DNA of 64,000 nucleotides from Nitrospirota bacterium (lineage in GTDB: Bacteria > Nitrospirota > JACRHJ01): the NCBI GenBank assembly GCA_963733375.1, contig CAVTDB010000001.1:1-64000 (forward strand), read 5' to 3'. Positions 1-64,000 of this stretch are shown here, one piece after another. The position numbers and the translations under genes were made by a program. The first letter of the stretch is position 1. Each line of letters begins with the position of its first letter. The notes below the pieces were generated by a model, which saw only the letters and a list, made by a program, of their open reading frames with translations, was not told the origin of the DNA and searched no databases.

Positions 1-279
1 CACAAGGAGCTCCTGCAGTTCGTGCAGCAGTGCCTGGACGGGACGATCACCCTCACCCCGGAGGACCTGGCGACGGCCTCCGACCTCATTGAGGCACATG
101 TTAAGTTCGAGCGCGACGCCATATCCATGGCGGAGAAGTGCTTTGCGGACAGCAGGCACTTCGTCATCAACCAGGTGCTCAAGTATATCCTGGAGGACGA
201 GCGCAAGCATTTCTCGATGGTGACCGATATGAACTCAATAAATCGCACATCTACCCTTACGCTTAAGGGCCTGTGCTAA
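1..279 (+). CDS. Ferritin/rubrerythrin-like four-helix-bundle protein (5'-truncated by window edge)
   Basis: ORF 22..279 is open to the window start; helical HVKFERDAI and ILEDERKH (ExxH) motifs. Confidence 0.55.
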   Translation, partial: HKELLQFVQQCLDGTITLTPEDLATASDLIEAHVKFERDAISMAEKCFADSRHFVINQVLKYILEDERKHFSMVTDMNSINRTSTLTLKGLC

Positions 280-288
280 TTTTTTTAA

Positions 289-317
289 TTGACAAAAAGT
301 CCCGGATACATTATAAA
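289..317 (+). promoter_or_regulatory. Sigma70-type promoter
   Basis: TTGACA (289-294), 17 bp spacer, TATAAA (312-317), upstream of GGAGGG RBS and ATG at 364. Confidence 0.65.
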
Positions 318-363
318 ATAAGCGGCTCAAGTGAAAGGGCCGCTTTTTTATTTCGGAGGGAAA

Positions 364-610
364 ATGGCAAAGAGCGAAAAGAAGAGGTAGACAGAAAAGA
401 CAGAGGTCCCGGCGGAGGAAAAGAAGGGGCTGAAGGCGAAACTTAAAGGGCTTAAGGGCGAGCGGGACGCGGCCCTGGGCGAGAAGGACAAAAAGAAGTA
501 AAGCTCGCGCGGAAGAGAGGAAGAAGGTGAACCTGAAGTTAAAGCGCGTGAAGGCAAAGGCGGAGCCGCCGAAGGCTGAAGAGCCGAAGAGCGAAGAGGC
601 GGCGGGGTAA
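364..610 (+). CDS. Small Lys/Glu-rich coiled-coil hypothetical protein (apparent indel errors)
   Basis: RBS GGAGGG + ATG 364; joining frames gives MAKSEKK..KGLKAKLKGLKGERDAALGEKDKKK..KLKRVKAKAEPPKAEEPKSEEAAG*. Confidence 0.5.
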
Positions 611-693
611 TAAGTTACCCACCCCTGCGGCCAGGTTTTCACCGCTTCCCCTCCCCGGGGATGGCGAGGATTACAGGGGTGGAAACAGTAAAT

Positions 694-769
694 GGGCGGG
701 TAGCTGAGCTGGGAGAGCAACGGCCTTACAAGCCGTAGGTCGTGGGTTCAATTCCCTCCCCGCCTACCA
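694..769 (+). tRNA. tRNA-Val(TAC)
   Basis: Acceptor GGGCGGG/CCCGCCT, anticodon arm ACGGC-CT-TAC-AA-GCCGT, TTCAA T-loop, encoded CCA; one mismatch each in D and T stems. Confidence 0.93.
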
Positions 770-780
770 TAAAAAACAAT

Positions 781-811
781 GGGTTACGGTATTTCCCGTA
801 ACCCCGTTTTT
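781..811 (+). terminator. Intrinsic terminator after tRNA-Val
   Basis: GGGTTACGG..CCGTAACCC hairpin followed by T-run. Confidence 0.65.
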
Positions 812-1179
812 ATTCAGCTAACATTTTCGTTAATATTCTTCTTTCAAATAGTTCCGCAATCGCCTGATTTTTGCTCAAGCATCTCAAACGGCTTTTAGCA
901 GTGAGAGGGCGCAAGGTGGGCATACCGCAGGGTCATGGTAAGCGTCTTGTGGATTCAAATGGTTCTTACTCGGGTGGTTCTTACTCAAATTTAGCATTGC
1001 CATGATGTTAGCTCATATAGTAACTACGCACTCGGACTTTATCAAATCATCAAAATAACCGATATTATATAAGAATTCCAATTTGACAAAAATGACTATT
1101 TCTGATATTTTATTATCGGGAGAACGTACATTATAAACAACAAATTCGGTGAAAGACTTGCCGTTGCGAGATTTTAAAG

Positions 1180-2538
1180 GTGCAAAAAGGAGAATCACTA
1201 AAACAAAAGGAAGAGAAGATGGGCAGGTATAGTCTTCTTAGCCCTGACAAAGGTAGGTCTTTTGGCCATTGCAGGATTAGCCATAGACGGAGGGATCGCC
1301 TACGGGGTAAAGGCGAAGCTGAGTAGCGCCATGGACGCGGCCGCCCTGGCGGCCGCCAACGCGACTGGCGACAACTCAGGCGGCTACGAAGCCGCAATAG
1401 CCGCTGGCACGGCGCGTTTTAACGCCAATTACCCTGAGGAACCTCTCTTCCACCCCCTCCACTCAGACAATAAACGTGAGCCCGACACCCCAAAGCCGGG
1501 CAGATACAGGTCACTGTAACCGCAAGCGCGACGGCGCCAACATATTTGATGCAGGTCTTAGGTCTAAAAAAGGTGAACGCGATTGCACGGCGAAACAGTC
1601 AAGAGGGACCTTGACATGGTCCTGGTGATCGACAACACGGGCTCGCTGGCCCCTGTCGGTACTTCGGTTAAGAGTGCGGCTATACCCTTCATCGAAAAAT
1701 TCAATCCGTCCACGGACAGGATAGGCCTGATAAAATTCGCCGAGGGCGCCGTTATCACGGACCTGATAAAGACCTCGGGCAGGGGGTTTGATAGGTTGTC
1801 GCTTGATAACCACATTAATTCCATGAGCTTCAACGGCAGCACCAACTACTCCGAGGCCTTCTATCAGGCCAGGGCACAGCTCGACAACATACCCGTGCGG
1901 AGCAGCTACAGGGTCATAGTGTTCTTCTCCGACGGCTCGCCAAACTCCTTCACGTCCACCTTCACATGGGGATCTGCACCGACAAAAGGGGTTATTTGTT
2001 CCGCCGATGACAAACCCGGAGACCCTTTTGGCCTTTATAGTCAGGCGTTCTTGATTCTTCGCTACCGGGGCACTACGACAAGAACCACGTTTACCCCTAT
2101 GTAACGAACCTGCCTGATTATTTCAACCTGGGCGCAGGTATCGGCGACAGCCTGTACCACGTGGCCAACCCGCCGTCGGGGACGGGCATGGCCGCGAAAC
2201 CCGTTAACACAACAAATTACGTGGGCGACTCGCCGAATCGTGGCTTTGAAGACTTGAACGATGCGGCAAGGAACCTCCCGGAAGAGATGGCGAACAAAGC
2301 AAGGGCTTCGGGCATATACGTCTACACGCTCGGCCTCGGTTCCGAACTTACCACGGCGAAGAGCTGGGGGAACCACGAAAAAGGCGACGCCGTCCTTAAG
2401 AACATGGCCAACGACCCATCGGCGCCCAACCATGGCACGGACCAACCGGCCGGGCTTTATGCCTATGCGGCGGATAGCACGGAACTCCAGCAGGCCTTTG
2501 ACTTGATAGCAAGCGAGCTGCTGAGGCTGACGCAGTGA
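1180..2538 (+). CDS. TadG-like pilus-associated protein with vWA domain (several frameshifts; start uncertain)
   Basis: EDGQVIVFLAL..GLAIDGGIAYGVKAKLSSAMDAAALAAA Tad N-terminus; vWA motifs LVIDNTGS, GSTNYSEA, VFFSDGSPN, IYVYTLGLG across ORFs 1262-1519, 1583-2104, 2161-2538. Confidence 0.75.
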
Positions 2539-2553
2539 ACTATAAAGATATGA

Positions 2554-2763
2554 TTATATCATCTTGTGTCCAAGATGCCACTGCTTGCAGAAATCACATT
2601 TGTACGGCTGAACCTCGTCCATTTCTTCTCCGTACTCTTGCTGGGTATTTATCATGGCCACGGCTTCCGACTCAAACCTGTACCTCTTTTTACCGGCGCA
2701 GGATTTAGCTCTATATAGCGGGTCTGGAGGTTTACCTCGTTGTTTTTTCTTTATCATACCCAC
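2554..2763 (-). CDS. Small basic putative zinc-binding protein (C..YxCxxCxxWH)
   Basis: 69 aa ORF with CAGKKRY...PYKCDFCKQWHL. Confidence 0.55.
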   Translation of the reverse strand: MGMIKKKQRGKPPDPLYRAKSCAGKKRYRFESEAVAMINTQQEYGEEMDEVQPYKCDFCKQWHLGHKMI

Positions 2764-2810
2764 CTGTTTTTAGTCACACGACTACTCGGCTGACGCCGGA
2801 GCGTTTGCGT

Positions 2811-3476
2811 CTAAATCCCTTTGAACGTGACCGCTTCCCGGACGGACCTCCTGGGGCTTCGAAACTTGTTCTGAGGGTCTTCGGCGTCTCCATACCCAAG
2901 CGCTATCCCGATTATTATTAAAAGATCGTCCGGAATATCCAGTTCCTTGCGGATAAGGTCGGGATGGGCTGCAAGGGTTACGGCCGGGGCGGAATCGAGG
3001 CCGAAGTGACGCGCCGCCAGCATGAGGCTTTGGGAGAAAAGGCCAAGGTCGAAAAGCGACCAGGAAGTAAGCGTGCGGTCCATGCAGATATATGCGACCA
3101 CCGGTGCATGAAAGAAATGATAATTCACTTCAGATAAGTCCTTCATTTCAGTCTTGTCCAGACAGACCCGTTCAAGGGCCGCCAAACGCTCGGACCGCAG
3201 GACTTCCATCCGTTTCTGGAGCGCCGGCGGCCACTCGGTCGGCGCGGCGAGGTCGAGATTACGCGCCACGCAGTTTTTCAGGCTTGCAATATAGGCGTCG
3301 CGCAGTCTGTTCAAGACCTCGCCGCCGGCCAGGTAGACTTCCCACGGCTGCGTATTGGCCCAGGAAGGAGCCCTGAGCGCCGCCTCCATGACTTTTTCGA
3401 GCGTGTTGCGGTCAACGGGGTCAGGCTTGAAAGCGCGGGCCGTAAACCGTGAGTTTAAAGCATCGATGATATCCAT
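2811..3476 (-). CDS. Nitroreductase family protein
   Basis: SRFTARAF, APSWANTQPW, SLMLAARHFGL, IALGY motifs. Confidence 0.9.
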   Translation of the reverse strand: MDIIDALNSRFTARAFKPDPVDRNTLEKVMEAALRAPSWANTQPWEVYLAGGEVLNRLRDAYIASLKNCVARNLDLAAPTEWPPALQKRMEVLRSERLAALERVCLDKTEMKDLSEVNYHFFHAPVVAYICMDRTLTSWSLFDLGLFSQSLMLAARHFGLDSAPAVTLAAHPDLIRKELDIPDDLLIIIGIALGYGDAEDPQNKFRSPRRSVREAVTFKGI

Positions 3477-3591
3477 GAAATAGCCCCCCTAATGTCCAAT
3501 GCTGTCCATTATTCATTTTACCCGAGAGTTACCAGGCATGCAACAATGACCCGCTTTTATCCGGCCAGGCATTTAGAGGACTAAAAGCAGG

Positions 3592-3640
3592 CAACAAATC
3601 AAAAAGCCCCTGAAGGAATCAGGGGCTTTTTGATTTGTTG
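3592..3640. terminator. Long perfect hairpin / terminator after tRNA-Asp
   Basis: CAACAAATCAAAAAGCCCCTGA-loop-TCAGGGGCTTTTTGATTTGTTG. Confidence 0.8.
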
Positions 3641-3715
3641 GCGGGGACGACGAGGCTCGAACTCGCGACCTCCTACGTGACAGGCAGGCGCTCTAACCAA
3701 CTGAGCTACGTCCCC
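3639..3715 (-). tRNA. tRNA-Asp(GTC)
   Basis: Reverse complement GGGGACGTAGCTCAGTTGGTTAGAGCGCCTGCCT-GTC-ACGTAGGAGGTCGCGAGTTCGAGCCTCGTCGTCCCCGCCA, canonical 77 nt cloverleaf. Confidence 0.97.
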
Positions 3716-3753
3716 CAACTTGGAATTTATATCAAAATCCGAAAAGCTCGAAA

Positions 3754-3782
3754 TTTATACTATATTTAGGGGTTTTAGTCAA
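3754..3782 (-). promoter_or_regulatory. Sigma70-type promoter of tRNA-Asp
   Basis: Minus strand TTGACT, 17 bp spacer, TATAAA. Confidence 0.65.
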
Positions 3783-3790
3783 GACCTTTT

Positions 3791-4426
3791 CTAAGGTATT
3801 CTCCAGTATGCGTGCAATATCCCGCTTGCCTGGAGCCTCTCGATAACATACGCCAGCGGAATAAAAAGCAAAAACATAGTTCCATCAAGGAGCGTCTTGG
3901 CCATGAGCTTCGGCTGGGCCTTTGCCTTCTCTCCCGCATGGAAACCGAACAGGTTTGGCAGAAAGGCCGGCACTTTTTCTTTATATGCGGTAAACGCGCT
4001 CCCGAAAAGCAGTTCCAGACGCTTCTCCTCCGATTTGATAACCAGCGGGTAATAAAACGAAAAAACCGCGAGGTAAAGGATTATTACCGCCAGGTTCTCC
4101 AAGACAATGGACGCGCCCAGGCCCCCCAGGAAAGAGAAAAAATAAAGTGGGTTCCTGCACATGGAATACGGCCCGTCCTGGACTAACTGGCTGTTTTTGC
4201 GGCCCCCTATGTACATGGTGGACCACGCCCGCCCCCCAAGGCCTGCAAATATCAGCGCTATTCCGCTATAATCGAATGCCCGGTCAATCGTCCCGCCCTC
4301 CGGCCAGCTGTGCCGGATAAAAAGTATCAGCGGAAGCCCGACCAGCAGGAACCCGCCCGTGATTAAACGTCTGTTTCGCTCGAAAAAATTAAACGTCTTC
4401 TTTACCGCGTCCCGCTCATATCTCAT
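3791..4426 (-). CDS. Isoprenylcysteine carboxylmethyltransferase (ICMT/PEMT)-family membrane methyltransferase
   Basis: LVQDGPYSMCRNPLY and EEKRLELLFG..Y..KVP motifs; ATG 4426 overlaps tldD stop (ATGA). Confidence 0.8.
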   Translation of the reverse strand: MRYERDAVKKTFNFFERNRRLITGGFLLVGLPLILFIRHSWPEGGTIDRAFDYSGIALIFAGLGGRAWSTMYIGGRKNSQLVQDGPYSMCRNPLYFFSFLGGLGASIVLENLAVIILYLAVFSFYYPLVIKSEEKRLELLFGSAFTAYKEKVPAFLPNLFGFHAGEKAKAQPKLMAKTLLDGTMFLLFIPLAYVIERLQASGILHAYWRIP

Positions 4427-5812
4427 CCGTGCGTACCGCCTACAATTATATCCGTTATCAAAAGCGTCGGCTGGGCGTCCGCGACCGGCGCGCCCTGCCC
4501 GTCCTTGCCGCATGTCCCGATGGCAAATCCCAGGTCGTTTCCGACCATCGTAATGCTGGAGAGCACCTGCGGCCCGTTCCCGACGAGAGTTGCGCCGCGT
4601 ACCGGCTCACCCATCTTGCCCTTCTCTATCAGGTAGCCTTCGCTGACTTCAAATACGAAATCCCCGTTCACCGTGTTGACCTGGCCGCCGCCCATCTTCT
4701 TCACCAGCAGGCCGCTATCGCACGAGCGCAGTATGTCTGCGGGTTCGCTTTCGCCCGGCACGATCATAGTGTTTGTCATGCGCGGAATGGGCCGCGCCAT
4801 GTAGGATTCGCGCCTGCCGTTTCCGGTGGAGGAGGCTCCGTCTTTCATCGCCGTAAGCCTGTCGTACAAGAAGCCTTTCAGGACCCCGTTCTCTACCAGC
4901 ACGGTCCTCTGCGCCTCCACTCCCTCGTCGTCGAACCGGAATGAGCCGCGCCTGTTCGGAAGGGTCGCGTCGTCCACTACCGTTACGAGCGGCGAGCCCA
5001 CCTGCTGGCCTACCTTTCCCGTATAAACGGATAATCCGTTCTGCGAGAGGTCCGCCTCCAGGCCGTGCCCGACCGCCTCGTGCACCATCGTCCCGCCAGC
5101 CTCGGATGACAGCACCACCGGCATCCTGCCTCCGGGCGCGGGACGCGCTGCAGAGCATCAGAACCGCCCGCTTAGCCGCCTTCTCCCCAATCGAAACGGC
5201 AGGGAAATCCTTGAACAGCTCAAAACCGATATTCCCGCCGGCGGACTCGAATCCGGTCTGGACGGTGCCGCCATCCTTCGCAATCGCATTCACTGCCGCC
5301 ACCAGATAATATCTCTCATCATGGGCGAGCGTCCCGTCGGAGCAGGCGATAGTCACCTTCTGCAAGGTATCCCGGTACTGCACGGCGACCTGCGCGACCC
5401 TTTGGTCCACCGCCCGCGCCGCCCTGTCCGCCTCCTTAACGAGCGCAAGTTTGCGCTCCACGGCGACGCCTTCCGGCGGATCGATTATCTTATGCACCAC
5501 CGGCGGCCGCTTCTCCCGGAGGTCCAGGACGATGTCTTTGCCCCCATTGCCGCCGCACGCGCGCGCTATCTCGGCCGCAAGCGCCAATAGCGCCTTCTCC
5601 GTCATGTCGTTCGTATAGGCGTAGATCGTCCTGAAGCCCGTAATGACACGCAGCCCCGCGCCGGACTCGACGCCGGAGATGACCTTTTCCACCTTCCCGT
5701 CTTCGAGCGCAATCGCCGTGGGGACTGTATGCTCGACGTACAGGTCGGCATACTCGCCTCCTCTGGAGAGGGCGGCTTTTAATATTTTTGAATAGTCCAA
5801 TTCGTTTGCCAT
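4423..5812 (-). CDS. tldD: TldD metalloprotease (one frameshift)
   Basis: GGEYADLYVE N-terminus, HEAVGHGLEAD, GNGRRESY..PIPRMTNT, GTCGKDGQ. Confidence 0.9.
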
Positions 5813-5813
5813 G

Positions 5814-5841
5814 AAAAAAGGGGGATAAAATTTATCCCCCC
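5814..5841 (-). terminator. Hairpin + U-tract downstream of asd, abutting the tldD start
   Basis: Minus strand GGGGGATAAA-TTTATCCCCC-TTTTTT. Confidence 0.55.
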
Positions 5842-5854
5842 AATTCTAACATAA

Positions 5855-5990
5855 AACCGTACTTTTCTTTTGGAAAAAAGAAAAGTACCAAAAGAAAACC
5901 GTAACTGGCTTTTCTTTGGTTACTTTCTTTTCACCCGGATGATTTATCTGTCCAGAGCGATAGCGAAGACAGAAAAGAAAGTAACGGTTT
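5855..5990. repeat. Paired palindromic intergenic repeat (TACTTTCTTT..AAAGAAAGTA family), locus 1
   Basis: Two inverted units: AACCGTACTTTTCTTTT-loop-AAAGAAAAGTACCAAAAGAAAA and its near reverse complement. Confidence 0.75.
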
Positions 5991-7003
5991 ATTTTATCAG
6001 CTCTTCCGCTATCTGCACCGCGTTAAGCGCCGCGCCCTTCCTCAGGTTGTCCGAAACGACCCAGATGTTCAGGCCGTTGTCTATCGACTCGTCCTCGCGG
6101 ATGCGGCCCACGTACGTCGCGTCATGCCCCATGGCGTCGAGCGCGAGCGGGTAGATGTTCCTGGACGGGTCATCCATCACTATCACGCCTGGAGCGGTGG
6201 AGAGGATCGCCCTCGCCTCGTTCGCCGTGAGCTTCTTCTCCGTCTCGATGTTCACCGATTCCGAGTGGCTCCTGAAGACCGGGACGCGTACGGCAGTCGC
6301 GGTTACTTTGATATTGGGGTCGAGCATTTTATGCGTTTCGTTGACCATCTTCATCTCTTCCTTGGTATAGCCGTTCTCCAGGAAGGAATCGATGTGCGGA
6401 AGGCAGTTGAACGCTATCTGGTGCGGATAGACCTTCTTCTGGACCGGCTTGAAGTTCACCAGCGCGACGGTCTGCTCCATCAGCTCGTCCATCGCCTTCT
6501 TGCCGGTGCCGGAGACGGACTGGAAGGTGGTGACGACGATCCGCTTTATCTTCGCCGCGTCGTGCAGGGGTTTCAGCGCGACGACCATCTGTATGGTGGA
6601 GCAGTTCGGGTTGGCTATGATGCCTTTCGGGATGGATTTCAAGTGGTGCGGGTTCACCTCCGGCACCACGAGGGGCACGTCCGGGTCCATCCTCCACGCG
6701 CTTGAATTGTCTATCACGATGCAATTATCCGCGGCGGCGATCGGAGCGAACTCCAGGCTCCTCGAAGCCCCGGCGGAGAATAACGCGATGTCCACGCCTT
6801 TGAAGGAGTTTTTATCCAGCTTGTGGACGGTCAGCGTCTTTGCCTTTGAATTCGACCTTTTTCCCCTCGGACTTCTCCGAAGCGTAAAGCTTCAACTCCG
6901 CTACGGGGAAATTTCTCTCCTCCAGAGTGGCAAGCATCTCGACGCCGACCGCGCCGGTCGCGCCGACTACGGCAACGACATATTTTTCCTTCTTCTTAAG
7001 CAT
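5989..7003 (-). CDS. asd: Aspartate-semialdehyde dehydrogenase (one frameshift)
   Basis: VAVVGATGAVG, IDNSSAWRM, ANPNCST, SDNLRKGAALNAVQIAE. Confidence 0.95.
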
Positions 7004-7026
7004 CTTCCTTAAACCCCTTTTTAAGT

Positions 7027-7126
7027 TCCCACTTTCTTTTGGAAAAAAGAAAGCGGCCAAAGAAAACCGGGTTTAAGTCCGGCTTTCTTTTGGTCCTTTT
7101 CTTTCACCTGAAAGAAAAGTACGGTT
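7027..7126. repeat. Paired palindromic intergenic repeat, locus 2
   Basis: CACTTTCTTTTGGAAAAAAGAAAG..CCAAAGAAAA plus inverted copy ending AAAGAAAAGTACGGTT. Confidence 0.7.
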
Positions 7127-8189
7127 TTAAGCTTCTTTAACGAACTTCGCCACCATACTGCCGACTTCGCTCGTGCCCATGCCCATCTTGCCCGCGGCAA
7201 GGCTGTCCATCTTCGAGATGGCCTTTATAACCGACTTCTCTATCCAGCCCGCCGCCTTCGTCTCGCCCAGGTGGTCGAGCATCATCTGACCGGCGCATAT
7301 GGCCGCAAGCGGGTTGATGATGTTCAGACCCGTATACTTCGGCGCGGAGCCGCCGATCGGCTCGAACATCGAGACGCCTTTCGGGTTGATGTTGCCGCCC
7401 GCGGCGATGCCCATGCCGCCCTGCGTCATCGCGCCTAGGTCGGTGATGATGTCGCCGAACATGTTGTCCGTGACGATAACGTCGAACCATTCCGGGTTCT
7501 TCACCATCCACATCGTCGTCGCGTCCACGTGCGCGTAATCCGCCTTTATCTTCGGGTACTCCTTCGCCACTTCATAGAACGCCCGCTCCCACAGGTCGAA
7601 CGCGAACGTCAGCACGTTCGTCTTTCCGCAGAGCGTGAGCTTCTTCCTGCCGTTTTTCTTCGCGTACTCGAACGCATAGCGGATGCAGCGCTCCACGCCC
7701 TTCCGCGTGTTGATGGATTCCTGTATGGCGACCTCGTCCGGCGTGCCTTTCTTCAGCACTCCGCCCGCGCCGGCATAAAGCCCTTCGGTGTTCTCCCGCA
7801 CGACCACGTAAGTCTATTTCTTCCGGCCCCTTGTCCTTGAGCGGGGTCTCGACGCCCGGGAAAAGCTTCACCGGACGGAGGTTGACGTAGAGGTCGAGCG
7901 CGAAGCGGGTCTTGAGCAGGATGCCCTTCTCAAGGATGCCGGGCTTCACGTCCGGGTGGCCGATCGCGCCGAGGAGGATCGCGTCGAACTCTCTCAGCCC
8001 GTCTATTTCCTTGTCGCTGATGGTCTCGCCGGTCTTTTTGTAACGCTCCCCGCCGTAATTGAAGCTTTTGAAACTGAGCGAAAAACCGCCCTTCTTTGCC
8101 GCCGCCTTGACAACCTTTACCGCCTCGGCGACAACCTCCGGCCCCGTCCCGTCGCCGGGCATGAGCGCAATCTTATAGCTCTTTGGCAT
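7127..8189 (-). CDS. leuB: 3-isopropylmalate dehydrogenase (one frameshift)
   Basis: PGDGTGPEV, VRENTEGLY, TDNMFGDIITD, FEPIGGSAP; position in leu operon. Confidence 0.9.
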
Positions 8190-8231
8190 CCTGAAATTTC
8201 TCCCTTCGATTAGGTATCCCCTCACCCTTTA

Positions 8232-8727
8232 TTACGCGACCTTCTTCTTTACCCACTCCATCAGCCCGCCCGCGGCAATCAGTTCCTGCATGAACGGCGG
8301 GACGGGGTTGGCCTGAAGGTCTTTTTTGTCGTGAGGTTGCTTATCATCCCTTTTTCCGCGTCCACCTCGATCTGCGTCGCCTTCCGAGATTCCGTCCACG
8401 GCTTCCGGGCATTCAAATATCGGAAGACCCATGTTGAACGAGTTCCGGTAGAAGATCCGGGCAAAGGTCTTCGCCACGACGCAGGAGACCCCGCCGCCTT
8501 GATCGCTATCGGCGCGTGCTCGCGCGAGGAGCCGCAGCCGAAGTTCTTGTCGGCCACGATGATGTCGCCCTTGCCTCATCTTTTTCATGAAATCCGGCTG
8601 TTTGCGAGTCTTCCATGCAGTGCTTCGCAAGCTCCGTCGGATCCGACGTATTCAGATATCTCGCGGGGATTATGGCGTCCGTGTCGATATCAGCCCCGAA
8701 CTTCCAGGCATTTCCTTTGAATTTCAT
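8232..8727 (-). CDS. leuD: 3-isopropylmalate dehydratase small subunit (frameshifts)
   Basis: [36 protein letters not shown]. Confidence 0.92.
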
Positions 8728-8743
8728 AAATGCCTCCAAATCC

Positions 8744-8841
8744 TCACTTTCTTTCGGAAAAGAGAAGTGGACAAAGAAAACCGTACTTAAATTCTCGCTT
8801 TCTTTGGTTACTTTCTGTTCTCTGTGAAAGGAAAGTAACGT
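8744..8841. repeat. Paired palindromic intergenic repeat, locus 3
   Basis: CACTTTCTTT..AGAGAAGTGGACAAAGAAAA plus inverted TTTCTTTGGTTACTTTC..GAAAGTAAC. Confidence 0.7.
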
Positions 8842-8843
8842 AT

Positions 8844-10109
8844 TTAAAGTTCTTCCGGGCTGCCGATCCGCCCCAGCACCGCCGATGCCGCCGCGATTGC
8901 CGGGTTGGAGAGATATACCTCCGCTCTCGGGTGGCCCATGCGCCCGACGAAGTTCCTGTTCGTCGTTGCGATTGAGCGCTCGCCCTTGGCGAGGATGCCC
9001 ATGTGCCCGCCGAGGCACGGCCCGCAGGTCGGGCGTGCTGAAACCGCCGCCTGCGCGTCGATGAATATGTCGAAAAGTCCTTCTTTCATCGCCTGCTTGT
9101 ATATCGCCTGGGTGGCCGGGATTATGATCATCCGCACGTACGGATGGACCTTGTGGCCTTTAATCACTTTCGCCGCTATCGCGCAGGTCCTCGATCCTGC
9201 CGTTGGTGCAGGAGCCGACGACGGACTGGTCGATCTTTATATGGGACAGCTGGCTTACGCCTTTCGTGTTCTCCGGCAGATGCGGGCAGGCGACCTGCGG
9301 CTCTATCTTGGAGCAGTCGTACTCGCGCACCTCGGCGTATTCGCCTTCTTGTCGCGACTTATAGTACTTGTACTTGCGCTGTCGCCCTGCCGTTCTCGTA
9401 ATTTCTCGGTGATGTCGTCCGGCGCGATGATGCCGTTCTTGCCCCCTGCCTCGATCGCCATATTGCGATGGTGAGCCGTCCCGACATATGCATCCTGTCG
9501 ATCACCTCGCCCGTGAACTCCATCGCTTTATAAAGCGCGCCGTCCACGCCGATGTCGCCGATGGTATGCAGGATGAGGTCTTTCCCGGAGACCCATTTCC
9601 CGAGCTTGCCAAAGTACACGAACTTCATGCTCTCCGGCACCTTGAACCATATCTCGCCCGTTATCATCGCCGCGGCGACATCCGTGCTGCCGACGCCCGT
9701 CGCGAAGGCGCCGAGGCCGCCGTATGTGCAGGTGTGGGAGTCCGCGCCGATCATGACGTCGCCGGGTACCACGATGCCCTGCTCCGGAAGGAGCGCGTGC
9801 TCAATGCCCATCCTGCCGACCTCGAAGTAGTTCGACAGGGCGTGCTCCCTCGCGAACTGCCGGAGGAGCTTGCACTGCTCGGCGGACTGCGATGTCCTTG
9901 TTCGGCGTGAAGTGGTCGGGATGAGCGCGATGCGCGTCTTGATCGAACACCTTCTTCGCCCCCGACTTGCGGAACTCCTTGATCGAGATGGGCGCGGTGA
10001 TGTCGTTCGCCAGGACCAGGTCCAGTTTCGCGTTGATCAGCTCTCCCGGCACGACCTCTTTTTTGCCGCAGTGGGCGGCCAGTATTTTTTCGGTAATTGT
10101 CATCGGCAT
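8844..10109 (-). CDS. leuC: 3-isopropylmalate dehydratase large subunit (frameshifts)
   Basis: [40 protein letters not shown]. Confidence 0.93.
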
Positions 10110-10125
10110 AATAGTCAAACTCCTT

Positions 10126-10228
10126 AAACCGTTACTTTCTTTTGCGAGAAAAGAAAGTAACACAAAGAAAATCAAGTTAAAAAGTTTAAAAGTTTTTGGG
10201 CCGCCTTTTTACCAAAAAGGTGGGAAAG
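10126..10228. repeat. Palindromic intergenic repeat, locus 4, plus CC(A/G)CCTTTTT..AAAAAGGTGG palindrome
   Basis: AACCGTTACTTTCTTTT..AAAAGAAAGTAACACAAAGAAAA followed by CCGCCTTTTTACCAAAAAGGTGG. Confidence 0.7.
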
Positions 10229-11796
10229 TTATTTAATGCACGTGAATGTTTAGCATACTCGCACATCTTTTCAACCGTTTTTTCGCCGCGTTTCTTCAGA
10301 TATTCGAGCTTGTTCAGGGCATTGATATAAGCCTTCGCGGATGCGACGATGATGTCCGTGTCGGAGCCCTGGCCCATGACCGTAAAATCACCCTCCCGCA
10401 GGCGCACCACGACCTCGCCCTGCGCGTCCGTCCCGCCGGTGATGGCCTTTACTTCGTAGGCGAGCATGGTGCTTCCGGTTTTGACCACTTCCGCGATAGT
10501 CCTGAGCGCGGCGTCCACCGGCCCGTCGCCAGTGGAGGCGTCTCCACCTCTTTCCCGTCCACTGCCAGCACTATATCCGCCTGCGGCTTCGTATCCGTCC
10601 CGCTCCGCACGAACAGTTTCTTCAACTCGTACGCCTGAGGTATGCGGAATACCTCCTCCGCAATCAGCGCTTCCAGGTCCTCGTCGAATATGTCCTTTTT
10701 CTGGTCCGCGAGCTTCTTGAACCGCTCGAACACCCCGTTCAGTTCGTCCTCGGAAAGCGAATACCCAAGCTGAGTCAGCCTGTCCCGGAACGCGTGCCTG
10801 CCGGAATGTTTTCCCAATACCAGGGTACTCTGCGTCAGGCCCACCGACTCCGGCGTCATTATCTCGTAGGTGGATCTCTCCTTCAGGAACCCGTCCTGGT
10901 GGATGCCCGATTCGTGCGCGAAGGCGTTCGCCCCGACTATGGCCTTGTTCGCCTGCACGGTCATTCCCGTGACGTTCCTGACCAGGCGGGACGCCGCCAT
11001 TATCTCTTCCGTCACGACGTCCGTCCGCGCCCCGAAATAAGCTTCCCGCGTCCGCAGCGCCATCACGACCTCTTCCATCGAGCGTTGCCCGCGCGCTCGC
11101 CGATGCCGTTGATGGTGCATTCCACCTGCCCGGCTCCGTAAAGCACGGCCGCCAGAGAGTTCGAACCGCAAGCCCCAGGTCATTATGGCAATGCACCGAG
11201 ATAACCGCTTTGTCGATATTCGGGACGCGGTCGAACAGGGCCTTTATGCGGTCGCCGTACTCCTGCGGTATCGCATAGCCCACGGTATCGGGAATATTAA
11301 TCGTCGTCGCGCCTGCCGCAATCACCGCCTCCACCACCTTGCAGAGATAATCAATGTCCGAGCGTGTCGCGTCCTCGGCGGAGAATTCCACGTCGTCCGT
11401 ATAATTGCGCGCCCGTTTCACCGCGGCAATCGCCATCTCCAGAACTTGCTCGCGCGTTTTCTTGAGTTTGAATTTCAGATGTATGTCCGAGGTCGCGAGA
11501 AACGTATGTATCCGCCCGCGCCCGGCGGGCTTGATCGCCTCGGCCGCCCGGTCGATATCCTTGTCCGTCGTCCGCGCCAGACCGCATATCACCGGCCCTT
11601 TTACCTCCTGCGCTATACGCCTCACCGCCTCGAAATCGCCTTCGGACGCGATAGGGAACCCGGCCTCGATTATATCCACCTTCATCCGGGCCAACTGCCG
11701 GGCGACCATCAGCTTCTCCTCGATATTCATGGAACAGCCCGGAGACTGCTCGCCGTCGCGCAAGGTAGTATCGAATATTTTTATGATGCGGGACAT
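10186..11796 (-). CDS. leuA: 2-isopropylmalate synthase (frameshifts)
   Basis: [51 protein letters not shown] regulatory domain. Confidence 0.95.
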
Positions 11797-11818
11797 TAAA
11801 TGCCTCCTTATTTCAACA

Positions 11819-11902
11819 GTCACTCTCTTTAAAAAGAAAGTGACGAAAGATTTGACCGTTACTTTCTTTTGGAAAAAAGAAAGTAACACAAAGAAAACCG
11901 TA
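11819..11902. repeat. Palindromic intergenic repeat, locus 5 (two tandem units)
   Basis: GTCACTCTCTTT..AAAGAAAGTGAC and GTTACTTTCTTTT..AAAGAAAGTAACACAAAGAAAA. Confidence 0.7.
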
Positions 11903-11918
11903 TTCAGAAAACATCCTT

Positions 11919-11961
11919 CCTTAACCCCTCTACCTTAGGGAGAGGGGCAGGGGGTGAGGGC
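11919..11961. repeat. REP-like CCCTC..GGGAGAGGG element
   Basis: CCCCTCTACCTTAGGGAGAGGGGCAGGGGGTGAGGG; near-identical copy at 20521. Confidence 0.65.
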
Positions 11962-12034
11962 AACCAAGCGCGCAGGCCGACAGGGATCGCCTGAAGGCCA
12001 TGAACCTCGCTTTTTTTACAGAAACGTCCATAAT

Positions 12035-12268
12035 TAAAAAAGCCCCCGTCCATTACTTGATAAAGTAAGGGACGAGGGCTGATAAATTTTCCCCCGCGGT
12101 ACCACCCTAATTCGGCGAATAGAGCTAATTGCCGCCGCACTTGATTTGTCTTTTACGCAGACTCACGGAGAATTAATGAGGCGAGTTCAGCGGAAGTCGG
12201 CACCGGTTCGCACCACCCACCGGCTCTCTTTGGCCGCCCTTGCCGCCTACTACTCCTCTTCTCAGCCT
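12035..12268 (-). ncRNA. T-box riboswitch, Leu specifier (CUC), upstream of leuA
   Basis: Minus strand: stem I with AGUA, AGAGA and GGUGCGAA motifs; specifier GAA-CTC at 12183-12185; T-box AATTAGGGTGGTACCGCG (12095-12112); CTCGTCCC antiterminator; terminator AGCCCTCGTCC..GGACGGGGGCT-TTTTT. Confidence 0.92.
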
Positions 12269-12992
12269 TTACGCTTGTGGCCTCATCTTAACGCGTCTTT
12301 TTCGAAATGTCAATACCCACTCCGCCAGAGCCCAGGCGACGTATCCCATGCTCAGGATAAAAAGCACCACCGGCGGGTTCGCAGCCACAGCCACTAAAAT
12401 GACCACCGCCACCAGGAGCATCCAGAAAGGACGCCTGTCCCGGACGTTCAGTTCCTTTAGGCTATGGAACGGGACGGTGCTTATCATAAGTAATGCGACC
12501 AAATAAATCATCAGGAGGACGAGGAAGTTCTGCGGCGGCTATTGTGGAAACAATGTCCGTCCAGAATATTACGAATGTCGCCAGGACCGCCGCGCCTCCG
12601 GGTATCGGAAGGCCCGTGAACCATTTCTTTTCCGAACCCACCATCTGCACGTTAAACCGCGCAAGCCGAAGCGCCCCGCATACGACAAAAGTGAACGCGC
12701 CGACCCAGCCCCAGCGATGGAAAGGCATCAGGGCCCAGATATAGAACATCACGGCGGGCGCGACGCCGAACGAGACTAAATCCGAGAGCGAGTCCAGCTC
12801 GACTCCGAACCGGCTGGTGGTCTTGGTCATCCTCGCCACCCAGCCGTCCAGCGCGTCGAAAATCGTGGCGGTAAGTATGGCCCACGCGGCCATGTCGAAG
12901 TCCCCTTTTATGGAGGACACGATGGAGAAAAAACCGAAGAACATCCCCCCGACCGTCAGGAGGTTCGGGAGTATGTAGATCCCTTTTCTCAA
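12269..12992 (-). CDS. pssA: CDP-diacylglycerol--serine O-phosphatidyltransferase (one frameshift)
   Basis: ILPNLLT, DALDGWVAR..SRFGVELDSLSDLVSFGVAP, LRLARFN. Confidence 0.92.
12285..12313 (-). promoter_or_regulatory. Sigma70 promoter for the T-box/leu transcript, embedded in the pssA 3' end
   Basis: TTGACA (12313-12308), 17 bp spacer, TAAGAT (12290-12285), just upstream of T-box stem I. Confidence 0.75.
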
Positions 12993-13639
12993 TTCAGCAC
13001 CCCGACAATGGTTTCGCCCGCCTTCGTCTTGTCGCCTGATTTCAGCTTCACTTCGCTCCCCACCGGCAGATATATGTCCAACCTGGAGCCGAACATGATA
13101 AGGCCGAACCTCTCCCCTCGCTTCAAGCGGTCGCCGGGCTTTACCCAGCAGACGATGCGGCGCGCGACTAGGCCGGCAATCTGCACGAACATGATTTTCC
13201 GGCCCTTGTCCGTCTCCATCACGAGCGCGTTCTGTTCGTTATCCAGCGAGGCTTTTTCCTTATTCGCGGAGATGAACTTGCCTTTATTATAATGTATTTC
13301 CGTAATCCTGCCGCTCTCCGGCATCCGGTTGACGTGGACATTGAAGACGTTCATGAAGATGGACACCTTCATCGCGCGGCCCTTCAGTATCCTTGGCTCG
13401 TCCACCTCGCCCACGAAAATCACCACCCCGTCCGCCGGAGAGACCACGAGGTTCTCTCCCGCCGGAGGATGCCGTTCAGGGTTGCGGAAAAAAGAAAGGG
13501 CAAAAACGGTCAAGGCCGTCATTATTACGGCGGCCTTGTACCATCCAGCTATCCAGAGGGCCACGGTAATCGCCGCAAATACGCCGATTACCGGCAGGCC
13601 CTCCAATGCTATTATGCTACTGTCCCAATGTATTCTCAA
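12989..13639 (-). CDS. psd: Phosphatidylserine decarboxylase (start approximate)
   Basis: FFRNPER, SPADG, FMNVFNVHVNR, QIAGLVARRI, FGSR cleavage motif. Confidence 0.92.
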   Translation of the reverse strand: MRIHWDSSIIALEGLPVIGVFAAITVALWIAGWYKAAVIMTALTVFALSFFRNPERHPPAGENLVVSPADGVVIFVGEVDEPRILKGRAMKVSIFMNVFNVHVNRMPESGRITEIHYNKGKFISANKEKASLDNEQNALVMETDKGRKIMFVQIAGLVARRIVCWVKPGDRLKRGERFGLIMFGSRLDIYLPVGSEVKLKSGDKTKAGETIVGVLN

Positions 13640-13749
13640 AACCGTTACTTTCTTTTCACGGTGGAAAAGAAAGTAACACAAGCTCCCCGCGCTAACCTCG
13701 GAAATACCTCGGTACGTGGACTTTCTTTCCGAAAGAAAAGTAACAGGTT
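13639..13749. repeat. Paired palindromic intergenic repeat, locus 6
   Basis: AACCGTTACTTTCTTTTC..GAAAAGAAAGTAAC plus inverted unit ending AAAGAAAAGTAACAGGTT. Confidence 0.7.
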
Positions 13750-15287
<1,538 letters not shown>

Positions 15288-15288
15288 C

Positions 15289-17064
15289 TCACTTCCCCCT
15301 CTTCACGCGTACGCACTTGCATTTGAGTTCCTGCTTCACGGTGCTGCATATCAGCGTCTCGCCGGGCGGGCAGTTACGGGGCCGGAACATCATCTCGTTA
15401 ATCGCCGCCCCGGCAGGCACCATCGGGAAGACCTTCTCCGACTGGTCGCATACGAAGTCCATGAACGTCGGCCTCTTTACCTTTATCGCCTCGCGTATCA
15501 CGCCTTCCACGTCCGAAGGCTTCTGAGCCCTAAGTCCCACCGCGCCGTAAGCCTCCGCCACCTTCACGAAATCAGGCGTCCCGGTGAGGCATGTGGACGA
15601 GTAGCGTTTATTAAAGAACAGCTCCTGCCACTGCCGGACCATGCCGAGGAAGCAGTTATTCAGTATAGCCACCTTCACCGGCAGGTTATGGAGCACGGCC
15701 GTTGACAGCTCCTGGATGTTCATCTGTATGGAGCCGTCGCCCGCGATGTCGAATACAAGCTTGTTCGGGAAGGCGAACTGTGCGCCGATGGCCGCCGGGA
15801 AACCGTATCCCATCGTGCCCAGGCCCCCGGAGGATATCCAGGTGCGAGGCTTCTTGTACTTGAAGAACTGCGCCGCCCACATCTGGTTCTGGCCCACTTC
15901 CGTCGTGATGATGGCGTCGCCCTTGGTTATCTCGTAAATTTTTTCCACCACGAACTGCGGCTTTATCACGTCCGACTGGTCGTAGTCCATCGGATGCTCG
16001 GCCTTCCAGTCCTCTATCCTGTCCAGCCAGACCTTCCGGTGCGGATTGACCTGCCCGGCCGCGTCGTGGATTGTCTTGTTCAAATCTTTAAGCACGTTCT
16101 TCACGTCGCCCACGATAGGCACGTCCACCCGCACGTTCTTGCGTATGGACGTCGGGTCGATGTCTATATGTATTATCTTCGCGTTTGGCGCGAAATCCTC
16201 CACCCGTCCGGTCACCCGGTCATCGAAACGCATCCCGATGGCGATGAGCAGGTCTGACTCGTGCACGGCCATATTGGCGAAATACGTCCCGTGCATCCCC
16301 AGCATGCCGAGTGAGAGCTTATGGTCGCCGGGGAACCCGCCAAGGCCCATCATGGTCATCGTAACGGGGAGCTTCGCCGTCTCGGCCAGGTCCTTAAGCT
16401 CCGCCGCCGCCCCGGAGCTTATCACCCCGCCGCCGGCGATTATCACGGGCTTCCTGGATTTGGCTATCGCCTCCGCCGCCTGCTTCACCTGCCAGAGGTT
16501 CCCTTTAAAGGTCGGGCGGTAGCTCCGGAGCTCCACCTTGTCCGGGTATTTAAAATCCGCCTTGCCGGTGGATACGTCTCTCGGAATGTCGATCAGGACC
16601 GGGCCGGGCCGGCCGGTGGTGGCGATATAGAAAGCCTCCTTTATCGTCCGGGCGAGGTCGTTTACGTCCTTGACCAGAAAGTTGTATTTCGTGCACGGCC
16701 TGGTGATGCCGACGATATCCGCTTCCTGGAAGGCGTCGTTCCCGATCAGCATGGTAGGCACCTGCCCGGTGATCACCACCATCGGGATGGAGTCCATGTA
16801 TGCCGTCGCTATGCCGGTGACGATATTGGTCGCGCCGGGGCCGGAAGTTACCAGGCATACGCCGGCCTTGCCGCTCGCCCTGGCGTATCCGTCCGCCGCG
16901 TGCGCCGCGCCCTGCTCGTGCCGCGTCAGGATGAGCTGGATGTCCTTTTCGTCATACAGCACATCGAAGATATGCAGGACTACCCCTCCCGGATAGCCGA
17001 ATATATATTTAACGCCTTCTTTCTTCAGGGACTCTATCAGTATTTGCGCGCCTGAAAGTTTCAA
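15289..17064 (-). CDS. ilvB: Acetolactate synthase large subunit, with a Cys-rich C-terminal tail
   Basis: [37 protein letters not shown]. Confidence 0.96.
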
Positions 17065-17109
17065 ATCAAAACCTCCGTCGAAATCAACTGCAAATCAACC
17101 GCGAGACCT

Positions 17110-17208
17110 GCCACCTTTTTGTAAAAAGGTGGCGCCAAAAACTTTTAAACTGATAAACTGCAAGGCTTTCTTTTGGGTACTTTCAATCACCTGAAAGAAA
17201 AGGACGTT
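17110..17208. repeat. Palindromic intergenic repeat, locus 7, plus CCACCTTTTT..AAAAAGGTGG palindrome
   Basis: GCCACCTTTTTGTAAAAAGGTGGC followed by TTTCTTTTGGGTACTTTC..GAAAGAAAAG. Confidence 0.65.
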
Positions 17209-18862
17209 TTATTTCATTACCGCGCCGGTATTGGCCGAGGTGACGTTGCGGGAATACCTGGCCAGCCACCCGGTTTTTATTTTAGGCTCCGGCTTCTTCC
17301 ACGCCTTCCTGCGCTTCGCAAGCTCCGCCTTCGTCACTTTTAACTCTATCTTCCTGGCCGGGATGTCTATGGCTATCTCGTCCCCGTCTTTTACAAACGC
17401 TATCGGCCCGCCCTCCATCGCTTCCGGACTCACGTGCCCGATGCAGGGGCCCTGGGTCCCGCCGGAGAAGCGGCCGTCCGTAATCAGGGCTACCGAATCA
17501 GCTAACCCCATGCCGACTATGGCCGCGGTCGGAGAGAGCATCTCGCGCATGCCGGGGCCGCCTTTGGGGCCTTCGTACCGGATTATGACCACATCGCCAG
17601 ACTTTATCTTCCCGCCAAGAATTGCGGCCATCGCATCCTCTTCCGCATTGAAGCACTTCGCCCGGCCTTTGAACTTCATCATCTTTTCAGAGACGGCCGT
17701 CTGCTTTATGACGGAGCCCAGGGGCGCGAGGTTCCCGGTCAAGGACCGCTATCCCGCCTTCTTTATGATAGGCGCGCTCGACCGTCCTGATTATCTCGTC
17801 GCTTTCCGGCTTCGCGCTCCTTGCTATCTCTTTTACCTTGAATCCGGATACGGTAATCCCGTCCTTCAGGCGCGAGATAAGCCTTGACATCACAGCCGGG
17901 ATGCCGCCCGCCGCGTCTAAATCTTCCATATAATATTTGCCGGATGGCAGAAGGTCCGTGATGTGCGGCGTCTTTTTGCTTATCTCGTCTATCGCCGATA
18001 ACGTTATGTCTATACCGGCCTCATGCGCTATGGCGGGTATATGCAGACAGGTATTCGTAGACCCGCCAAGCGCCATGTCCACGGCTATGGCGTTCTCGAA
18101 CGCCGCCCTTGTCAGAATCTTGTCAGGCGTGATGTCTTTCTTTACCAGCTCGACGATCCGCTCGCCCGATTCATAGGCTATCCTGCGCTTTTTGCTGGAT
18201 ACCGCGAGCGCCGTGGCGCAGCCCGGAAGCGACATCCCTATCGCCTCGGTGACGCATGCCATCGTATTCGCGGTGTAGAGCCCCTGGCAAGCGCCGGGGC
18301 CGGGGCAGGCGCATTCCTCCAGCGCGCAGAGCTCGGCCTCGTTTATCTCGCCCTTGCGGAAGCGGCCGACCGCCTCGAACGTGCCGGATACCAGGTTCTG
18401 CCTCTCCATCCCGAGCCTGCCGGAGATCATCGGCCCGGCCGTCACCACTATCGACGGAATGTTCAGTCTCGCCGCGGCCATAAGCATTCCGGGCGTAATC
18501 TTGTCGCAGTTCGTAAGGAGCACCAGTCCGTCAAGGGCATGGGCCAGGGTTATGGATTCCACCATATCGGCGATAAGCTCGCGGGAAGGCAGGGAGTAGT
18601 GCATCCCGCCGTGTCCCATGGCTATGCCGTCGCAGATGCCGGGTATGCCGAAGATGAAGGAGTATCCGCCGCCGGAATGTACGCCTTTTTCTATGTAGCG
18701 CTCCAGGTCCCTCATGCCTATATGGCCGGGGATAAGGTCCGTAAAACTGCTCGCGATTCCGATAAGCGGCTTTTCCAGACCCTTCCTGGTTATCCCTGTG
18801 GCGAAAAGGAGAGCGCGGTTTGGAGCTCTCTCCACTCCTTTTTTTATCCTGTCGCTCCTCAT
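17209..18862 (-). CDS. ilvD: Dihydroxy-acid dehydratase (one frameshift)
   Basis: [42 protein letters not shown]. Confidence 0.96.
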
Positions 18863-18934
18863 TTGATACCTTTCTATTTGAAAAAAATCGGGAATTTACT
18901 TTTTACCATACTTAAAAGACTTAAGTCAACGAAT

Positions 18935-18974
18935 AAAAAAAGAAGGGAAGAGCCCTATCGGGTTCTTCCCTTCC
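18935..18974 (-). terminator. Intrinsic terminator after the DUF465 gene
   Basis: Minus strand AAGGGAAGAACCC-GATA-GGGCTCTTCCCTT-CTTTTTTT. Confidence 0.7.
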
Positions 18975-18999
18975 TTCCGGTTCGTGCCGGGCCTATTTT

Positions 19000-19227
19000 T
19001 TATACGGCTGCCTTAAGGTCGTGCAATATCTCGAACATCCTGTCTTTTTTGGCTAATTTCTGCTTTTGGAGGGTTTTCTTTTTGACTTCTTCGACTGGGG
19101 TGAGGTGTTTCACGTTTCCAAAATTCTGCTGAATCTGCTCGTCAAGCTCCCTGTGCTCTCTTTCCAGGCGGCGGTACTCTTCGTTCTCCCGCCTGGCATA
19201 ACCAATCAATTCTTCGCTGTCCTCCAT
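19000..19227 (-). CDS. DUF465/YdcH-family small coiled-coil protein
   Basis: EYRRLEREHRELDEQI...LQKQKLAKKDRM pattern; GAGG RBS. Confidence 0.8.
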   Translation of the reverse strand: MEDSEELIGYARRENEEYRRLEREHRELDEQIQQNFGNVKHLTPVEEVKKKTLQKQKLAKKDRMFEILHDLKAAV

Positions 19228-19315
19228 CTTTCCTCCTCAATGTTGTCCTTGAAGGTTAGAGGCTCTTTCACTGCCTATATTATAGTTGGAAATGTAACAT
19301 ATCTGTAACCAAAGT

Positions 19316-19786
19316 TCAAGGCCTTTTTTCCAGGGCGGACCGGATATCGTAAAGCCACATGATAACGGCGTTATCCTTTGGCGATTCATAGTAATTCTTC
19401 CTTAGGCCCGCCTCCCGGAATCCCATTGATTTATAAAGGCCTATAGCCGCCTCGTTCTTTTCCCGGACCTCCAGCGTAGCCGCCCGCGCGCCCCTTTCAT
19501 AGCAGAACTGAAGACCCTCCCGCACCAGTTTTGAGGCTACCTTCAGCCTTCTGTACCGCGTCCGGACCCCAAGGTTCAGGATGTGCATCTCGTCGATAAG
19601 CATCCAGAAGCATATGAAACCGGCCAGGAGGCCGGACGGCTCGCGCGCAAGGAGTATAAAAGAATAATCCCTGTTCAGTTCGTCAAGAAACAGTTCCTCG
19701 GTCCAGGGCCAGGAGAATATTTCCCGCTCCAGTTCCATGACCTCCGTGAGGTCGTCCGGCCCCATCTCGGTTATCGTTATCTCCAT
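19316..19786 (-). CDS. rimI: Ribosomal-protein S18 alanine N-acetyltransferase
   Basis: EMHILNLGV, TLEVREKNEAAIGLY..GF..G.RKNYY. Confidence 0.9.
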   Translation of the reverse strand: MEITITEMGPDDLTEVMELEREIFSWPWTEELFLDELNRDYSFILLAREPSGLLAGFICFWMLIDEMHILNLGVRTRYRRLKVASKLVREGLQFCYERGARAATLEVREKNEAAIGLYKSMGFREAGLRKNYYESPKDNAVIMWLYDIRSALEKRP

Positions 19787-19861
19787 GCGATATACCTACC
19801 AGAAAACGCGGGAATGTTCAAGGGCCTTGAAAAGGAGAACGAAATCTGGCATTCTAAATTC

Positions 19862-20420
19862 ATGGACATTATCAAATTTCATATTGAACAAGGACGACTC
19901 CCTCCTCCTCATCGTGGATATCCAGGAACGTCTGGCGTCCGTAATGAAGTACCGCGAGCAGGTGGCAAGGAACGTAAACCTGCTTGTCGAGCTGGCGAAG
20001 ATGCTGGATATCCCGGTGGTGGTATCGGAGCAGTACCCGAAAGGCCTGGGGCACACGGTTGCCGAAATAAAAGAGACGCTTCCCGTTTACGCGCCGGTGG
20101 AGAAAATATCCTTCGACTGCTGCGGCGACAAGGGCTTTGTTTCCGAGATTAAAAAACACGGGAGAAAGAAAATAATCGTCACCGGCATGGAGAGCCACAT
20201 CTGCGTACTCCAGACCGTCCTGGGCCTGCTTGGTTCCGGTTATATTCCCCACGTCGTATCGGATGCCGTATGCTCGCGTACGAAAGAGAACTGGAAGGCC
20301 GGTATAGAGATGATGCGCGACGCCGGAGCGGTAATCACTTGCACGGAGGCGGCGCTCTTTCAGCTATTGAAAGAGGCGGGGACGGAGGAATTCAAGGCGA
20401 TTTCCAAATTAATTAAATAG
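19862..20420 (+). CDS. Isochorismatase-family hydrolase (start approximate)
   Basis: LIVDIQERL, SEQYPKGLGHT, GMESHICVLQT, DAVCSR. Confidence 0.9.
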
Positions 20421-20442
20421 AACCGAAATATGACTAAAATTA

Positions 20443-20565
20443 TCCGGCGTCCCCGAATGATTTAGTCGGGACCCAGGGTTTAAAATTCCTGGATTCCCGC
20501 CTCGCGGGAATGACGGCCTTCCCTAACCCCTCGCCCTTCACGGGAGAGGGGCAGGGGGTGAGGGT
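20443..20565. repeat. Cluster of REP-like palindromes between convergent genes
   Basis: CTGGATTCCCGCCTCGCGGGAATGAC (ATTCCC-N-GGGAAT type) and CCCCTCGCCCTTCACGGGAGAGGGGCAGGGGGTGAGGG. Confidence 0.65.
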
Positions 20566-21239
20566 GTCTTCTCTTCCGCGTCCGACTTCCGTATATATAA
20601 CGGAGTGAGCGACATCGGGTCCGCGACATTCCCCGCGTTGATCTCCTTCAGTCCCCTGAAGGCCACCGTCGCGCCCGAAGGGTATCCGTATGCCTTCGGG
20701 GCGAACAGCGCCTGACAGCATAACTGCCCCGCCAGAAGCTCCCGGTAGACGTACGCACCCTCGCCAAGGAAAACCGTCGGCTCCTCTATCGCGTCCACCA
20801 GTTCGTCCGGAGTAATCACGGACGGCGGCAGGACGACCCTTCTCACCGTATCCGTTATCTTGTAAATTGCGCAGTACACCATTTTCTTCCGGGCGTCCAG
20901 CACCGGCGCGACCTGATGGCGGCAATACGGCAGGTTATCCGCCAGCGCCTCCAGGCTGTTCACCGCCGCGACAGGTTTCCCCGAAGCGTACGCCATCGCC
21001 TTAACCGCCGCAATCCCGATGCGAAGGCCCGTGAACGAACCGGGGCCAACGCTCACTGCGAAGCCGTCGATGTCATCAAGCGTCAGGCGCGCGGATTTCA
21101 GGAGCGTGTCGATGTGCTCCATCAGCCGCTCCGAATAGGTCAGCGAGACGTTCGTCCGCATCTCCGCGACGAGCAGCTCATCGTCCACTATCCCCACCGC
21201 GCCCATCATGGTGGAGGTGTCTATGCCTAAAATTTTCAT
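20538..21239 (-). CDS. tsaB: tRNA threonylcarbamoyladenosine biosynthesis protein TsaB
   Basis: ILGIDTST, GPGSFTGLRIG, LDARK, PLYIR. Confidence 0.93.
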   Translation of the reverse strand: MKILGIDTSTMMGAVGIVDDELLVAEMRTNVSLTYSERLMEHIDTLLKSARLTLDDIDGFAVSVGPGSFTGLRIGIAAVKAMAYASGKPVAAVNSLEALADNLPYCRHQVAPVLDARKKMVYCAIYKITDTVRRVVLPPSVITPDELVDAIEEPTVFLGEGAYVYRELLAGQLCCQALFAPKAYGYPSGATVAFRGLKEINAGNVADPMSLTPLYIRKSDAEEKTPSPPAPLP

Positions 21240-21325
21240 ATACGTTGATGGTATAGGAAGCAGGAACCATTTTCAAGCACAAAGGCACAAAGGGCGACGA
21301 AGTGGTCGTACAGGTACTTTAGAAT

Positions 21326-22565
21326 TTATACCCGCCCGATAACCAGCGCCGCGTTCATCCCGCCGAAGCCGAAGGCGTTGGAGAGGACGTAATCCACTTT
21401 TGCCTTGCGTCCGGTATTCGGGATGTAGTCCAGGTCGCAGTCCGGGTCCGGGTCGGTTAAGTTCAGGGTCGGCGGGAGGTATTCGTTCTTTATGGCGAGT
21501 GCGCAGATGGCGGCCTCTATCGCGCCGGTTGCGCCCAGTGGATGTGCGTGGAAGGGCTTTGTCCCGCTGATGGGGACTTTATATGCGTGTTCGCCAAGGG
21601 CTCTCTTTATGGCGGTCGTTTCGTTTTTGTCGTTCATCTGCGTAGAGCTTCCGTGGGCGTTGACATAGCCTATCTGCTCCGGTTTAATACCCGCCTGACC
21701 GAGCGCAATTGTCACCGCACGCGCCGCGCATTCGCCGTCGTCACGCGATGAGGTCATGTGGTAGGCGTCGTTCGTGAGGCCGTAGCCAAGGACCTCGGCG
21801 TATATCCTCGCGCCGCGCTCCCTCGCATGACCCATCTCCTCCAGAATCAGCGCCGCGCTCCCCTCGCCCATTATAAACCCGTCTCGTCCGCCGTCGAACG
21901 GACGGCACGCGCCTTCCGGGTCGTCGTTCCTTGTTGTCATTGCCTTGATTAACGTGAACGAGCCGAATGTAAGCGGAGACAGAGGCGCCTCCGCCCCGCC
22001 CGCGATAAGCACGTCCGCACGGCCCGCGCGGATCATCTCGAACGCCTCGCCCACGGCCATCGTCCCCGATGAGCAGGAGTTTGAATTAGTGATGTTCGGG
22101 CCGGTCAACCCAAGCTCGATAGCTATATGGCAGGAGGACGACGCGCCAAAGACAAGTGTGGCAAGGGCAGGATTTACGCCCTTCAGGCCCTTCTCCCGGT
22201 ACACGTCGTGCTGGCTCTCCGCGAATGCGAGGCCGCCCAGGGCAGAGCCTATTACGATACCTGTTTCGGGATTGCGGGAGACGTCGAGATTAGCGTCTTC
22301 GATTGCCATCCGGGCCGATGCGACGGCGAACGCGGCAAAGCGGTCGATTCTTTTCAAGACCTTTCCGCTTACGAAATCGGAAGGCGCTGAAAGATTTTAT
22401 CTCGCCCGCGACTTTCGTCCTGAAGAGGGAAGCGTCGAAAGAGGTTATCCCGCTTATCCCGGAGCGGCCCTGAAGGATACCGTCCCAAAGCCCGGAAACG
22501 CCGAACCCGATTGGCGTCAACGCGCCGATGCCGGTAATTGCGACCCTTATCCTGCCGTCAGCCAA
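21326..22565 (-). CDS. FabF-like / type II PKS-like beta-ketoacyl synthase (one frameshift)
   Basis: RVAITGIGALTPIG, catalytic NSCSSG (Cys), NAHGSST and FHAHPLGA (His, His), SNAFGFGG. Confidence 0.9.
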
Positions 22566-23031
22566 CTTGTTGTCTCCTGCCGTTTTCGGCGATTTCCTTT
22601 ATTTTTTTCAGTGTCTTTGAAGCGATGTTATGGACGAAGAAACGGCCGACGATATATTTTGCTACAAACTTCCCCAGGACAGGCCCCCAATCGGGGTCGA
22701 ACTCATGGATGATCCTGACCTGCGTTACCTTTCCCCGCTCCGTCGTCTTCTCTTTGATAATCCATTCCACGTACATCCCGATGGTGGGGCCGCCGATATG
22801 CCGGAAGATTATCTTACCCATCTCCGGCAGAGGTTTCTGGATGGATATCCAGCTTACGGGTATGCCGTCCCGGCTCGCCGCCATCTCCACCACCCGGTGG
22901 TCTCCCTCTTCTTTAAGGAGCGTCACCCGCCGGTAATGCGGGAGTCTCGCCGGCCATTTCAGAACGTCCCAGGCAAGGTTATAAACATCCTCCGCCGGCG
23001 CGTTTATGCTGATGGAATTTTCAGTGAACAC
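22558..23031 (-). CDS. SRPBCC/START-fold polyketide cyclase/aromatase-like protein
   Basis: TENSISINAPAEDVY..WPARLPHY, MAASRDGIPVSW, FRHIGGPTIGMYVEW, FVHNIASKTL. Confidence 0.8.
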   Translation of the reverse strand: MFTENSISINAPAEDVYNLAWDVLKWPARLPHYRRVTLLKEEGDHRVVEMAASRDGIPVSWISIQKPLPEMGKIIFRHIGGPTIGMYVEWIIKEKTTERGKVTQVRIIHEFDPDWGPVLGKFVAKYIVGRFFVHNIASKTLKKIKEIAENGRRQQVG

Positions 23032-23072
23032 GGCATCCTCCCCTCATCTCCACGTTCTTTCCGCCTCGCCCA

Positions 23073-24303
23073 TCACCCACGCTCTATTCCCCAAGTCCGC
23101 CCGGAATCCATATCGTCAAAAATTTTGCCGTACTCCTCCAGAACTCCGGTCCTGAACTCTTTTTCTACCCTTACGGCCTTATGCATGAAACGCTCGCAGT
23201 GACGGCAGCTGAACAGTCGGTCGTACGGCAGTCTTTGTCCCTGAACCCATCTAAAAAACCGTCCAGTTTTTTATTGTCGATATAAACCGGCTCGCCTTCC
23301 GGAGTTCCAAGGAGTCCGCGCTTTAACGCGAGTTCCCTTATTTTCATAAGCCTCGTGAGCTTGACATCTCCGGGGCGGAAAAAATATTTCCAGAAATGCG
23401 CGGCCTTTTTAATGCCGCCCGTCGGCTTGTCTTTATAGCCATAGGGCTGGATGAGGTCCAGCAAGTTTCCCTCGAAGCTCCCCCCGGCGTATGCCCGTAT
23501 CCTTTTCAACATAGCCGCCGCCGGAGCGCCCCGTTCTAGTATCTTGAAAGTTATTATAACCTAAAGTCCGGTATTGTCCCAGGTCTTCCGGGCGGATGAA
23601 TTCCGAACGCAGGTAGTTCACCGGGTCACGGAGCTTCAGATAAGAGCACTTGAGGGCGCACCAGTCTATCATAAAACCCGCCGCTCCGGTGCCCTTTCTG
23701 GGAGGCGTGGGACAGGTTTACCATGTGCTGGCCGGATAGCGGGCAGAACATCAGGCAGTTGGAATTCGCGATAAGCTGAAGCTCCAGAGTAACCGCTTTT
23801 CGGATTGCCGCCAATAACTTAAAGTTCCTGTTCACGGAGATGGACTCCAGAGTAATGCAGTCCGCGCCCATCTCCTCCCAGAACTTCGCCTTGGCAATGG
23901 AATCCACCCGCGCATAAACCCCCACTCTGACCGCCAGGGAGGGGTTATGCCGCTTTATCACGGGCAGGACCGATGGCAGGGATATCGTGACGCTCCGGGC
24001 GCCTATGGACTCCGCGAAATCCAGCGCACCCCGCAGGGCCTTCTGGCCTTTGCGCGTGTACTCCATATTGTCCATGCAGGCGGCGTTTAAGAGGTAGTTG
24101 AAGCCGATGCCTTTTTTCTTCGCGGTTTCAATATACTTGCGAAGGGCGCGGGCCGAGAGGGGAGAGAGCATGAACGAGGCCCTGCCGCCGCCGACAGGGT
24201 CCGAGGGGAGCTTGCCGAAAAGCTCCGAGACCGGCAGCCCGGAAAGTCCCTCTAAAAATCCTTCATCGAAGCAGGCCGCGACGGAAAATTTTAGGTCGGG
24301 CAT
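23073..24303 (-). CDS. Peptidase U32-family Fe-S protein (frameshifts)
   Basis: GGGR, FNYLLNAAC, VNRNFKLL, IANSNCLMFCP..H..WCALKC, FIRPEDL, C-terminal CxxxxC..CxxC. Confidence 0.8.
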
Positions 24304-25094
24304 CAGATGAACCCCACAAGGGACATCCTCCAGAAATGCCGCCTTCTGACCCTGAATTCCTTTAATCCCGAAGCCTGGGCGAGCCTTTTCATCTCGCCGG
24401 GAGTAAAGGACCTGAGGACGGATAACGGCCCGTCATAGCGGGTGTACTTATTGCTGGTGAATAGCCTGGAGATTATCCAGATAAGCGCCCAGGGGATAAG
24501 GTTTCGCCGCAGGTCCCCCGCGATTACGGCAAAACGTGAAACCCGCGCCATCTCCCTCAGGAAATGTACCGCGTCTTCCTCGCTCAGATGGTGCAGCACT
24601 AAAGAGCAGTGGACTATATCGAAGCTATTGTCGGGAAAAGGGAGTTTGAGCCCGTTCGCCAGAGCGTATGAAATTTCATGAAACTCACGGTTCCAGGCCT
24701 TCCCTTGCCCGAGGACGGCTAAATTCAAATCTGCCGCCACGGCAAGTACCTTGAAGCCCCTCTTCCCGGCATGGCTTGCCATCGCGGCGGTTACGTCCGC
24801 CGAGCCAGCGGCGACATCCAGAATTTTCAGATCCCGTCCGGCCTCATTTTTGCCTTCCAATCCCCACTTGGTACTATTTTTTGCCCTTTAACTCAGCCAT
24901 TCAGCCCCACTTTTCCTTTTTACTTCCATGTGGTCGAGGACGAGGCCTAAATCGCGCAGGGCGGAATTAATCCCTCCCAGCCGCAGGTTCACCTGCCGGA
25001 TGTCCATCAGACTGCCTGAAAGCTGACGCTCATCCTGCGCCTCGAACGGCAGGTCGAGTAGTTCCGGGTCTGTACGCCTGCGGGGCGCGAACAT
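24303..25094 (-). CDS. Class I SAM-dependent methyltransferase (one frameshift)
   Basis: ELLD..SLMDIRQVNLRLGG N-terminus, ILDVAAGSAD, FDIVHCSLVLHH, DLRR, YDGPLSVLRSF. Confidence 0.85.
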
Positions 25095-26026
25095 CAGAAG
25101 CCGGTAGTTTCCTGGCCCTTCTTGACCGCCTCGACAGACTTGTCGAAGGCCTCGCGCTCCTCTTCCGTGAGCGCAACCTGGAGTATTTCCTCCACACCGT
25201 CCATGCCCAGGATGACCGGCACGCCGGTGAACGCACCGGAGACCTTATACTCTCCTTCCAGGAGTACGGAACAGGGCAGTATCCTCTTCTGGTCAAGGAG
25301 TATAGCCTGCGCCATGGCAGCGGCGGCGGCGGCCGGGGCATAATAGGCGCTGCCGGTCTTGAGCAACGAGACTATCTCCGCTCCGCCGTTCCTGGTCCTC
25401 TCCACTACGGAGTCGATCGACTCCTTGTCCATCAGTTCGGTAATAGGTATTCCGGCGACAGTGGTATAACGGGGAAGCGGGAGCATCTGGTCGCCATGCC
25501 CGCCCAGGACGAACGCCTGGATGCTGTCCGCGGAGATGCCAAGCTCGATGGAGATGAATGTCCGGAACCTTGCGCCGTCGAGCACGCCCCCCATCCCGAT
25601 GACGCGCTCCTTGGAGAAGCCGCTGACCTTCCAGGCCACGTATGCCATAACGTCCATGGGGTTGGTCACGACTATTATCTTGGCGTCGGGTGAGAGAGGC
25701 GCGGCGGCCTTCGTAACTTCGGAGACAATTTTTACGTTCGCGGCAAGCAGGTCGTCTCTGCTCATTCCGGGCTTCCTGGCCATCCCGGCCGTGATGATTA
25801 TAAGGTCCGAGCCGGCGGTTTCTTCATAGGTGTTCGTCCCGACGATATCTCCGCTTATCCCCACAATCGGCGCGGACTCCAGTAGGTCTAGGCCTTTTCC
25901 CTGGGGCAATCCATCCACCATATCCACCAGCGCCACGTCGCCCAGGCGCATTTCCAGAATTTTCTGGGCCACCGTGGCTCCGACATTACCGGCGCCGATT
26001 ACCGTTATTTTGTTTCTTTTCTGCAA
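25094..26026 (-). CDS. mdh: Malate dehydrogenase (LDH-like)
   Basis: [34 protein letters not shown]. Confidence 0.95.
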
Positions 26027-26044
26027 AGCCGCCTCCTTTTTGAC

Positions 26045-27314
26045 TTACGGTTTCGTGATTTTTACGCTTCCAATCTTCCTTTCGTCCATCTCCAGCACTT
26101 CAAATTTCAGTTCTTTGTATTTCAGGGTCTCGCCCGGGTGGGGCATCCTGCCGAAAAGCCCGAAGACGAAGCCTCCGATGGTATTAAAGTCCTTCGACTG
26201 GATGTTTATCCCCGTCTCCTGGCTTACCTCGTCAAGGTCGGCGGCTCCGGATACTACGAAATTCTTCTCGTCGACTATCTGGACCTCGCTCTCCTCCCTG
26301 TCGAACTCGTCATGGATGGAGCCGACTATTTCCTCCAGCAGGTCTTCGAGCGTTATAAGCCCGGCCGTGCCGCCGTACTCGTCTATCACAATCACCATCT
26401 GTATCTTCTGGTCCTGCATCTCCGTCAGGAGTTCCCGGACCCTCTTTGTCTCCGGGATGAAATAAGCCGGCCGGACCATCCTTTTTATTGTATCATTTTC
26501 ATCCAGTTCGCCGCGGGATAATGCGATAACCAGATCTTTTACATAAAGGACGCCCTGCACCGCGTCCACGGATTCCTCGATTACCGGATAACGTGAATGC
26601 CCGTGCTCCGCCACGAGGGAAAGCACTTCCGAGACCTTCGCGTCGTTAGGGATAGAGACTATCTCCGTCCTCGGGCGCATGGCCTCAAGGGCCAGGGTAT
26701 CGCCGAACTCGAATACCTTGTGGAGCATTGCCTTCTCCTCCACGTCCAGCGCACCCTCCTCCTGCCCTATGGATATTATAGCCTTTATCTCGTCCTCGGT
26801 CACGAAAGGCGATTTCTCCACCTTTCCGCCCAACAGCCTGATAATAGCATTGGTAACGCTGGTAAAAACCCAGACGATGGGGTGCATCAGGGATATGATA
26901 AACTCCATCGGCCTCGCAACCATAAGCGCCACCTTCGAGGCGTTGGAGGCGGCAAATGTCTTTGGAGTTATCTCGCCGAACATGACGATGAAGACCGTCA
27001 TTACGACCGAGGCGATCACCGTCACGGGCCGGTATGTCGGGAAAAGAGATATAGCGAGGGCGGTGCCCAGGGAGGACGCCAGGATTATAAAGAAGTTTTC
27101 CGTAAGGAGTATGGTACCGAAAAGCCTGCCGTGCTCCTCCCTGAGTCCTCTGGACCGATTTGGCGTTCGGGTTCCCTTTTTCCACCATGCTTCTTATCCG
27201 AAGACGGTTTACCGAGATTAACGCCGCCTCGGAACTGGAGAAAAAGGCAACGAACAAAACGCATATTATGATGATTACAATACTCAGAACGGGGGGGATT
27301 GCCAGCGATTCCAT
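26045..27314 (-). CDS. CNNM/hemolysin-type transporter (DUF21-CBS-CorC) (frameshifts)
   Basis: AFFSSSEAAL, FGEITPK, HSRYPV, VIDEYGGTAGLITLEDLLEEIVG. Confidence 0.9.
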
Positions 27315-27441
27315 TTACTCCTCTTGCCATTTTCCTAAAAACGAAGGGGCGCAAAATCTTACGCCCCATCCCTTGCCGCGATTTTAGAATTATAGCATAA
27401 CAACATAATTTTTTTAATAAAAAAATACCTTCGGGCATATC

Positions 27442-27474
27442 TTTTTACATATTATCAAATGAAATATGTAAAAA
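27442..27474. promoter_or_regulatory. 12-bp perfect inverted repeat (candidate operator) in a divergent AT-rich promoter region
   Basis: TTTTTACATATT-N9-AATATGTAAAAA; TTGACA at 27502. Confidence 0.4.
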
Positions 27475-27594
27475 TAAATAAAATTAATATTTTTATTTTA
27501 TTTGACAAAAATATTAAATGTACTATATTCTAAGAAAATAACATTAATTTATTTTTATCGATTTTAATTCCCAAAAAGCCAAAGGAGGAGAACG

Positions 27595-28176
27595 ATGAAG
27601 GAATTACTCGGAGGAATGCTGAACGGGATGAAAGACGTGTTGGCCGCAAAAGCCGGCGAGGGTTCATTAGAGAAGATATTAATACATTCCGGCATAACCA
27701 ATTTTTCAGTCTTCGACTCGTCTGAAATCCCGGCAAAGACCCTGATGGAAGTACTGGAAAACCTTTGCAGAACATTAAATATTCCACTTGGCGAAACTGC
27801 TGAGGTTTACGGCGAGCACTGGTTCAGGCATTATATCCCCAAGATTACGCCCTATCTCGGAGCGGATATAAATAACTCCAGATCTTTTCTATTAAAATTA
27901 AACGAAATACACTCGCCGTCCCCTGCCGGCAGCGAGACCCCTCCGTTTTTTCATTATAGCTGGAAGGATGAGAACACGCTGATGCTGAGCTGCGTCGGCT
28001 TCGACGAATGGGAAAGCCTGCCTTACTATCTCTTTAAAGGCATGGTCAGCGGCGTGGCGAAATTCTATAATGAAGACCTGCGGATATTTACCGGCCCTTC
28101 GAATACCTTCATCATAATTTTCCCGGAATGCGAAATCAAAAGAAGGCAAGCCCGACAAGCAGGAAGCTTAAATTGA
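27595..28176 (+). CDS. H-NOX (heme NO/O2-binding)-like protein, copy 1, degenerate
   Basis: YGEHW, SFLLKLNEIH, PPFF.Y.W.DENTL.L, KGMVSGVAKFYNE resemble the HNOB fold; no YxSxR motif. Confidence 0.65.
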   Translation: MKELLGGMLNGMKDVLAAKAGEGSLEKILIHSGITNFSVFDSSEIPAKTLMEVLENLCRTLNIPLGETAEVYGEHWFRHYIPKITPYLGADINNSRSFLLKLNEIHSPSPAGSETPPFFHYSWKDENTLMLSCVGFDEWESLPYYLFKGMVSGVAKFYNEDLRIFTGPSNTFIIIFPECEIKRRQARQAGSLN

Positions 28177-28347
28177 TACTATAGAGTATTAATGCGCTCT
28201 TTTTATGAGCGCTTTCAATCAGACAAAAATAAAATAAATAGTAAAGATAACAAAAAAACAAAGTGTTATAAATTGGGTATCACAATTGCATCTAACGGTT
28301 ATAACGGCGGGAGGAGTAATACGTAATTATAATCGCGGAGGAGTAAT

Positions 28348-28929
28348 ATGAAATTACTTATGTGTGAGATGCTAAACGGAATGAAAGAGATAGCAGTTGA
28401 AAAGGCCGGAAAAGAATCTTTGGAAAAAATCTTACAGGAGACGGGGGCGAATTATTCAATTTTTCAATGCCCTGAAGAAGCCTCTACCAAGACTATTCTT
28501 GTGCTCCTGGAAAGAATATGCAATAAAATCCACATGAACTTATATGATACCGCCGAAGTATTCGGAGAGTATTGGATCCAATGCCGCCTGAGCGGTATGC
28601 TTTCCTTGAAAGGTATCCGCATCAATAATTCAAAATCTTTGCTGACAAGGCTGAACGAACTGTATTTTGCGATGGCTACGTCTAATAAAGACCATCCGGT
28701 ATTTGGATATGAATGGAAGGGCAAGGACACACTGATGCTTAGTTGCGTCGGCACTGATGAGCGGCAAAACCTATCTTATTATTTCTTTAAGGGCATGGTT
28801 AACGGCGTGGCGAAATTTTACAAGGAGAACCTGCAGATATTTATAGGCCCATTAAATAACATCGTCATAATTTTCCCGAACGCCAGGATCAAAAGAAGGA
28901 AAGCCCGCCAAGCAGGAAGATCGAATTGA
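28348..28929 (+). CDS. H-NOX-like protein, copy 2, degenerate (His replaced by Tyr)
   Basis: Same length (193 aa) and clearly paralogous to copy 1; FGEYW, LTRLNELY, KGMVNGVAKFYKE. Confidence 0.6.
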   Translation: MKLLMCEMLNGMKEIAVEKAGKESLEKILQETGANYSIFQCPEEASTKTILVLLERICNKIHMNLYDTAEVFGEYWIQCRLSGMLSLKGIRINNSKSLLTRLNELYFAMATSNKDHPVFGYEWKGKDTLMLSCVGTDERQNLSYYFFKGMVNGVAKFYKENLQIFIGPLNNIVIIFPNARIKRRKARQAGRSN

Positions 28930-29498
28930 TGCTCGAGTTGGGGGTTTTTATAGTGGCGTTGGAGATGTGCCGGTAGCGGCACTGGATGTTTATGGCCCGT
29001 TTATCGTCCAAGAAATACTGCACTCCGAGCCCGGTCTGGATTATGAAATTGAAATCCGTCCCCTGCACCCGGTGCCCTATCGGCTCGTAAATCGCCCCAA
29101 AGCCAAAGGTCGAATAAGGCGACCACCTGCTTTGAAGAGCGGTGAAGTTATACTTGAAACCGGCAAACGAAAGCCCCGCCTCGACCTTTCCGTTCGGGTG
29201 CGTTATCACCCCCACCACCGGCTCCGCCTGGTACTGGACCAGTCCCCGGAAAAAAGAAGCTCCCCATTTCTTTTTTTGTCAGGAGAATGGATAGCGACGG
29301 CATGAATACCGCGTGCTCTATGCACGGCTGGACGGCATGGTGGTCCATAGCCCAGCCGTACCCGGCCAGGAAGCCGATTTCATAGGGGCTTCTGAGGATG
29401 ATGTCTTTAGAATCCAGGTCCGCGGCGAAGGCGTGAGTCGCCGAAATAACGAAAAGAAGTGCGATTAAAAAAATTTTTCGCATAAAGTGTTTGAACAC
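28889..29498 (-). CDS. PagL-like lipid A 3-O-deacylase / acyloxyacyl hydrolase (frameshift)
   Basis: Signal peptide, FNFIIQTGLG, YRHISNA catalytic motif, terminal Phe. Confidence 0.8.
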
Positions 29499-29504
29499 CG
29501 TCCC

Positions 29505-30440
29505 CTATACTCCCAATTTTTTCTTGAAATAATCGAGCGTCTTGCTTAAACCTTCCTCCAGCCCCACCTTCGGCTCCCAGCCAAGCAGTTCTTTTGCCTT
29601 GGTTATGTCCGGCTGGCGGACCTTCGGGTCGTCCTCCGGCAGAGGCTTGAATATAATTTTGCTCTTGGAGCCGGTGATTTTAACAATCGTCTCCGCCATC
29701 TGGAGCACGCTCATCTCCGCAGGGTTCCCGATATTTACCGGCGTGTCCACGTCCGAGAATAAAAGCCTTGTAATCCCGTCAACTTCATCTGAAACGTAGC
29801 AGAAGCTCCTGGTCTGAGAGCCGTCGCCGTAAACGGTAATATCTTCATTGTTAAGGGCCTGGCACATGAAATTGGGCACCGCCCGGCCGTCCCTTATCCT
29901 CATTCTGGGGCCGTAGGTGTTGAATATCCGTACGATGCGGGTTTTGAGCCCGTGGTAACGGTGATATCCCATCGTCATGGCCTCGGAAAACCGCTTTGCC
30001 TCATCGTAGACCCCTCTGGGACCGATGGGGTTCACGTTCCCCCAGTAGTCTTCGGTCTGCGGGTGGATGAGGGGGTCTCCATAGACTTCGGAGGTGGAAG
30101 CAATCAGGAATACCGCGCCCTTCTCCTTTGCCAGCCCCAGGGCCTTGTGCGTGCCCAGGGAACCGACCTTCAGCGTCTGAATGGGCAGTTCCAGGTAATC
30201 TATCGGCGATGCCGGAGAAGCGAAATGCAGGATATAGTCCAGCGGACCGTCCACGAACAGGTAATTCGTGACGTCGTACTTTATAAAGGTGAACCTGTCG
30301 CTCTTGATATGCGAGATGTTCGCGACGTCGCCAGTGATTAAATTATCAACGCAGATTACCTCGTGCCCGTCCGCCAGAAACCGGTCAGCCAGGTGAGAGC
30401 CTATGAAGCCCGCCCCGCCGGTAATAAGTATCCTTGCCAA
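29505..30440 (-). CDS. UDP-glucuronate decarboxylase-family NAD-dependent epimerase/dehydratase
   Basis: [42 protein letters not shown]. Confidence 0.9.
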
Positions 30441-30460
30441 TTTAGCCTCCTTTTAGCGTT

Positions 30461-31765
30461 TTAATGCCTGCCGACGCATGCGTATCTGAAACCTTCCGCC
30501 CTCATCTTCGACGGCTCGTAGACGTTCCTCAGGTCTATGACTATGGGGCTTTTCATGCTGTGTTTGAGCTTCTGCAGGTCCAGTATCCTGAACTGGTTCC
30601 ACTCGGTCATGAACACCAGGGCGTCCGCCCCTTCCGCGCACGAATAAGAGCCGTCGCAGTACGTGATGTCCGGCAGGAATTTTTTCGCCTCTTCTATCGC
30701 CACCGGGTCATATGCGCGGACGGAGGCGCCTTCTTTTTGAAGGGCCTGTATTATGGCCACGGAAGGCGCGTCCCGCATGTCGTCGGTGTTCGGCTTGAAC
30801 GAAAGCCCCAGCACCGCGATGGTTTTCCCTGCAAGGTTGCCGCCCAGCACGCCGCGTATCTTATCCACCATCTTCATCCGTTGTGCGTAGTTCACGTCCA
30901 GCACTGCCTGAACTATCTTGAAATCATACCCATGTTCCCTGGCTATCTGCACGATGGCCTGGGTATCTTTCGGAAAACAGGAGCCGCCGAAACCGGGGCC
31001 CGGATGCAGGAACTTTGAGCCGATGCGGTTGTCCAGCCCCATGCCCACCGCCACCTTGTGCACGTCCGCCCTCACCAGCTCGCATATGTTGGCTATCTCG
31101 TTTATGAAAGATATCTTGGTGGCAAGGAAGGCGTTGGAGGCGTATTTTATCATCTCGGCCGTCGCGACGTTCGTCAGGACGAAAGGCGTCTCGATGAGGT
31201 AGAGCGGGCTGTACAGGTCCTTCATAATCGCCATCGCCTGGTCGGAGTCCGCGCCGATTACTACCCTGTTCGGGTGCATGAAGTCCTCTATCGCGGAACC
31301 TTCGCGAAGGAACTCCGGGTTTGATACGATATCGAAATCAACTTTCTCGCGCTGGCTCTGGCTGATTATGGCGCGTATTTTCTCCCCCGTCCCGACGGGT
31401 ACCGTGCTCTTGGTTACCACCACCTTATAGCCGTTCATGTTCTGGGCGATGCTCTCGGCCACTTTTTCCACGTATGAGAGGTCCGCGGAGCCGTCATCCC
31501 TGGGCGGCGTCCCCACGGCGATGAAAACCACCAGGGCCTTCTGTACCGCCTCGGCCAGGTTGGAAGTGAAGGAGATATGCCCCTCCTTCACGTTCTTCTT
31601 GACCATCTCCTCAAGCCCCGGCTCGTATATCGGTATTATGCCCTGCTTCAGGTCGGCTATTTTCTTTTCGTCGTTATCGACGCAGGTTACCTTCAGTCCG
31701 AATTCAGCAAAACAGGCGCCTGTGACAAGCCCGACGTAGCCGGAACCAACGACACAGATATTCAT
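30461..31765 (-). CDS. ugd: UDP-glucose 6-dehydrogenase
   Basis: GSGYVGL, NPEFLREG, KYASNAFLATKISF, GFGGSCFPKD. Confidence 0.93.
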   Translation of the reverse strand: MNICVVGSGYVGLVTGACFAEFGLKVTCVDNDEKKIADLKQGIIPIYEPGLEEMVKKNVKEGHISFTSNLAEAVQKALVVFIAVGTPPRDDGSADLSYVEKVAESIAQNMNGYKVVVTKSTVPVGTGEKIRAIISQSQREKVDFDIVSNPEFLREGSAIEDFMHPNRVVIGADSDQAMAIMKDLYSPLYLIETPFVLTNVATAEMIKYASNAFLATKISFINEIANICELVRADVHKVAVGMGLDNRIGSKFLHPGPGFGGSCFPKDTQAIVQIAREHGYDFKIVQAVLDVNYAQRMKMVDKIRGVLGGNLAGKTIAVLGLSFKPNTDDMRDAPSVAIIQALQKEGASVRAYDPVAIEEAKKFLPDITYCDGSYSCAEGADALVFMTEWNQFRILDLQKLKHSMKSPIVIDLRNVYEPSKMRAEGFRYACVGRH

Positions 31766-31873
31766 CTATAAAAGGCCCTCCGATAAAAGAAATGACTATA
31801 ATTAACCGCAGGTTCTAAGACAGAATAGCACAGATTAAAAAATTTAAGTGTTTTAATCTGTGTTTCTGAACTT

Positions 31874-32719
31874 TTAAATGTCTCTTTGTTTCAAATAATC
31901 TTTCAGGGCCTCTTCCCAATCCCTGAGGCGGTGCCCGGTGACATCCTCGTATTTTTTTTTGGAAATGACCGAATATGCCGGGCGGAGCGCAGGCCTTCCC
32001 AGTTCCGCCGTGGTAACAGGCTTCACCGTTATCCCCTCCGCCCCGTGGAGCTTAAGTATCTCCTTTGCGTACTGAAACCATGAGCAGTGCCCGTTATTGG
32101 CGGCGTGGAAAATGCCGGAGGCGTCCGCCTCGACAAGCCTCGTCAGGGCATCCGCCAGGTCCACCGTATATGTCGGGTTCCCCACCTGGTCCGAAACGAC
32201 GGACAGCTCGTCCTTCTTCCCTACCTGCGAGAGTATGGCCTCCACGAAATTGGGGCCGTTCTTGCCGAAGAGCCAGGAAGTCCGAACGATCAGCGCATCA
32301 GGGAGGACTTTTAAAACTTCCTGTTCCCCCTTCAGCTTCGACCGTCCATAAACGTTCAGCGGCCCCACAGGGTCCGTCTCGACGTAAGGCTCCTTCTTTT
32401 GACCGTCGTACACATAGTCCGTGCTGACGTAGAGCATTTTGGCTTTCGCGCCCCAGCAGGCTTTCGCGACGTTCCTCGCGCCCTCGGCGTTCACGCTGAA
32501 TGCTTTATCCGGCTCTTTTTCACAGCCGTCCACATTGGTGTACGCCGCGCAATGTATCACCCAGTCCGGCTGGATTTCGGCGACGGTCTTCAGGATATTC
32601 AGCTCGTCAACTATGTCGAACTCCCGGCGGGTCACCCCGATTGCCTCGTGCCCGACCGAAAGCCTTCGGACGAGATCGCTGCCCAGCATACCCGCCGCGC
32701 CGGTCACTATTATCTTCAT
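31874..32719 (-). CDS. rfbD: dTDP-4-dehydrorhamnose reductase
   Basis: GAAGMLG, AAYTNVD, STDYVYDG, YGRSKLKGE. Confidence 0.93.
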   Translation of the reverse strand: MKIIVTGAAGMLGSDLVRRLSVGHEAIGVTRREFDIVDELNILKTVAEIQPDWVIHCAAYTNVDGCEKEPDKAFSVNAEGARNVAKACWGAKAKMLYVSTDYVYDGQKKEPYVETDPVGPLNVYGRSKLKGEQEVLKVLPDALIVRTSWLFGKNGPNFVEAILSQVGKKDELSVVSDQVGNPTYTVDLADALTRLVEADASGIFHAANNGHCSWFQYAKEILKLHGAEGITVKPVTTAELGRPALRPAYSVISKKKYEDVTGHRLRDWEEALKDYLKQRDI

Positions 32720-32726
32720 CGGTATC

Positions 32727-33707
32727 CTATTGGTTTTTACTCACCAGGCGGCACCACTCCTGGTTATCCGTATACCATTTGATGGTGTCCCTGATGCCGT
32801 CTTCGAAAGAGACCTCCGGCTTCCAGCCGATTTCGCGCTGGATTTTGGAAGAATCAATCGCGTACCGCCGGTCGTGGCCCAGGCGGTCCGTAACATAGTT
32901 TATCAGGCTATCGGGTTTGCCAAGCTCCTTAAGTATAAGCCCCGTTATCTCTATATTCTTTCTCTCGTTGTTCCCGCCGATGTTGTAGACCTCTCCGGGC
33001 GCGCCCTTTCGCATCACCATGTCCACCGCTTTGCAGTGGTCGGAGACGTGCAGCCAGTCCCGCACGTTCTGGCCGTCGCCATATAGCGGGACCGGCTTGT
33101 CCTTCAGGGCGTTGTTTATAAAGAGCGGTATCAGCTTTTCCGGGAACTGGTAGGGGCCGTAATTGTTTGAGCAGCGGGTGACGGCGACGGGCAGGCCGAA
33201 CGTGTGATGGTAGGCCAGCGCCAGCATGTCCGCTCCAGCCTTGCTCGCAGAATAAGGGCTGTTCGGGGAAAGCGGCGTGGTCTCCGTAAAATATCCTTCC
33301 GGCCCCAAAGAGCCGTAAACCTCGTCCGTGGATATCTGTACAAAGAATTCGAGTTTTAATTTCACGGCCCGGTCGAGGAGCACCTGAGTGCCGACTACGT
33401 TCGTCATCACGAAAACCGACGGGTCCTCGATGCTCCTGTCCACGTGAGACTCCGCGGCGAAATGGACCACCGCGTCCGCTTTATCCATCGCCTCCGCGAC
33501 GGCATGGGGGTCGCAAACGCTGCCTTTTATAAACTTGTAGCGCGGGTTTTTTTCCACGTCCCGCAGGTTCTCCAGGGTACCCGCGTAGGTAAGGGCATCG
33601 AGGTTTACGACTTCCGCCTCCGGATAGTTATTTATTACGTACCGGACAAAGTTGGAGCCGATGAACCCGCACCCTCCCGTTACCATTATTTTCCTGGGGG
33701 TCCGCAT
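32727..33707 (-). CDS. rfbB: dTDP-glucose 4,6-dehydratase
   Basis: HFAAESHVDRSI, STDEVYG, SPYSASKA, DRLGHDRRY. Confidence 0.95.
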   Translation of the reverse strand: MRTPRKIMVTGGCGFIGSNFVRYVINNYPEAEVVNLDALTYAGTLENLRDVEKNPRYKFIKGSVCDPHAVAEAMDKADAVVHFAAESHVDRSIEDPSVFVMTNVVGTQVLLDRAVKLKLEFFVQISTDEVYGSLGPEGYFTETTPLSPNSPYSASKAGADMLALAYHHTFGLPVAVTRCSNNYGPYQFPEKLIPLFINNALKDKPVPLYGDGQNVRDWLHVSDHCKAVDMVMRKGAPGEVYNIGGNNERKNIEITGLILKELGKPDSLINYVTDRLGHDRRYAIDSSKIQREIGWKPEVSFEDGIRDTIKWYTDNQEWCRLVSKNQ

Positions 33708-34163
33708 TTATCCGTCCTTCCTCGCCCAGTCGTATGGAATGTCGCTCTCGTGGGCAGGTTTGCGGAACTCATCCGGGCTGGCGGCGTTGTAAGGCTCGGT
33801 GGAGCAGTTCATTACCATCGCCTCGGTATCGCTTATGCACTTGAACCCGTGCCAGACAAAAGGCGGGATCTGAAGCAATATCTCGTTGTGCTCGCCCATA
33901 AAGAATTCGTTGACCTCGCCCATCGTCGGCGAGCCCTCCCGGTCGTCGTACAGCACTACTTTCATCATCCCTTTTATGCAGCAGAAGTTGTCCGTCTGCT
34001 TCTTATGGTAATGCCATGCCTTTGTGACGCCGGGATACGCGGTGGTTACGTACACCTGGCCGAACTTGATGAATTCCGGGTCATCCGCGCGCATGACCTC
34101 CATAAGCCGCCCTCGCTCGTCGGGGATAGCCCGAAGCTTTTTCACCTTTGCGCCGTCGATCAT
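33708..34163 (-). CDS. rfbC: dTDP-4-dehydrorhamnose 3,5-epimerase family
   Basis: DERG, KAWHYH cupin motif, VWHGF; rfb context. Confidence 0.85.
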   Translation of the reverse strand: MIDGAKVKKLRAIPDERGRLMEVMRADDPEFIKFGQVYVTTAYPGVTKAWHYHKKQTDNFCCIKGMMKVVLYDDREGSPTMGEVNEFFMGEHNEILLQIPPFVWHGFKCISDTEAMVMNCSTEPYNAASPDEFRKPAHESDIPYDWARKDG

Positions 34164-34177
34164 TTACTGATTCTCCT

Positions 34178-35242
34178 CTATAGTAATCCGACTTTGGAAT
34201 TATCTCCCAGCATGAACCTGTATGCCGTGGGCTTCAGCGGCGACTTGCCCACCTCGACGTTCCTGCCCACCAGGCTGTCCTCAATCCGCCTGTCCACTTC
34301 CTTGATTATGCTCCCCTCAAGGACGATGCTGTGCTCTATCTCGGACGACAGCACCTGCACGTTCTTGTCTATAGAAGTGAAGGGGCCGATGAAAGAGTTT
34401 ATGATTCGCGCGCCCTTGCCGATGATCGCCGGGCCGCGGACGACGCTGTTGATTACCTCCGCCCCGCTTTCCACCACTACCTTAAATTCTACCTTCGAAG
34501 AGGTGTCCACATGCCCGTCCAGACGGGTCGTCAGGTTGTCGAGCACCATCCGGTTCGCCTCCAGCATGTCCTCAAGTTTTCCGGTGTCTTTCCACCAGCC
34601 GTTGACCATGTGCGGGTGCACGGCGTACCCCTGGTCGATGAGGTACTGGATCGCGTCGGTTATTTCCAGTTCCCCGCGTGCCGAAGGTTTTATGCTCTTT
34701 GCGGCTTTAAGGATATTACTGTCGAACATATATACCCCAACCAGCGCGAGGTCGCTTTTAGGCTCCTGGGGCTTCTCCACCAGCCGGACTACCTTCCCCT
34801 CTTCTAATTCCGCGACGCCAAACTGGTTCGGGTTTAATACCTTGGCCAGGAGTATCTGCGCGTTCGGCTTGTCCCGCATGAACTCCCCGACAAGCTCTTT
34901 GATGCCGCCCAGAACGAGGTTGTCTCCGAGGTACATTACAAACGGGTCGTCTTTTAAAAATTCCTCCGCGACCAGCACCGCATGGGCGAGGCCCAGCGGC
35001 TCCGGCTGCTCGATATAAGTGACCTTGACGCCGAAATCGGAGCCGTTCCCTACCGCCGCTTTTATCTCTTCCTTTGTATCCCCGACGACAATGCCGATGT
35101 CGGTGATGCCTGCGTCCCTTATGGACTCAATACCGTAGAACAGCACGGGCTTGTTCCCCACCGGCACGAGCTGTTTCGCGCTGGTATAGGTTATCGGTCG
35201 AAGCCTCGTGCCCTTGCCGCCGGAAAGTATCAGCCCCTTCAT
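34178..35242 (-). CDS. rfbA: Glucose-1-phosphate thymidylyltransferase (long form)
   Basis: GLILSGGKGTRLRP, YLGDN, SARGELEITDA, WKDTG. Confidence 0.92.
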   Translation of the reverse strand: MKGLILSGGKGTRLRPITYTSAKQLVPVGNKPVLFYGIESIRDAGITDIGIVVGDTKEEIKAAVGNGSDFGVKVTYIEQPEPLGLAHAVLVAEEFLKDDPFVMYLGDNLVLGGIKELVGEFMRDKPNAQILLAKVLNPNQFGVAELEEGKVVRLVEKPQEPKSDLALVGVYMFDSNILKAAKSIKPSARGELEITDAIQYLIDQGYAVHPHMVNGWWKDTGKLEDMLEANRMVLDNLTTRLDGHVDTSSKVEFKVVVESGAEVINSVVRGPAIIGKGARIINSFIGPFTSIDKNVQVLSSEIEHSIVLEGSIIKEVDRRIEDSLVGRNVEVGKSPLKPTAYRFMLGDNSKVGLL

Positions 35243-35256
35243 AAGCATCCTCCGTC

Positions 35257-37523
35257 TTAGAACTTGACGTTCCCCATGCCCTTGAGGTTCAGCATTACCA
35301 TATATTGTTTTCTGCTTGGACCGTTGAAGTAGTCGAAGCTCACTCCCCAGCACTGCGAGCTGTAAGTCGCCGTCCCGTCCGTCTCGCGGAAATTGCCGGT
35401 GTGCCAGTCGTACCACAGTTTTGCTGTAATATCCCAATGACTGCCTATTTTGACGCCGCCTTCAACAGTCAGAAAATCTACGGTGCTCTCTTCCTGCGCT
35501 TTATTAATATTAAAATTGTTGAAAAAGTCCGTGCTGGGCGTGAAGAAATCAAAACGCGAAGGGGACATGAAAGTCTGTTCCGCGTCAAGCGAGTATCTCT
35601 GACCGATGCCGACATGCCAGAGCTTGTCCTTGGAGTCGTACCGGAGGTCGGTGTCCACGGAGCGCAGGCTCCCCTGGTAGAAGTCGTAGCGGAAGTCGTT
35701 ATTCAACGTAAGGCGCAGGCTGGAGCTGTAGCTGATTTCACTGTAGAGGCTGGAAAAGGTGCGCCTCTTCGTGCCTATGAACGTATCGCCGAAGAAGTCG
35801 TAGAACTGGCTGAGTTTGACGGTCAGGTAATCCACCCTCGGCTCTTTAGCTGCCATCTCTGTACTTCAAGACGAACCGGTTAGCGAGGGAGTAGGTTATC
35901 ATGCTCCGTCTGGGGGGCAGCACGTTTATAATACGTGAGCCTGCGGGCAGGACCTCTTCGCTGTCGAGCGTGTCCACGTCGTCGAAATCGGGTAAATTTT
36001 TACCTCCCCGACTTGTGACATAATTGTAGGCGAAGGTTGGGACCAGGGTATGCCGCACGCCTTCCAGGGGGCCGCCGCTGAAAAGGAACAGCCTGTTCAA
36101 ATCCGTCTGGAGCTTTATCCCCGCTCCAAACATCCCGCGCTCAGTGTCGTTTTTATCGATTAAAACGTCATTTTTGCCCGTTGCGGGATCAAACTTTGTG
36201 GCTGGATTATTATCGTCCAGATTGTACGCCGTTTCGCGGTACCCGACCTTCGGCTCAAAATTTATTCCTGCCAGATTGAAGTCGTACGAGAGGCTGGGGA
36301 ACGCGTCGAACCGCGCGCCGGAGACGCCCTTTAATTTATAAAAATTCGTGGCGGAGGAGTCTAAACTGAAATAGAACGGCTGGCCCAGCAACTGTTTTTT
36401 GACCACGTTGAAACCGGCCTCCGGGAGGCGCTGCACTACAGCTTCATTGTTCTGGGTAGGGTCCAGCGTCCTCGGTATATTGGCCGAACAGATACGCCCT
36501 GCCCCAGTCCCAGCGGTCGGTGAGCCAGACATTTGAGTCCAGGGCCCTCTGTGTCCTCTCGAGCGTGGCATCGGTCAGGTCCCGGAAGAAATTCTTGTCG
36601 CTCACGCGTATATCGGCCCGGCCGGAAATGTCCGGAGCAAATACCTCCTGATACTTTAAGGACAGGTTGTACCTGTCGGCATCGATCAAACGGTCACTCA
36701 TATAGTAGCCATACAGGCTCAGCTTGGTGTCCTTGTTTTGCGCATAGCGGATCTCGTCGGCGACGCCAAGGCCCCGAAGTGCCCTGTAATCGAGGGTCAG
36801 GGTGCTGTCGAAATTATCGACCGGCGCCCAATAATAGCTTTCGATAAGCCTGACGCCGTCCTTCGTGTTATATCCGCCTGACGGGATCATAAAACCGCTC
36901 GTCCGGGGCTTCAGCATGGGGAGCCAGACATACGGCATATACAGAACGGGAATGCCTTTAATGTAAAAAACGGCCCCCTTGGCGTAAACGTCCCTGTCCA
37001 TCCGGACATCCAGGGATTTCGCCCTCATGTACCAGAAAGGATTTTCGGCGTCGCAGGTGGTAAATCCCCCGCCGGTGATTATATATTCCTGGTCTCCGAC
37101 CTTCTCCAGTGGGTTTCCTTTGATGCGGTAGTTGCCATTCTTGACGAATATATTGCCCTGCTCGATGACGCCCAGCTTCGTATTGAAATTTACTTTTATG
37201 ACTTCCGCGAAAACGACGTTGTCAGGCGAAACGAGTCTCGCTTTGCCCATGGCCTCGGCGTCTCCGGTTTCCTCATTAAGAGTCGCCTTCAGGGAGGTCA
37301 GCGTATAGTCTTTCTGGGAAATTTTAACGTTGCCGTCGGCAAAGTAGGTATTGGTCTTCCGGTCGTAGCGGAGGCTGTCCGCCTGGATCGTCACGGGCTC
37401 TTTTGAGTCGGCTATGGATTTCATCCTGCCGCCAATTTTATCCTCATCCGCGGCGGCGGGCGGAACAAAATAAATAGACGAAAGGACTACCATCGCCATG
37501 AGGACGCCGAAGAGACTTTTCAT
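35257..37523 (-). CDS. lptD: LPS-assembly protein LptD (frameshifts)
   Basis: OstA-like N-terminus, FTTCD, RTSGFMIP, YYWA, beta-barrel, Y.SQCW near the C-terminus. Confidence 0.85.
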
Positions 37524-38844
37524 GCCTTCAGGAACTGCTCCCTTTTTGATAGCCAGGCCTTCGCCTCACCGACCACATACAATGAGCCGGTTATCAGCAC
37601 CATATCGTCCGGTCCTGCCTCCGAGAGCGCCTTCTTAAGCGCCCCCGGCACGTCCGGGCAGACCTCGACTTCCCTTCCGCCGCCGATTTTTTCCGCAAGC
37701 TCCGAGGCAGGCACTGCCCGCCCATAGTCCGCCTGCGTAATTATTATCTTATCCGCGGGAGCCATAAGGAAATCCGCCATCTCGCGGAAATCCTTATCCG
37801 CCAGAATCCCCATGACAAGGATTAATTTTTTATACCGGCCGGAGTAATATTTTCGTATTGCCCCGGCAAGCCTTCCCGCCGAATCCGTATTATGCGCCCC
37901 GTCAAGCACTACCAGAGGGATGTTGCGATACCGTCTCCAGCCTGCCTTCCCATTTGACTTCCGCAAAACCTTTCCTTAGCGCTTCCTCCGGGACGGTCAT
38001 GCCGTTTTGGGATATCACGGATAGCGCGCAAGCGGCGGCCGCCGCATTTTCAAGCTGGTGCTCGCCGGCAAGGGGCAAGGTCAGTCCTTTTATCTCGCCG
38101 CCCGGCCCCCACCAGTCAAAACCCTGGATAACCGCGCCATCCTTCCAGTGATAGTCCAGGAAGCGGTAGCCGTAGTCTTTGTCTATTATGAAAACCGGCG
38201 CCTCTTTTTCACGGCAGACGCCTTTTAAATAATCGATGACCTCCGGCTTTCTCTCCGCCGTCACAAGCGGCACGCCCGCCTTTATAATCCCCGCCTTCTC
38301 GCGCGCTATCTCGTCGATAGTATCTCCAAGATATTCCCGGTGCTCCATCTCCACGTTAGTTATCACGGCGCATTCCGGGACCACTACATTAGTCGAATCA
38401 AGCCGTCCGCCCATCCCGACTTCCAGGACGACCGCCTCCGCCCCCGCATCCCTGAAATAGTCAAATGCCATTGCGGTGGTGAACTCGAAAAATGTGGGCT
38501 TCATCTCCGGCGCATGGTTTTCCAAAAGCCTCCGGAGCCTGTCCGCGAGCGCAACAACTTCTTCCCTGGATATTTCATCCCCGTCCAAGCCTCATCCTTT
38601 CGGTGAAGCTGACAAGATGGGGAGAGGTATATAAGCCGGTCCGGTATCCCGCTTCTTTCAGCGCGGATGCGCACAGCGCGGATACGGAGCCTTTGCCGTT
38701 GGTCCCGGTCACGTGCAGGAATTTCCTGCCGCTTTCAGGGTGTCCCAGGATTTCAAGGAGCCGGCGCGTGTTCTCCAGGCCCAGCTTCGTCCCGAACTTC
38801 TGAAGGCCGAAGAGGAAATCGACCGTCTGGTTGAAATCCATCAC
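37520..38844 (-). CDS. folC: Folylpolyglutamate synthase/dihydrofolate synthase (frameshifts)
   Basis: HVTGTNGKGS, YTSPHL, EVGMGGRLDSTN, EKAGI, LDGAHN. Confidence 0.93.
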
Positions 38845-39695
38845 TTCCCGTTCCCGCGGAAGAAGGCCAGGATCTTCACCAGCGTTTCCTTCAGGTTTTT
38901 CCTGTCCACGATCATATCCACCTGACCGTGCTCCAACTGGAACTCCGCGCGCTGGAAACCTTCCGGGAGCTGCTTCTTTATCGTCTGCTCGATTACCCTC
39001 GGACCCGCGAAACCAATCAGCGACTTCGGTTCCGCGATTATAATATCGCCGAGACTTGAAAAGCTCGCGGACACGCCGCCGAAGGTCGGGTCCGTAAGGA
39101 CGGATATAAAGGGTATCCCCTTTTCCCCCAGCTTCGCAACCGCCGCCGAAGTCTTCGCCATCTGCATAAGCGAGACCAGCCCCTCCTGCATCCTGGCTCC
39201 GCCGGACGACGAAAAGGTAATCAACGGAATGCCCTTCTCCAGGGAATTCTCCGCCGCAAGGCAGACTTTCTCTCCGACGACGGAACCCATGCTCCCGCCC
39301 ATGAACCCGAAGTCCAGGACCGCGACGGTAACAGGATAACCGCCTACTGTCGCCTCGCCCGAAATTATGGCGTCTTTGAGTCCGGTCGCGCCCTGCGACG
39401 CCTTCAGCTTGTCCTTGTACCGGACAGTATCCTTAAACTCCAGGAAGTCTTTCGGCGAAATGTCCGAAAATATCTCGGTGAAACTGCCTTCGTCTACGAG
39501 CAGGTCCAGGCGCTCTTTCGCGGTTATCCTGAAATGATAATCGCATTTCGGGCAGACCTTGAGGTTCCTGTCGATCTCTTTCTTATAGACAATTTCTTTG
39601 CAATTGTCGCATTTTACCCACAGGCCCTCCGGGATCTTCACCTTCTTCTCCGGCTGCTGGGCCTTGGGGGCTTTAACTTTTTTAAACCAGGCCAC
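38841..39695 (-). CDS. accD: Acetyl-CoA carboxylase carboxyltransferase beta subunit
   Basis: GLWVKCDNC..CPKC zinc finger, GGSMGSVVGEK, SGGARMQEG. Confidence 0.96.
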   Translation of the reverse strand: MAWFKKVKAPKAQQPEKKVKIPEGLWVKCDNCKEIVYKKEIDRNLKVCPKCDYHFRITAKERLDLLVDEGSFTEIFSDISPKDFLEFKDTVRYKDKLKASQGATGLKDAIISGEATVGGYPVTVAVLDFGFMGGSMGSVVGEKVCLAAENSLEKGIPLITFSSSGGARMQEGLVSLMQMAKTSAAVAKLGEKGIPFISVLTDPTFGGVSASFSSLGDIIIAEPKSLIGFAGPRVIEQTIKKQLPEGFQRAEFQLEHGQVDMIVDRKNLKETLVKILAFFRGNGK

Positions 39696-39700
39696 TTGAC

Positions 39701-40525
39701 TTAAGCCCCTTCCAGAAGATCTCCGTACGTCTCGGGGCGCCTGTCGCCAAGGAAATTACAAAGTTCCCGAGCCTCCCCTACCTCGTCCGTGTCTACTTCC
39801 GCCATGACTACCGCGTCACCCTTCCCCGTCGGCTCTATGGCAAGCTCCCCAAAGGGGTTTGCCAGGAAGCTCTTGCCGTAGAAACGCTGGCGTTCCGCGC
39901 CGCCGACACGGTTCACACGGAACACGTATATCCCGTTCGCTATCGCGGCTGAAGTTATCATCTTCTCCCATTTGGAGGCGGAGGCGAAAGCCGCCGCCGT
40001 CGGGGCCACGACAACCTGGGCCCCTTTGAGCGCGAGCGCCCGGAAGCCCTCCGGGAAAAAAACGTCCCAGCAAAGCTGGACGCCGATTTTCCCGCACTTT
40101 GTATCGAAGACCGGAAACCCCGTGTCGCCAGGGGAAAAATAAAATTTCTCGCGCCAGAGCGGTATGTCCGGCACGTGCGCCTTCCTGTATTTCCCGGCGA
40201 CGCTCCCGTCGGCGTCGATTACGAAAGCGGTATTAAAAAATTTTCCGTCGGGCGATTTTTCAAAAATGGGACAGACAAGGACCGCTCCGCCTTCCCGCGC
40301 AAGTTCCTTCATCTTCGATATCGCCGGGCCGTCCTCTGCCTCCGCAAACGAAAAGGCATTCTCGTCCGCCTCGGCAGGGAACCACGGCAGGTGGAAGAGC
40401 TGCTGGAAGACTATCAGCTTCGCCCCGTTCTCCAGGGCGTAGTGGGCCATCTCCACCGCCTTTTTCATGTTCTTCCCGGTATTATCCGAGCAGGACATCT
40501 GTATACCCGCAATTTTAAATCTCAT
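39701..40525 (-). CDS. Carbon-nitrogen hydrolase (nitrilase superfamily)
   Basis: FFNTA, YRKAHVP, EKFYFSPG, QLCWD; expected catalytic Glu reads Gln (FQQLF). Confidence 0.85.
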   Translation of the reverse strand: MRFKIAGIQMSCSDNTGKNMKKAVEMAHYALENGAKLIVFQQLFHLPWFPAEADENAFSFAEAEDGPAISKMKELAREGGAVLVCPIFEKSPDGKFFNTAFVIDADGSVAGKYRKAHVPDIPLWREKFYFSPGDTGFPVFDTKCGKIGVQLCWDVFFPEGFRALALKGAQVVVAPTAAAFASASKWEKMITSAAIANGIYVFRVNRVGGAERQRFYGKSFLANPFGELAIEPTGKGDAVVMAEVDTDEVGEARELCNFLGDRRPETYGDLLEGA

Positions 40526-43165
40526 TTATGCTCCGTGGCACTTTTTGTATTTTTTCCCCGAGCCGCACGGGCAGGGGTCGTTACGGCCAACTTTATTTTC
40601 CGACTTAACCGGCGTTTTCGGCTCGTCGCCCTCGCCCCGGTTCATCACGATCTTCTGGGGACGCCGCCTTGTCTCGTGCGTCATGGCATCCTGCTGCACT
40701 ACCTGGACCTTCGAAAGCCGCTCCAGGGTATCCATCTTTATGCGGTCCACCATCTCCATGAACATCTCGAACCCCTCTTTCTTGTACTCCACCAGAGGGT
40801 CCTTCTGTCCATAGCCCCGAAGGCCTATGCCTTCTTTCAGGTGGTCCATATTGAGAAGGTGTTCTTTCCAGAGCGTGTCTATCATATCAAGGATGACGCG
40901 TTTCTCAAGCCACCTGAGGAACTCGGTCCCGACCTGCTGCTCCTTCTTCTCGTACGCCTCCTGGAGCGTGGCGTAGAGCGCATCCTTCAGCTCGGATAGT
41001 TCTCCTATGCCTTTCAGCTTCGCCGAGTCCAGCCGGACGCCGAAATGTTTGTTGACGGCGTCGGCGAGTCCGTCATAATCCCATTCCTCGGAATGCTTTC
41101 CCTGTTCGCAGAAGGGGTCCACAAGAGAGGCGGATACCTCTTCCATCATCTCCAGGACGTCCTGCTTCAGGTTGTCGCTTGCCAGGACCTGCCTGCGCTG
41201 CTCATATATGACGGTCCTCTGCTTGTTCATCACGTCGTCGTATTCGATAAGCTGCTTGCGTATTTCGAAGTTATGGCTCTCGACCTTCTTCTGGGCGTTC
41301 TCTATGGCCTTACTCACCATCCGGGCCTCGATGGGCACGCCTTCTTCCATGCCGAGGCGGCTCATTATGCTGGCGATGCGCTCGGAGTTGAAGATGCGGA
41401 GCAGGTCGTCTTCCAGCGACAGGTAGAAGCGGGAAGAACCCGGGTCTCCCTGGCGGCCGGAACGGCCCCGGAGCTGGTTGTCTATCCGCCTGGACTCGTG
41501 CCTTTCCGTGCCGACTATATGCAGTCCGCCGGCCTCGACCACATTTTTGTGGTCCTCGTCGGTCATGGCTTTCCACCTGTCTATTTCGGTCTGCACGGCT
41601 GAGGGGTCTATCTCGTCCGGGTTCACCCCTTTGCTCATAAGCTCATGCTTTGCCAGCATGTTGGGATTTCCGCCAAGGAGGATGTCGGTGCCTCTGCCGG
41701 CCATGTTCGTTGCGATTGTCACCTGGCCCGAGCGTCCGGCCTGGGAAACGATCTCCGCTTCCCTTTCATGGTTCTTTGCGTTTAAGACGTTATGCTTTAT
41801 CCCCTTCTTCTTCAGGAGGGAGGAGATGTGTTCGGATTTTTCAATGGAGATAGTGCCCACCAAGACGGGCTGATTGCGCTTGTTGCAGTCGATGACGTCT
41901 TCCACGACGGCATTATATTTCTCGCCTATCGTCTTGTATATCTGGTCGGGATAATCCACCCTTACCATCGACTGGTTGGTGGGGATGACCATCACGTCCA
42001 GGTTGTATATATTCGCGAACTCGCCGGCTTCCGTATCGGCGGTGCCGGTCATGCCGGCGAGCTTATTGTACATCCTGAAGTAGTTCTGAAACGTGATCGT
42101 CGCGAGGGTCTGGTTTTCAGCCTCGATTTTGACGCCTTCCTTTGCCTCGACCGCCTGGTGAAGCCCGTCGCTCCAGCGTCTGCCGGGCATGAGCCTCCCG
42201 GTAAAGTCGTCCACGATGATGACCTCGCCGTCCTTCACTACATAGTCCACGTCCCTTTTATACATGGCGTGGGCGCGAAGCGCCTGGACTACATGGTGGA
42301 CGAGTTCGATATTTACCGGGTCGTAGAGGTTCTGCACCCCCAGCATCCTCTCCACCTTCTCGTTTCCGGAATCGGAGAGCGCGGCGGTCTTGGACTTCTC
42401 TTCGATCGTATAGTCTTCTTCTTTAGTCAGGCGCGGGATTATTTCGTTGATGCGGTAGTAGAGGTCGGTGGATTCCTCGGACGGTCCGGAAATGATAAGA
42501 GGCGTCCTGGCCTCGTCTATAAGTATGCTGTCCACCTCGTCGACGATGGAATAGTTCAGTTCCCTCTGGACGTAGTCCTTGAGGTCGAACTTCATGTTGT
42601 CCCGGAGGTAGTCGAAACCGAACTCGTTGTTCGTGCCGTAGGTGACGTCGCTGCCGTAAGCTTCCTGGCGCTGGCGGTCGTCCAGTTCATGGGTGATAAC
42701 GCCCACGGTAAGTCCAAGGAAGCGGTATATCTCCCCCATCCACTGCGAGTCGCGCTTCGCCAGGTAATCGTTCACTGTAATGACATGCACGCCCCGGCCT
42801 TCCAGCGCGTTCAGATATACCGGGAGCGTCTCCGCCAGCGTCTTTCCTTCGCCGGTCTTCATCTCGGCAATCTTGCCTTCGTGCAGGACTATGCCGCCGA
42901 TTATCTGGACGTCGAAATGCCGCATCCCCAGCGTCCGCTTCGACGCTTCACGCACCACGGCGAACGCTTCCGGCAGGAGGTCGTCCAGCGCTTCTCCGGC
43001 GGAGAGGCGTTTTTTAAACTCGTCCGTCTTCCCCCGAAGCTCCGCGTCCGTGAGCCTGGATATTTCCGCCTCAAGAGAATTTACCCGGTCCACCAGCGGC
43101 TGCATCCTCTTGAGCTCCCGCTGATTTTTCGTGCCTACAATTTTGCTGAATATCGTTGATAACAT
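40526..43165 (-). CDS. secA: Preprotein translocase subunit SecA
   Basis: [57 protein letters not shown]. Confidence 0.98.
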
Positions 43166-43296
43166 TTCTTTGTTTTTCTCTGATTTTTTTAAGGATTAGC
43201 CCAAAGCGGGCAAGTTCAATCAAATGTGGGATTATACTATAAAAACCGGCAAATCTCCAAAGGTTTATTTACCAATCATCCCCCGCTCCAAATAAC

Positions 43297-43332
43297 AAAA
43301 CCCCGGCTGGTCGCCCGGCCGGGGTTTTCTTC
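43297..43332. terminator. Intrinsic terminator after the cold-shock gene
   Basis: AAAACCCCGGC..GCCGGGGTTTT. Confidence 0.7.
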
Positions 43333-43344
43333 TTTAATTATTGA

Positions 43345-43545
43345 TTATAGCTTTACTACGTTTTTTGCCTGAAGGCCCTTGTCGCCCTGGGTTATCTCGA
43401 ACTCGACGTCCTGCCCCTCGTTAAGCGACTTGAACCCGTCTTCCTGGATCTGGGAGAAATGCACGAAAACATCCTCGCCGTTCTCCTGCTCAATGAAACC
43501 GTAGCCCTTGGAGGCGTTAAACCATTTTACTTTTCCCGTCGCCAT
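43345..43545 (-). CDS. Cold-shock protein
   Basis: [22 protein letters not shown]. Confidence 0.95.
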
Positions 43546-43612
43546 GCTTAAGACCCCTTTCAATGATGCCTTGTACAGATTTGGAGAGCCCATCGCTCTC
43601 CCTTACCTCACG

Positions 43613-44612
43613 TTATATATATTTCCTCGGGTTTACCGGGACGCCGTTCACCCATACCTCGTAATGGAGGTGGGGACCCGTGGAATTCCCGGTATTGCCC
43701 AAGGCGCCGATTACATCGCCCTTCCTTACGCGCTGCCCGGCGTGCACGTCCGCCCTTGAAAGGTGGCAGTACATCGTAGCCATACCATAGCCGTGCTGTA
43801 TTTTTATATATCTGCCGTAGCTTGACGAAAGGCCGGCCTCGGAGACCGTGCCGTCGGCGCTCGCATGGACCGGCGTGCCGACGTCGTTCGCTATGTCAAG
43901 CCCGGAGTGGAACTCGGTCGTTCCGTACATGGGAGAGTTGCGGTACCCGAAATCCGATGTTATGAAGCCCTTGACCGGCCAGATGCTTGGGGGTGCAGGC
44001 GATGATGGAATTCCTTTGCTCGAAATATCCCATCAGCTTCTTTATCCTCGCCTCCTCGGAAGAGGCGTCGGATTTGAGGCCCTGAAGTTCCTGGGACATC
44101 TGAGCGGCAACCTCTTCGTGACTCTTCCTGCCGAACTCCTCAAGGCTCACCGCGCCTACCCCGGAGCTTCCGCCCGTCCCTTTGACCCCAAAACTCTTTC
44201 CGGCTGCATTGCCGGCGGCCGAACTTAATTTATCGGAAAGGCCTTTTATCCTTGCCATCTGGGTTTTCATGTCCACTACGCTCGCCGCAATCTGCATGAG
44301 CTGGGCGCGCTGCGAGGAGGCCTCCCGGCGGAGCGAGTTAAGCTCCATCACCTTTCCGGCCATACTGACATACTCCCCGAAAAGCCCGGTGGAGAGCAGG
44401 ATAAGGACAGCCGCGGCAATCAGCGAGTTCCTGAGCAGGGACTTTGATATGCTGAACTTGCGGACCCTGGAGTTCGGCCCGGGCAGGATTACGATTGTGA
44501 AGTACTCTTTTTTCCTGGCGCTTGCGTTCTTCCTGAAAAGCTCGTACTTTTCCCTTAGTCTTTGGAGCAAAAAGATGCCCTCCTTTCGTAAAACTCGCAG
44601 ATTTTCTACCAC
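43613..44612 (-). CDS. M23 family peptidase with TM and coiled coil (frameshift; start approximate)
   Basis: FHSGLD, YCHL, GNTGNSTGPHLHYEV. Confidence 0.88.
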
Positions 44613-44628
44613 AGGGAAGAAGCGGATG

Positions 44629-45277
44629 TCAAGGAATTTCTGTGCGGGTCAAGATGCAGATTTCGCACTCTCCGGCTTTTTTTGCGCAGCGCTCTTTCGC
44701 GAGGCGGACGATGAGCGCGTGGTACTCGTTATACAGCTTCACATCCTTCGGCAGGCAATCCATAAACAGCTTCTGCACCTCGTGATAGTCCGAATCCGGC
44801 GAAAAAAAGCCATGCCGGGAAAAAATTCGTTTTGTGTATGCGTCCACGACGAATACTGGCATGTCCAGGGCGTAGAGCATGATTGAGTCCGCCGTTTCCT
44901 GGCCGATTCCAGGCACGGACAAAAGTTCCTCCCGGAGTTCCGCGGGCTCCCGCCGTTTCATTTTTTTAATGCTTCCCCCGTAGCTCTCCATGAAGTACGA
45001 TATGAAGGATTTTAACCTTTTTGCCTTTATGTTGAAGTAACCTGACGGTTTTATCAGCTCCGCGAGCCTGCCCTCCGGCATGGCGTATATCGTCTCCGGC
45101 GCCAGCGCCCCGGCCCGTTTCAAGTTGCCGATTGCCTTCTCGACATTCGTCCAGTTCGTGTTTTGCGTGAGTATCGCGCCGACCATTACCTCAAAAGGAG
45201 TCTCTCCCGGCCACCAGTGCTGGGGGCCGAAATGTTTCAGCAGAATATTAAAAATATCGATTAATTCCCCCTTTACC
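44629..45277 (-). CDS. Endonuclease III-related HhH-GPD glycosylase domain (no obvious own start codon)
   Basis: GPQHWWP, GAILTQNTNW, GIGQETADSI, VVDAYT, YHALIV, C-terminal CxxxxxxCxxC. Confidence 0.85.
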
Positions 45278-45297
45278 GCCTCTTCCCCGGCCTTCTG

Positions 45298-45335
45298 CCT
45301 TCCCTCCCCCGCAAGTGGGGAGGGTAACGGTGAAG
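45298..45335. repeat. REP-like CCCTCCCC..GGGGAGGG element within the nfi/EndoIII linker
   Basis: CCTTCCCTCCCCCGCAAGTGGGGAGGG. Confidence 0.55.
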
Positions 45336-45369
45336 AGGCCGCTTCGGGGCGAGGGCTGAAATCGAGGGC

Positions 45370-46061
45370 TTCCCTGCGAATTTTATTCACCAGTATATGC
45401 GCCCTGCGGGTCAGGCTCCGGGAGGCGGTATTTCGTGCAGCATTCAAGGGCAATCTTGCAGGGCTTTATCGAGGCTCACCATGTGCCCCACGGACACGAA
45501 TACCGGCTTTATCCCGTCCTTCGTCCGGAGCGCGCGCCCGACCTCGGCATTTTTATAAACAAGCGAAGACTGTGAGCCGCGCCTCTTTGCCGGTTCCTTA
45601 TACTCCCCCACCAGGACGGTCTTCGCGCATCCGACGGTCGGGATGCCGAGCAGGACGCCCATGTGGGACGCCAGTCCAAAGCCGCGCGGATGGGCGACGC
45701 CGTGGCCGTCTATCAGCACCACGTCCGGCCTCAATTTAAGCTTTCTGAACGCCCGCAGGACTATCGGCCCCTCCCGAAACGCAAGCAGGCCGGGGATGTA
45801 AGGAAACGGGGCTCTTCCCGAGGCATGTACTTCCTCCACGGTCTCCATCTCCGGGAACTTCAGCACTACTACCGCCGCGTGATAATACTCGCTTCCCTTG
45901 TCATAGGATACGTCCGCGCCGGCGACAAGACGGACATCGCCGATACGGTCTTCCATGACAAGCCGCGATTTAAGCCTTTCCTGAACGCGGACGGCGTCCT
46001 TGTAATTTTTAGGCCAGGGATGTTTTAAAACCGGTTCAACCAAGGCGGGTATTTTCTTCAA
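45370..46061 (-). CDS. nfi: Endonuclease V (C-terminal frameshifts; possibly fused to the downstream domain)
   Basis: VAGADVS, FPYIPGLLAFRE, DGHGVAHPRGFGLASH, PVFVSVGH, YRLPEP-TRRAH. Confidence 0.92.
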
Positions 46062-46360
46062 TCCAGTCGAGGTATGGCTCTTGAACCTTCGGATATCTTG
46101 ACGGCAATAACCTCAGGCACCTCGTACGGATGGAGTTCGCGGACCCTCTTTTCAAGCAGCGTAAATTTATCCGCGGCTGTCTTAATCAGCAGCATACACT
46201 CGGGCTCGTCGAATATTTCTTCCTTCCACCTGTATATGGAGCGGACGCCCCTGATGATATTGGCACAGGCCGCCAGCCGCTCCTCCACCAGCGCACGGCC
46301 AATCATCGCCGCGTTCTCCTCGTCCGGAGCGGTTATAAGCACCGTGAGCTTTTCAGTCAT
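46058..46360 (-). CDS. cutA: Divalent-cation tolerance protein CutA
   Basis: LVEERLAACANI, SIYRW, LHPYEVPE. Confidence 0.92.
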   Translation of the reverse strand: MTEKLTVLITAPDEENAAMIGRALVEERLAACANIIRGVRSIYRWKEEIFDEPECMLLIKTAADKFTLLEKRVRELHPYEVPEVIAVKISEGSRAIPRLD

Positions 46361-46909
46361 CGCATTGCAGGCCGGTGAAGCTCAGGCCTTTATCGCCGGA
46401 GGTATTCTCTATAGTGTAAGTGGACAACCCGTCTTTCAAGTCCTGCTTGATATAAAGCGGGTTGTCGCCGTGCTGGCGGAATGAGACGGGCGGGTTCATC
46501 TTCTTGACGTTCATGTTGTCCGATTCTTCCTCGGCCAGGCAGACCACCCACCAGGCAAACTCCTGGGCGGTCTCGTAGAACGTATGCCTTTCTTCGTTGT
46601 TCAGTTCGAGCAGGAATTTTTCATAATATTTACCGGATATGCAGTTCAGCCTCTCCGCGCCCGCGATCCTGAACATATCCGGCATAAGCTCCGGGTGAAA
46701 TCCCGAAGCCTTCCGAAAGCTGGGCCCGGTGTTCTTCTATATATTTCCGCAACGCGCCGCGGATCTCGGCCTCGTGGTTCAGCCTGTCGACAATATAAGT
46801 AGAATATTCCTTCATGAACTTCGGGTGCTCTATCTTCCCCTGGGCATGCGAAAGTACCGGTAAAAATAGAAAAGCAGGAGATGAAGACTATCGCCAGAAT
46901 TTTTTTCAC
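46353..46909 (-). CDS. Hypothetical exported protein (frameshifts)
   Basis: Signal-peptide-like MKKILAIVFISCFS; three abutting ORFs filling the pheT-cutA gap. Confidence 0.5.
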
Positions 46910-46913
46910 GTGT

Positions 46914-49323
46914 TTATTGCTCCCTGATCTCCGCGCCGAGACGGTCTTTAAGCGCCTCGACGACTTTTTTATGAACGAGGTTGACCTCTTCGTCCGTCAA
47001 TGTCCTCTCCGGTGAACGATAGGTGATACTGTATGCCAGGCTTTTCATCCCGGCTGGTATCGGTTTCCCTTCGTAATAATCGAACAGCCTTACGCCCTCG
47101 ACCAAGCCCAGCTTCAAAGACTCGATCGTCTTTAAAACGGCAAACGAAGTGATATCCGCCGGGATTATTACGGCAATATCGCGCTCCACGGCCGGATACT
47201 TGGGAAGCGGCCTGTACGATACCTCCTCCGGGCCGACCTCAACCAGCGACTGGAGGTCCAGCTCGAATACATAGACCTCGGGCGGAAGGTCGTACCGGCT
47301 GATGACGTCGGGGTGGACCTGCCCTATATATCCCGCCACGCCTCCGCCGACCATCAGCCTTGCCGCCTTGCCCGGGTGCAGGAAAGGCATGTCCTCCGCG
47401 GCGGTAAATACTATGTTCGGCACTCTCAGAGCGTCCAGCAGCTGCTCCACCGCGCCCTTCATGTCATAGAAGTCTATATCCCTGTCTTTGCCCTCCCAAA
47501 GCTCCGCCGACTTTATTCCGCAGGCCAGCCCGCCGATATTAAGCGGCTCGGTCGGAAGTCCCGTCCCGGTACGCAGGAATACGCGGGAGAGTTCAAAAAT
47601 TTTAAGGTCCTTCACCCCGCGGCTCAGGTTCCAGGAGAGGTTATTCAGCAAGCTCGGCAGAAGCGAGGTGCGCATAACGGACTGCTCTACGGAGAGCGGG
47701 TTCTGAAGGTTTACGGTCTTCCTACGGAAGTCGTCTTCCGGCAGGCCCAGCTTGTCGAAGTCCCGCGGGTCCATGAAACTGTAATTGATGACTTCCGAAA
47801 AGCCGGAGTCGTACATTGCCCCCCTGGCCCGCTCAGACGCGGCACGCGCTTTGTCCTGCTCTTCCGCCGCCATCTTGTATTCCGGCATCGAGCTTTTGAT
47901 CTTACCGTAGCCGTGGACCCTCGCGGCCTCCTCGACAAAATCTATCTCCCGCGTCAAGTCCGGCCTGAAAGTGGGCGCCTGGAGCAGGAGCGATTCCGGC
48001 CCTTCCTCGCGAATCTTTATCCGGAGCCGCTTCATTATATCGGCAATTTCATCCTTTTCGAGGTCCACCCCGAGAAGGGCGTTCACTCTGGAAGTCCTGA
48101 GAGCGACTGTCGGCATCTTTACAGGATTCGGATATTCGTCTATCGCTCCGGTCGCTATCTCCCCGCCCGCAAGGTCAGCAATAAGGACGGCTAACCTGTT
48201 TAAAGCGTTAATAACGCCTTCCGGGTCCGTTCCCCTCTCGAAACGGTGTGACGCCTCGGTATGGAGTCCGAGTTTTTTGGAGGTCTTCCGGACGCTCGAC
48301 GGGTTGAAATACGCGGATTCCAGGAAAATATCGGTGGTCTCCTCCGTCACTTCGGAGTTTTGGCCTCCCATTACTCCGGCGAGCGCGACCGGCCTTTTGC
48401 CGTCGCAGATAAGGAGCATGCCTTCGGACAGCTCCCTCTCCACGCCGTCCAGGGTCGTAAAAATCTCGCCCTTCTGTGCACTGCGGACGATTATCTCCTG
48501 GCCTGCTAAAAGCCGGTAATCGAAGGCATGGAGCGGCTGTCCCATCTCCATCATCACGAAATTCGTCGCGTCGACCACGTTGTTTATGCTGCGCACCCCA
48601 ATCGCCTGGAGGCGCCTCTGCATCCATAGCGGAGAGGGCCCCACCTTGATCCCGGCAAGGAGCCTTCCGGCATAGCGCGGGCAAAGCTCCATCGTCTTCT
48701 ACCGTGACCTTCATCCGCCCGCCAATCGGCGCGCCCGCCTCGGTTATTTTGAATTTCGGAACGTTAAGCGGCTGGCGGGTCAGGGCCGCCGCCTCTCTCG
48801 CAATGCCAAGGGTGCAGAGGCAGTCCGGGCGGTTCGGAGTGACGTTTATCTCCATCGCCCAGTCGTCCAGGCCTACCGCCTTGACTATATCCTCGCCCAC
48901 CACCGCGTCTTCGGGGAGTATAAGCAGGCCGGAGGCTTCCTTGGCCAGCCCAAGCTCCTTCTCCGAACACAACATCCCGAAAGAGGCAATACCCCTTAGC
49001 TTGGCTTTCTCTATCTTCATCCCGCCGGGGAGCGTAGCGCCGACCTGGGCCAGCGGGACCTTGTCCCCCGCCTTCATATTCTTCGCGCCGCAGACTATGG
49101 ACAGTACCTCCGTACCGTTATCCACTTCGCAGAGCGTCAGTTTATCGGCGCCCGGGTGAGGGTTCATGGACATTATCCGGCCAACGACAACACCCTGGAT
49201 GCCTTCGCCCAGATATTCAAGGCCCTCCACCTCCAGCCCTGCCATCGTCAGCCTGTCGGAGATCTGCTGTACCGTCAGCTCGATATCGACGAATTCTTTT
49301 AACCAGTTAAAGCTTATCCGCAA
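46914..49323 (-). CDS. pheT: Phenylalanine--tRNA ligase beta subunit (one frameshift)
   Basis: [40 protein letters not shown]-terminus. Confidence 0.96.
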
Positions 49324-49335
49324 TTTTAGTGTCCT

Positions 49336-49797
49336 CTAATACGGCTTTACAGACTTCTCCTTGAGGAAGTCTTCCAGGTCTTTTTTAATATTATTTGAAA
49401 AACCTACCATGTCCATAGGTATCACGCCCGTCTTCAGGGCCCCTTTCGGCGTGGAGTAGTCGATCAGGAAAAACTCCCGCGCGCGTCCCTTCTTGTCCCG
49501 CACGGCTTTAAAACCGGCCTTATGCGCCTTGTCCCATTCGCAATGTTCCCTTTTCCAGGGGTTTACGCCGTAAACCGTAAAATTTTTTTCATTCCAATCG
49601 AAAACCGGGAACTTCCAGAACCGGTAGATTGCAACTATTACGATGACATTCAGGACGTAGAGAAGCGCGAGAGGTGCGGCGGTATACGGCCCGTGGAACC
49701 TCTTCAGCAGGTAGCCCAGGATGATATCCGCCCCGACGCAGTAAAAGATGACCTCGTTCATCCTCTTCTGGGAGAGGAACATCCGGCCGTGGCGCAT
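49336..49797 (-). CDS. Hypothetical two-TM membrane protein inserted between pheS and pheT
   Basis: 153 aa ORF, TAATG overlap with pheS stop; two hydrophobic segments then a soluble beta-rich domain. Confidence 0.65.
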   Translation of the reverse strand: MRHGRMFLSQKRMNEVIFYCVGADIILGYLLKRFHGPYTAAPLALLYVLNVIVIVAIYRFWKFPVFDWNEKNFTVYGVNPWKREHCEWDKAHKAGFKAVRDKKGRAREFFLIDYSTPKGALKTGVIPMDMVGFSNNIKKDLEDFLKEKSVKPY

Positions 49798-50889
49798 TAA
49801 AATTGCCTTAAGAAACGCATGTCGTTTTCATAGAAGAGACGGATATCGTCGATGCCGTACTTCAGCATCGCTATCCGCTCCATTCCAAGGCCGAAGGCAA
49901 AGCCCGTGAATTCCTCCGGGTCGTAACCCACGGCGCGGAAAACCTCCGGGTCCACCATCCCCGAACCGAGTATCTCCAGCCACCCGGTGCTCTTGCAGAC
50001 GCGGCATCCCTTCCCGCCGCAAATCACGCAGCGGATGTCAACTTCGGCTGAAGGCTCCGTAAACGGGAAGAAGCTCGGCCTGAAGCGAGTGGCCGTACCG
50101 GAGCCGAACATCCGGGAGATGAAGGTCTCCAGCACGCCCTTCAGGTGCGAAAAATTTATATGCCTGTCCACCATCAGCCCTTCGACCTGGTGGAACATCG
50201 GCGTATGGGATACGTCCGCGTCGCAGCGGTAGACTTTTCCGGGCGCGATAACCTGCACCGGCGGGCGGCTCGACTTCATCACCCGTACCTGCACCGGGGA
50301 GGTATGGGTGCGCAGAACTACCTCGTCCGACACGTAGAACGTGTCCTGCATATCGCGGGCGGGGTGGTCCTTCGGCATGTTCAGGGTCTCGAAGTTGTAA
50401 TAATCCAGCTCAACTTCGGGGCCTTCCGCGACCGAGAACCCCATGTCCCGGAAAATTTCCACAACCTCCATAGTGACTGAAGTTATGGGATGCGGCCTGC
50501 CTACGCCCGGCCTCCTGCCGGGCAGAGTAATGTCTATTCTCTGCGCGGTAAGTTTTTCCGAACGCTCCTTCGCCGCCAGTTCCTCGCCCTTCGTCTTGAG
50601 CGCGGCCTCATAGCGGCCAGCCAGTCTCGTTTAAAAGACGCCCCGCCTCTTTGCGGTCTTCCGGGGCTTCCTGAGGGATTTTTTTGCGGAGGATGGAGAC
50701 TATGCCCTTCTTGCCGAAAAGCTCAAGCTCGACGGCCTTCAGGTCGTCCGTGGAGGACGCATATTTGTTTATGACCTCTTCCGCGCCAAGCCCGTCCGAG
50801 ATGCGAGGTATCAGCTCCGTAAGCTTCCCCGCGCCCTCCAGAGTGCTTTTGAGGCCCCTTGCTTTTTCCAGAAACTGCTCCAGCGACAA
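49797..50889 (-). CDS. pheS: Phenylalanine--tRNA ligase alpha subunit (frameshifts)
   Basis: [39 protein letters not shown]. Confidence 0.95.
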
Positions 50890-51002
50890 TTACGCTCCTG
50901 ATTTGATTTTCGGATTTAAATCGAATGATTATATAGCAAAAAAGCCTGATTTTCAATAGACAAATCAGGCTTGAAGTCACTGCGGGTATCTAGCGGCTCT
51001 GT

Positions 51003-51608
51003 TTATAGAAGTATCTCTTGAATTGTCTTCCTGGGCCTGGGCTCCGGCACTTCCGCCGGATAGCCGACAGGCATGAGCGTCACCGGGAATATCCATGACG
51101 GCAGGCTCAGCAGCAAGGAAATCTTTTCCTTGTCGAAGAGGTGTACCCAGCAGGTCCCCAAGCCCAGAGACGCCGCGGCAAGCGCGATATGCTCCGTCGC
51201 GATAGCGGTATTGAATGCGGCGTTTTCTTTATATTTCATAAGCTCGTCCTCCTCGTCTTTCGTGAGGAGGTTGAGCCCCATCTTTTTTAAATCGTCCTGC
51301 GAAATCACACCGTTATCCAATAGCTCCCTGAACCTCTCCTTGAGGGTCTTGGAATAGGACAGCGTATCTCCGCAGACGATTATCACCGCGGGCGCCTGCT
51401 TGATGTGGTACTGGTTTTTGGAGGCCAGGAATACCTGCTCCTTGAGCTTTGGGTCCGTAACCACCTTGAACTTCCAGGGCTGGGAGTTCACCCCCGACGG
51501 GGCAAGCCGCGCGGCTTCCAGCAGGAAGTCAATCTGCTCGGTCGAGACCGGGTCCGGCTTGAAATTCCTTATCGCCCTCCGCCTGCGAATCGCCTCCATA
51601 AGGTCCAT
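51003..51608 (-). CDS. Nitroreductase family protein
   Basis: RRRAIRNF, APSGVNSQPW, LGLGTCW, PVGYP. Confidence 0.9.
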   Translation of the reverse strand: MDLMEAIRRRRAIRNFKPDPVSTEQIDFLLEAARLAPSGVNSQPWKFKVVTDPKLKEQVFLASKNQYHIKQAPAVIIVCGDTLSYSKTLKERFRELLDNGVISQDDLKKMGLNLLTKDEEDELMKYKENAAFNTAIATEHIALAAASLGLGTCWVHLFDKEKISLLLSLPSWIFPVTLMPVGYPAEVPEPRPRKTIQEILL

Positions 51609-51611
51609 GGA

Positions 51612-52178
51612 TTATTTCTCCGCCTTCCCCGGCACGGCAGCCGGCTTTTTTTCTTTTAAGTACCGTTCCTTTTCGCTGTATACGCAGCCGCAGTATTTCT
51701 GATGGTACATGCCGATCTCGTGAGATAATTCCTGCCCTTCCTTCCAGCCCTGCCTGAAGTCGCGGTACAAAAATTTAATGCCCAGCTCGCGGGCGATGAC
51801 ATCCGCGACATGAACGAGCAGGTCGTGCTTCTGGTACTTGCTGTAAAGGAGCGTAGTGGAAAAGGCGTCGTAGCCGGAGTCACGCGCCGCCTGGGCGACC
51901 TTCCTGAGACGCATTTCGTAGCAGGCCGCGCACCGCTCTCCCTCATGCCCGACTACTCTCCTGAAAAATTCCTCGATATCGTATCCTACCTCGCTCGCAA
52001 GCGCCATTTCCTGCGAACGGGCATAGTCTTCCAGGGTTTCCAGCCTTTTCTTGAACTCGGTGTACGGTTGGATATTCGGGTTGTAAAAAAATCCATCCAC
52101 CTCCACCCCTTCCTCCCGCAACGACTTCAGCGGAAAGACCAGGCAGGGACCGCAACATATATGCATAAGGATTCTCAT
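51612..52178 (-). CDS. queH: Epoxyqueuosine reductase QueH
   Basis: [34 protein letters not shown]. Confidence 0.92.
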
Positions 52179-53188
52179 AGAAGCCTCCCCTGGACGCCTT
52201 TTTCCCTGCCGTAATGTTTATAGGCCGCCGGCGTCGCAAGCCTCCCCCTGGGCGTCCTCTCTATCAGTCCCTCCTGGATAAGGAAAGGTTCGTAAACGTC
52301 TTCTATCGTGTCCCGCTCCTCGGCTACGGCGGCGGAAAGAGTATCCACTCCGACAGGCCCGCCGCCGAACTTGTCGATTATGGTAAGGAGGAGCTTCTTG
52401 TCCATGAAATCAAGTCCGCGCTCATCGACCTCCAGCCTCTTCAGGCCGCTCCTCGCCGCATCGGCGTCCACGATTTTTTTCCCGTCCACCTGTGCGAAAT
52501 CCCGCACCCGCCGCAGAAGCCTGTTAGCCACCCTTGGAGTCCCCCTGGAACGCCGGGCAATCTCCAGCGCGCCTTCCATGTCGATGCCTATTCCCAGAAG
52601 GTTCGCCGAACGTATGACTATTTTTTGCAGGTCTTCCGGCGGATAAAATTCCAGCCTCGCCGCCACTCCGAACCGCTCCCGAAGCGGAGAAGTCAAAAGC
52701 CCCGCCCTCGTCGTCGCCCCCACCAGGGTAAACGGCGGGAGGTCGAGCTTTATGGAGCGGGCGGACGGCCCCTGCCCTATAATTATATCAAGCTGGTAAT
52801 CTTCCATCGCCGGGTAGAGCACTTCCTCGATTACCCGGTTAAGCCTGTGTATCTCGTCCACGAACAGGACGTCGCCCTTTTCCAGGTTGGTAAGTATGGC
52901 CGCGAGGTCGCCCTGACGCTCGATAACCGGGCCGGAGGTGGTCTTTATATTAACCCCCATCTCCCGCGCGATAATATGCGCAAGCGTGGTCTTTCCAAGT
53001 CCGGGGGGCCCGGAGAAAAGCACGTGGTCCAGCGCCTCGCCCCGCTCCCTGGCCGCCTGGATGAAGACCTTGAGGTTGTCCTTCACCCTGTCCTGCCCGA
53101 CGTACTCGTCAAACGACAGCGGCCGAAGCGCCAGGTCGAGGTTTAAATCTTCCGTGTTCTTTTCCGGGCCGATTACTCGTTCGTCCAA
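52175..53188 (-). CDS. ruvB: Holliday junction helicase RuvB
   Basis: [32 protein letters not shown]. Confidence 0.97.
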
Positions 53189-53277
53189 AATTTATACCTG
53201 TAATGGTGCGGCTGCTGAAATATCTTCTCCAAGACCCTCAAATATTAGCAAAAAAAGATCCTTATTTCTATAAGAAT

Positions 53278-53306
53278 AAAAAAAGCCCGCGTTTCCGCGG
53301 GCTTTT
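53278..53306. terminator. Intrinsic terminator after the peroxiredoxin gene
   Basis: AAAAGCCCGCG-TTTC-CGCGGGCTTTT. Confidence 0.75.
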
Positions 53307-53321
53307 ACGCGCCTGAATAAA

Positions 53322-53885
53322 TTATATCTTCCCCACAATGTCCAGCCCTGGCCGGAGAGTCGGCTTTCCAGGCTCCCAGGACGCCGGGCATACCTCTCCG
53401 CCCGCCTCGCGGACGAACTTCGCCGCCTGGAGCTTCCGGAAAAGCTCCTTTGCGCTCCTGCCGATGCTGTTGTCGTGCATCTCGTACGCCTTCAGGACCC
53501 CGTCCGGGTCGATAATGAAGCTCCCCCGGAGCGACAGCCCCTCGCCCTCGATATACGTCCCGAACTCCCGGCATACCTTCCCCGCGGGGTCGGCGGCCAT
53601 CGGGTATTTTATCTTCTTTATGGACGGCGAGTTGTCGTGCCAGGCCTTGTGCACGAAGACCGTGTCCGTACTGATGCTCATCAGTTCCGCGCCGAGCGAC
53701 TTGAACTCGTCGTACATTTCCGCCGCCTCCTCTAGCTCCGTCGGGCAGATGAACGTAAAATCGGCGGGATAAAAAATGAGGACGAGCCACTTGTCCCGGT
53801 AATTGGAAAACTTTACCTTCTTCGTCTCCTCGTCCTGGTAAACCTCCACCTCCAAATCCGGGATCACTTCGCCTATCTTTACCAT
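53322..53885 (-). CDS. ahpC: 2-Cys peroxiredoxin (AhpC)
   Basis: FYPADFTFICPTEL, GEVCPASW. Confidence 0.92.
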   Translation of the reverse strand: MVKIGEVIPDLEVEVYQDEETKKVKFSNYRDKWLVLIFYPADFTFICPTELEEAAEMYDEFKSLGAELMSISTDTVFVHKAWHDNSPSIKKIKYPMAADPAGKVCREFGTYIEGEGLSLRGSFIIDPDGVLKAYEMHDNSIGRSAKELFRKLQAAKFVREAGGEVCPASWEPGKPTLRPGLDIVGKI

Positions 53886-53903
53886 GCGGACATCTCCTTT
53901 CTT

Positions 53904-55030
53904 TTATTTATGATACGTTATTCTGTAAATTGCGCTCGCGTAGTCGTCCGAAACTAAAAGCGCCCCGTCCGGCATTACCAGGACGTCCACAGGCCTTCCC
54001 CAATTGATTATCTCCCTGGAGCCATCCCTGGGCGAATATCTCGTACTTGACCGGATGCCTCGCTCTGCTCATCTGGACGAAAGTTACCCGGTACCCGATC
54101 TTATTGCTCCTGTTCCAGGAGCCGTGCTCGGCGATGAATATGCCGTTTCTGTACTTCTCCGGGAACATCTTTCCGGTATAAAACGTCATCCCTAAACTTG
54201 CCACGTGCGCGGGCAGTTCCAGCTCCGGCAGGGTGAACTCGGACGCCTTATGCCCTTTGCCGTATTGAGGGTCGGGAATATTCTTGCCGTGCCAGTACGG
54301 GAAGCCGAAATTAAGCCCCTTCTTCGGCGCGTGATTCAGTTCGTCCGGCGGCACGTTGTCTCCCATCAGGTCCCGGCCATTGTCCGTAAACCAAAGCTCT
54401 TTAGTAACCGGGTCCCAGTCGAACCCCACGGTATTCCTTACTCCGCGCGCGAAAATCTCGAACCCGCCCCCGCTCGGCCTTATCCTGGTTATCGAGGCGA
54501 AGGGGTCGCCCGGCTCGCAGACGTTGCAGGGCGCGCCGACCGGGACGTAGAGGTATCCGTCCGGGCCGAACCGGATGAACTTCCAGCCGTGGTGCGTCTT
54601 CGCGGGGTACTTATCATATATCACTACCGGCTTGGGCGGGTCCTTCAGGTGCGCTTCGATGTTGTCATAGCGCAGGATACGGCCTATCTCGGCGACGTAG
54701 AGCGAGCCGTCCTTGAAGGCGACTCCGTTAGGTTCGTTCAGGCCCTTGGCGATCGTATATATCCCCTCCGCCTGCCCGTCGTTGTCCGGGTCGGTAAGGG
54801 CATATACCGTGTGGTTCCTCGTCCCCACAAACAGCGTCCCCTTGTCTCCCATCGCCATCGAGCGGGCGCCCTTGGCATTGCAGCATTTTCCGGCAAAAAG
54901 GGTTATATGGAAACCGGGGGGAAGCTTGATATATTTGAAGCTTGTCCGAAACATCGTCGCTGAAAGCCCGCTGGACTATTATCAGCCCTATAGCGGAAAA
55001 AACCATGAGGAAGAGGGACTTCACACGCAT
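53904..55030 (-). CDS. Sorbosone/PQQ-dependent sugar dehydrogenase family beta-propeller (frameshifts)
   Basis: IKLPPGF, HHGWK, GAPCNVC, GVRNTVG, DNGRD, AEHGSWNR. Confidence 0.85.
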
Positions 55031-55230
55031 GGTTCGCCTCCTTTTTTTGAGCGACTCTTATATATATATTATAGCGTGAAAGCGGAAATGGGGGATATGA
55101 CCTAATGATAGAACTTACCAAGTAGTTATCTAAGTCTCGGAATTAGCCTTATCTGGATGGGATTTGGCGGGAAATTTTACAAGATTTTTATAAAATACTA
55201 TTTCGGCTACGATAATGCAGGGCTGCGGAG

Positions 55231-55833
55231 TTATCCTTTTGCCAATGCTTTCAACGCCTCTTTTATCAGAATTTCCAGCGCCATATCTTCGCCGCCCACG
55301 GCGCAGATTTTTTTGACCGCGTCTTCGGCCATATTCTTTTTATAGCCGAGATTAACCAGCGCGGATACGGCCTCGTCCCTCTGCCGGCTGTACGCTCCCG
55401 CTGCGCACGGGCCGGATTCCGTCGCGCCAAGGGCGGCAACTTTATCCTTTAATTCCAGGATAACCCGCGCGGCGGTCTTCGGTCCCACGCCCGGTATGGT
55501 GGAGATTTTCTTCTGGTCTCCGCGCGCTATCGCGTCGGCAAGCTCTCCGGCGGGAAGGCCTGAGATGATGGCGAGCGCGACCTTCGGGCCGATGCCGGAT
55601 ACGGCAGTCAGCGCGAGGAAAAGCTCTTTCTCCCTCTGCGTGAGGAAGCCGTAGAGCAGTATCGCGTCCTCGCGGACATGGGTGTGGATATGGAGAGATA
55701 CCTGGTTTCCGACATCGGGCAGGCCGTAGAAAGTGGACAGCGGAATCGAAGCCCGGTAGCCGACCCCGTGGACGTCGATTACGACACTGCCGGGGTCCTT
55801 CACGAGCAGGTTTCCGGTTAAGCGGGCGATCAT
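55231..55833 (-). CDS. ruvA: Holliday junction binding protein RuvA
   Basis: DVHGVGY, VREDA..LYGF, VSGIGPK, PGVGPKTA. Confidence 0.96.
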   Translation of the reverse strand: MIARLTGNLLVKDPGSVVIDVHGVGYRASIPLSTFYGLPDVGNQVSLHIHTHVREDAILLYGFLTQREKELFLALTAVSGIGPKVALAIISGLPAGELADAIARGDQKKISTIPGVGPKTAARVILELKDKVAALGATESGPCAAGAYSRQRDEAVSALVNLGYKKNMAEDAVKKICAVGGEDMALEILIKEALKALAKG

Positions 55834-56354
55834 CTGCGGTTTTTTCCGCCGCTGCCGGACGGGCGGGCCAGCAATGTCTCTTTCATCCTCGCGCTGTGGA
55901 TATGGCAGATCGCGCAGGCAAGGGCGTCCGAGGCGTCGAACGGCGCCGGGAGCTCAGTCAGTTTCAGGAGGGTCTTCACCATCTGCTGGACCTGCGCCTT
56001 ATCCGCGCCGCCATATCCCACCACGGACTGCTTTATCTCAGTCGGCGTGTACTCGAAAATGGGAAGGTCGAGGTTCGCCGCCGCGAGAAGGGCAACGCCC
56101 CTGGCATGACCGAGCTTCAGCGCGGACTGGACATTCTTGGCGAAAAAGACATTCTCTACCGCCACCGCGTCCGGCTTATGCCTTGCAATGACCTCTCCCA
56201 GCCCTTCGTACATTTTCTTCAGGCGGTGGGGAAAAGACAGGCGGGAAGAGGCCGTGACGCGCCCGGCTTCCACAAAAAAAATCCGGTTCCCCTCTTCGTC
56301 CACGACTCCGAAACCGCTCGCGACGCTTCCAGGGTCGATACCAAGGATACGCAA
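55830..56354 (-). CDS. ruvC: Crossover junction endodeoxyribonuclease RuvC
   Basis: ILGIDPG, AVENVFF, LGHARG, DASDALA. Confidence 0.96.
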   Translation of the reverse strand: MRILGIDPGSVASGFGVVDEEGNRIFFVEAGRVTASSRLSFPHRLKKMYEGLGEVIARHKPDAVAVENVFFAKNVQSALKLGHARGVALLAAANLDLPIFEYTPTEIKQSVVGYGGADKAQVQQMVKTLLKLTELPAPFDASDALACAICHIHSARMKETLLARPSGSGGKNRR

Positions 56355-56387
56355 ATGCTTACCCCCACCCGGCGACCAGAGACGGCA

Positions 56388-56408
56388 CCCTCCCCCAAGG
56401 AGAGAGGG
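56388..56408. repeat. REP-like CCCTC..GAGAGGG element
   Basis: CCCTCCCCCAAGGAGAGAGGG. Confidence 0.45.
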
Positions 56409-56429
56409 CTATCGGAAATACTGCCCACT

Positions 56430-57183
56430 TTAGGCTATTTTCTCCATCACGTCATCGGGGATGTCAAAGTTCGCGTACACGTTCTGCACGTCGTCGTTGT
56501 CTTCGAGGGCGTCCATCAGGCGCACCATCTGCTCCGCCTCCTTGCCCTCGAGCTTCACGTACGTCTGGGGTATCATGGTAACTTCCGCGCTCTCGAACTT
56601 CACGCCCTTGTCCTGAAGTCCCTTCTTCACGGCCTCGAAATCCTGCGGCGCGGTTATGATCTCGTAATTGGATTCATCCGGCTCCGACTTCATATCCTCC
56701 GCGCCCGCGTCGAGGGCGACGGTCATCAGCGTGTCCTCGTCCGCGCCCTGTCTTGTCCACGAGGATATAGCCTTTCTGCGTGAACATCCAGGAGACGCAT
56801 CCCGTTTCGCCCATGCTCCCGTTGTTCTTGCTTAATACGTGCCGGACCTCGGAGACGGAGCGGTTCTTGTTGTCCGTCAGGCACTCGATCAGCAAAGCGA
56901 CGCCGCCGGGGCCGTAACCCTCGTACGTTATCTCGTCGTACGACACGCCCGGAAGCTCGCCAGTGCCCTTCTGGACCGCGCGCTTGATATTGTCCTGGGG
57001 CATATTCGCTTCCTTGGCCTTTTCAATCGCGGTGCGAAGGCGCGGATTGCCGCCCGGGTCGCCGCCGCCAAGCTTCGCCGCTACGGTAAGCTCTTTGGTT
57101 ATCTTCGTGAATATTTTGCCCCTCTTGGCGTCCGCCGCACCTTTTTTATGCTTTGTGGTAGCCCACTTTGAATGTCCCGACAT
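56430..57183 (-). CDS. yebC: YebC/PmpR family protein (one frameshift)
   Basis: [30 protein letters not shown]. Confidence 0.95.
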
Positions 57184-57201
57184 CTGTCCTCCGCCTTTTA
57201 T

Positions 57202-58548
57202 TTAATGCCCAAAAAATTTTTGGAACACGCTGGTTTTTTCTTTCTTGGTTTTCTGAAGCACCCTCGCCGATGCCTTGTCCACCGGACTTTCCGGCGGCCT
57301 CTCAGGCAAACCCTCCGATACCGGCTCCGGAAGCTTCCTCCCCTCCTCCGGAGGCTTTGCCTGAGGCAGGCTCGGAGGCTCCTTTGGCCGGTCGACCGGC
57401 TTCGGCCCCGGCGGCAGTATCTCCACGGCCGTTATCGCTTCCGCGCCTTCGCCGGAAAGCTCCACGTCCAGGGATACCTTCAGCGTGACCTCTTTCATCC
57501 CGCCCTGGGTAGTAAGACGTACCGGGAGCGAAAAAGAAAGCTTCGACCCTCCCAGCGTCCTGCTCTTCGGCTCATCGTAAGTTAAAAGGTCATTGGCGGC
57601 CGGCACCGGGCCGCTTAGCGCATCCAGCTCCTGAATAAAATCATTTTCAGATAGCTCGGCAACCATTTCTTCGACCGACAAATCCTCGTACTCTTCGTCT
57701 TCCTCGATTTCCTTCAGTACCGGAGAATGGACCGGCTCTGGAGCTCTGGCATCCTGCGCCGCCTCAGGCCGGTTCCGGCTCCAGTTCCGGCGAGGCTCAG
57801 GTCTCTGCGCCGCCTCAGGCGGTTCCGGTTCCTCGTCCGGTATGGAGATAGCAGGCGCGGAGACGGATGAGCGGATTTTTATTACATCTTTCTCAACTTC
57901 CCCGGACGCTTTGTCGTTCGCCTTTTCCCCGCTTAATTCGTCTAAATTGATCTGGTGCCCTTCCGGGTCGTGCTTTAAACTATGGAGGATGAATTTCACC
58001 ATTGCGGTAAGCGTGGGGAGCACGCCTTCGCCTTTTACGGCGGACGCCTCAAAGTATGGAAGTCCTTTGGGGTTTAAATAATCCTCCATCTCCTCGACAG
58101 TCGCGGCGCCCGGCAAGTCTCTTTTATTGTACTGGATAACTAAGGGAAAATCGGCGGCATCGATGCCCATATCCGTGAGGTTCTGTTTTAAGTTCTCGAA
58201 GGACTGGACGTTCTCATTCATCATCATCTTCTGCGAGTCCGCAACGAAGACGACGCCGTCCGTGCCTTTTAAAACCAGCTTCCTCGTGGAGTTATAGAAT
58301 ACCTGGCCCGGCACGGTATACAGGTGAAAGCGGGTCCTGAAGCCTTTGATTTTGCCCAGTTCCACGGGCAGGAAATCGAAGAACAGCGTCCGGTCACCCT
58401 GCGTCGAGAGAGAGATAAGCTTCCCTTTGTTTTCAGGCCTTATCTTCTCGTACACGCTCTGGATGTTCGTGGTCTTTCCGGAGAGACCGGGGCCGTAATA
58501 GACTATCTTGGCGTTTATCTCCCTTGTCGCGTAATTTACGAGTGCCAC
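57202..58548 (-). CDS. MglA-like small GTPase with long acidic/Pro-rich C-terminal extension
   Basis: KIVYYGPGLSGKTTN, DRTLFFDF, TVPGQ, NKRD; GTG start after GAGG RBS. Confidence 0.85.
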   Translation of the reverse strand: MALVNYATREINAKIVYYGPGLSGKTTNIQSVYEKIRPENKGKLISLSTQGDRTLFFDFLPVELGKIKGFRTRFHLYTVPGQVFYNSTRKLVLKGTDGVVFVADSQKMMMNENVQSFENLKQNLTDMGIDAADFPLVIQYNKRDLPGAATVEEMEDYLNPKGLPYFEASAVKGEGVLPTLTAMVKFILHSLKHDPEGHQINLDELSGEKANDKASGEVEKDVIKIRSSVSAPAISIPDEEPEPPEAAQRPEPRRNWSRNRPEAAQDARAPEPVHSPVLKEIEEDEEYEDLSVEEMVAELSENDFIQELDALSGPVPAANDLLTYDEPKSRTLGGSKLSFSLPVRLTTQGGMKEVTLKVSLDVELSGEGAEAITAVEILPPGPKPVDRPKEPPSLPQAKPPEEGRKLPEPVSEGLPERPPESPVDKASARVLQKTKKEKTSVFQKFFGH

Positions 58549-58636
58549 TAAATCCTCTAAATGCTTATTAAAAAAATAAAAATCGAGCCTATAGAAATAG
58601 CATGAACGACGGCGCTGTGTCAATATAAATTGGTGC

Positions 58637-59386
58637 TTACCTGGCCCTGACCACCCATGCCGGATATCCCTCGCGGGCCAGCTTATCAGCCAGTTCCATC
58701 GCCGGTTTCCTCTCCCGGAAACTACCCGCCTGCACCCGGTTATATATTACTCCCTTTATCTGTGCCTTCGATATCCTGACGTCCTGATAACCGAGTTCCA
58801 GCCCCAGTCTCAAGTGTTCCGCGTTCTCCGGGTCCGAGAATGCCCCGACCTGCACCCTGTAAAATCCCTTTCCCGAGACGTCACCTATCTTTACTTCCTT
58901 GATATATGAGATGTCGCGTCCTATCTCCTGGACGATTACCGGCCCGGTGTCCAGCCGGCCTATAGCGCGCGACGCTCCGCGCGAGATGTCCAAATCCACG
59001 TCCAATACAAACGGCCCGCGGTCGTTTACCGTCACTACGCACTCTTTCCCGGTCTTCGGGTGCTTGATTTTCAGTTTGGTTCCAAAGGGATACGTCTTGT
59101 GCGCGCATGTCAGGCCGTCCTGGTCGAATACCTCTCCGGACGCCGTGCGATGCCCTTGAAAGCCCGGCCCGTACCAGGAGGCAATCGCCTGGTAAACCGT
59201 ACCGGCGGGCGGGGGCGGTTTGCCCGGGCCGGTATCCGTCAGGGGCATCCCGTTCCTGTCCACCTTCGGGAGCGGGCGGTGCTTTATCATTGGCGATTGG
59301 GCTTCCCTTTCCGGGGCGTGCGCGCAGGCGGAGAGAATAAAAAAACAGAGCAGGGTTATCGACAGCTTTTTATGGAAGTCCGGCAT
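58637..59386 (-). CDS. rlpA: RlpA-family septal lytic transglycosylase lipoprotein with SPOR domain
   Basis: Lipobox LSAC, ASWYG, TCAHKT, VNDRGPF, YRVQVGAF. Confidence 0.88.
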   Translation of the reverse strand: MPDFHKKLSITLLCFFILSACAHAPEREAQSPMIKHRPLPKVDRNGMPLTDTGPGKPPPPAGTVYQAIASWYGPGFQGHRTASGEVFDQDGLTCAHKTYPFGTKLKIKHPKTGKECVVTVNDRGPFVLDVDLDISRGASRAIGRLDTGPVIVQEIGRDISYIKEVKIGDVSGKGFYRVQVGAFSDPENAEHLRLGLELGYQDVRISKAQIKGVIYNRVQAGSFRERKPAMELADKLAREGYPAWVVRAR

Positions 59387-59452
59387 GACAGGATTTTATA
59401 GGTGTGAAGGGGCTATGTCAACGGGTTTGCTCCCTTGGCCTCCTTCCTTATA

Positions 59453-59512
59453 ACCCTCCCCACCTGCGGGGGGGGGGTCGACCGTTACTCGGAGAGGGCC
59501 GGGAGAGGGTGA
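59453..59512. repeat. REP-like GGGAGAGGG element
   Basis: ACCCTCCCCACCTGCGGGGGGG..GGAGAGGGCCGGGAGAGGGTGA. Confidence 0.45.
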
Positions 59513-59894
59513 TTTTTAGCTTAATATAAATAAAATACGTATATACTTCATCAGGATATGAAAAATTGGTGAATGCTGGAAAAAATTATGCTTAACTTTC
59601 AAATACTTGCAAAACCAGAACCCGGATTTTCCGGCCCGCCGAAATTAACCGAAAATAGGCCGTAACTCTTTCTAATATATGATTAAAAATCCCTCCGGCG
59701 CCTGAAAAACACATGTCTCAAAAACCGCCCCCAGACCCCCAAAATCGGCCTGTAAGGCCGTAAAAATGGCGTAAATTCATACCCCGATAAAAAAACGACG
59801 AATAAGTCATTTATATGTGAATAGGGGTAAATTAACGATGAGTTGGAACGCTCGAGCAGGAAGGGTTATTAAGAGCAGATGGAAATCGGGGATT

Positions 59895-60326
59895 TTATTT
59901 ACTGATGAGCTTCTTGTACAACTTTTTCATTTCTTCATATTGTTTTGGATTACTTTGTTGTTCCGGTGTTGCTGCAGTAATGAAAATACCTTCGTAATAT
60001 CCAACAAAAGCGTCATTATAAAATTTCGCCAGTTTTTTTGAGAGAAGATTATTATTCACGAGAAACGCAAAATATTCCAGAGTATTGAAAAAAAGACTTA
60101 ACCATTTTCTTGTTTCAGCGATATCTTTTTTGCTTTGATATTCTTTATAATATTTTTCTTCTAAATTTCTGATTTCTAAGAAGAAGGATTGAAAGGTAGC
60201 AATATTTCTAGAACGGGAATTTTCTCTTATGGCAAGATAATTAAAAAACAAGGCACTTACTGCTGCAAGGGCAGCTACTACTGCCCCAATCATACTCCAA
60301 AATTCGACGCTTAGTTTAGCAATCAT
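59895..60326 (-). CDS. AT-rich single-TM hypothetical protein (DUF4760-like)
   Basis: N-terminal TM, FFNTLEYFAFLVNNNLL motif; AT-rich codon usage. Confidence 0.55.
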   Translation of the reverse strand: MIAKLSVEFWSMIGAVVAALAAVSALFFNYLAIRENSRSRNIATFQSFFLEIRNLEEKYYKEYQSKKDIAETRKWLSLFFNTLEYFAFLVNNNLLSKKLAKFYNDAFVGYYEGIFITAATPEQQSNPKQYEEMKKLYKKLISK

Positions 60327-60596
60327 TTATTCATTAGGCGAACTATCAGTTGGGGCAGACGCGATAGGAGTAGCGGCAACGGGTGAAGAAGCAGGAGAAG
60401 ACGTAGTTGCAGAATCGCCTGAGGATTGTACAAATTCACTGACTAAGTTGCTGTGATTAAAACTTCTTGTTATATCCGAACTATTATCTCTACCCATGGC
60501 TCCGCCTCCTATTTTAATTTGCTTGACCAATTCACTGTAATTATAAGAACCAACTACTCTTTCTAAATCGTCTTCTTTTTCTTCACTCATATCCAC
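60327..60596 (-). CDS. AT-rich small Ser/Pro-rich hypothetical protein
   Basis: 89 aa ORF whose stop abuts the next ATG; internal repeat SYNYSELV / SFNHSNLV. Confidence 0.45.
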   Translation of the reverse strand: MDMSEEKEDDLERVVGSYNYSELVKQIKIGGGAMGRDNSSDITRSFNHSNLVSEFVQSSGDSATTSSPASSPVAATPIASAPTDSSPNE

Positions 60597-60750
60597 CCTT
60601 TTGCTTTGGGTTTAAGATAAAGGGGCCCGAAACTAAGATTACAACAAGTCATAACTACCACATATTGACGTAGCTTGTCAATAGTTTTCTATATGCTGTA
60701 TATTTAGAGTTAGCAGAAAATCAGATACACTTCCTAATTTTAGCATGGAA

Positions 60751-60840
60751 CTATGCGTGCAGGTCGGATTCCCAGATATGGCAGTTCTTGCAGAACCATT
60801 TGGGGACTTCGATGGCGATAACGCATCCGGCAAGTTTATT
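60751..60840 (-). pseudogene. 3'-end remnant of the zinc-ribbon gene at 62130-62349 (direct repeat)
   Basis: Reads KLAGCVIAIEVPKWFCKNCHIWESDLHA*; 25 bp identical core at 60755-60779 and 62133-62157. Confidence 0.7.
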
Positions 60841-60855
60841 GTGAAGGGTAAAATA

Positions 60856-60884
60856 AGGGACACAATCCCGTAAGATGTGTCCCT
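60856..60884. repeat. AGGGACACA..TGTGTCCCT palindrome (REP-like)
   Basis: 9-bp perfect inverted repeat with 11-nt loop. Confidence 0.5.
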
Positions 60885-60907
60885 GAATTTCCGGAGTCAA
60901 TTTGAGG

Positions 60908-61477
60908 TCAGGCTGCTTTGCTTGGCGCTGCTTTCGCCGCCTCCTTCCTGGTGACCGTCATCTCCATCTCCTTCGTTTCCTTACCGCCCTCAGGAGTGAT
61001 GTACATTTCATACCCCAGGGTGTTGTCATCCAGGAATTTGGTTACGCTGCGCCAACGCAGATGCCCTCTGACGGGGTCGTCAAGGGTGCTCTCCTGCGTA
61101 AGAGTCTTGCCGTCGGCGCTGGCGGTACCCTCAAAATAATTAATACCGGTGCTCATATTGTCGTACCAGATCGATACGACCTTCCCGGTCTGGTTGTCGT
61201 ACCCGATGAGGTTGATGCCGTTGAACGTCTCTCCCATCATATCGCCGGTATATTCCTGCTGCAGGTAACGTCCTCCGAGTATCATCTTCTGCACGCAGGT
61301 GCCTGTGGTTTCCATCGGGGGCTTATTGGGGTCCATCCGCGCTTTGGTCCTGGTAACCCAGCTCCCGGTCAGCTTCTCCAGCAGCTTGTGGACGGGGCCC
61401 GGAGTTGCCAGCTTCTTGTACGTTTCCATCATCGACTCCATGTCCATCTTGCCCTCTTTTTTCTTCTCTTTATCCAT
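60908..61477 (-). CDS. DUF1579 family protein
   Basis: ATPGPVHKLLEKLTGSW, MILGGRYLQQEY, GYDN, SIWYDNMSTG. Confidence 0.85.
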   Translation of the reverse strand: MDKEKKKEGKMDMESMMETYKKLATPGPVHKLLEKLTGSWVTRTKARMDPNKPPMETTGTCVQKMILGGRYLQQEYTGDMMGETFNGINLIGYDNQTGKVVSIWYDNMSTGINYFEGTASADGKTLTQESTLDDPVRGHLRWRSVTKFLDDNTLGYEMYITPEGGKETKEMEMTVTRKEAAKAAPSKAA

Positions 61478-61657
61478 CTCGAACCTCCCTGCATTTAGCG
61501 TTACTTAATAATATAATTATACCTGAAGATTGCCTGCGTCGCAGGCATCGGCATGTATGCATTGGCTTGGCAAAAGATTTGCAATCGTCAGGAAATGTTC
61601 TAAGTGAGATATTTGCGAGAAAATCCATGGCATGGTATGTTTTCAGTAGGAGACGCC

Positions 61658-62281
61658 ATGAAAAAAAATTTACTATCGTTTGTTGCAATAGTAGTTGTAA
61701 TAGGCGCTTTATTGGCAATAAGCTACGCGGCCCCTGCCGCTGCTGACGATGTGCGTCCTACCGTAATAAATTGTACCTGCAAGGTCTGGAATACCTATGT
61801 AGATGATTGTGCGAACTGGGTCGAGAGAGGCATGAGAAGGGACGGCGTTAATCCGACCCAATTTTATTATGAAGCGTCTAAGGTTGTGGCCAAAAGGGAA
61901 AAGGAAGCATATATAAACGGATTAATTAACGCTTACCGCGCAGTTTACTCTGTAACAAAGAAGGAAATGTATAATTTACCCTACTGCGTCGGTCAGTATG
62001 AATCTGCATTAGATGCATATGCCAACGACCCTAAAAATGCCGACGTCCCTATTTCGGCAGCCATCATAATCGTTAATAACAATATAGGCGGAAGTAAGGT
62101 TTCTATTGGGAGAATCCATTCTGGCCGGGCTAGCGTGCAGGTCGGATTCCCAGATATTAAGACGGCAGGCTTTGCAGAACCATTTCGGGACCTCGACGGA
62201 GAGGACGCATCCGGCCATTATGCATTCGCCCCGCTTCTCCGCATCGCGGTACTTCTCGTAATCCCCGGCTTGCACCGGTAG
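61658..62281 (+). CDS. Secreted helical hypothetical protein (true 3' end probably near 62100)
   Basis: AGGAG RBS, signal peptide MKKNLLSFVAIVVVIGALLA..AAA; the last part of the ORF overlaps the antisense zinc-ribbon gene. Confidence 0.6.
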   Translation: MKKNLLSFVAIVVVIGALLAISYAAPAAADDVRPTVINCTCKVWNTYVDDCANWVERGMRRDGVNPTQFYYEASKVVAKREKEAYINGLINAYRAVYSVTKKEMYNLPYCVGQYESALDAYANDPKNADVPISAAIIIVNNNIGGSKVSIGRIHSGRASVQVGFPDIKTAGFAEPFRDLDGEDASGHYAFAPLLRIAVLLVIPGLHR

Positions 62282-62349
62282 ATAATCGGTATTATTTTTT
62301 CAGATGAGCCGCACTTGGGGCAGATAATTTTTTCGGTTGTCTTATTCAT
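62130..62349 (-). CDS. Small zinc-ribbon protein (CPKC..GC..WFCKAC), frameshifted
   Basis: Joined frames give MNKTTEKIICPKCGSSEKIIPIIY..AEKRGECIMAGCVLSVEVPKWFCKAC; GGAGA RBS. Confidence 0.6.
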
Positions 62350-62377
62350 TTTCTCTCCGCATCAAATTCCACAATTT

Positions 62378-63245
62378 TTACATCACGTCCGGAAGAACGC
62401 CAGGAAACTTCCGGTAAACCCGAGGAAAGTCCCGACGAATATTATGCCGAGCCATGCCGCGGGCGGCAGGAAATGTATCCCGCCATCCATGACAGGCATG
62501 GCTTTCGAGACGGATATCCAGCGCACGGCGCGCGTAAAGGAGCCCCACCGAAAGCCCGGAAGCCATTAGCCCCTGAAGCGCCCCTTCGGCAAGGAACGGC
62601 CCCATGATAAACGGCCTTGTCGAGCCAAGGAGCTTCATCACCTCTATCTCGCCCTGGTGCCGGAGCACCGCGAGACGCAGTGTGCTGTAGCTTATAAAAA
62701 CCACCCCGACCAGGACGGCCAAGCCCAGGGCAAGCCCTGCGAATTTGAAAGAATCCAGCATCCTTTTCAGACGCCCGGCCTCTTCCCGGAGGTACTGCAC
62801 GTCCTCCACGCCCGCCATCGTCCGCAGGGCCTTTACCAGGTCGTCCGGCGAACCCGCCGCGCCTTCCCCCTTGAGACGTATATCGAAGGAGGCCGGGAGC
62901 GGGTTCATCCCGATGCTCTTGATAAGGGGCGTCTCATCAGCTTGCGGTATCCGAAAACTCCTTCAGGGCCTTATCCTTCGAGGTAAACACGACAGAGGCC
63001 ACCAGCGGGTCAGCATTAAGGCGTTTATTGACGGCGTCCATCTGGGCCGTGGTAATCCCGTCGGACAGATAGACGGTTAAAGGGAACTTCTCGTTGACAG
63101 AGGACAAGGCCCCTTGTAAATTCAGGAACAGGGCGAGGTATGCCCCCAGGAACCCCAGGGCGACCGCCAGCGTCACGGCGGTGAAGAAGCTGGTTATCTT
63201 GCTCTCCCAGAGGTTTTTTAGCGCGGTAGTCAGAAAATATTTCAT
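62378..63245 (-). CDS. ftsX: Cell division permease FtsX (frameshifts)
   Basis: TVYLSD, FTSKDKALKEF, NPLPASF, EIEVMKLLGST..FIMGPFLAEG. Confidence 0.85.
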
Positions 63246-63290
63246 GGGCCGGATTATATCTGAAAAGTAATAATTTTAAAAGAAGGAGTT

Positions 63291-63713
63291 TTAAAGGCTG
63301 TGAATTAAATACACCAGCAGGAACATCCCTATGGCAAGAAGCGCGAGCGCGGTCATTAACGTCAGAATAGGGGACGGCAGGAAGGTATCCTCGTCTATCT
63401 CTTTTTCAATCTTCCTGTACCGGATAAACGACAGGAAACCGATTGCCGCGCCCATCGCCACCAGTACTATTCCAAAGACGGACGAATATCCCGGGCCGGG
63501 TATTTTTTTGGGCAGGGAGGACGGGACGCCGGGAACCGTCCTCATGAGGAAATATTCCGCCTCCTTCAGGAACAGCGCGAACTTCTCCACCACGAACCCG
63601 AACGCCATCAACGCGATGCTCGTCCTTATCCACGCAAGGAACGTCCTCTCGTTCGCCAGGTGCACCCTTCTGTTACGCGGCTTTTTTGTCTTCTTCTCTT
63701 CCTGAGCGTCCAT
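63291..63713 (-). CDS. YidH/DUF202 family membrane protein
   Basis: HLANERTFLAWIRTSIALMAFGF. Confidence 0.9.
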   Translation of the reverse strand: MDAQEEKKTKKPRNRRVHLANERTFLAWIRTSIALMAFGFVVEKFALFLKEAEYFLMRTVPGVPSSLPKKIPGPGYSSVFGIVLVAMGAAIGFLSFIRYRKIEKEIDEDTFLPSPILTLMTALALLAIGMFLLVYLIHSL

Positions 63714-63780
63714 CTCCCTCCTCTTTCTATCTCTTTGTAATTATAACAGATAAAGGCTTTTGTCCATGATATAATATCTT

Positions 63781-64000
63781 ATGAAAATTTACGCGTATCT
63801 GGCAGATTCGGTTATATTTATCCATCTGCTCTGGATATTGTTCCTGATATTCGGCTCGCTCTGGGGCGTGCGGCATAAGGCTGTAAGGGTGGTGCATATC
63901 CTTGGCCTCGGATACGCCTTCATCATAAACCTTTTCGGATTTTACTGCCCCTTAACCCACCTTGAGACATGGCTGCAATCCAGATATTCCCCTTCCGGGG
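63781..64000 (+). CDS. DUF2784 family membrane protein (3'-truncated)
   Basis: My translation from ATG 63781: YLADSVIFIHLLWILF..H..YCPLTHLETWL. Confidence 0.75.
   Translation, partial: MKIYAYLADSVIFIHLLWILFLIFGSLWGVRHKAVRVVHILGLGYAFIINLFGFYCPLTHLETWLQSRYSPSG

What the first reader, a model, noticed from the sequence alone, without database searches (positions are those of the whole stretch)
21326..25094. Candidate new pathway: methyltransferase - U32 Fe-S protein - SRPBCC cyclase - standalone ketosynthase
Seen: four tightly packed genes (TGATG overlap at 24303, 8-nt overlap at 22558-22565). The KS keeps the Cys-His-His triad. There is no ACP, chain-length factor or other fab gene alongside. 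The U32 protein has CxxxC..H..CxxxC plus a C-terminal Cys cluster. Established: U32 proteins UbiU/UbiV, TrhP and RlhA perform O2-independent Fe-S-dependent hydroxylations; START-fold proteins cyclise/aromatise polyketides; Streptomyces SrsABC-type clusters (type III PKS + methyltransferase + flavin hydroxylase) make alkylresorcinols/alkylquinones. Inference: a minimal KS+cyclase builds an alkyl-aromatic ring from fatty acyl-ACP, which is methylated and then hydroxylated anaerobically by U32 in place of a flavin monooxygenase, giving a phenolic lipid or alternative quinone.
Basis: partly seen in the sequence, partly recalled or inferred. Interest (0 to 1): 0.8.

Follow-up and report, generated by a model that had tools for sequence, protein, structure and literature searches.

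The report
Anaerobic phenolic-lipid tailoring gene cluster
In an uncultured Nitrospirota bacterium, an iron-sulfur U32 enzyme and a methyltransferase that in other bacteria sit beside polyketide synthases are packed with a cyclase-like protein and a fatty-acid-type ketosynthase, hinting at a way to make quinone-like lipids without oxygen.

Summary
The overlaps, KS triad, U32 cysteines and lack of ACP or fab genes hold. But in this window MT has an in-frame stop, U32 three frameshifts and KS one. Essential genes across the window are split too, and dN/dS is 0.06-0.17, so these are probably sequencing errors. A 92.5% identical Nitrospirota locus (L027) has all four intact.

The U32 belongs to a divergent clade with two invariant four-Cys motifs. 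In 80 related loci, a type III PKS lies within 9 kb in 44, a methyltransferase in 49 and a B12-radical-SAM gene in 29. The common order MT-U32-T3PKS mirrors published MT-FAD oxidoreductase-T3PKS operons. Only 1 of those 44 loci also has a FAD_binding_3 protein. This supports U32 standing in for the flavin hydroxylase. My literature searches found no description of it.

The window lineage (5 of 80 loci) has no T3PKS. Its place is taken by an SRPBCC whose profile matches type II PKS aromatase/cyclases, though the catalytic Arg69 is not aligned, and by a KS nearly indistinguishable from FabF. Whether that pair builds the ring is unresolved (about 0.35-0.4). Verdict: partly supported; a new variant of a known kind.

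The parts
24303..25094 (-). SAM-dependent methyltransferase (class I, UbiE/COQ5-like, nearest NCBIfam PRK06202). It is interrupted in the window by an in-frame TAA at 24888-24890. Its start ATG overlaps the mdh stop (TGATG).
   Evidence: Pfam PF01209 56.4 bits. NF004851 117.9 bits (cut-off 243). The intact L027 ortholog is 263 aa and 92% identical. Junction sequences are. dN/dS against L027 is 0.167.
23073..24303 (-). Divergent U32-family Fe-S protein, about 407 aa when intact, with two four-Cys motifs. In the window it is broken by single-base indels near 23676 (+1), 23546 (+1) and 23212 (-1).
   Evidence: PF01136 26.6 bits (cut-off 22.4). Cys conservation is 80/80 and 79/80. PDB 5d88 3.1e-9. 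hhalign to E. coli UbiU gave E 1.3e-3.
22558..23031 (-). SRPBCC/START-fold protein of the polyketide aromatase/cyclase sequence type, 157 aa. It is the only one of the four genes intact in the window.
   Evidence: PF03364 45.8 bits. PDB profile search: BexL 1.9e-22, WhiE 5e-11, TcmN 1.4e-7, ZhuI 4e-7. 21 invariant residues including H32, Y33, R34, R54, H78, H109 and E149. dN/dS 0.117.
21326..22565 (-). FabF-type beta-ketoacyl-ACP synthase II, about 412 aa when intact. It is split in the window by a +1 insertion near 22382. Its TTG start overlaps the SRPBCC stop by 8 nt.
   Evidence: TIGR03150 scores 442.1 and 56.5 bits for the two pieces. The L027 ortholog scores 514.6 against a cut-off of 493.75. 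B. subtilis FabF 4ls5 gives 413 bits. Catalytic residues are, the tree. dN/dS 0.064.
25094..26026 (-). Malate dehydrogenase, immediately upstream and translationally overlapped with MT. It is context, not part of the proposed pathway.
   Evidence: TIGR01763 431.3 bits. TGATG junction. It is upstream of MT in L020, L023, L027 and L029 but not in L035.
20538..21239 (-). tsaB (tRNA t6A complex subunit), downstream neighbour. It is context only.
   Evidence: TIGR03725 160.3 bits. It follows KS only in L027 among the related loci.

Best explanation
The four genes form a real, selected unit in one Nitrospirota lineage. Their breaks in this window are most likely sequencing errors.

MT and U32 are the tailoring pair of a widespread set of phenolic-lipid (type III PKS) clusters, found mostly in anaerobic lineages, for which my searches found no description. 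In these clusters the U32 protein occupies the slot that an FAD-dependent hydroxylase holds in srsABC, hidABC and pkqABC-type operons. It carries two four-Cys motifs, so probably two Fe-S clusters on one chain.

Inferred mechanism: U32 hydroxylates the resorcinol-type ring without O2, by analogy with UbiU/UbiV, where prephenate is the O donor. MT then methylates the ring or its hydroxyl. The product would be an alkyl-methyl or alkyl-methoxy quinol/quinone or related phenolic lipid.

In the window's lineage the T3PKS slot downstream of U32 is filled by an aromatase/cyclase-type SRPBCC translationally coupled to a FabF-type KS. My preferred reading is that this pair supplies the ring. KS would extend an acyl-ACP with malonyl-ACP borrowed from housekeeping fatty-acid synthesis, and the SRPBCC would capture and cyclise the unreduced beta-keto chain.

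Shown: gene order, conservation, family assignments and co-occurrence. Inferred: every chemical step.

Sub-probabilities: MT-U32 as an O2-independent tailoring pair for a polyketide-derived phenolic lipid, about 0.7. SRPBCC-KS as the ring-maker, about 0.35-0.4. The confidence given (0.4) is for the whole statement including the ring-maker step.
For: Family context:
- A T3PKS lies within 9 kb of this U32 clade in 44 of 80 loci, any MT in 49 of 80, and a B12-rSAM in 29 of 80.
- Recurrent orders are MT-U32-T3PKS, U32-MT-T3PKS and T3PKS-MMPL-U32-UbiE-type MT.
- The T3PKS keeps Cys-His-Asn in 32 of 33 members and matches CHS, STS and PKS18 in PDB.
- In the T3PKS-MMPL-U32-MT group the MT sampled (L058) passes the ubiquinone/menaquinone MT model TIGR01934, 168.7 against 158.35.
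- Window-type U32 sits inside a 36-row clade (SH-aLRT 99) in which 27 of 36 loci have a T3PKS.
- Only 1 of the 44 T3PKS loci has a FAD_binding_3 protein among the 96 unassigned ORFs scanned.

Literature:
- An MT-FAD oxidoreductase-T3PKS tricistron occurs at 58 of 96 planctomycete T3PKS genes, and in hidABC (PMC10896814 passages).
- The pkq operon makes polyketide quinones used under hypoxia (PMC9927152 passages).

The unit in the window lineage:
- MT-U32-SRPBCC-KS is kept in L035 with different flanks and a B12-rSAM upstream.
- No locus has both a T3PKS and the SRPBCC.
- The SRPBCC profile hits only aromatase/cyclases strongly.
- TcmN W28, Y35, W63, M91 and W95 align to family-invariant W26, Y33, W61, M86 and W90.
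- The KS clade at 69% identity or more forms one group (SH-aLRT 100, stem 0.33).
- KS and SRPBCC hits share contig lengths in 8 cases, spanning 69-82% KS identity.
- dN/dS is 0.06-0.17 for all four genes.
- No fabH, fabD, fabG or acpP lies in the 64 kb, so the usual fab operon is elsewhere.
Against: - KS is almost indistinguishable from housekeeping FabF. It passes the fabF equivalog model, keeps all catalytic and gating residues checked, and has only S209T and P272S as clade-specific changes. It is nested among FabFs of other phyla rather than with the clearly cluster-dedicated KS of the second Nitrospirota group.
- There is no chain-length factor, no ACP and no thioesterase.
- The aromatase/cyclase catalytic Arg69 is not conserved at the aligned position, and Arg82 falls in a gap (roles from PMC13525633 passages).
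- L001 shows that MT-U32 can stand alone with about 10 kb flanks, so the ring-maker can be encoded elsewhere.
- mdh is as tightly coupled to MT as the other genes are to each other.
- The single SRPBCC-KS fusion (P0072) has no counterpart. Of the top 150 hits in the representative library, only the 14 with extra length were scanned against Pfam, and none carried an SRPBCC.
- The absence of a T3PKS in SRPBCC loci reflects one or two evolutionary events, not five independent ones.
- No U32 protein has yet been shown to hydroxylate in vitro (PMC10990095 and PMC11574389 passages).
Confidence: 0.4

Rival explanations
1. KS is simply FabF, either the housekeeping copy or an extra copy that feeds acyl chains. 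The SRPBCC is a non-catalytic binder that holds the hydrophobic substrate for U32 and MT, a role like UbiT or Coq10. The aromatic ring comes from a T3PKS encoded elsewhere in the genome.
For: - FabF-like in every test.
- Arg69 is not aligned in the SRPBCC.
- The START review notes that cyclase-annotated START proteins lacking catalytic residues may be scaffolds or binders (PMC13525633 passages).
- L001 has MT-U32 without any ring-maker nearby.
- Other cluster types carry different small accessory proteins (DUF2147, F8).
- A lipid-binding protein gene in a planctomycete-related T3PKS operon is reported (PMC10896814 passage).
Against: - The SRPBCC profile is far closer to aromatase/cyclases than to the Coq10-like 1T17 (1.9e-22 against 0.072).
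- It has seven invariant polar residues.
- It is coupled to KS, not to U32, by an 8-nt overlap.
- No T3PKS lies within about 10 kb in four relatives, nor within the 64-kb window.
- The fab operon genes are absent from the window, so a second acpP-linked fabF is plausible.
Confidence: 0.35
2. MT-U32(-SRPBCC) modify a different aromatic lipid, for example a hydroxylated or methylated isoprenoid quinone. KS is an unrelated neighbour.
For: - MT resembles UbiE/MenG at its SAM-binding core (E about 1e-13).
- UbiU/UbiV act on a prenylphenol (PMC6747719).
- 26 of 80 loci show this U32 clade with none of the tracked partners.
Against: - The window-type U32 is nested in the T3PKS-linked clade.
- MT is below every UbiE/MenG cut-off.
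- There are no prenyltransferase or men/mqn genes among the ORFs of 90 aa or more scanned across the window.
- SRPBCC-KS stay attached in L035.
Confidence: 0.1
3. The cluster is a decaying pseudogene remnant in the window's organism.
For: The 3.8-kb cluster carries four uncompensated indels and one stop. About 6 lie in the other roughly 16 kb of coding sequence aligned to L027, a modest excess by my own rough count.
Against: - Essential genes (ilvD, leuC, lptD, pheS) are split the same way across the window.
- 8 of the 10 uncompensated coding indels are +1 insertions.
- dN/dS between the window and L027 equals that among intact relatives: MT 0.167, U32 0.131, SRPBCC 0.117, KS 0.064.
Confidence: 0.07
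4. U32 plus MT hydroxylate and then methylate an RNA base, as TrhP does with a methyltransferase on tRNA or RlhA does on rRNA.
For: Characterised U32 proteins outside ubiquinone synthesis act on RNA (PMC11574389 passages). tsaB is the next gene downstream in this window. The B. subtilis yrrM-yrrN-yrrO arrangement is recalled, not checked.
Against: - No NCBIfam RNA-modification model matches.
- The clade's recurrent partners are T3PKS, B12-rSAM lipid-type enzymes, MMPL and ABC exporters.
- tsaB follows KS only in L027 among the relatives.
Confidence: 0.03

Closest known systems
srsABC (Streptomyces), hidABC (cyanobacteria, planctomycetes) and pkqABC (mycobacteria, Streptomyces): T3PKS + methyltransferase + FAD hydroxylase operons that make alkylresorcinols and polyketide quinones
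   Same: Related loci share a three-part logic of ring-maker, methyltransferase and hydroxylase. They often share the gene order too, MT-(hydroxylase slot)-T3PKS.
   Different: The hydroxylase slot holds a U32 Fe-S protein, not a flavoprotein (1 of 44 loci has both). The MT is not the ICMT-type SrsB. B12-radical-SAM genes are frequent extras (29 of 80). The window lineage has no T3PKS at all.
UbiU-UbiV-UbiT, the O2-independent ubiquinone hydroxylation system
   Same: Both have a U32 fold and a conserved four-Cys Fe-S motif. The first Cys pair aligns with UbiU C169/C176. The proposed substrate is likewise an aromatic lipid, and methyltransferases partner in the pathway.
   Different: The relationship is very remote (hhalign E 1.3e-3, no NCBIfam match). 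The spacing is CX3CX27CX3C instead of CX6CX15CX3/4C. This is a single chain with an extra C-terminal four-Cys motif rather than a heterodimer. There is no SCP2-type UbiT.
RlhA (single U32 domain plus a Cys-rich extra domain)
   Same: Both are one U32 polypeptide carrying a second conserved Cys cluster, which may remove the need for a partner subunit (PMC11574389 passage).
   Different: RlhA acts on 23S rRNA. No sequence match to it was found or tested here.
Type II PKS minimal system with mono-domain aromatase/cyclase (TcmN, WhiE-ORFVI, ZhuI, BexL N-domain)
   Same: An ARO/CYC-type START protein sits next to a Cys-His-His ketosynthase.
   Different: There is no chain-length factor and no ACP. 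The KS is closer to FabF (413 bits) than to the actinorhodin KS (310 bits). Arg69 is not aligned.
FabF (KAS II) of type II fatty-acid synthesis
   Same: It passes TIGR03150, keeps the catalytic and gating residues, and is 57-61% identical to FabFs of other phyla.
   Different: It is not next to acpP or the fab genes. It is always preceded by the SRPBCC in its clade, as far as could be traced. It forms a separate clade with the longest stem (0.33) among the FabF-like subclades drawn.
ACP-KS-B12-radical-SAM lipid modules flagged in ladderane-type comparative genomics (NCBIfam TIGR04072)
   Same: The second Nitrospirota group has ACP-KS-B12rSAM between U32 and T3PKS. The rSAM scores 291-343 bits on TIGR04072.
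   Different: The scores are below the 360-bit cut-off. The window itself has neither ACP nor rSAM. I saw the Rattray 2009 paper only in a search listing.

Membership tests
Peptidase U32 / U32 Fe-S oxidases | Match to Pfam PF01136 above its gathering score | tested here: met
   The window N-terminal piece scores 26.6 bits, L027 25.0 and L054 39.6, against a cut-off of 22.4. Only the first third or less of the profile is matched (profile positions 3-66 or 3-88 of 233).
Peptidase U32 / U32 Fe-S oxidases | Four conserved Cys in the recurrent CX6CX15CX3/4C motif that binds a 4Fe-4S cluster | tested here: inconclusive
   Four Cys are invariant in 80 of 80 loci, but they are spaced CX3CX27CX3C. The first pair aligns to UbiU C169/C176 at hhalign E 1.3e-3. 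The motif definition comes from PMC6747719.
Named U32 subfamilies (UbiU, UbiV, TrhP, RlhA) | Match to a curated subfamily model or clear sequence similarity | tested here: not met
   No NCBIfam family at E up to 1e-5. hhalign probability is 18% to UbiU and 1.6% to UbiV. TrhP and RlhA were not compared directly.
U32 Fe-S oxidases | O2-independent, prephenate-dependent hydroxylation | not testable with these tools
   This needs genetics, isotope labelling or enzymology.
srsABC/hidABC/pkqABC-type phenolic-lipid operon | Type III PKS in the operon | tested here: not met
   None in the 64-kb window or in L020, L023, L027, L029 or L035. Present in 44 of 80 related loci.
srsABC/hidABC/pkqABC-type phenolic-lipid operon | FAD-dependent hydroxylase/oxidoreductase in the operon | tested here: not met
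   No such gene lies between mdh and tsaB. Among the 44 T3PKS-bearing relatives only L037 has a FAD_binding_3 protein.
srsABC-type operon | SrsB-type (ICMT-domain, membrane) methyltransferase | tested here: not met
   The window MT matches class I Rossmann MT families. SrsB is described as ICMT-type in PMC13730376.
UbiE/MenG/COQ5 and PRK06202 methyltransferases | Score above the curated cut-off | tested here: not met
   TIGR01934 scores 47-50 bits against 158.35. NF004851 scores 118-122 bits against 243.
Type II PKS aromatase/cyclase (TcmN/WhiE type) | START fold with sequence similarity to solved ARO/CYCs | tested here: met
   Profile against PDB: BexL 1.9e-22, WhiE 5e-11, TcmN 1.4e-7, ZhuI 4e-7.
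Type II PKS aromatase/cyclase (TcmN/WhiE type) | Catalytic Tyr35, Arg69 and Arg82 (TcmN numbering) | tested here: not met
   Tyr35 aligns to invariant Y33. Arg69 aligns to P67, or to Q65 in the BexL register. Arg82 lies in an insertion. The alignment is at low identity, so a shifted Arg (invariant R34 or R54) cannot be excluded. No structure model could be made.
Type II PKS minimal system | KS-alpha plus chain-length factor plus dedicated ACP | tested here: not met
   There is a single KS, and no second KS-like ORF or ACP in the window.
FabF (KAS II, TIGR03150) | Equivalog model score and Cys-His-His, Lys335 and Phe400 | tested here: met
   The L027 ortholog scores 514.6 against 493.75.
FabF as the housekeeping enzyme | Sole FabF of the genome, or located in the acpP-fab operon | not testable with these tools
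   No fab genes lie in the window.

The most novel reading that the evidence does not exclude
A FabF-type ketosynthase homodimer and a single-domain aromatase/cyclase form a two-protein resorcinol synthase. It has no chain-length factor and borrows ACP from fatty-acid synthesis. In one Nitrospirota lineage it displaced a type III PKS. It feeds a two-cluster U32 Fe-S hydroxylase and a methyltransferase, so that a polyketide quinone-like lipid is made entirely without O2.
Probability: 0.3. Interest if true: 0.85.

Novelty: new variant of a known kind. Interest (0 to 1): 0.65.

Why it matters
Known U32 Fe-S enzymes act only in anaerobic ubiquinone synthesis and RNA base hydroxylation. A U32 clade embedded in type III PKS clusters would add polyketide and phenolic lipids as a third substrate class. 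It would also explain how strict anaerobes could make alkylquinone-type lipids, which in actinobacteria serve as alternative electron carriers under hypoxia but there need an O2-dependent flavoprotein.

The clade occurs in cultured Geobacteraceae (Geomonas species, Citrifermentans bremense R1), so the idea can be tested directly by knockout and lipidomics. The window's own variant, with SRPBCC and FabF-type KS in the T3PKS slot, would be an unusually minimal way to build an aromatic ring if it is the ring-maker.

Tried and rejected
No fold search was possible, so whether the invariant residues line the cavity stays open.
- Complex prediction for KS with SRPBCC was unavailable and nothing was folded.
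- The protein atlas held neither the window SRPBCC nor its close homologue P0161.
- I searched the 50% representative library with the SRPBCC-KS fusion P0072 to look for further fusions. Of the top 150 hits I scanned the 14 with extra length against Pfam. They carried PilZ, REC, PocR, GGDEF or NUDIX domains, or none, and no SRPBCC. P0072 may be a read-through artefact.
- The Geobacteraceae accessory protein F8 is unrelated to the SRPBCC (hhalign E 0.29) and has no PDB relative.
- The Coq10/RatA-like reading of the SRPBCC was marked down (1T17 E 0.072).
- The RNA-modification and pseudogene readings were considered and marked down (see rivals).
- Rfam and tRNA scans found nothing near the cluster.
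- The promoter and terminator scan was not above shuffled expectation for terminators and is uninformative.
- Literature: searches for 'type III polyketide synthase'+U32 (4 papers, none with either term in title or abstract), U32+T3PKS (3, likewise), UbiU/UbiV/U32/polyketide, Geobacter+T3PKS, and U32/hydroxylase/anaerobic/phenolic lipid/alkylresorcinol/polyketide quinone returned no paper describing a U32 gene in a T3PKS cluster. In the last of these, none of the 12 papers listed (of 69 found) held U32 together with any of the three lipid terms. I saw listings only, and supplements were closed.

Full report
WHAT IS IN THE WINDOW

Between mdh (25094-26026) and tsaB (20538-21239) the minus strand carries four genes.
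- A class I methyltransferase at 24303-25094.
- A U32-family protein at 23073-24303.
- A 157-aa SRPBCC protein at 22558-23031.
- A FabF-type ketosynthase at 21326-22565.

The MT stop and U32 start share TGATG at 24303. The SRPBCC stop and the KS TTG start overlap by 8 nt, with AGGAG upstream. The mdh stop and MT start share the same TGATG arrangement at 25094, so tight packing here also ties in a housekeeping gene.

THE GENES ARE BROKEN IN THIS COPY, PROBABLY BY SEQUENCING ERROR

- MT has an in-frame TAA at 24888-24890.
- U32 is spread over four frames by single-base indels near 23676, 23546 and 23212.
- KS is split near 22382.

A Pfam scan of ORFs across the whole window shows ilvD, leuC, lptD, a folC-like gene, pheS and a CNNM gene split in the same way. 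Against the 92.5% identical locus L027 there are about 10 uncompensated coding indels in 22 kb, and 8 of them are +1 insertions.

dN/dS between the window and L027 is 0.167 for MT, 0.131 for U32, 0.117 for SRPBCC and 0.064 for KS. Among intact relatives the values are 0.10-0.16, 0.10-0.13, 0.09-0.12 and 0.07-0.09. I therefore treat the lesions as assembly errors. About 0.07 remains for real decay, because the cluster carries somewhat more lesions than its flanks.

RELATIVES AND THEIR NEIGHBOURHOODS

The U32 N-terminal piece found 40 proteins among 1049 candidates. Full-length members are about 380-410 aa. Of these, 373 were confirmed by tblastn and the best 80 were kept as L001-L080. L027, an Illumina-assembled Nitrospirota MAG, has mdh-MT-U32-SRPBCC-KS-tsaB at 92-99% protein identity, with all genes intact.

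I clustered neighbouring ORFs, built HMMs from the clusters and searched six-frame translations. Within 9 kb of U32 the counts were:
- a type III PKS in 44 of 80 loci (28 of the 41 loci with at least 5 kb on both sides)
- a PRK06202-like MT in 44 of 80
- a UbiE-type MT in 7 of 80
- any MT in 49 of 80
- a B12-binding radical SAM in 29 of 80
- KS in 11, ACP in 7, the SRPBCC in 5 and MMPL in 3 of 80

Identities come from Pfam, NCBIfam and PDB searches. The T3PKS keeps Cys-His-Asn in 32 of 33 members.

The recurrent architectures are:
- B12rSAM-(F8)-MT-U32-T3PKS-B12rSAM in Geomonas, Citrifermentans, Geobacter and relatives
- MT-U32-ACP-KS-B12rSAM-T3PKS(-DUF2147) in a second Nitrospirota group
- U32-MT-T3PKS in Kiritimatiellae, Lentisphaerae and Desulfobacterales
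- T3PKS-MMPL-U32-UbiE-type MT in a deltaproteobacterial group
- MT-U32-SRPBCC-KS in L020, L023, L027 and L029, with a B12rSAM added upstream in L035
- U32 with none of these partners in 26 loci, several of them on short contigs

In a quick maximum-likelihood tree of U32, the window type lies inside a 36-row clade (SH-aLRT 99). Of those 36 loci, 27 have a T3PKS. The nine without are the five window-type loci, L001 (full flanks) and three short contigs.

Among 96 otherwise unassigned ORFs of 280-600 aa in the 44 T3PKS loci, a FAD_binding_3 protein occurs once. It is in L037, sitting between the T3PKS and U32.

THE PROTEINS

U32
- It matches PF01136 just above threshold and matches no NCBIfam model.
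- Its only PDB relative by sequence is 5d88.
- hhalign to E. coli UbiU gives E 1.3e-3, with the first Cys pair on UbiU C169/C176. UbiV gives nothing useful.
- C185, C189, C217 and C221 (numbering of the trimmed L027 row; 183, 187, 215 and 219 in the L027 ORF) and H195 are present in 80 of 80 loci. A C-terminal CX4CX2CX2C is present in 79 of 80.
- Published work gives CX6CX15CX3/4C as the usual U32 motif. [quoted passage not shown]
- The present clade looks like a single-chain, two-cluster version. That is inference.

MT
- It is UbiE-like only in its SAM-binding core and falls below all curated cut-offs.
- SrsB is an ICMT-type enzyme (PMC13730376 passage), so this MT is an analogue, not a homologue.

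SRPBCC
- It has 58 relatives among 71 candidates and 21 invariant residues.
- Its profile hits solved aromatase/cyclases strongly and the Coq10-like 1T17 only weakly.
- TcmN W28, Y35, W63, M91 and W95 align to invariant residues. Arg69 aligns to Pro67 or Gln65. The roles of Tyr35, Arg69 and Arg82 come from PMC13525633 passages; the other TcmN pocket residues are recalled.

KS
- The L027 ortholog scores 514.6 on the fabF equivalog model, against a cut-off of 493.75. The clearly cluster-dedicated KS of the second Nitrospirota group scores 503.1, so the model does not separate the two roles.
- The best solved relative is B. subtilis FabF at 413 bits. The actinorhodin KS scores 310.
- The 42 top database entries plus one partial run from 96% down to 69% identity. 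All five with source names are Nitrospirota. Identity then drops to 61% and below, in other phyla (only the 8000 word-richest candidates were scored).
- In a 128-row tree this tier forms a clade of 44 rows (SH-aLRT 100, stem 0.33) nested among generic FabFs. The second-group KS sits apart on a 0.86 branch.
- Only S209T and P272S separate the clade from positions at least 90% conserved in 77 generic FabFs.
- KS and SRPBCC hits share longest-contig lengths in eight cases, across 69-82% KS identity. This is indirect evidence of adjacency.
- One 576-aa SRPBCC-KS fusion exists (P0072). No other turned up among the top 150 representative-library hits, of which the 14 with extra length were scanned against Pfam.
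- No AcpP, FabH, FabD or FabG is encoded anywhere in the window.

READING

MT-U32 is a tailoring pair of T3PKS clusters, with U32 in the place of the flavin hydroxylase of MT-oxidoreductase-T3PKS operons (PMC10896814 and PMC9927152 passages). The hosts are largely anaerobic lineages (record titles; lifestyle is from general knowledge). L037, with both hydroxylase types, resembles the dual aerobic and anaerobic ubiquinone systems.

- For it: the slot replacement, the cyclase-type profile, SRPBCC-KS coupling, and persistence of the four-gene unit in L035 with new flanks.
- Against it: a nearly canonical FabF, no CLF or ACP, Arg69 not aligned, and L001 showing that MT-U32 can sit away from its ring-maker.
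- The T3PKS/SRPBCC exclusivity rests on one or two evolutionary events, so it carries no statistical weight.

WHAT STAYED UNCHECKED

- The rest of the genomes, for a second fabF or a distant T3PKS.
- All metagenome and viral collections, which were closed.
- Paper supplements, which were closed.
- The census from the T3PKS side.

Noticed in passing
window, whole length (e.g. ilvD 17209-18862, lptD 35257-37523, pheS 49336-50471, CNNM 26045-27314, pagL 28889-29498): Single-base indels split many essential genes. Against L027, 8 of 10 uncompensated coding indels are +1 insertions. The assembly appears to carry systematic insertion errors.
   Followed up: partly
L037:7640-11290 (Binataceae MAG): The order is T3PKS, then a FAD_binding_3 protein, then U32, then an ABC transporter. 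This is the only one of the 44 T3PKS loci with both a flavin-type and a U32-type candidate hydroxylase, possibly a pathway for both oxic and anoxic conditions.
   Followed up: partly
proteins P0225, P0304, P0328, P0255, P0226, P0233, P0227, P0240 (representative library): FabF-like ketosynthases are fused to signalling or other domains: PilZ-KS, receiver-KS, PocR-KS, PocR-GGDEF-KS and KS-NUDIX. This suggests c-di-GMP or two-component control wired directly to a condensing enzyme.
   Followed up: no
L014:8396-9271, L044:8425-9276 and 8 other Geobacteraceae loci: A conserved protein of about 290 aa with a signal-peptide-like N-terminus (F8) lies between the B12-radical-SAM gene and MT. It has no Pfam, NCBIfam or PDB relative.
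   Followed up: partly
L002-L007, L032 (second Nitrospirota group): An ACP-KS-B12-radical-SAM module is inserted between U32 and T3PKS. Its rSAM is nearest to NCBIfam TIGR04072 ('lipid biosynthesis B12-binding/radical SAM'). Its KS sits on a long branch with changes at FabF positions 108, 202, 271 and 399.
   Followed up: partly
window 27595-28176 and 28348-28929: Two tandem H-NOX (HNOB) genes lie in a stretch of lower G+C (0.47 against about 0.56).
   Followed up: no
window 3791-4513: A PEMT-family (PF04191) membrane methyltransferase; I recall this family as belonging with the ICMT type that SrsB represents. It lies 20 kb from the cluster, and no link was established.
   Followed up: no
window 24303-24860 and relatives: The MT family carries a conserved hydrophobic stretch (LIPWALIWIISRLF in the window) after the Rossmann core. 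This would fit membrane association or a lipid substrate.
   Followed up: no
L003:8089-8970, L066:13215-15625, L071:6967-11220, L048/L054/L058 MMPL: LolA-like, MacB/FtsX-HlyD and MMPL genes lie next to several U32-T3PKS clusters. This would fit export or envelope placement of a lipid product.
   Followed up: no
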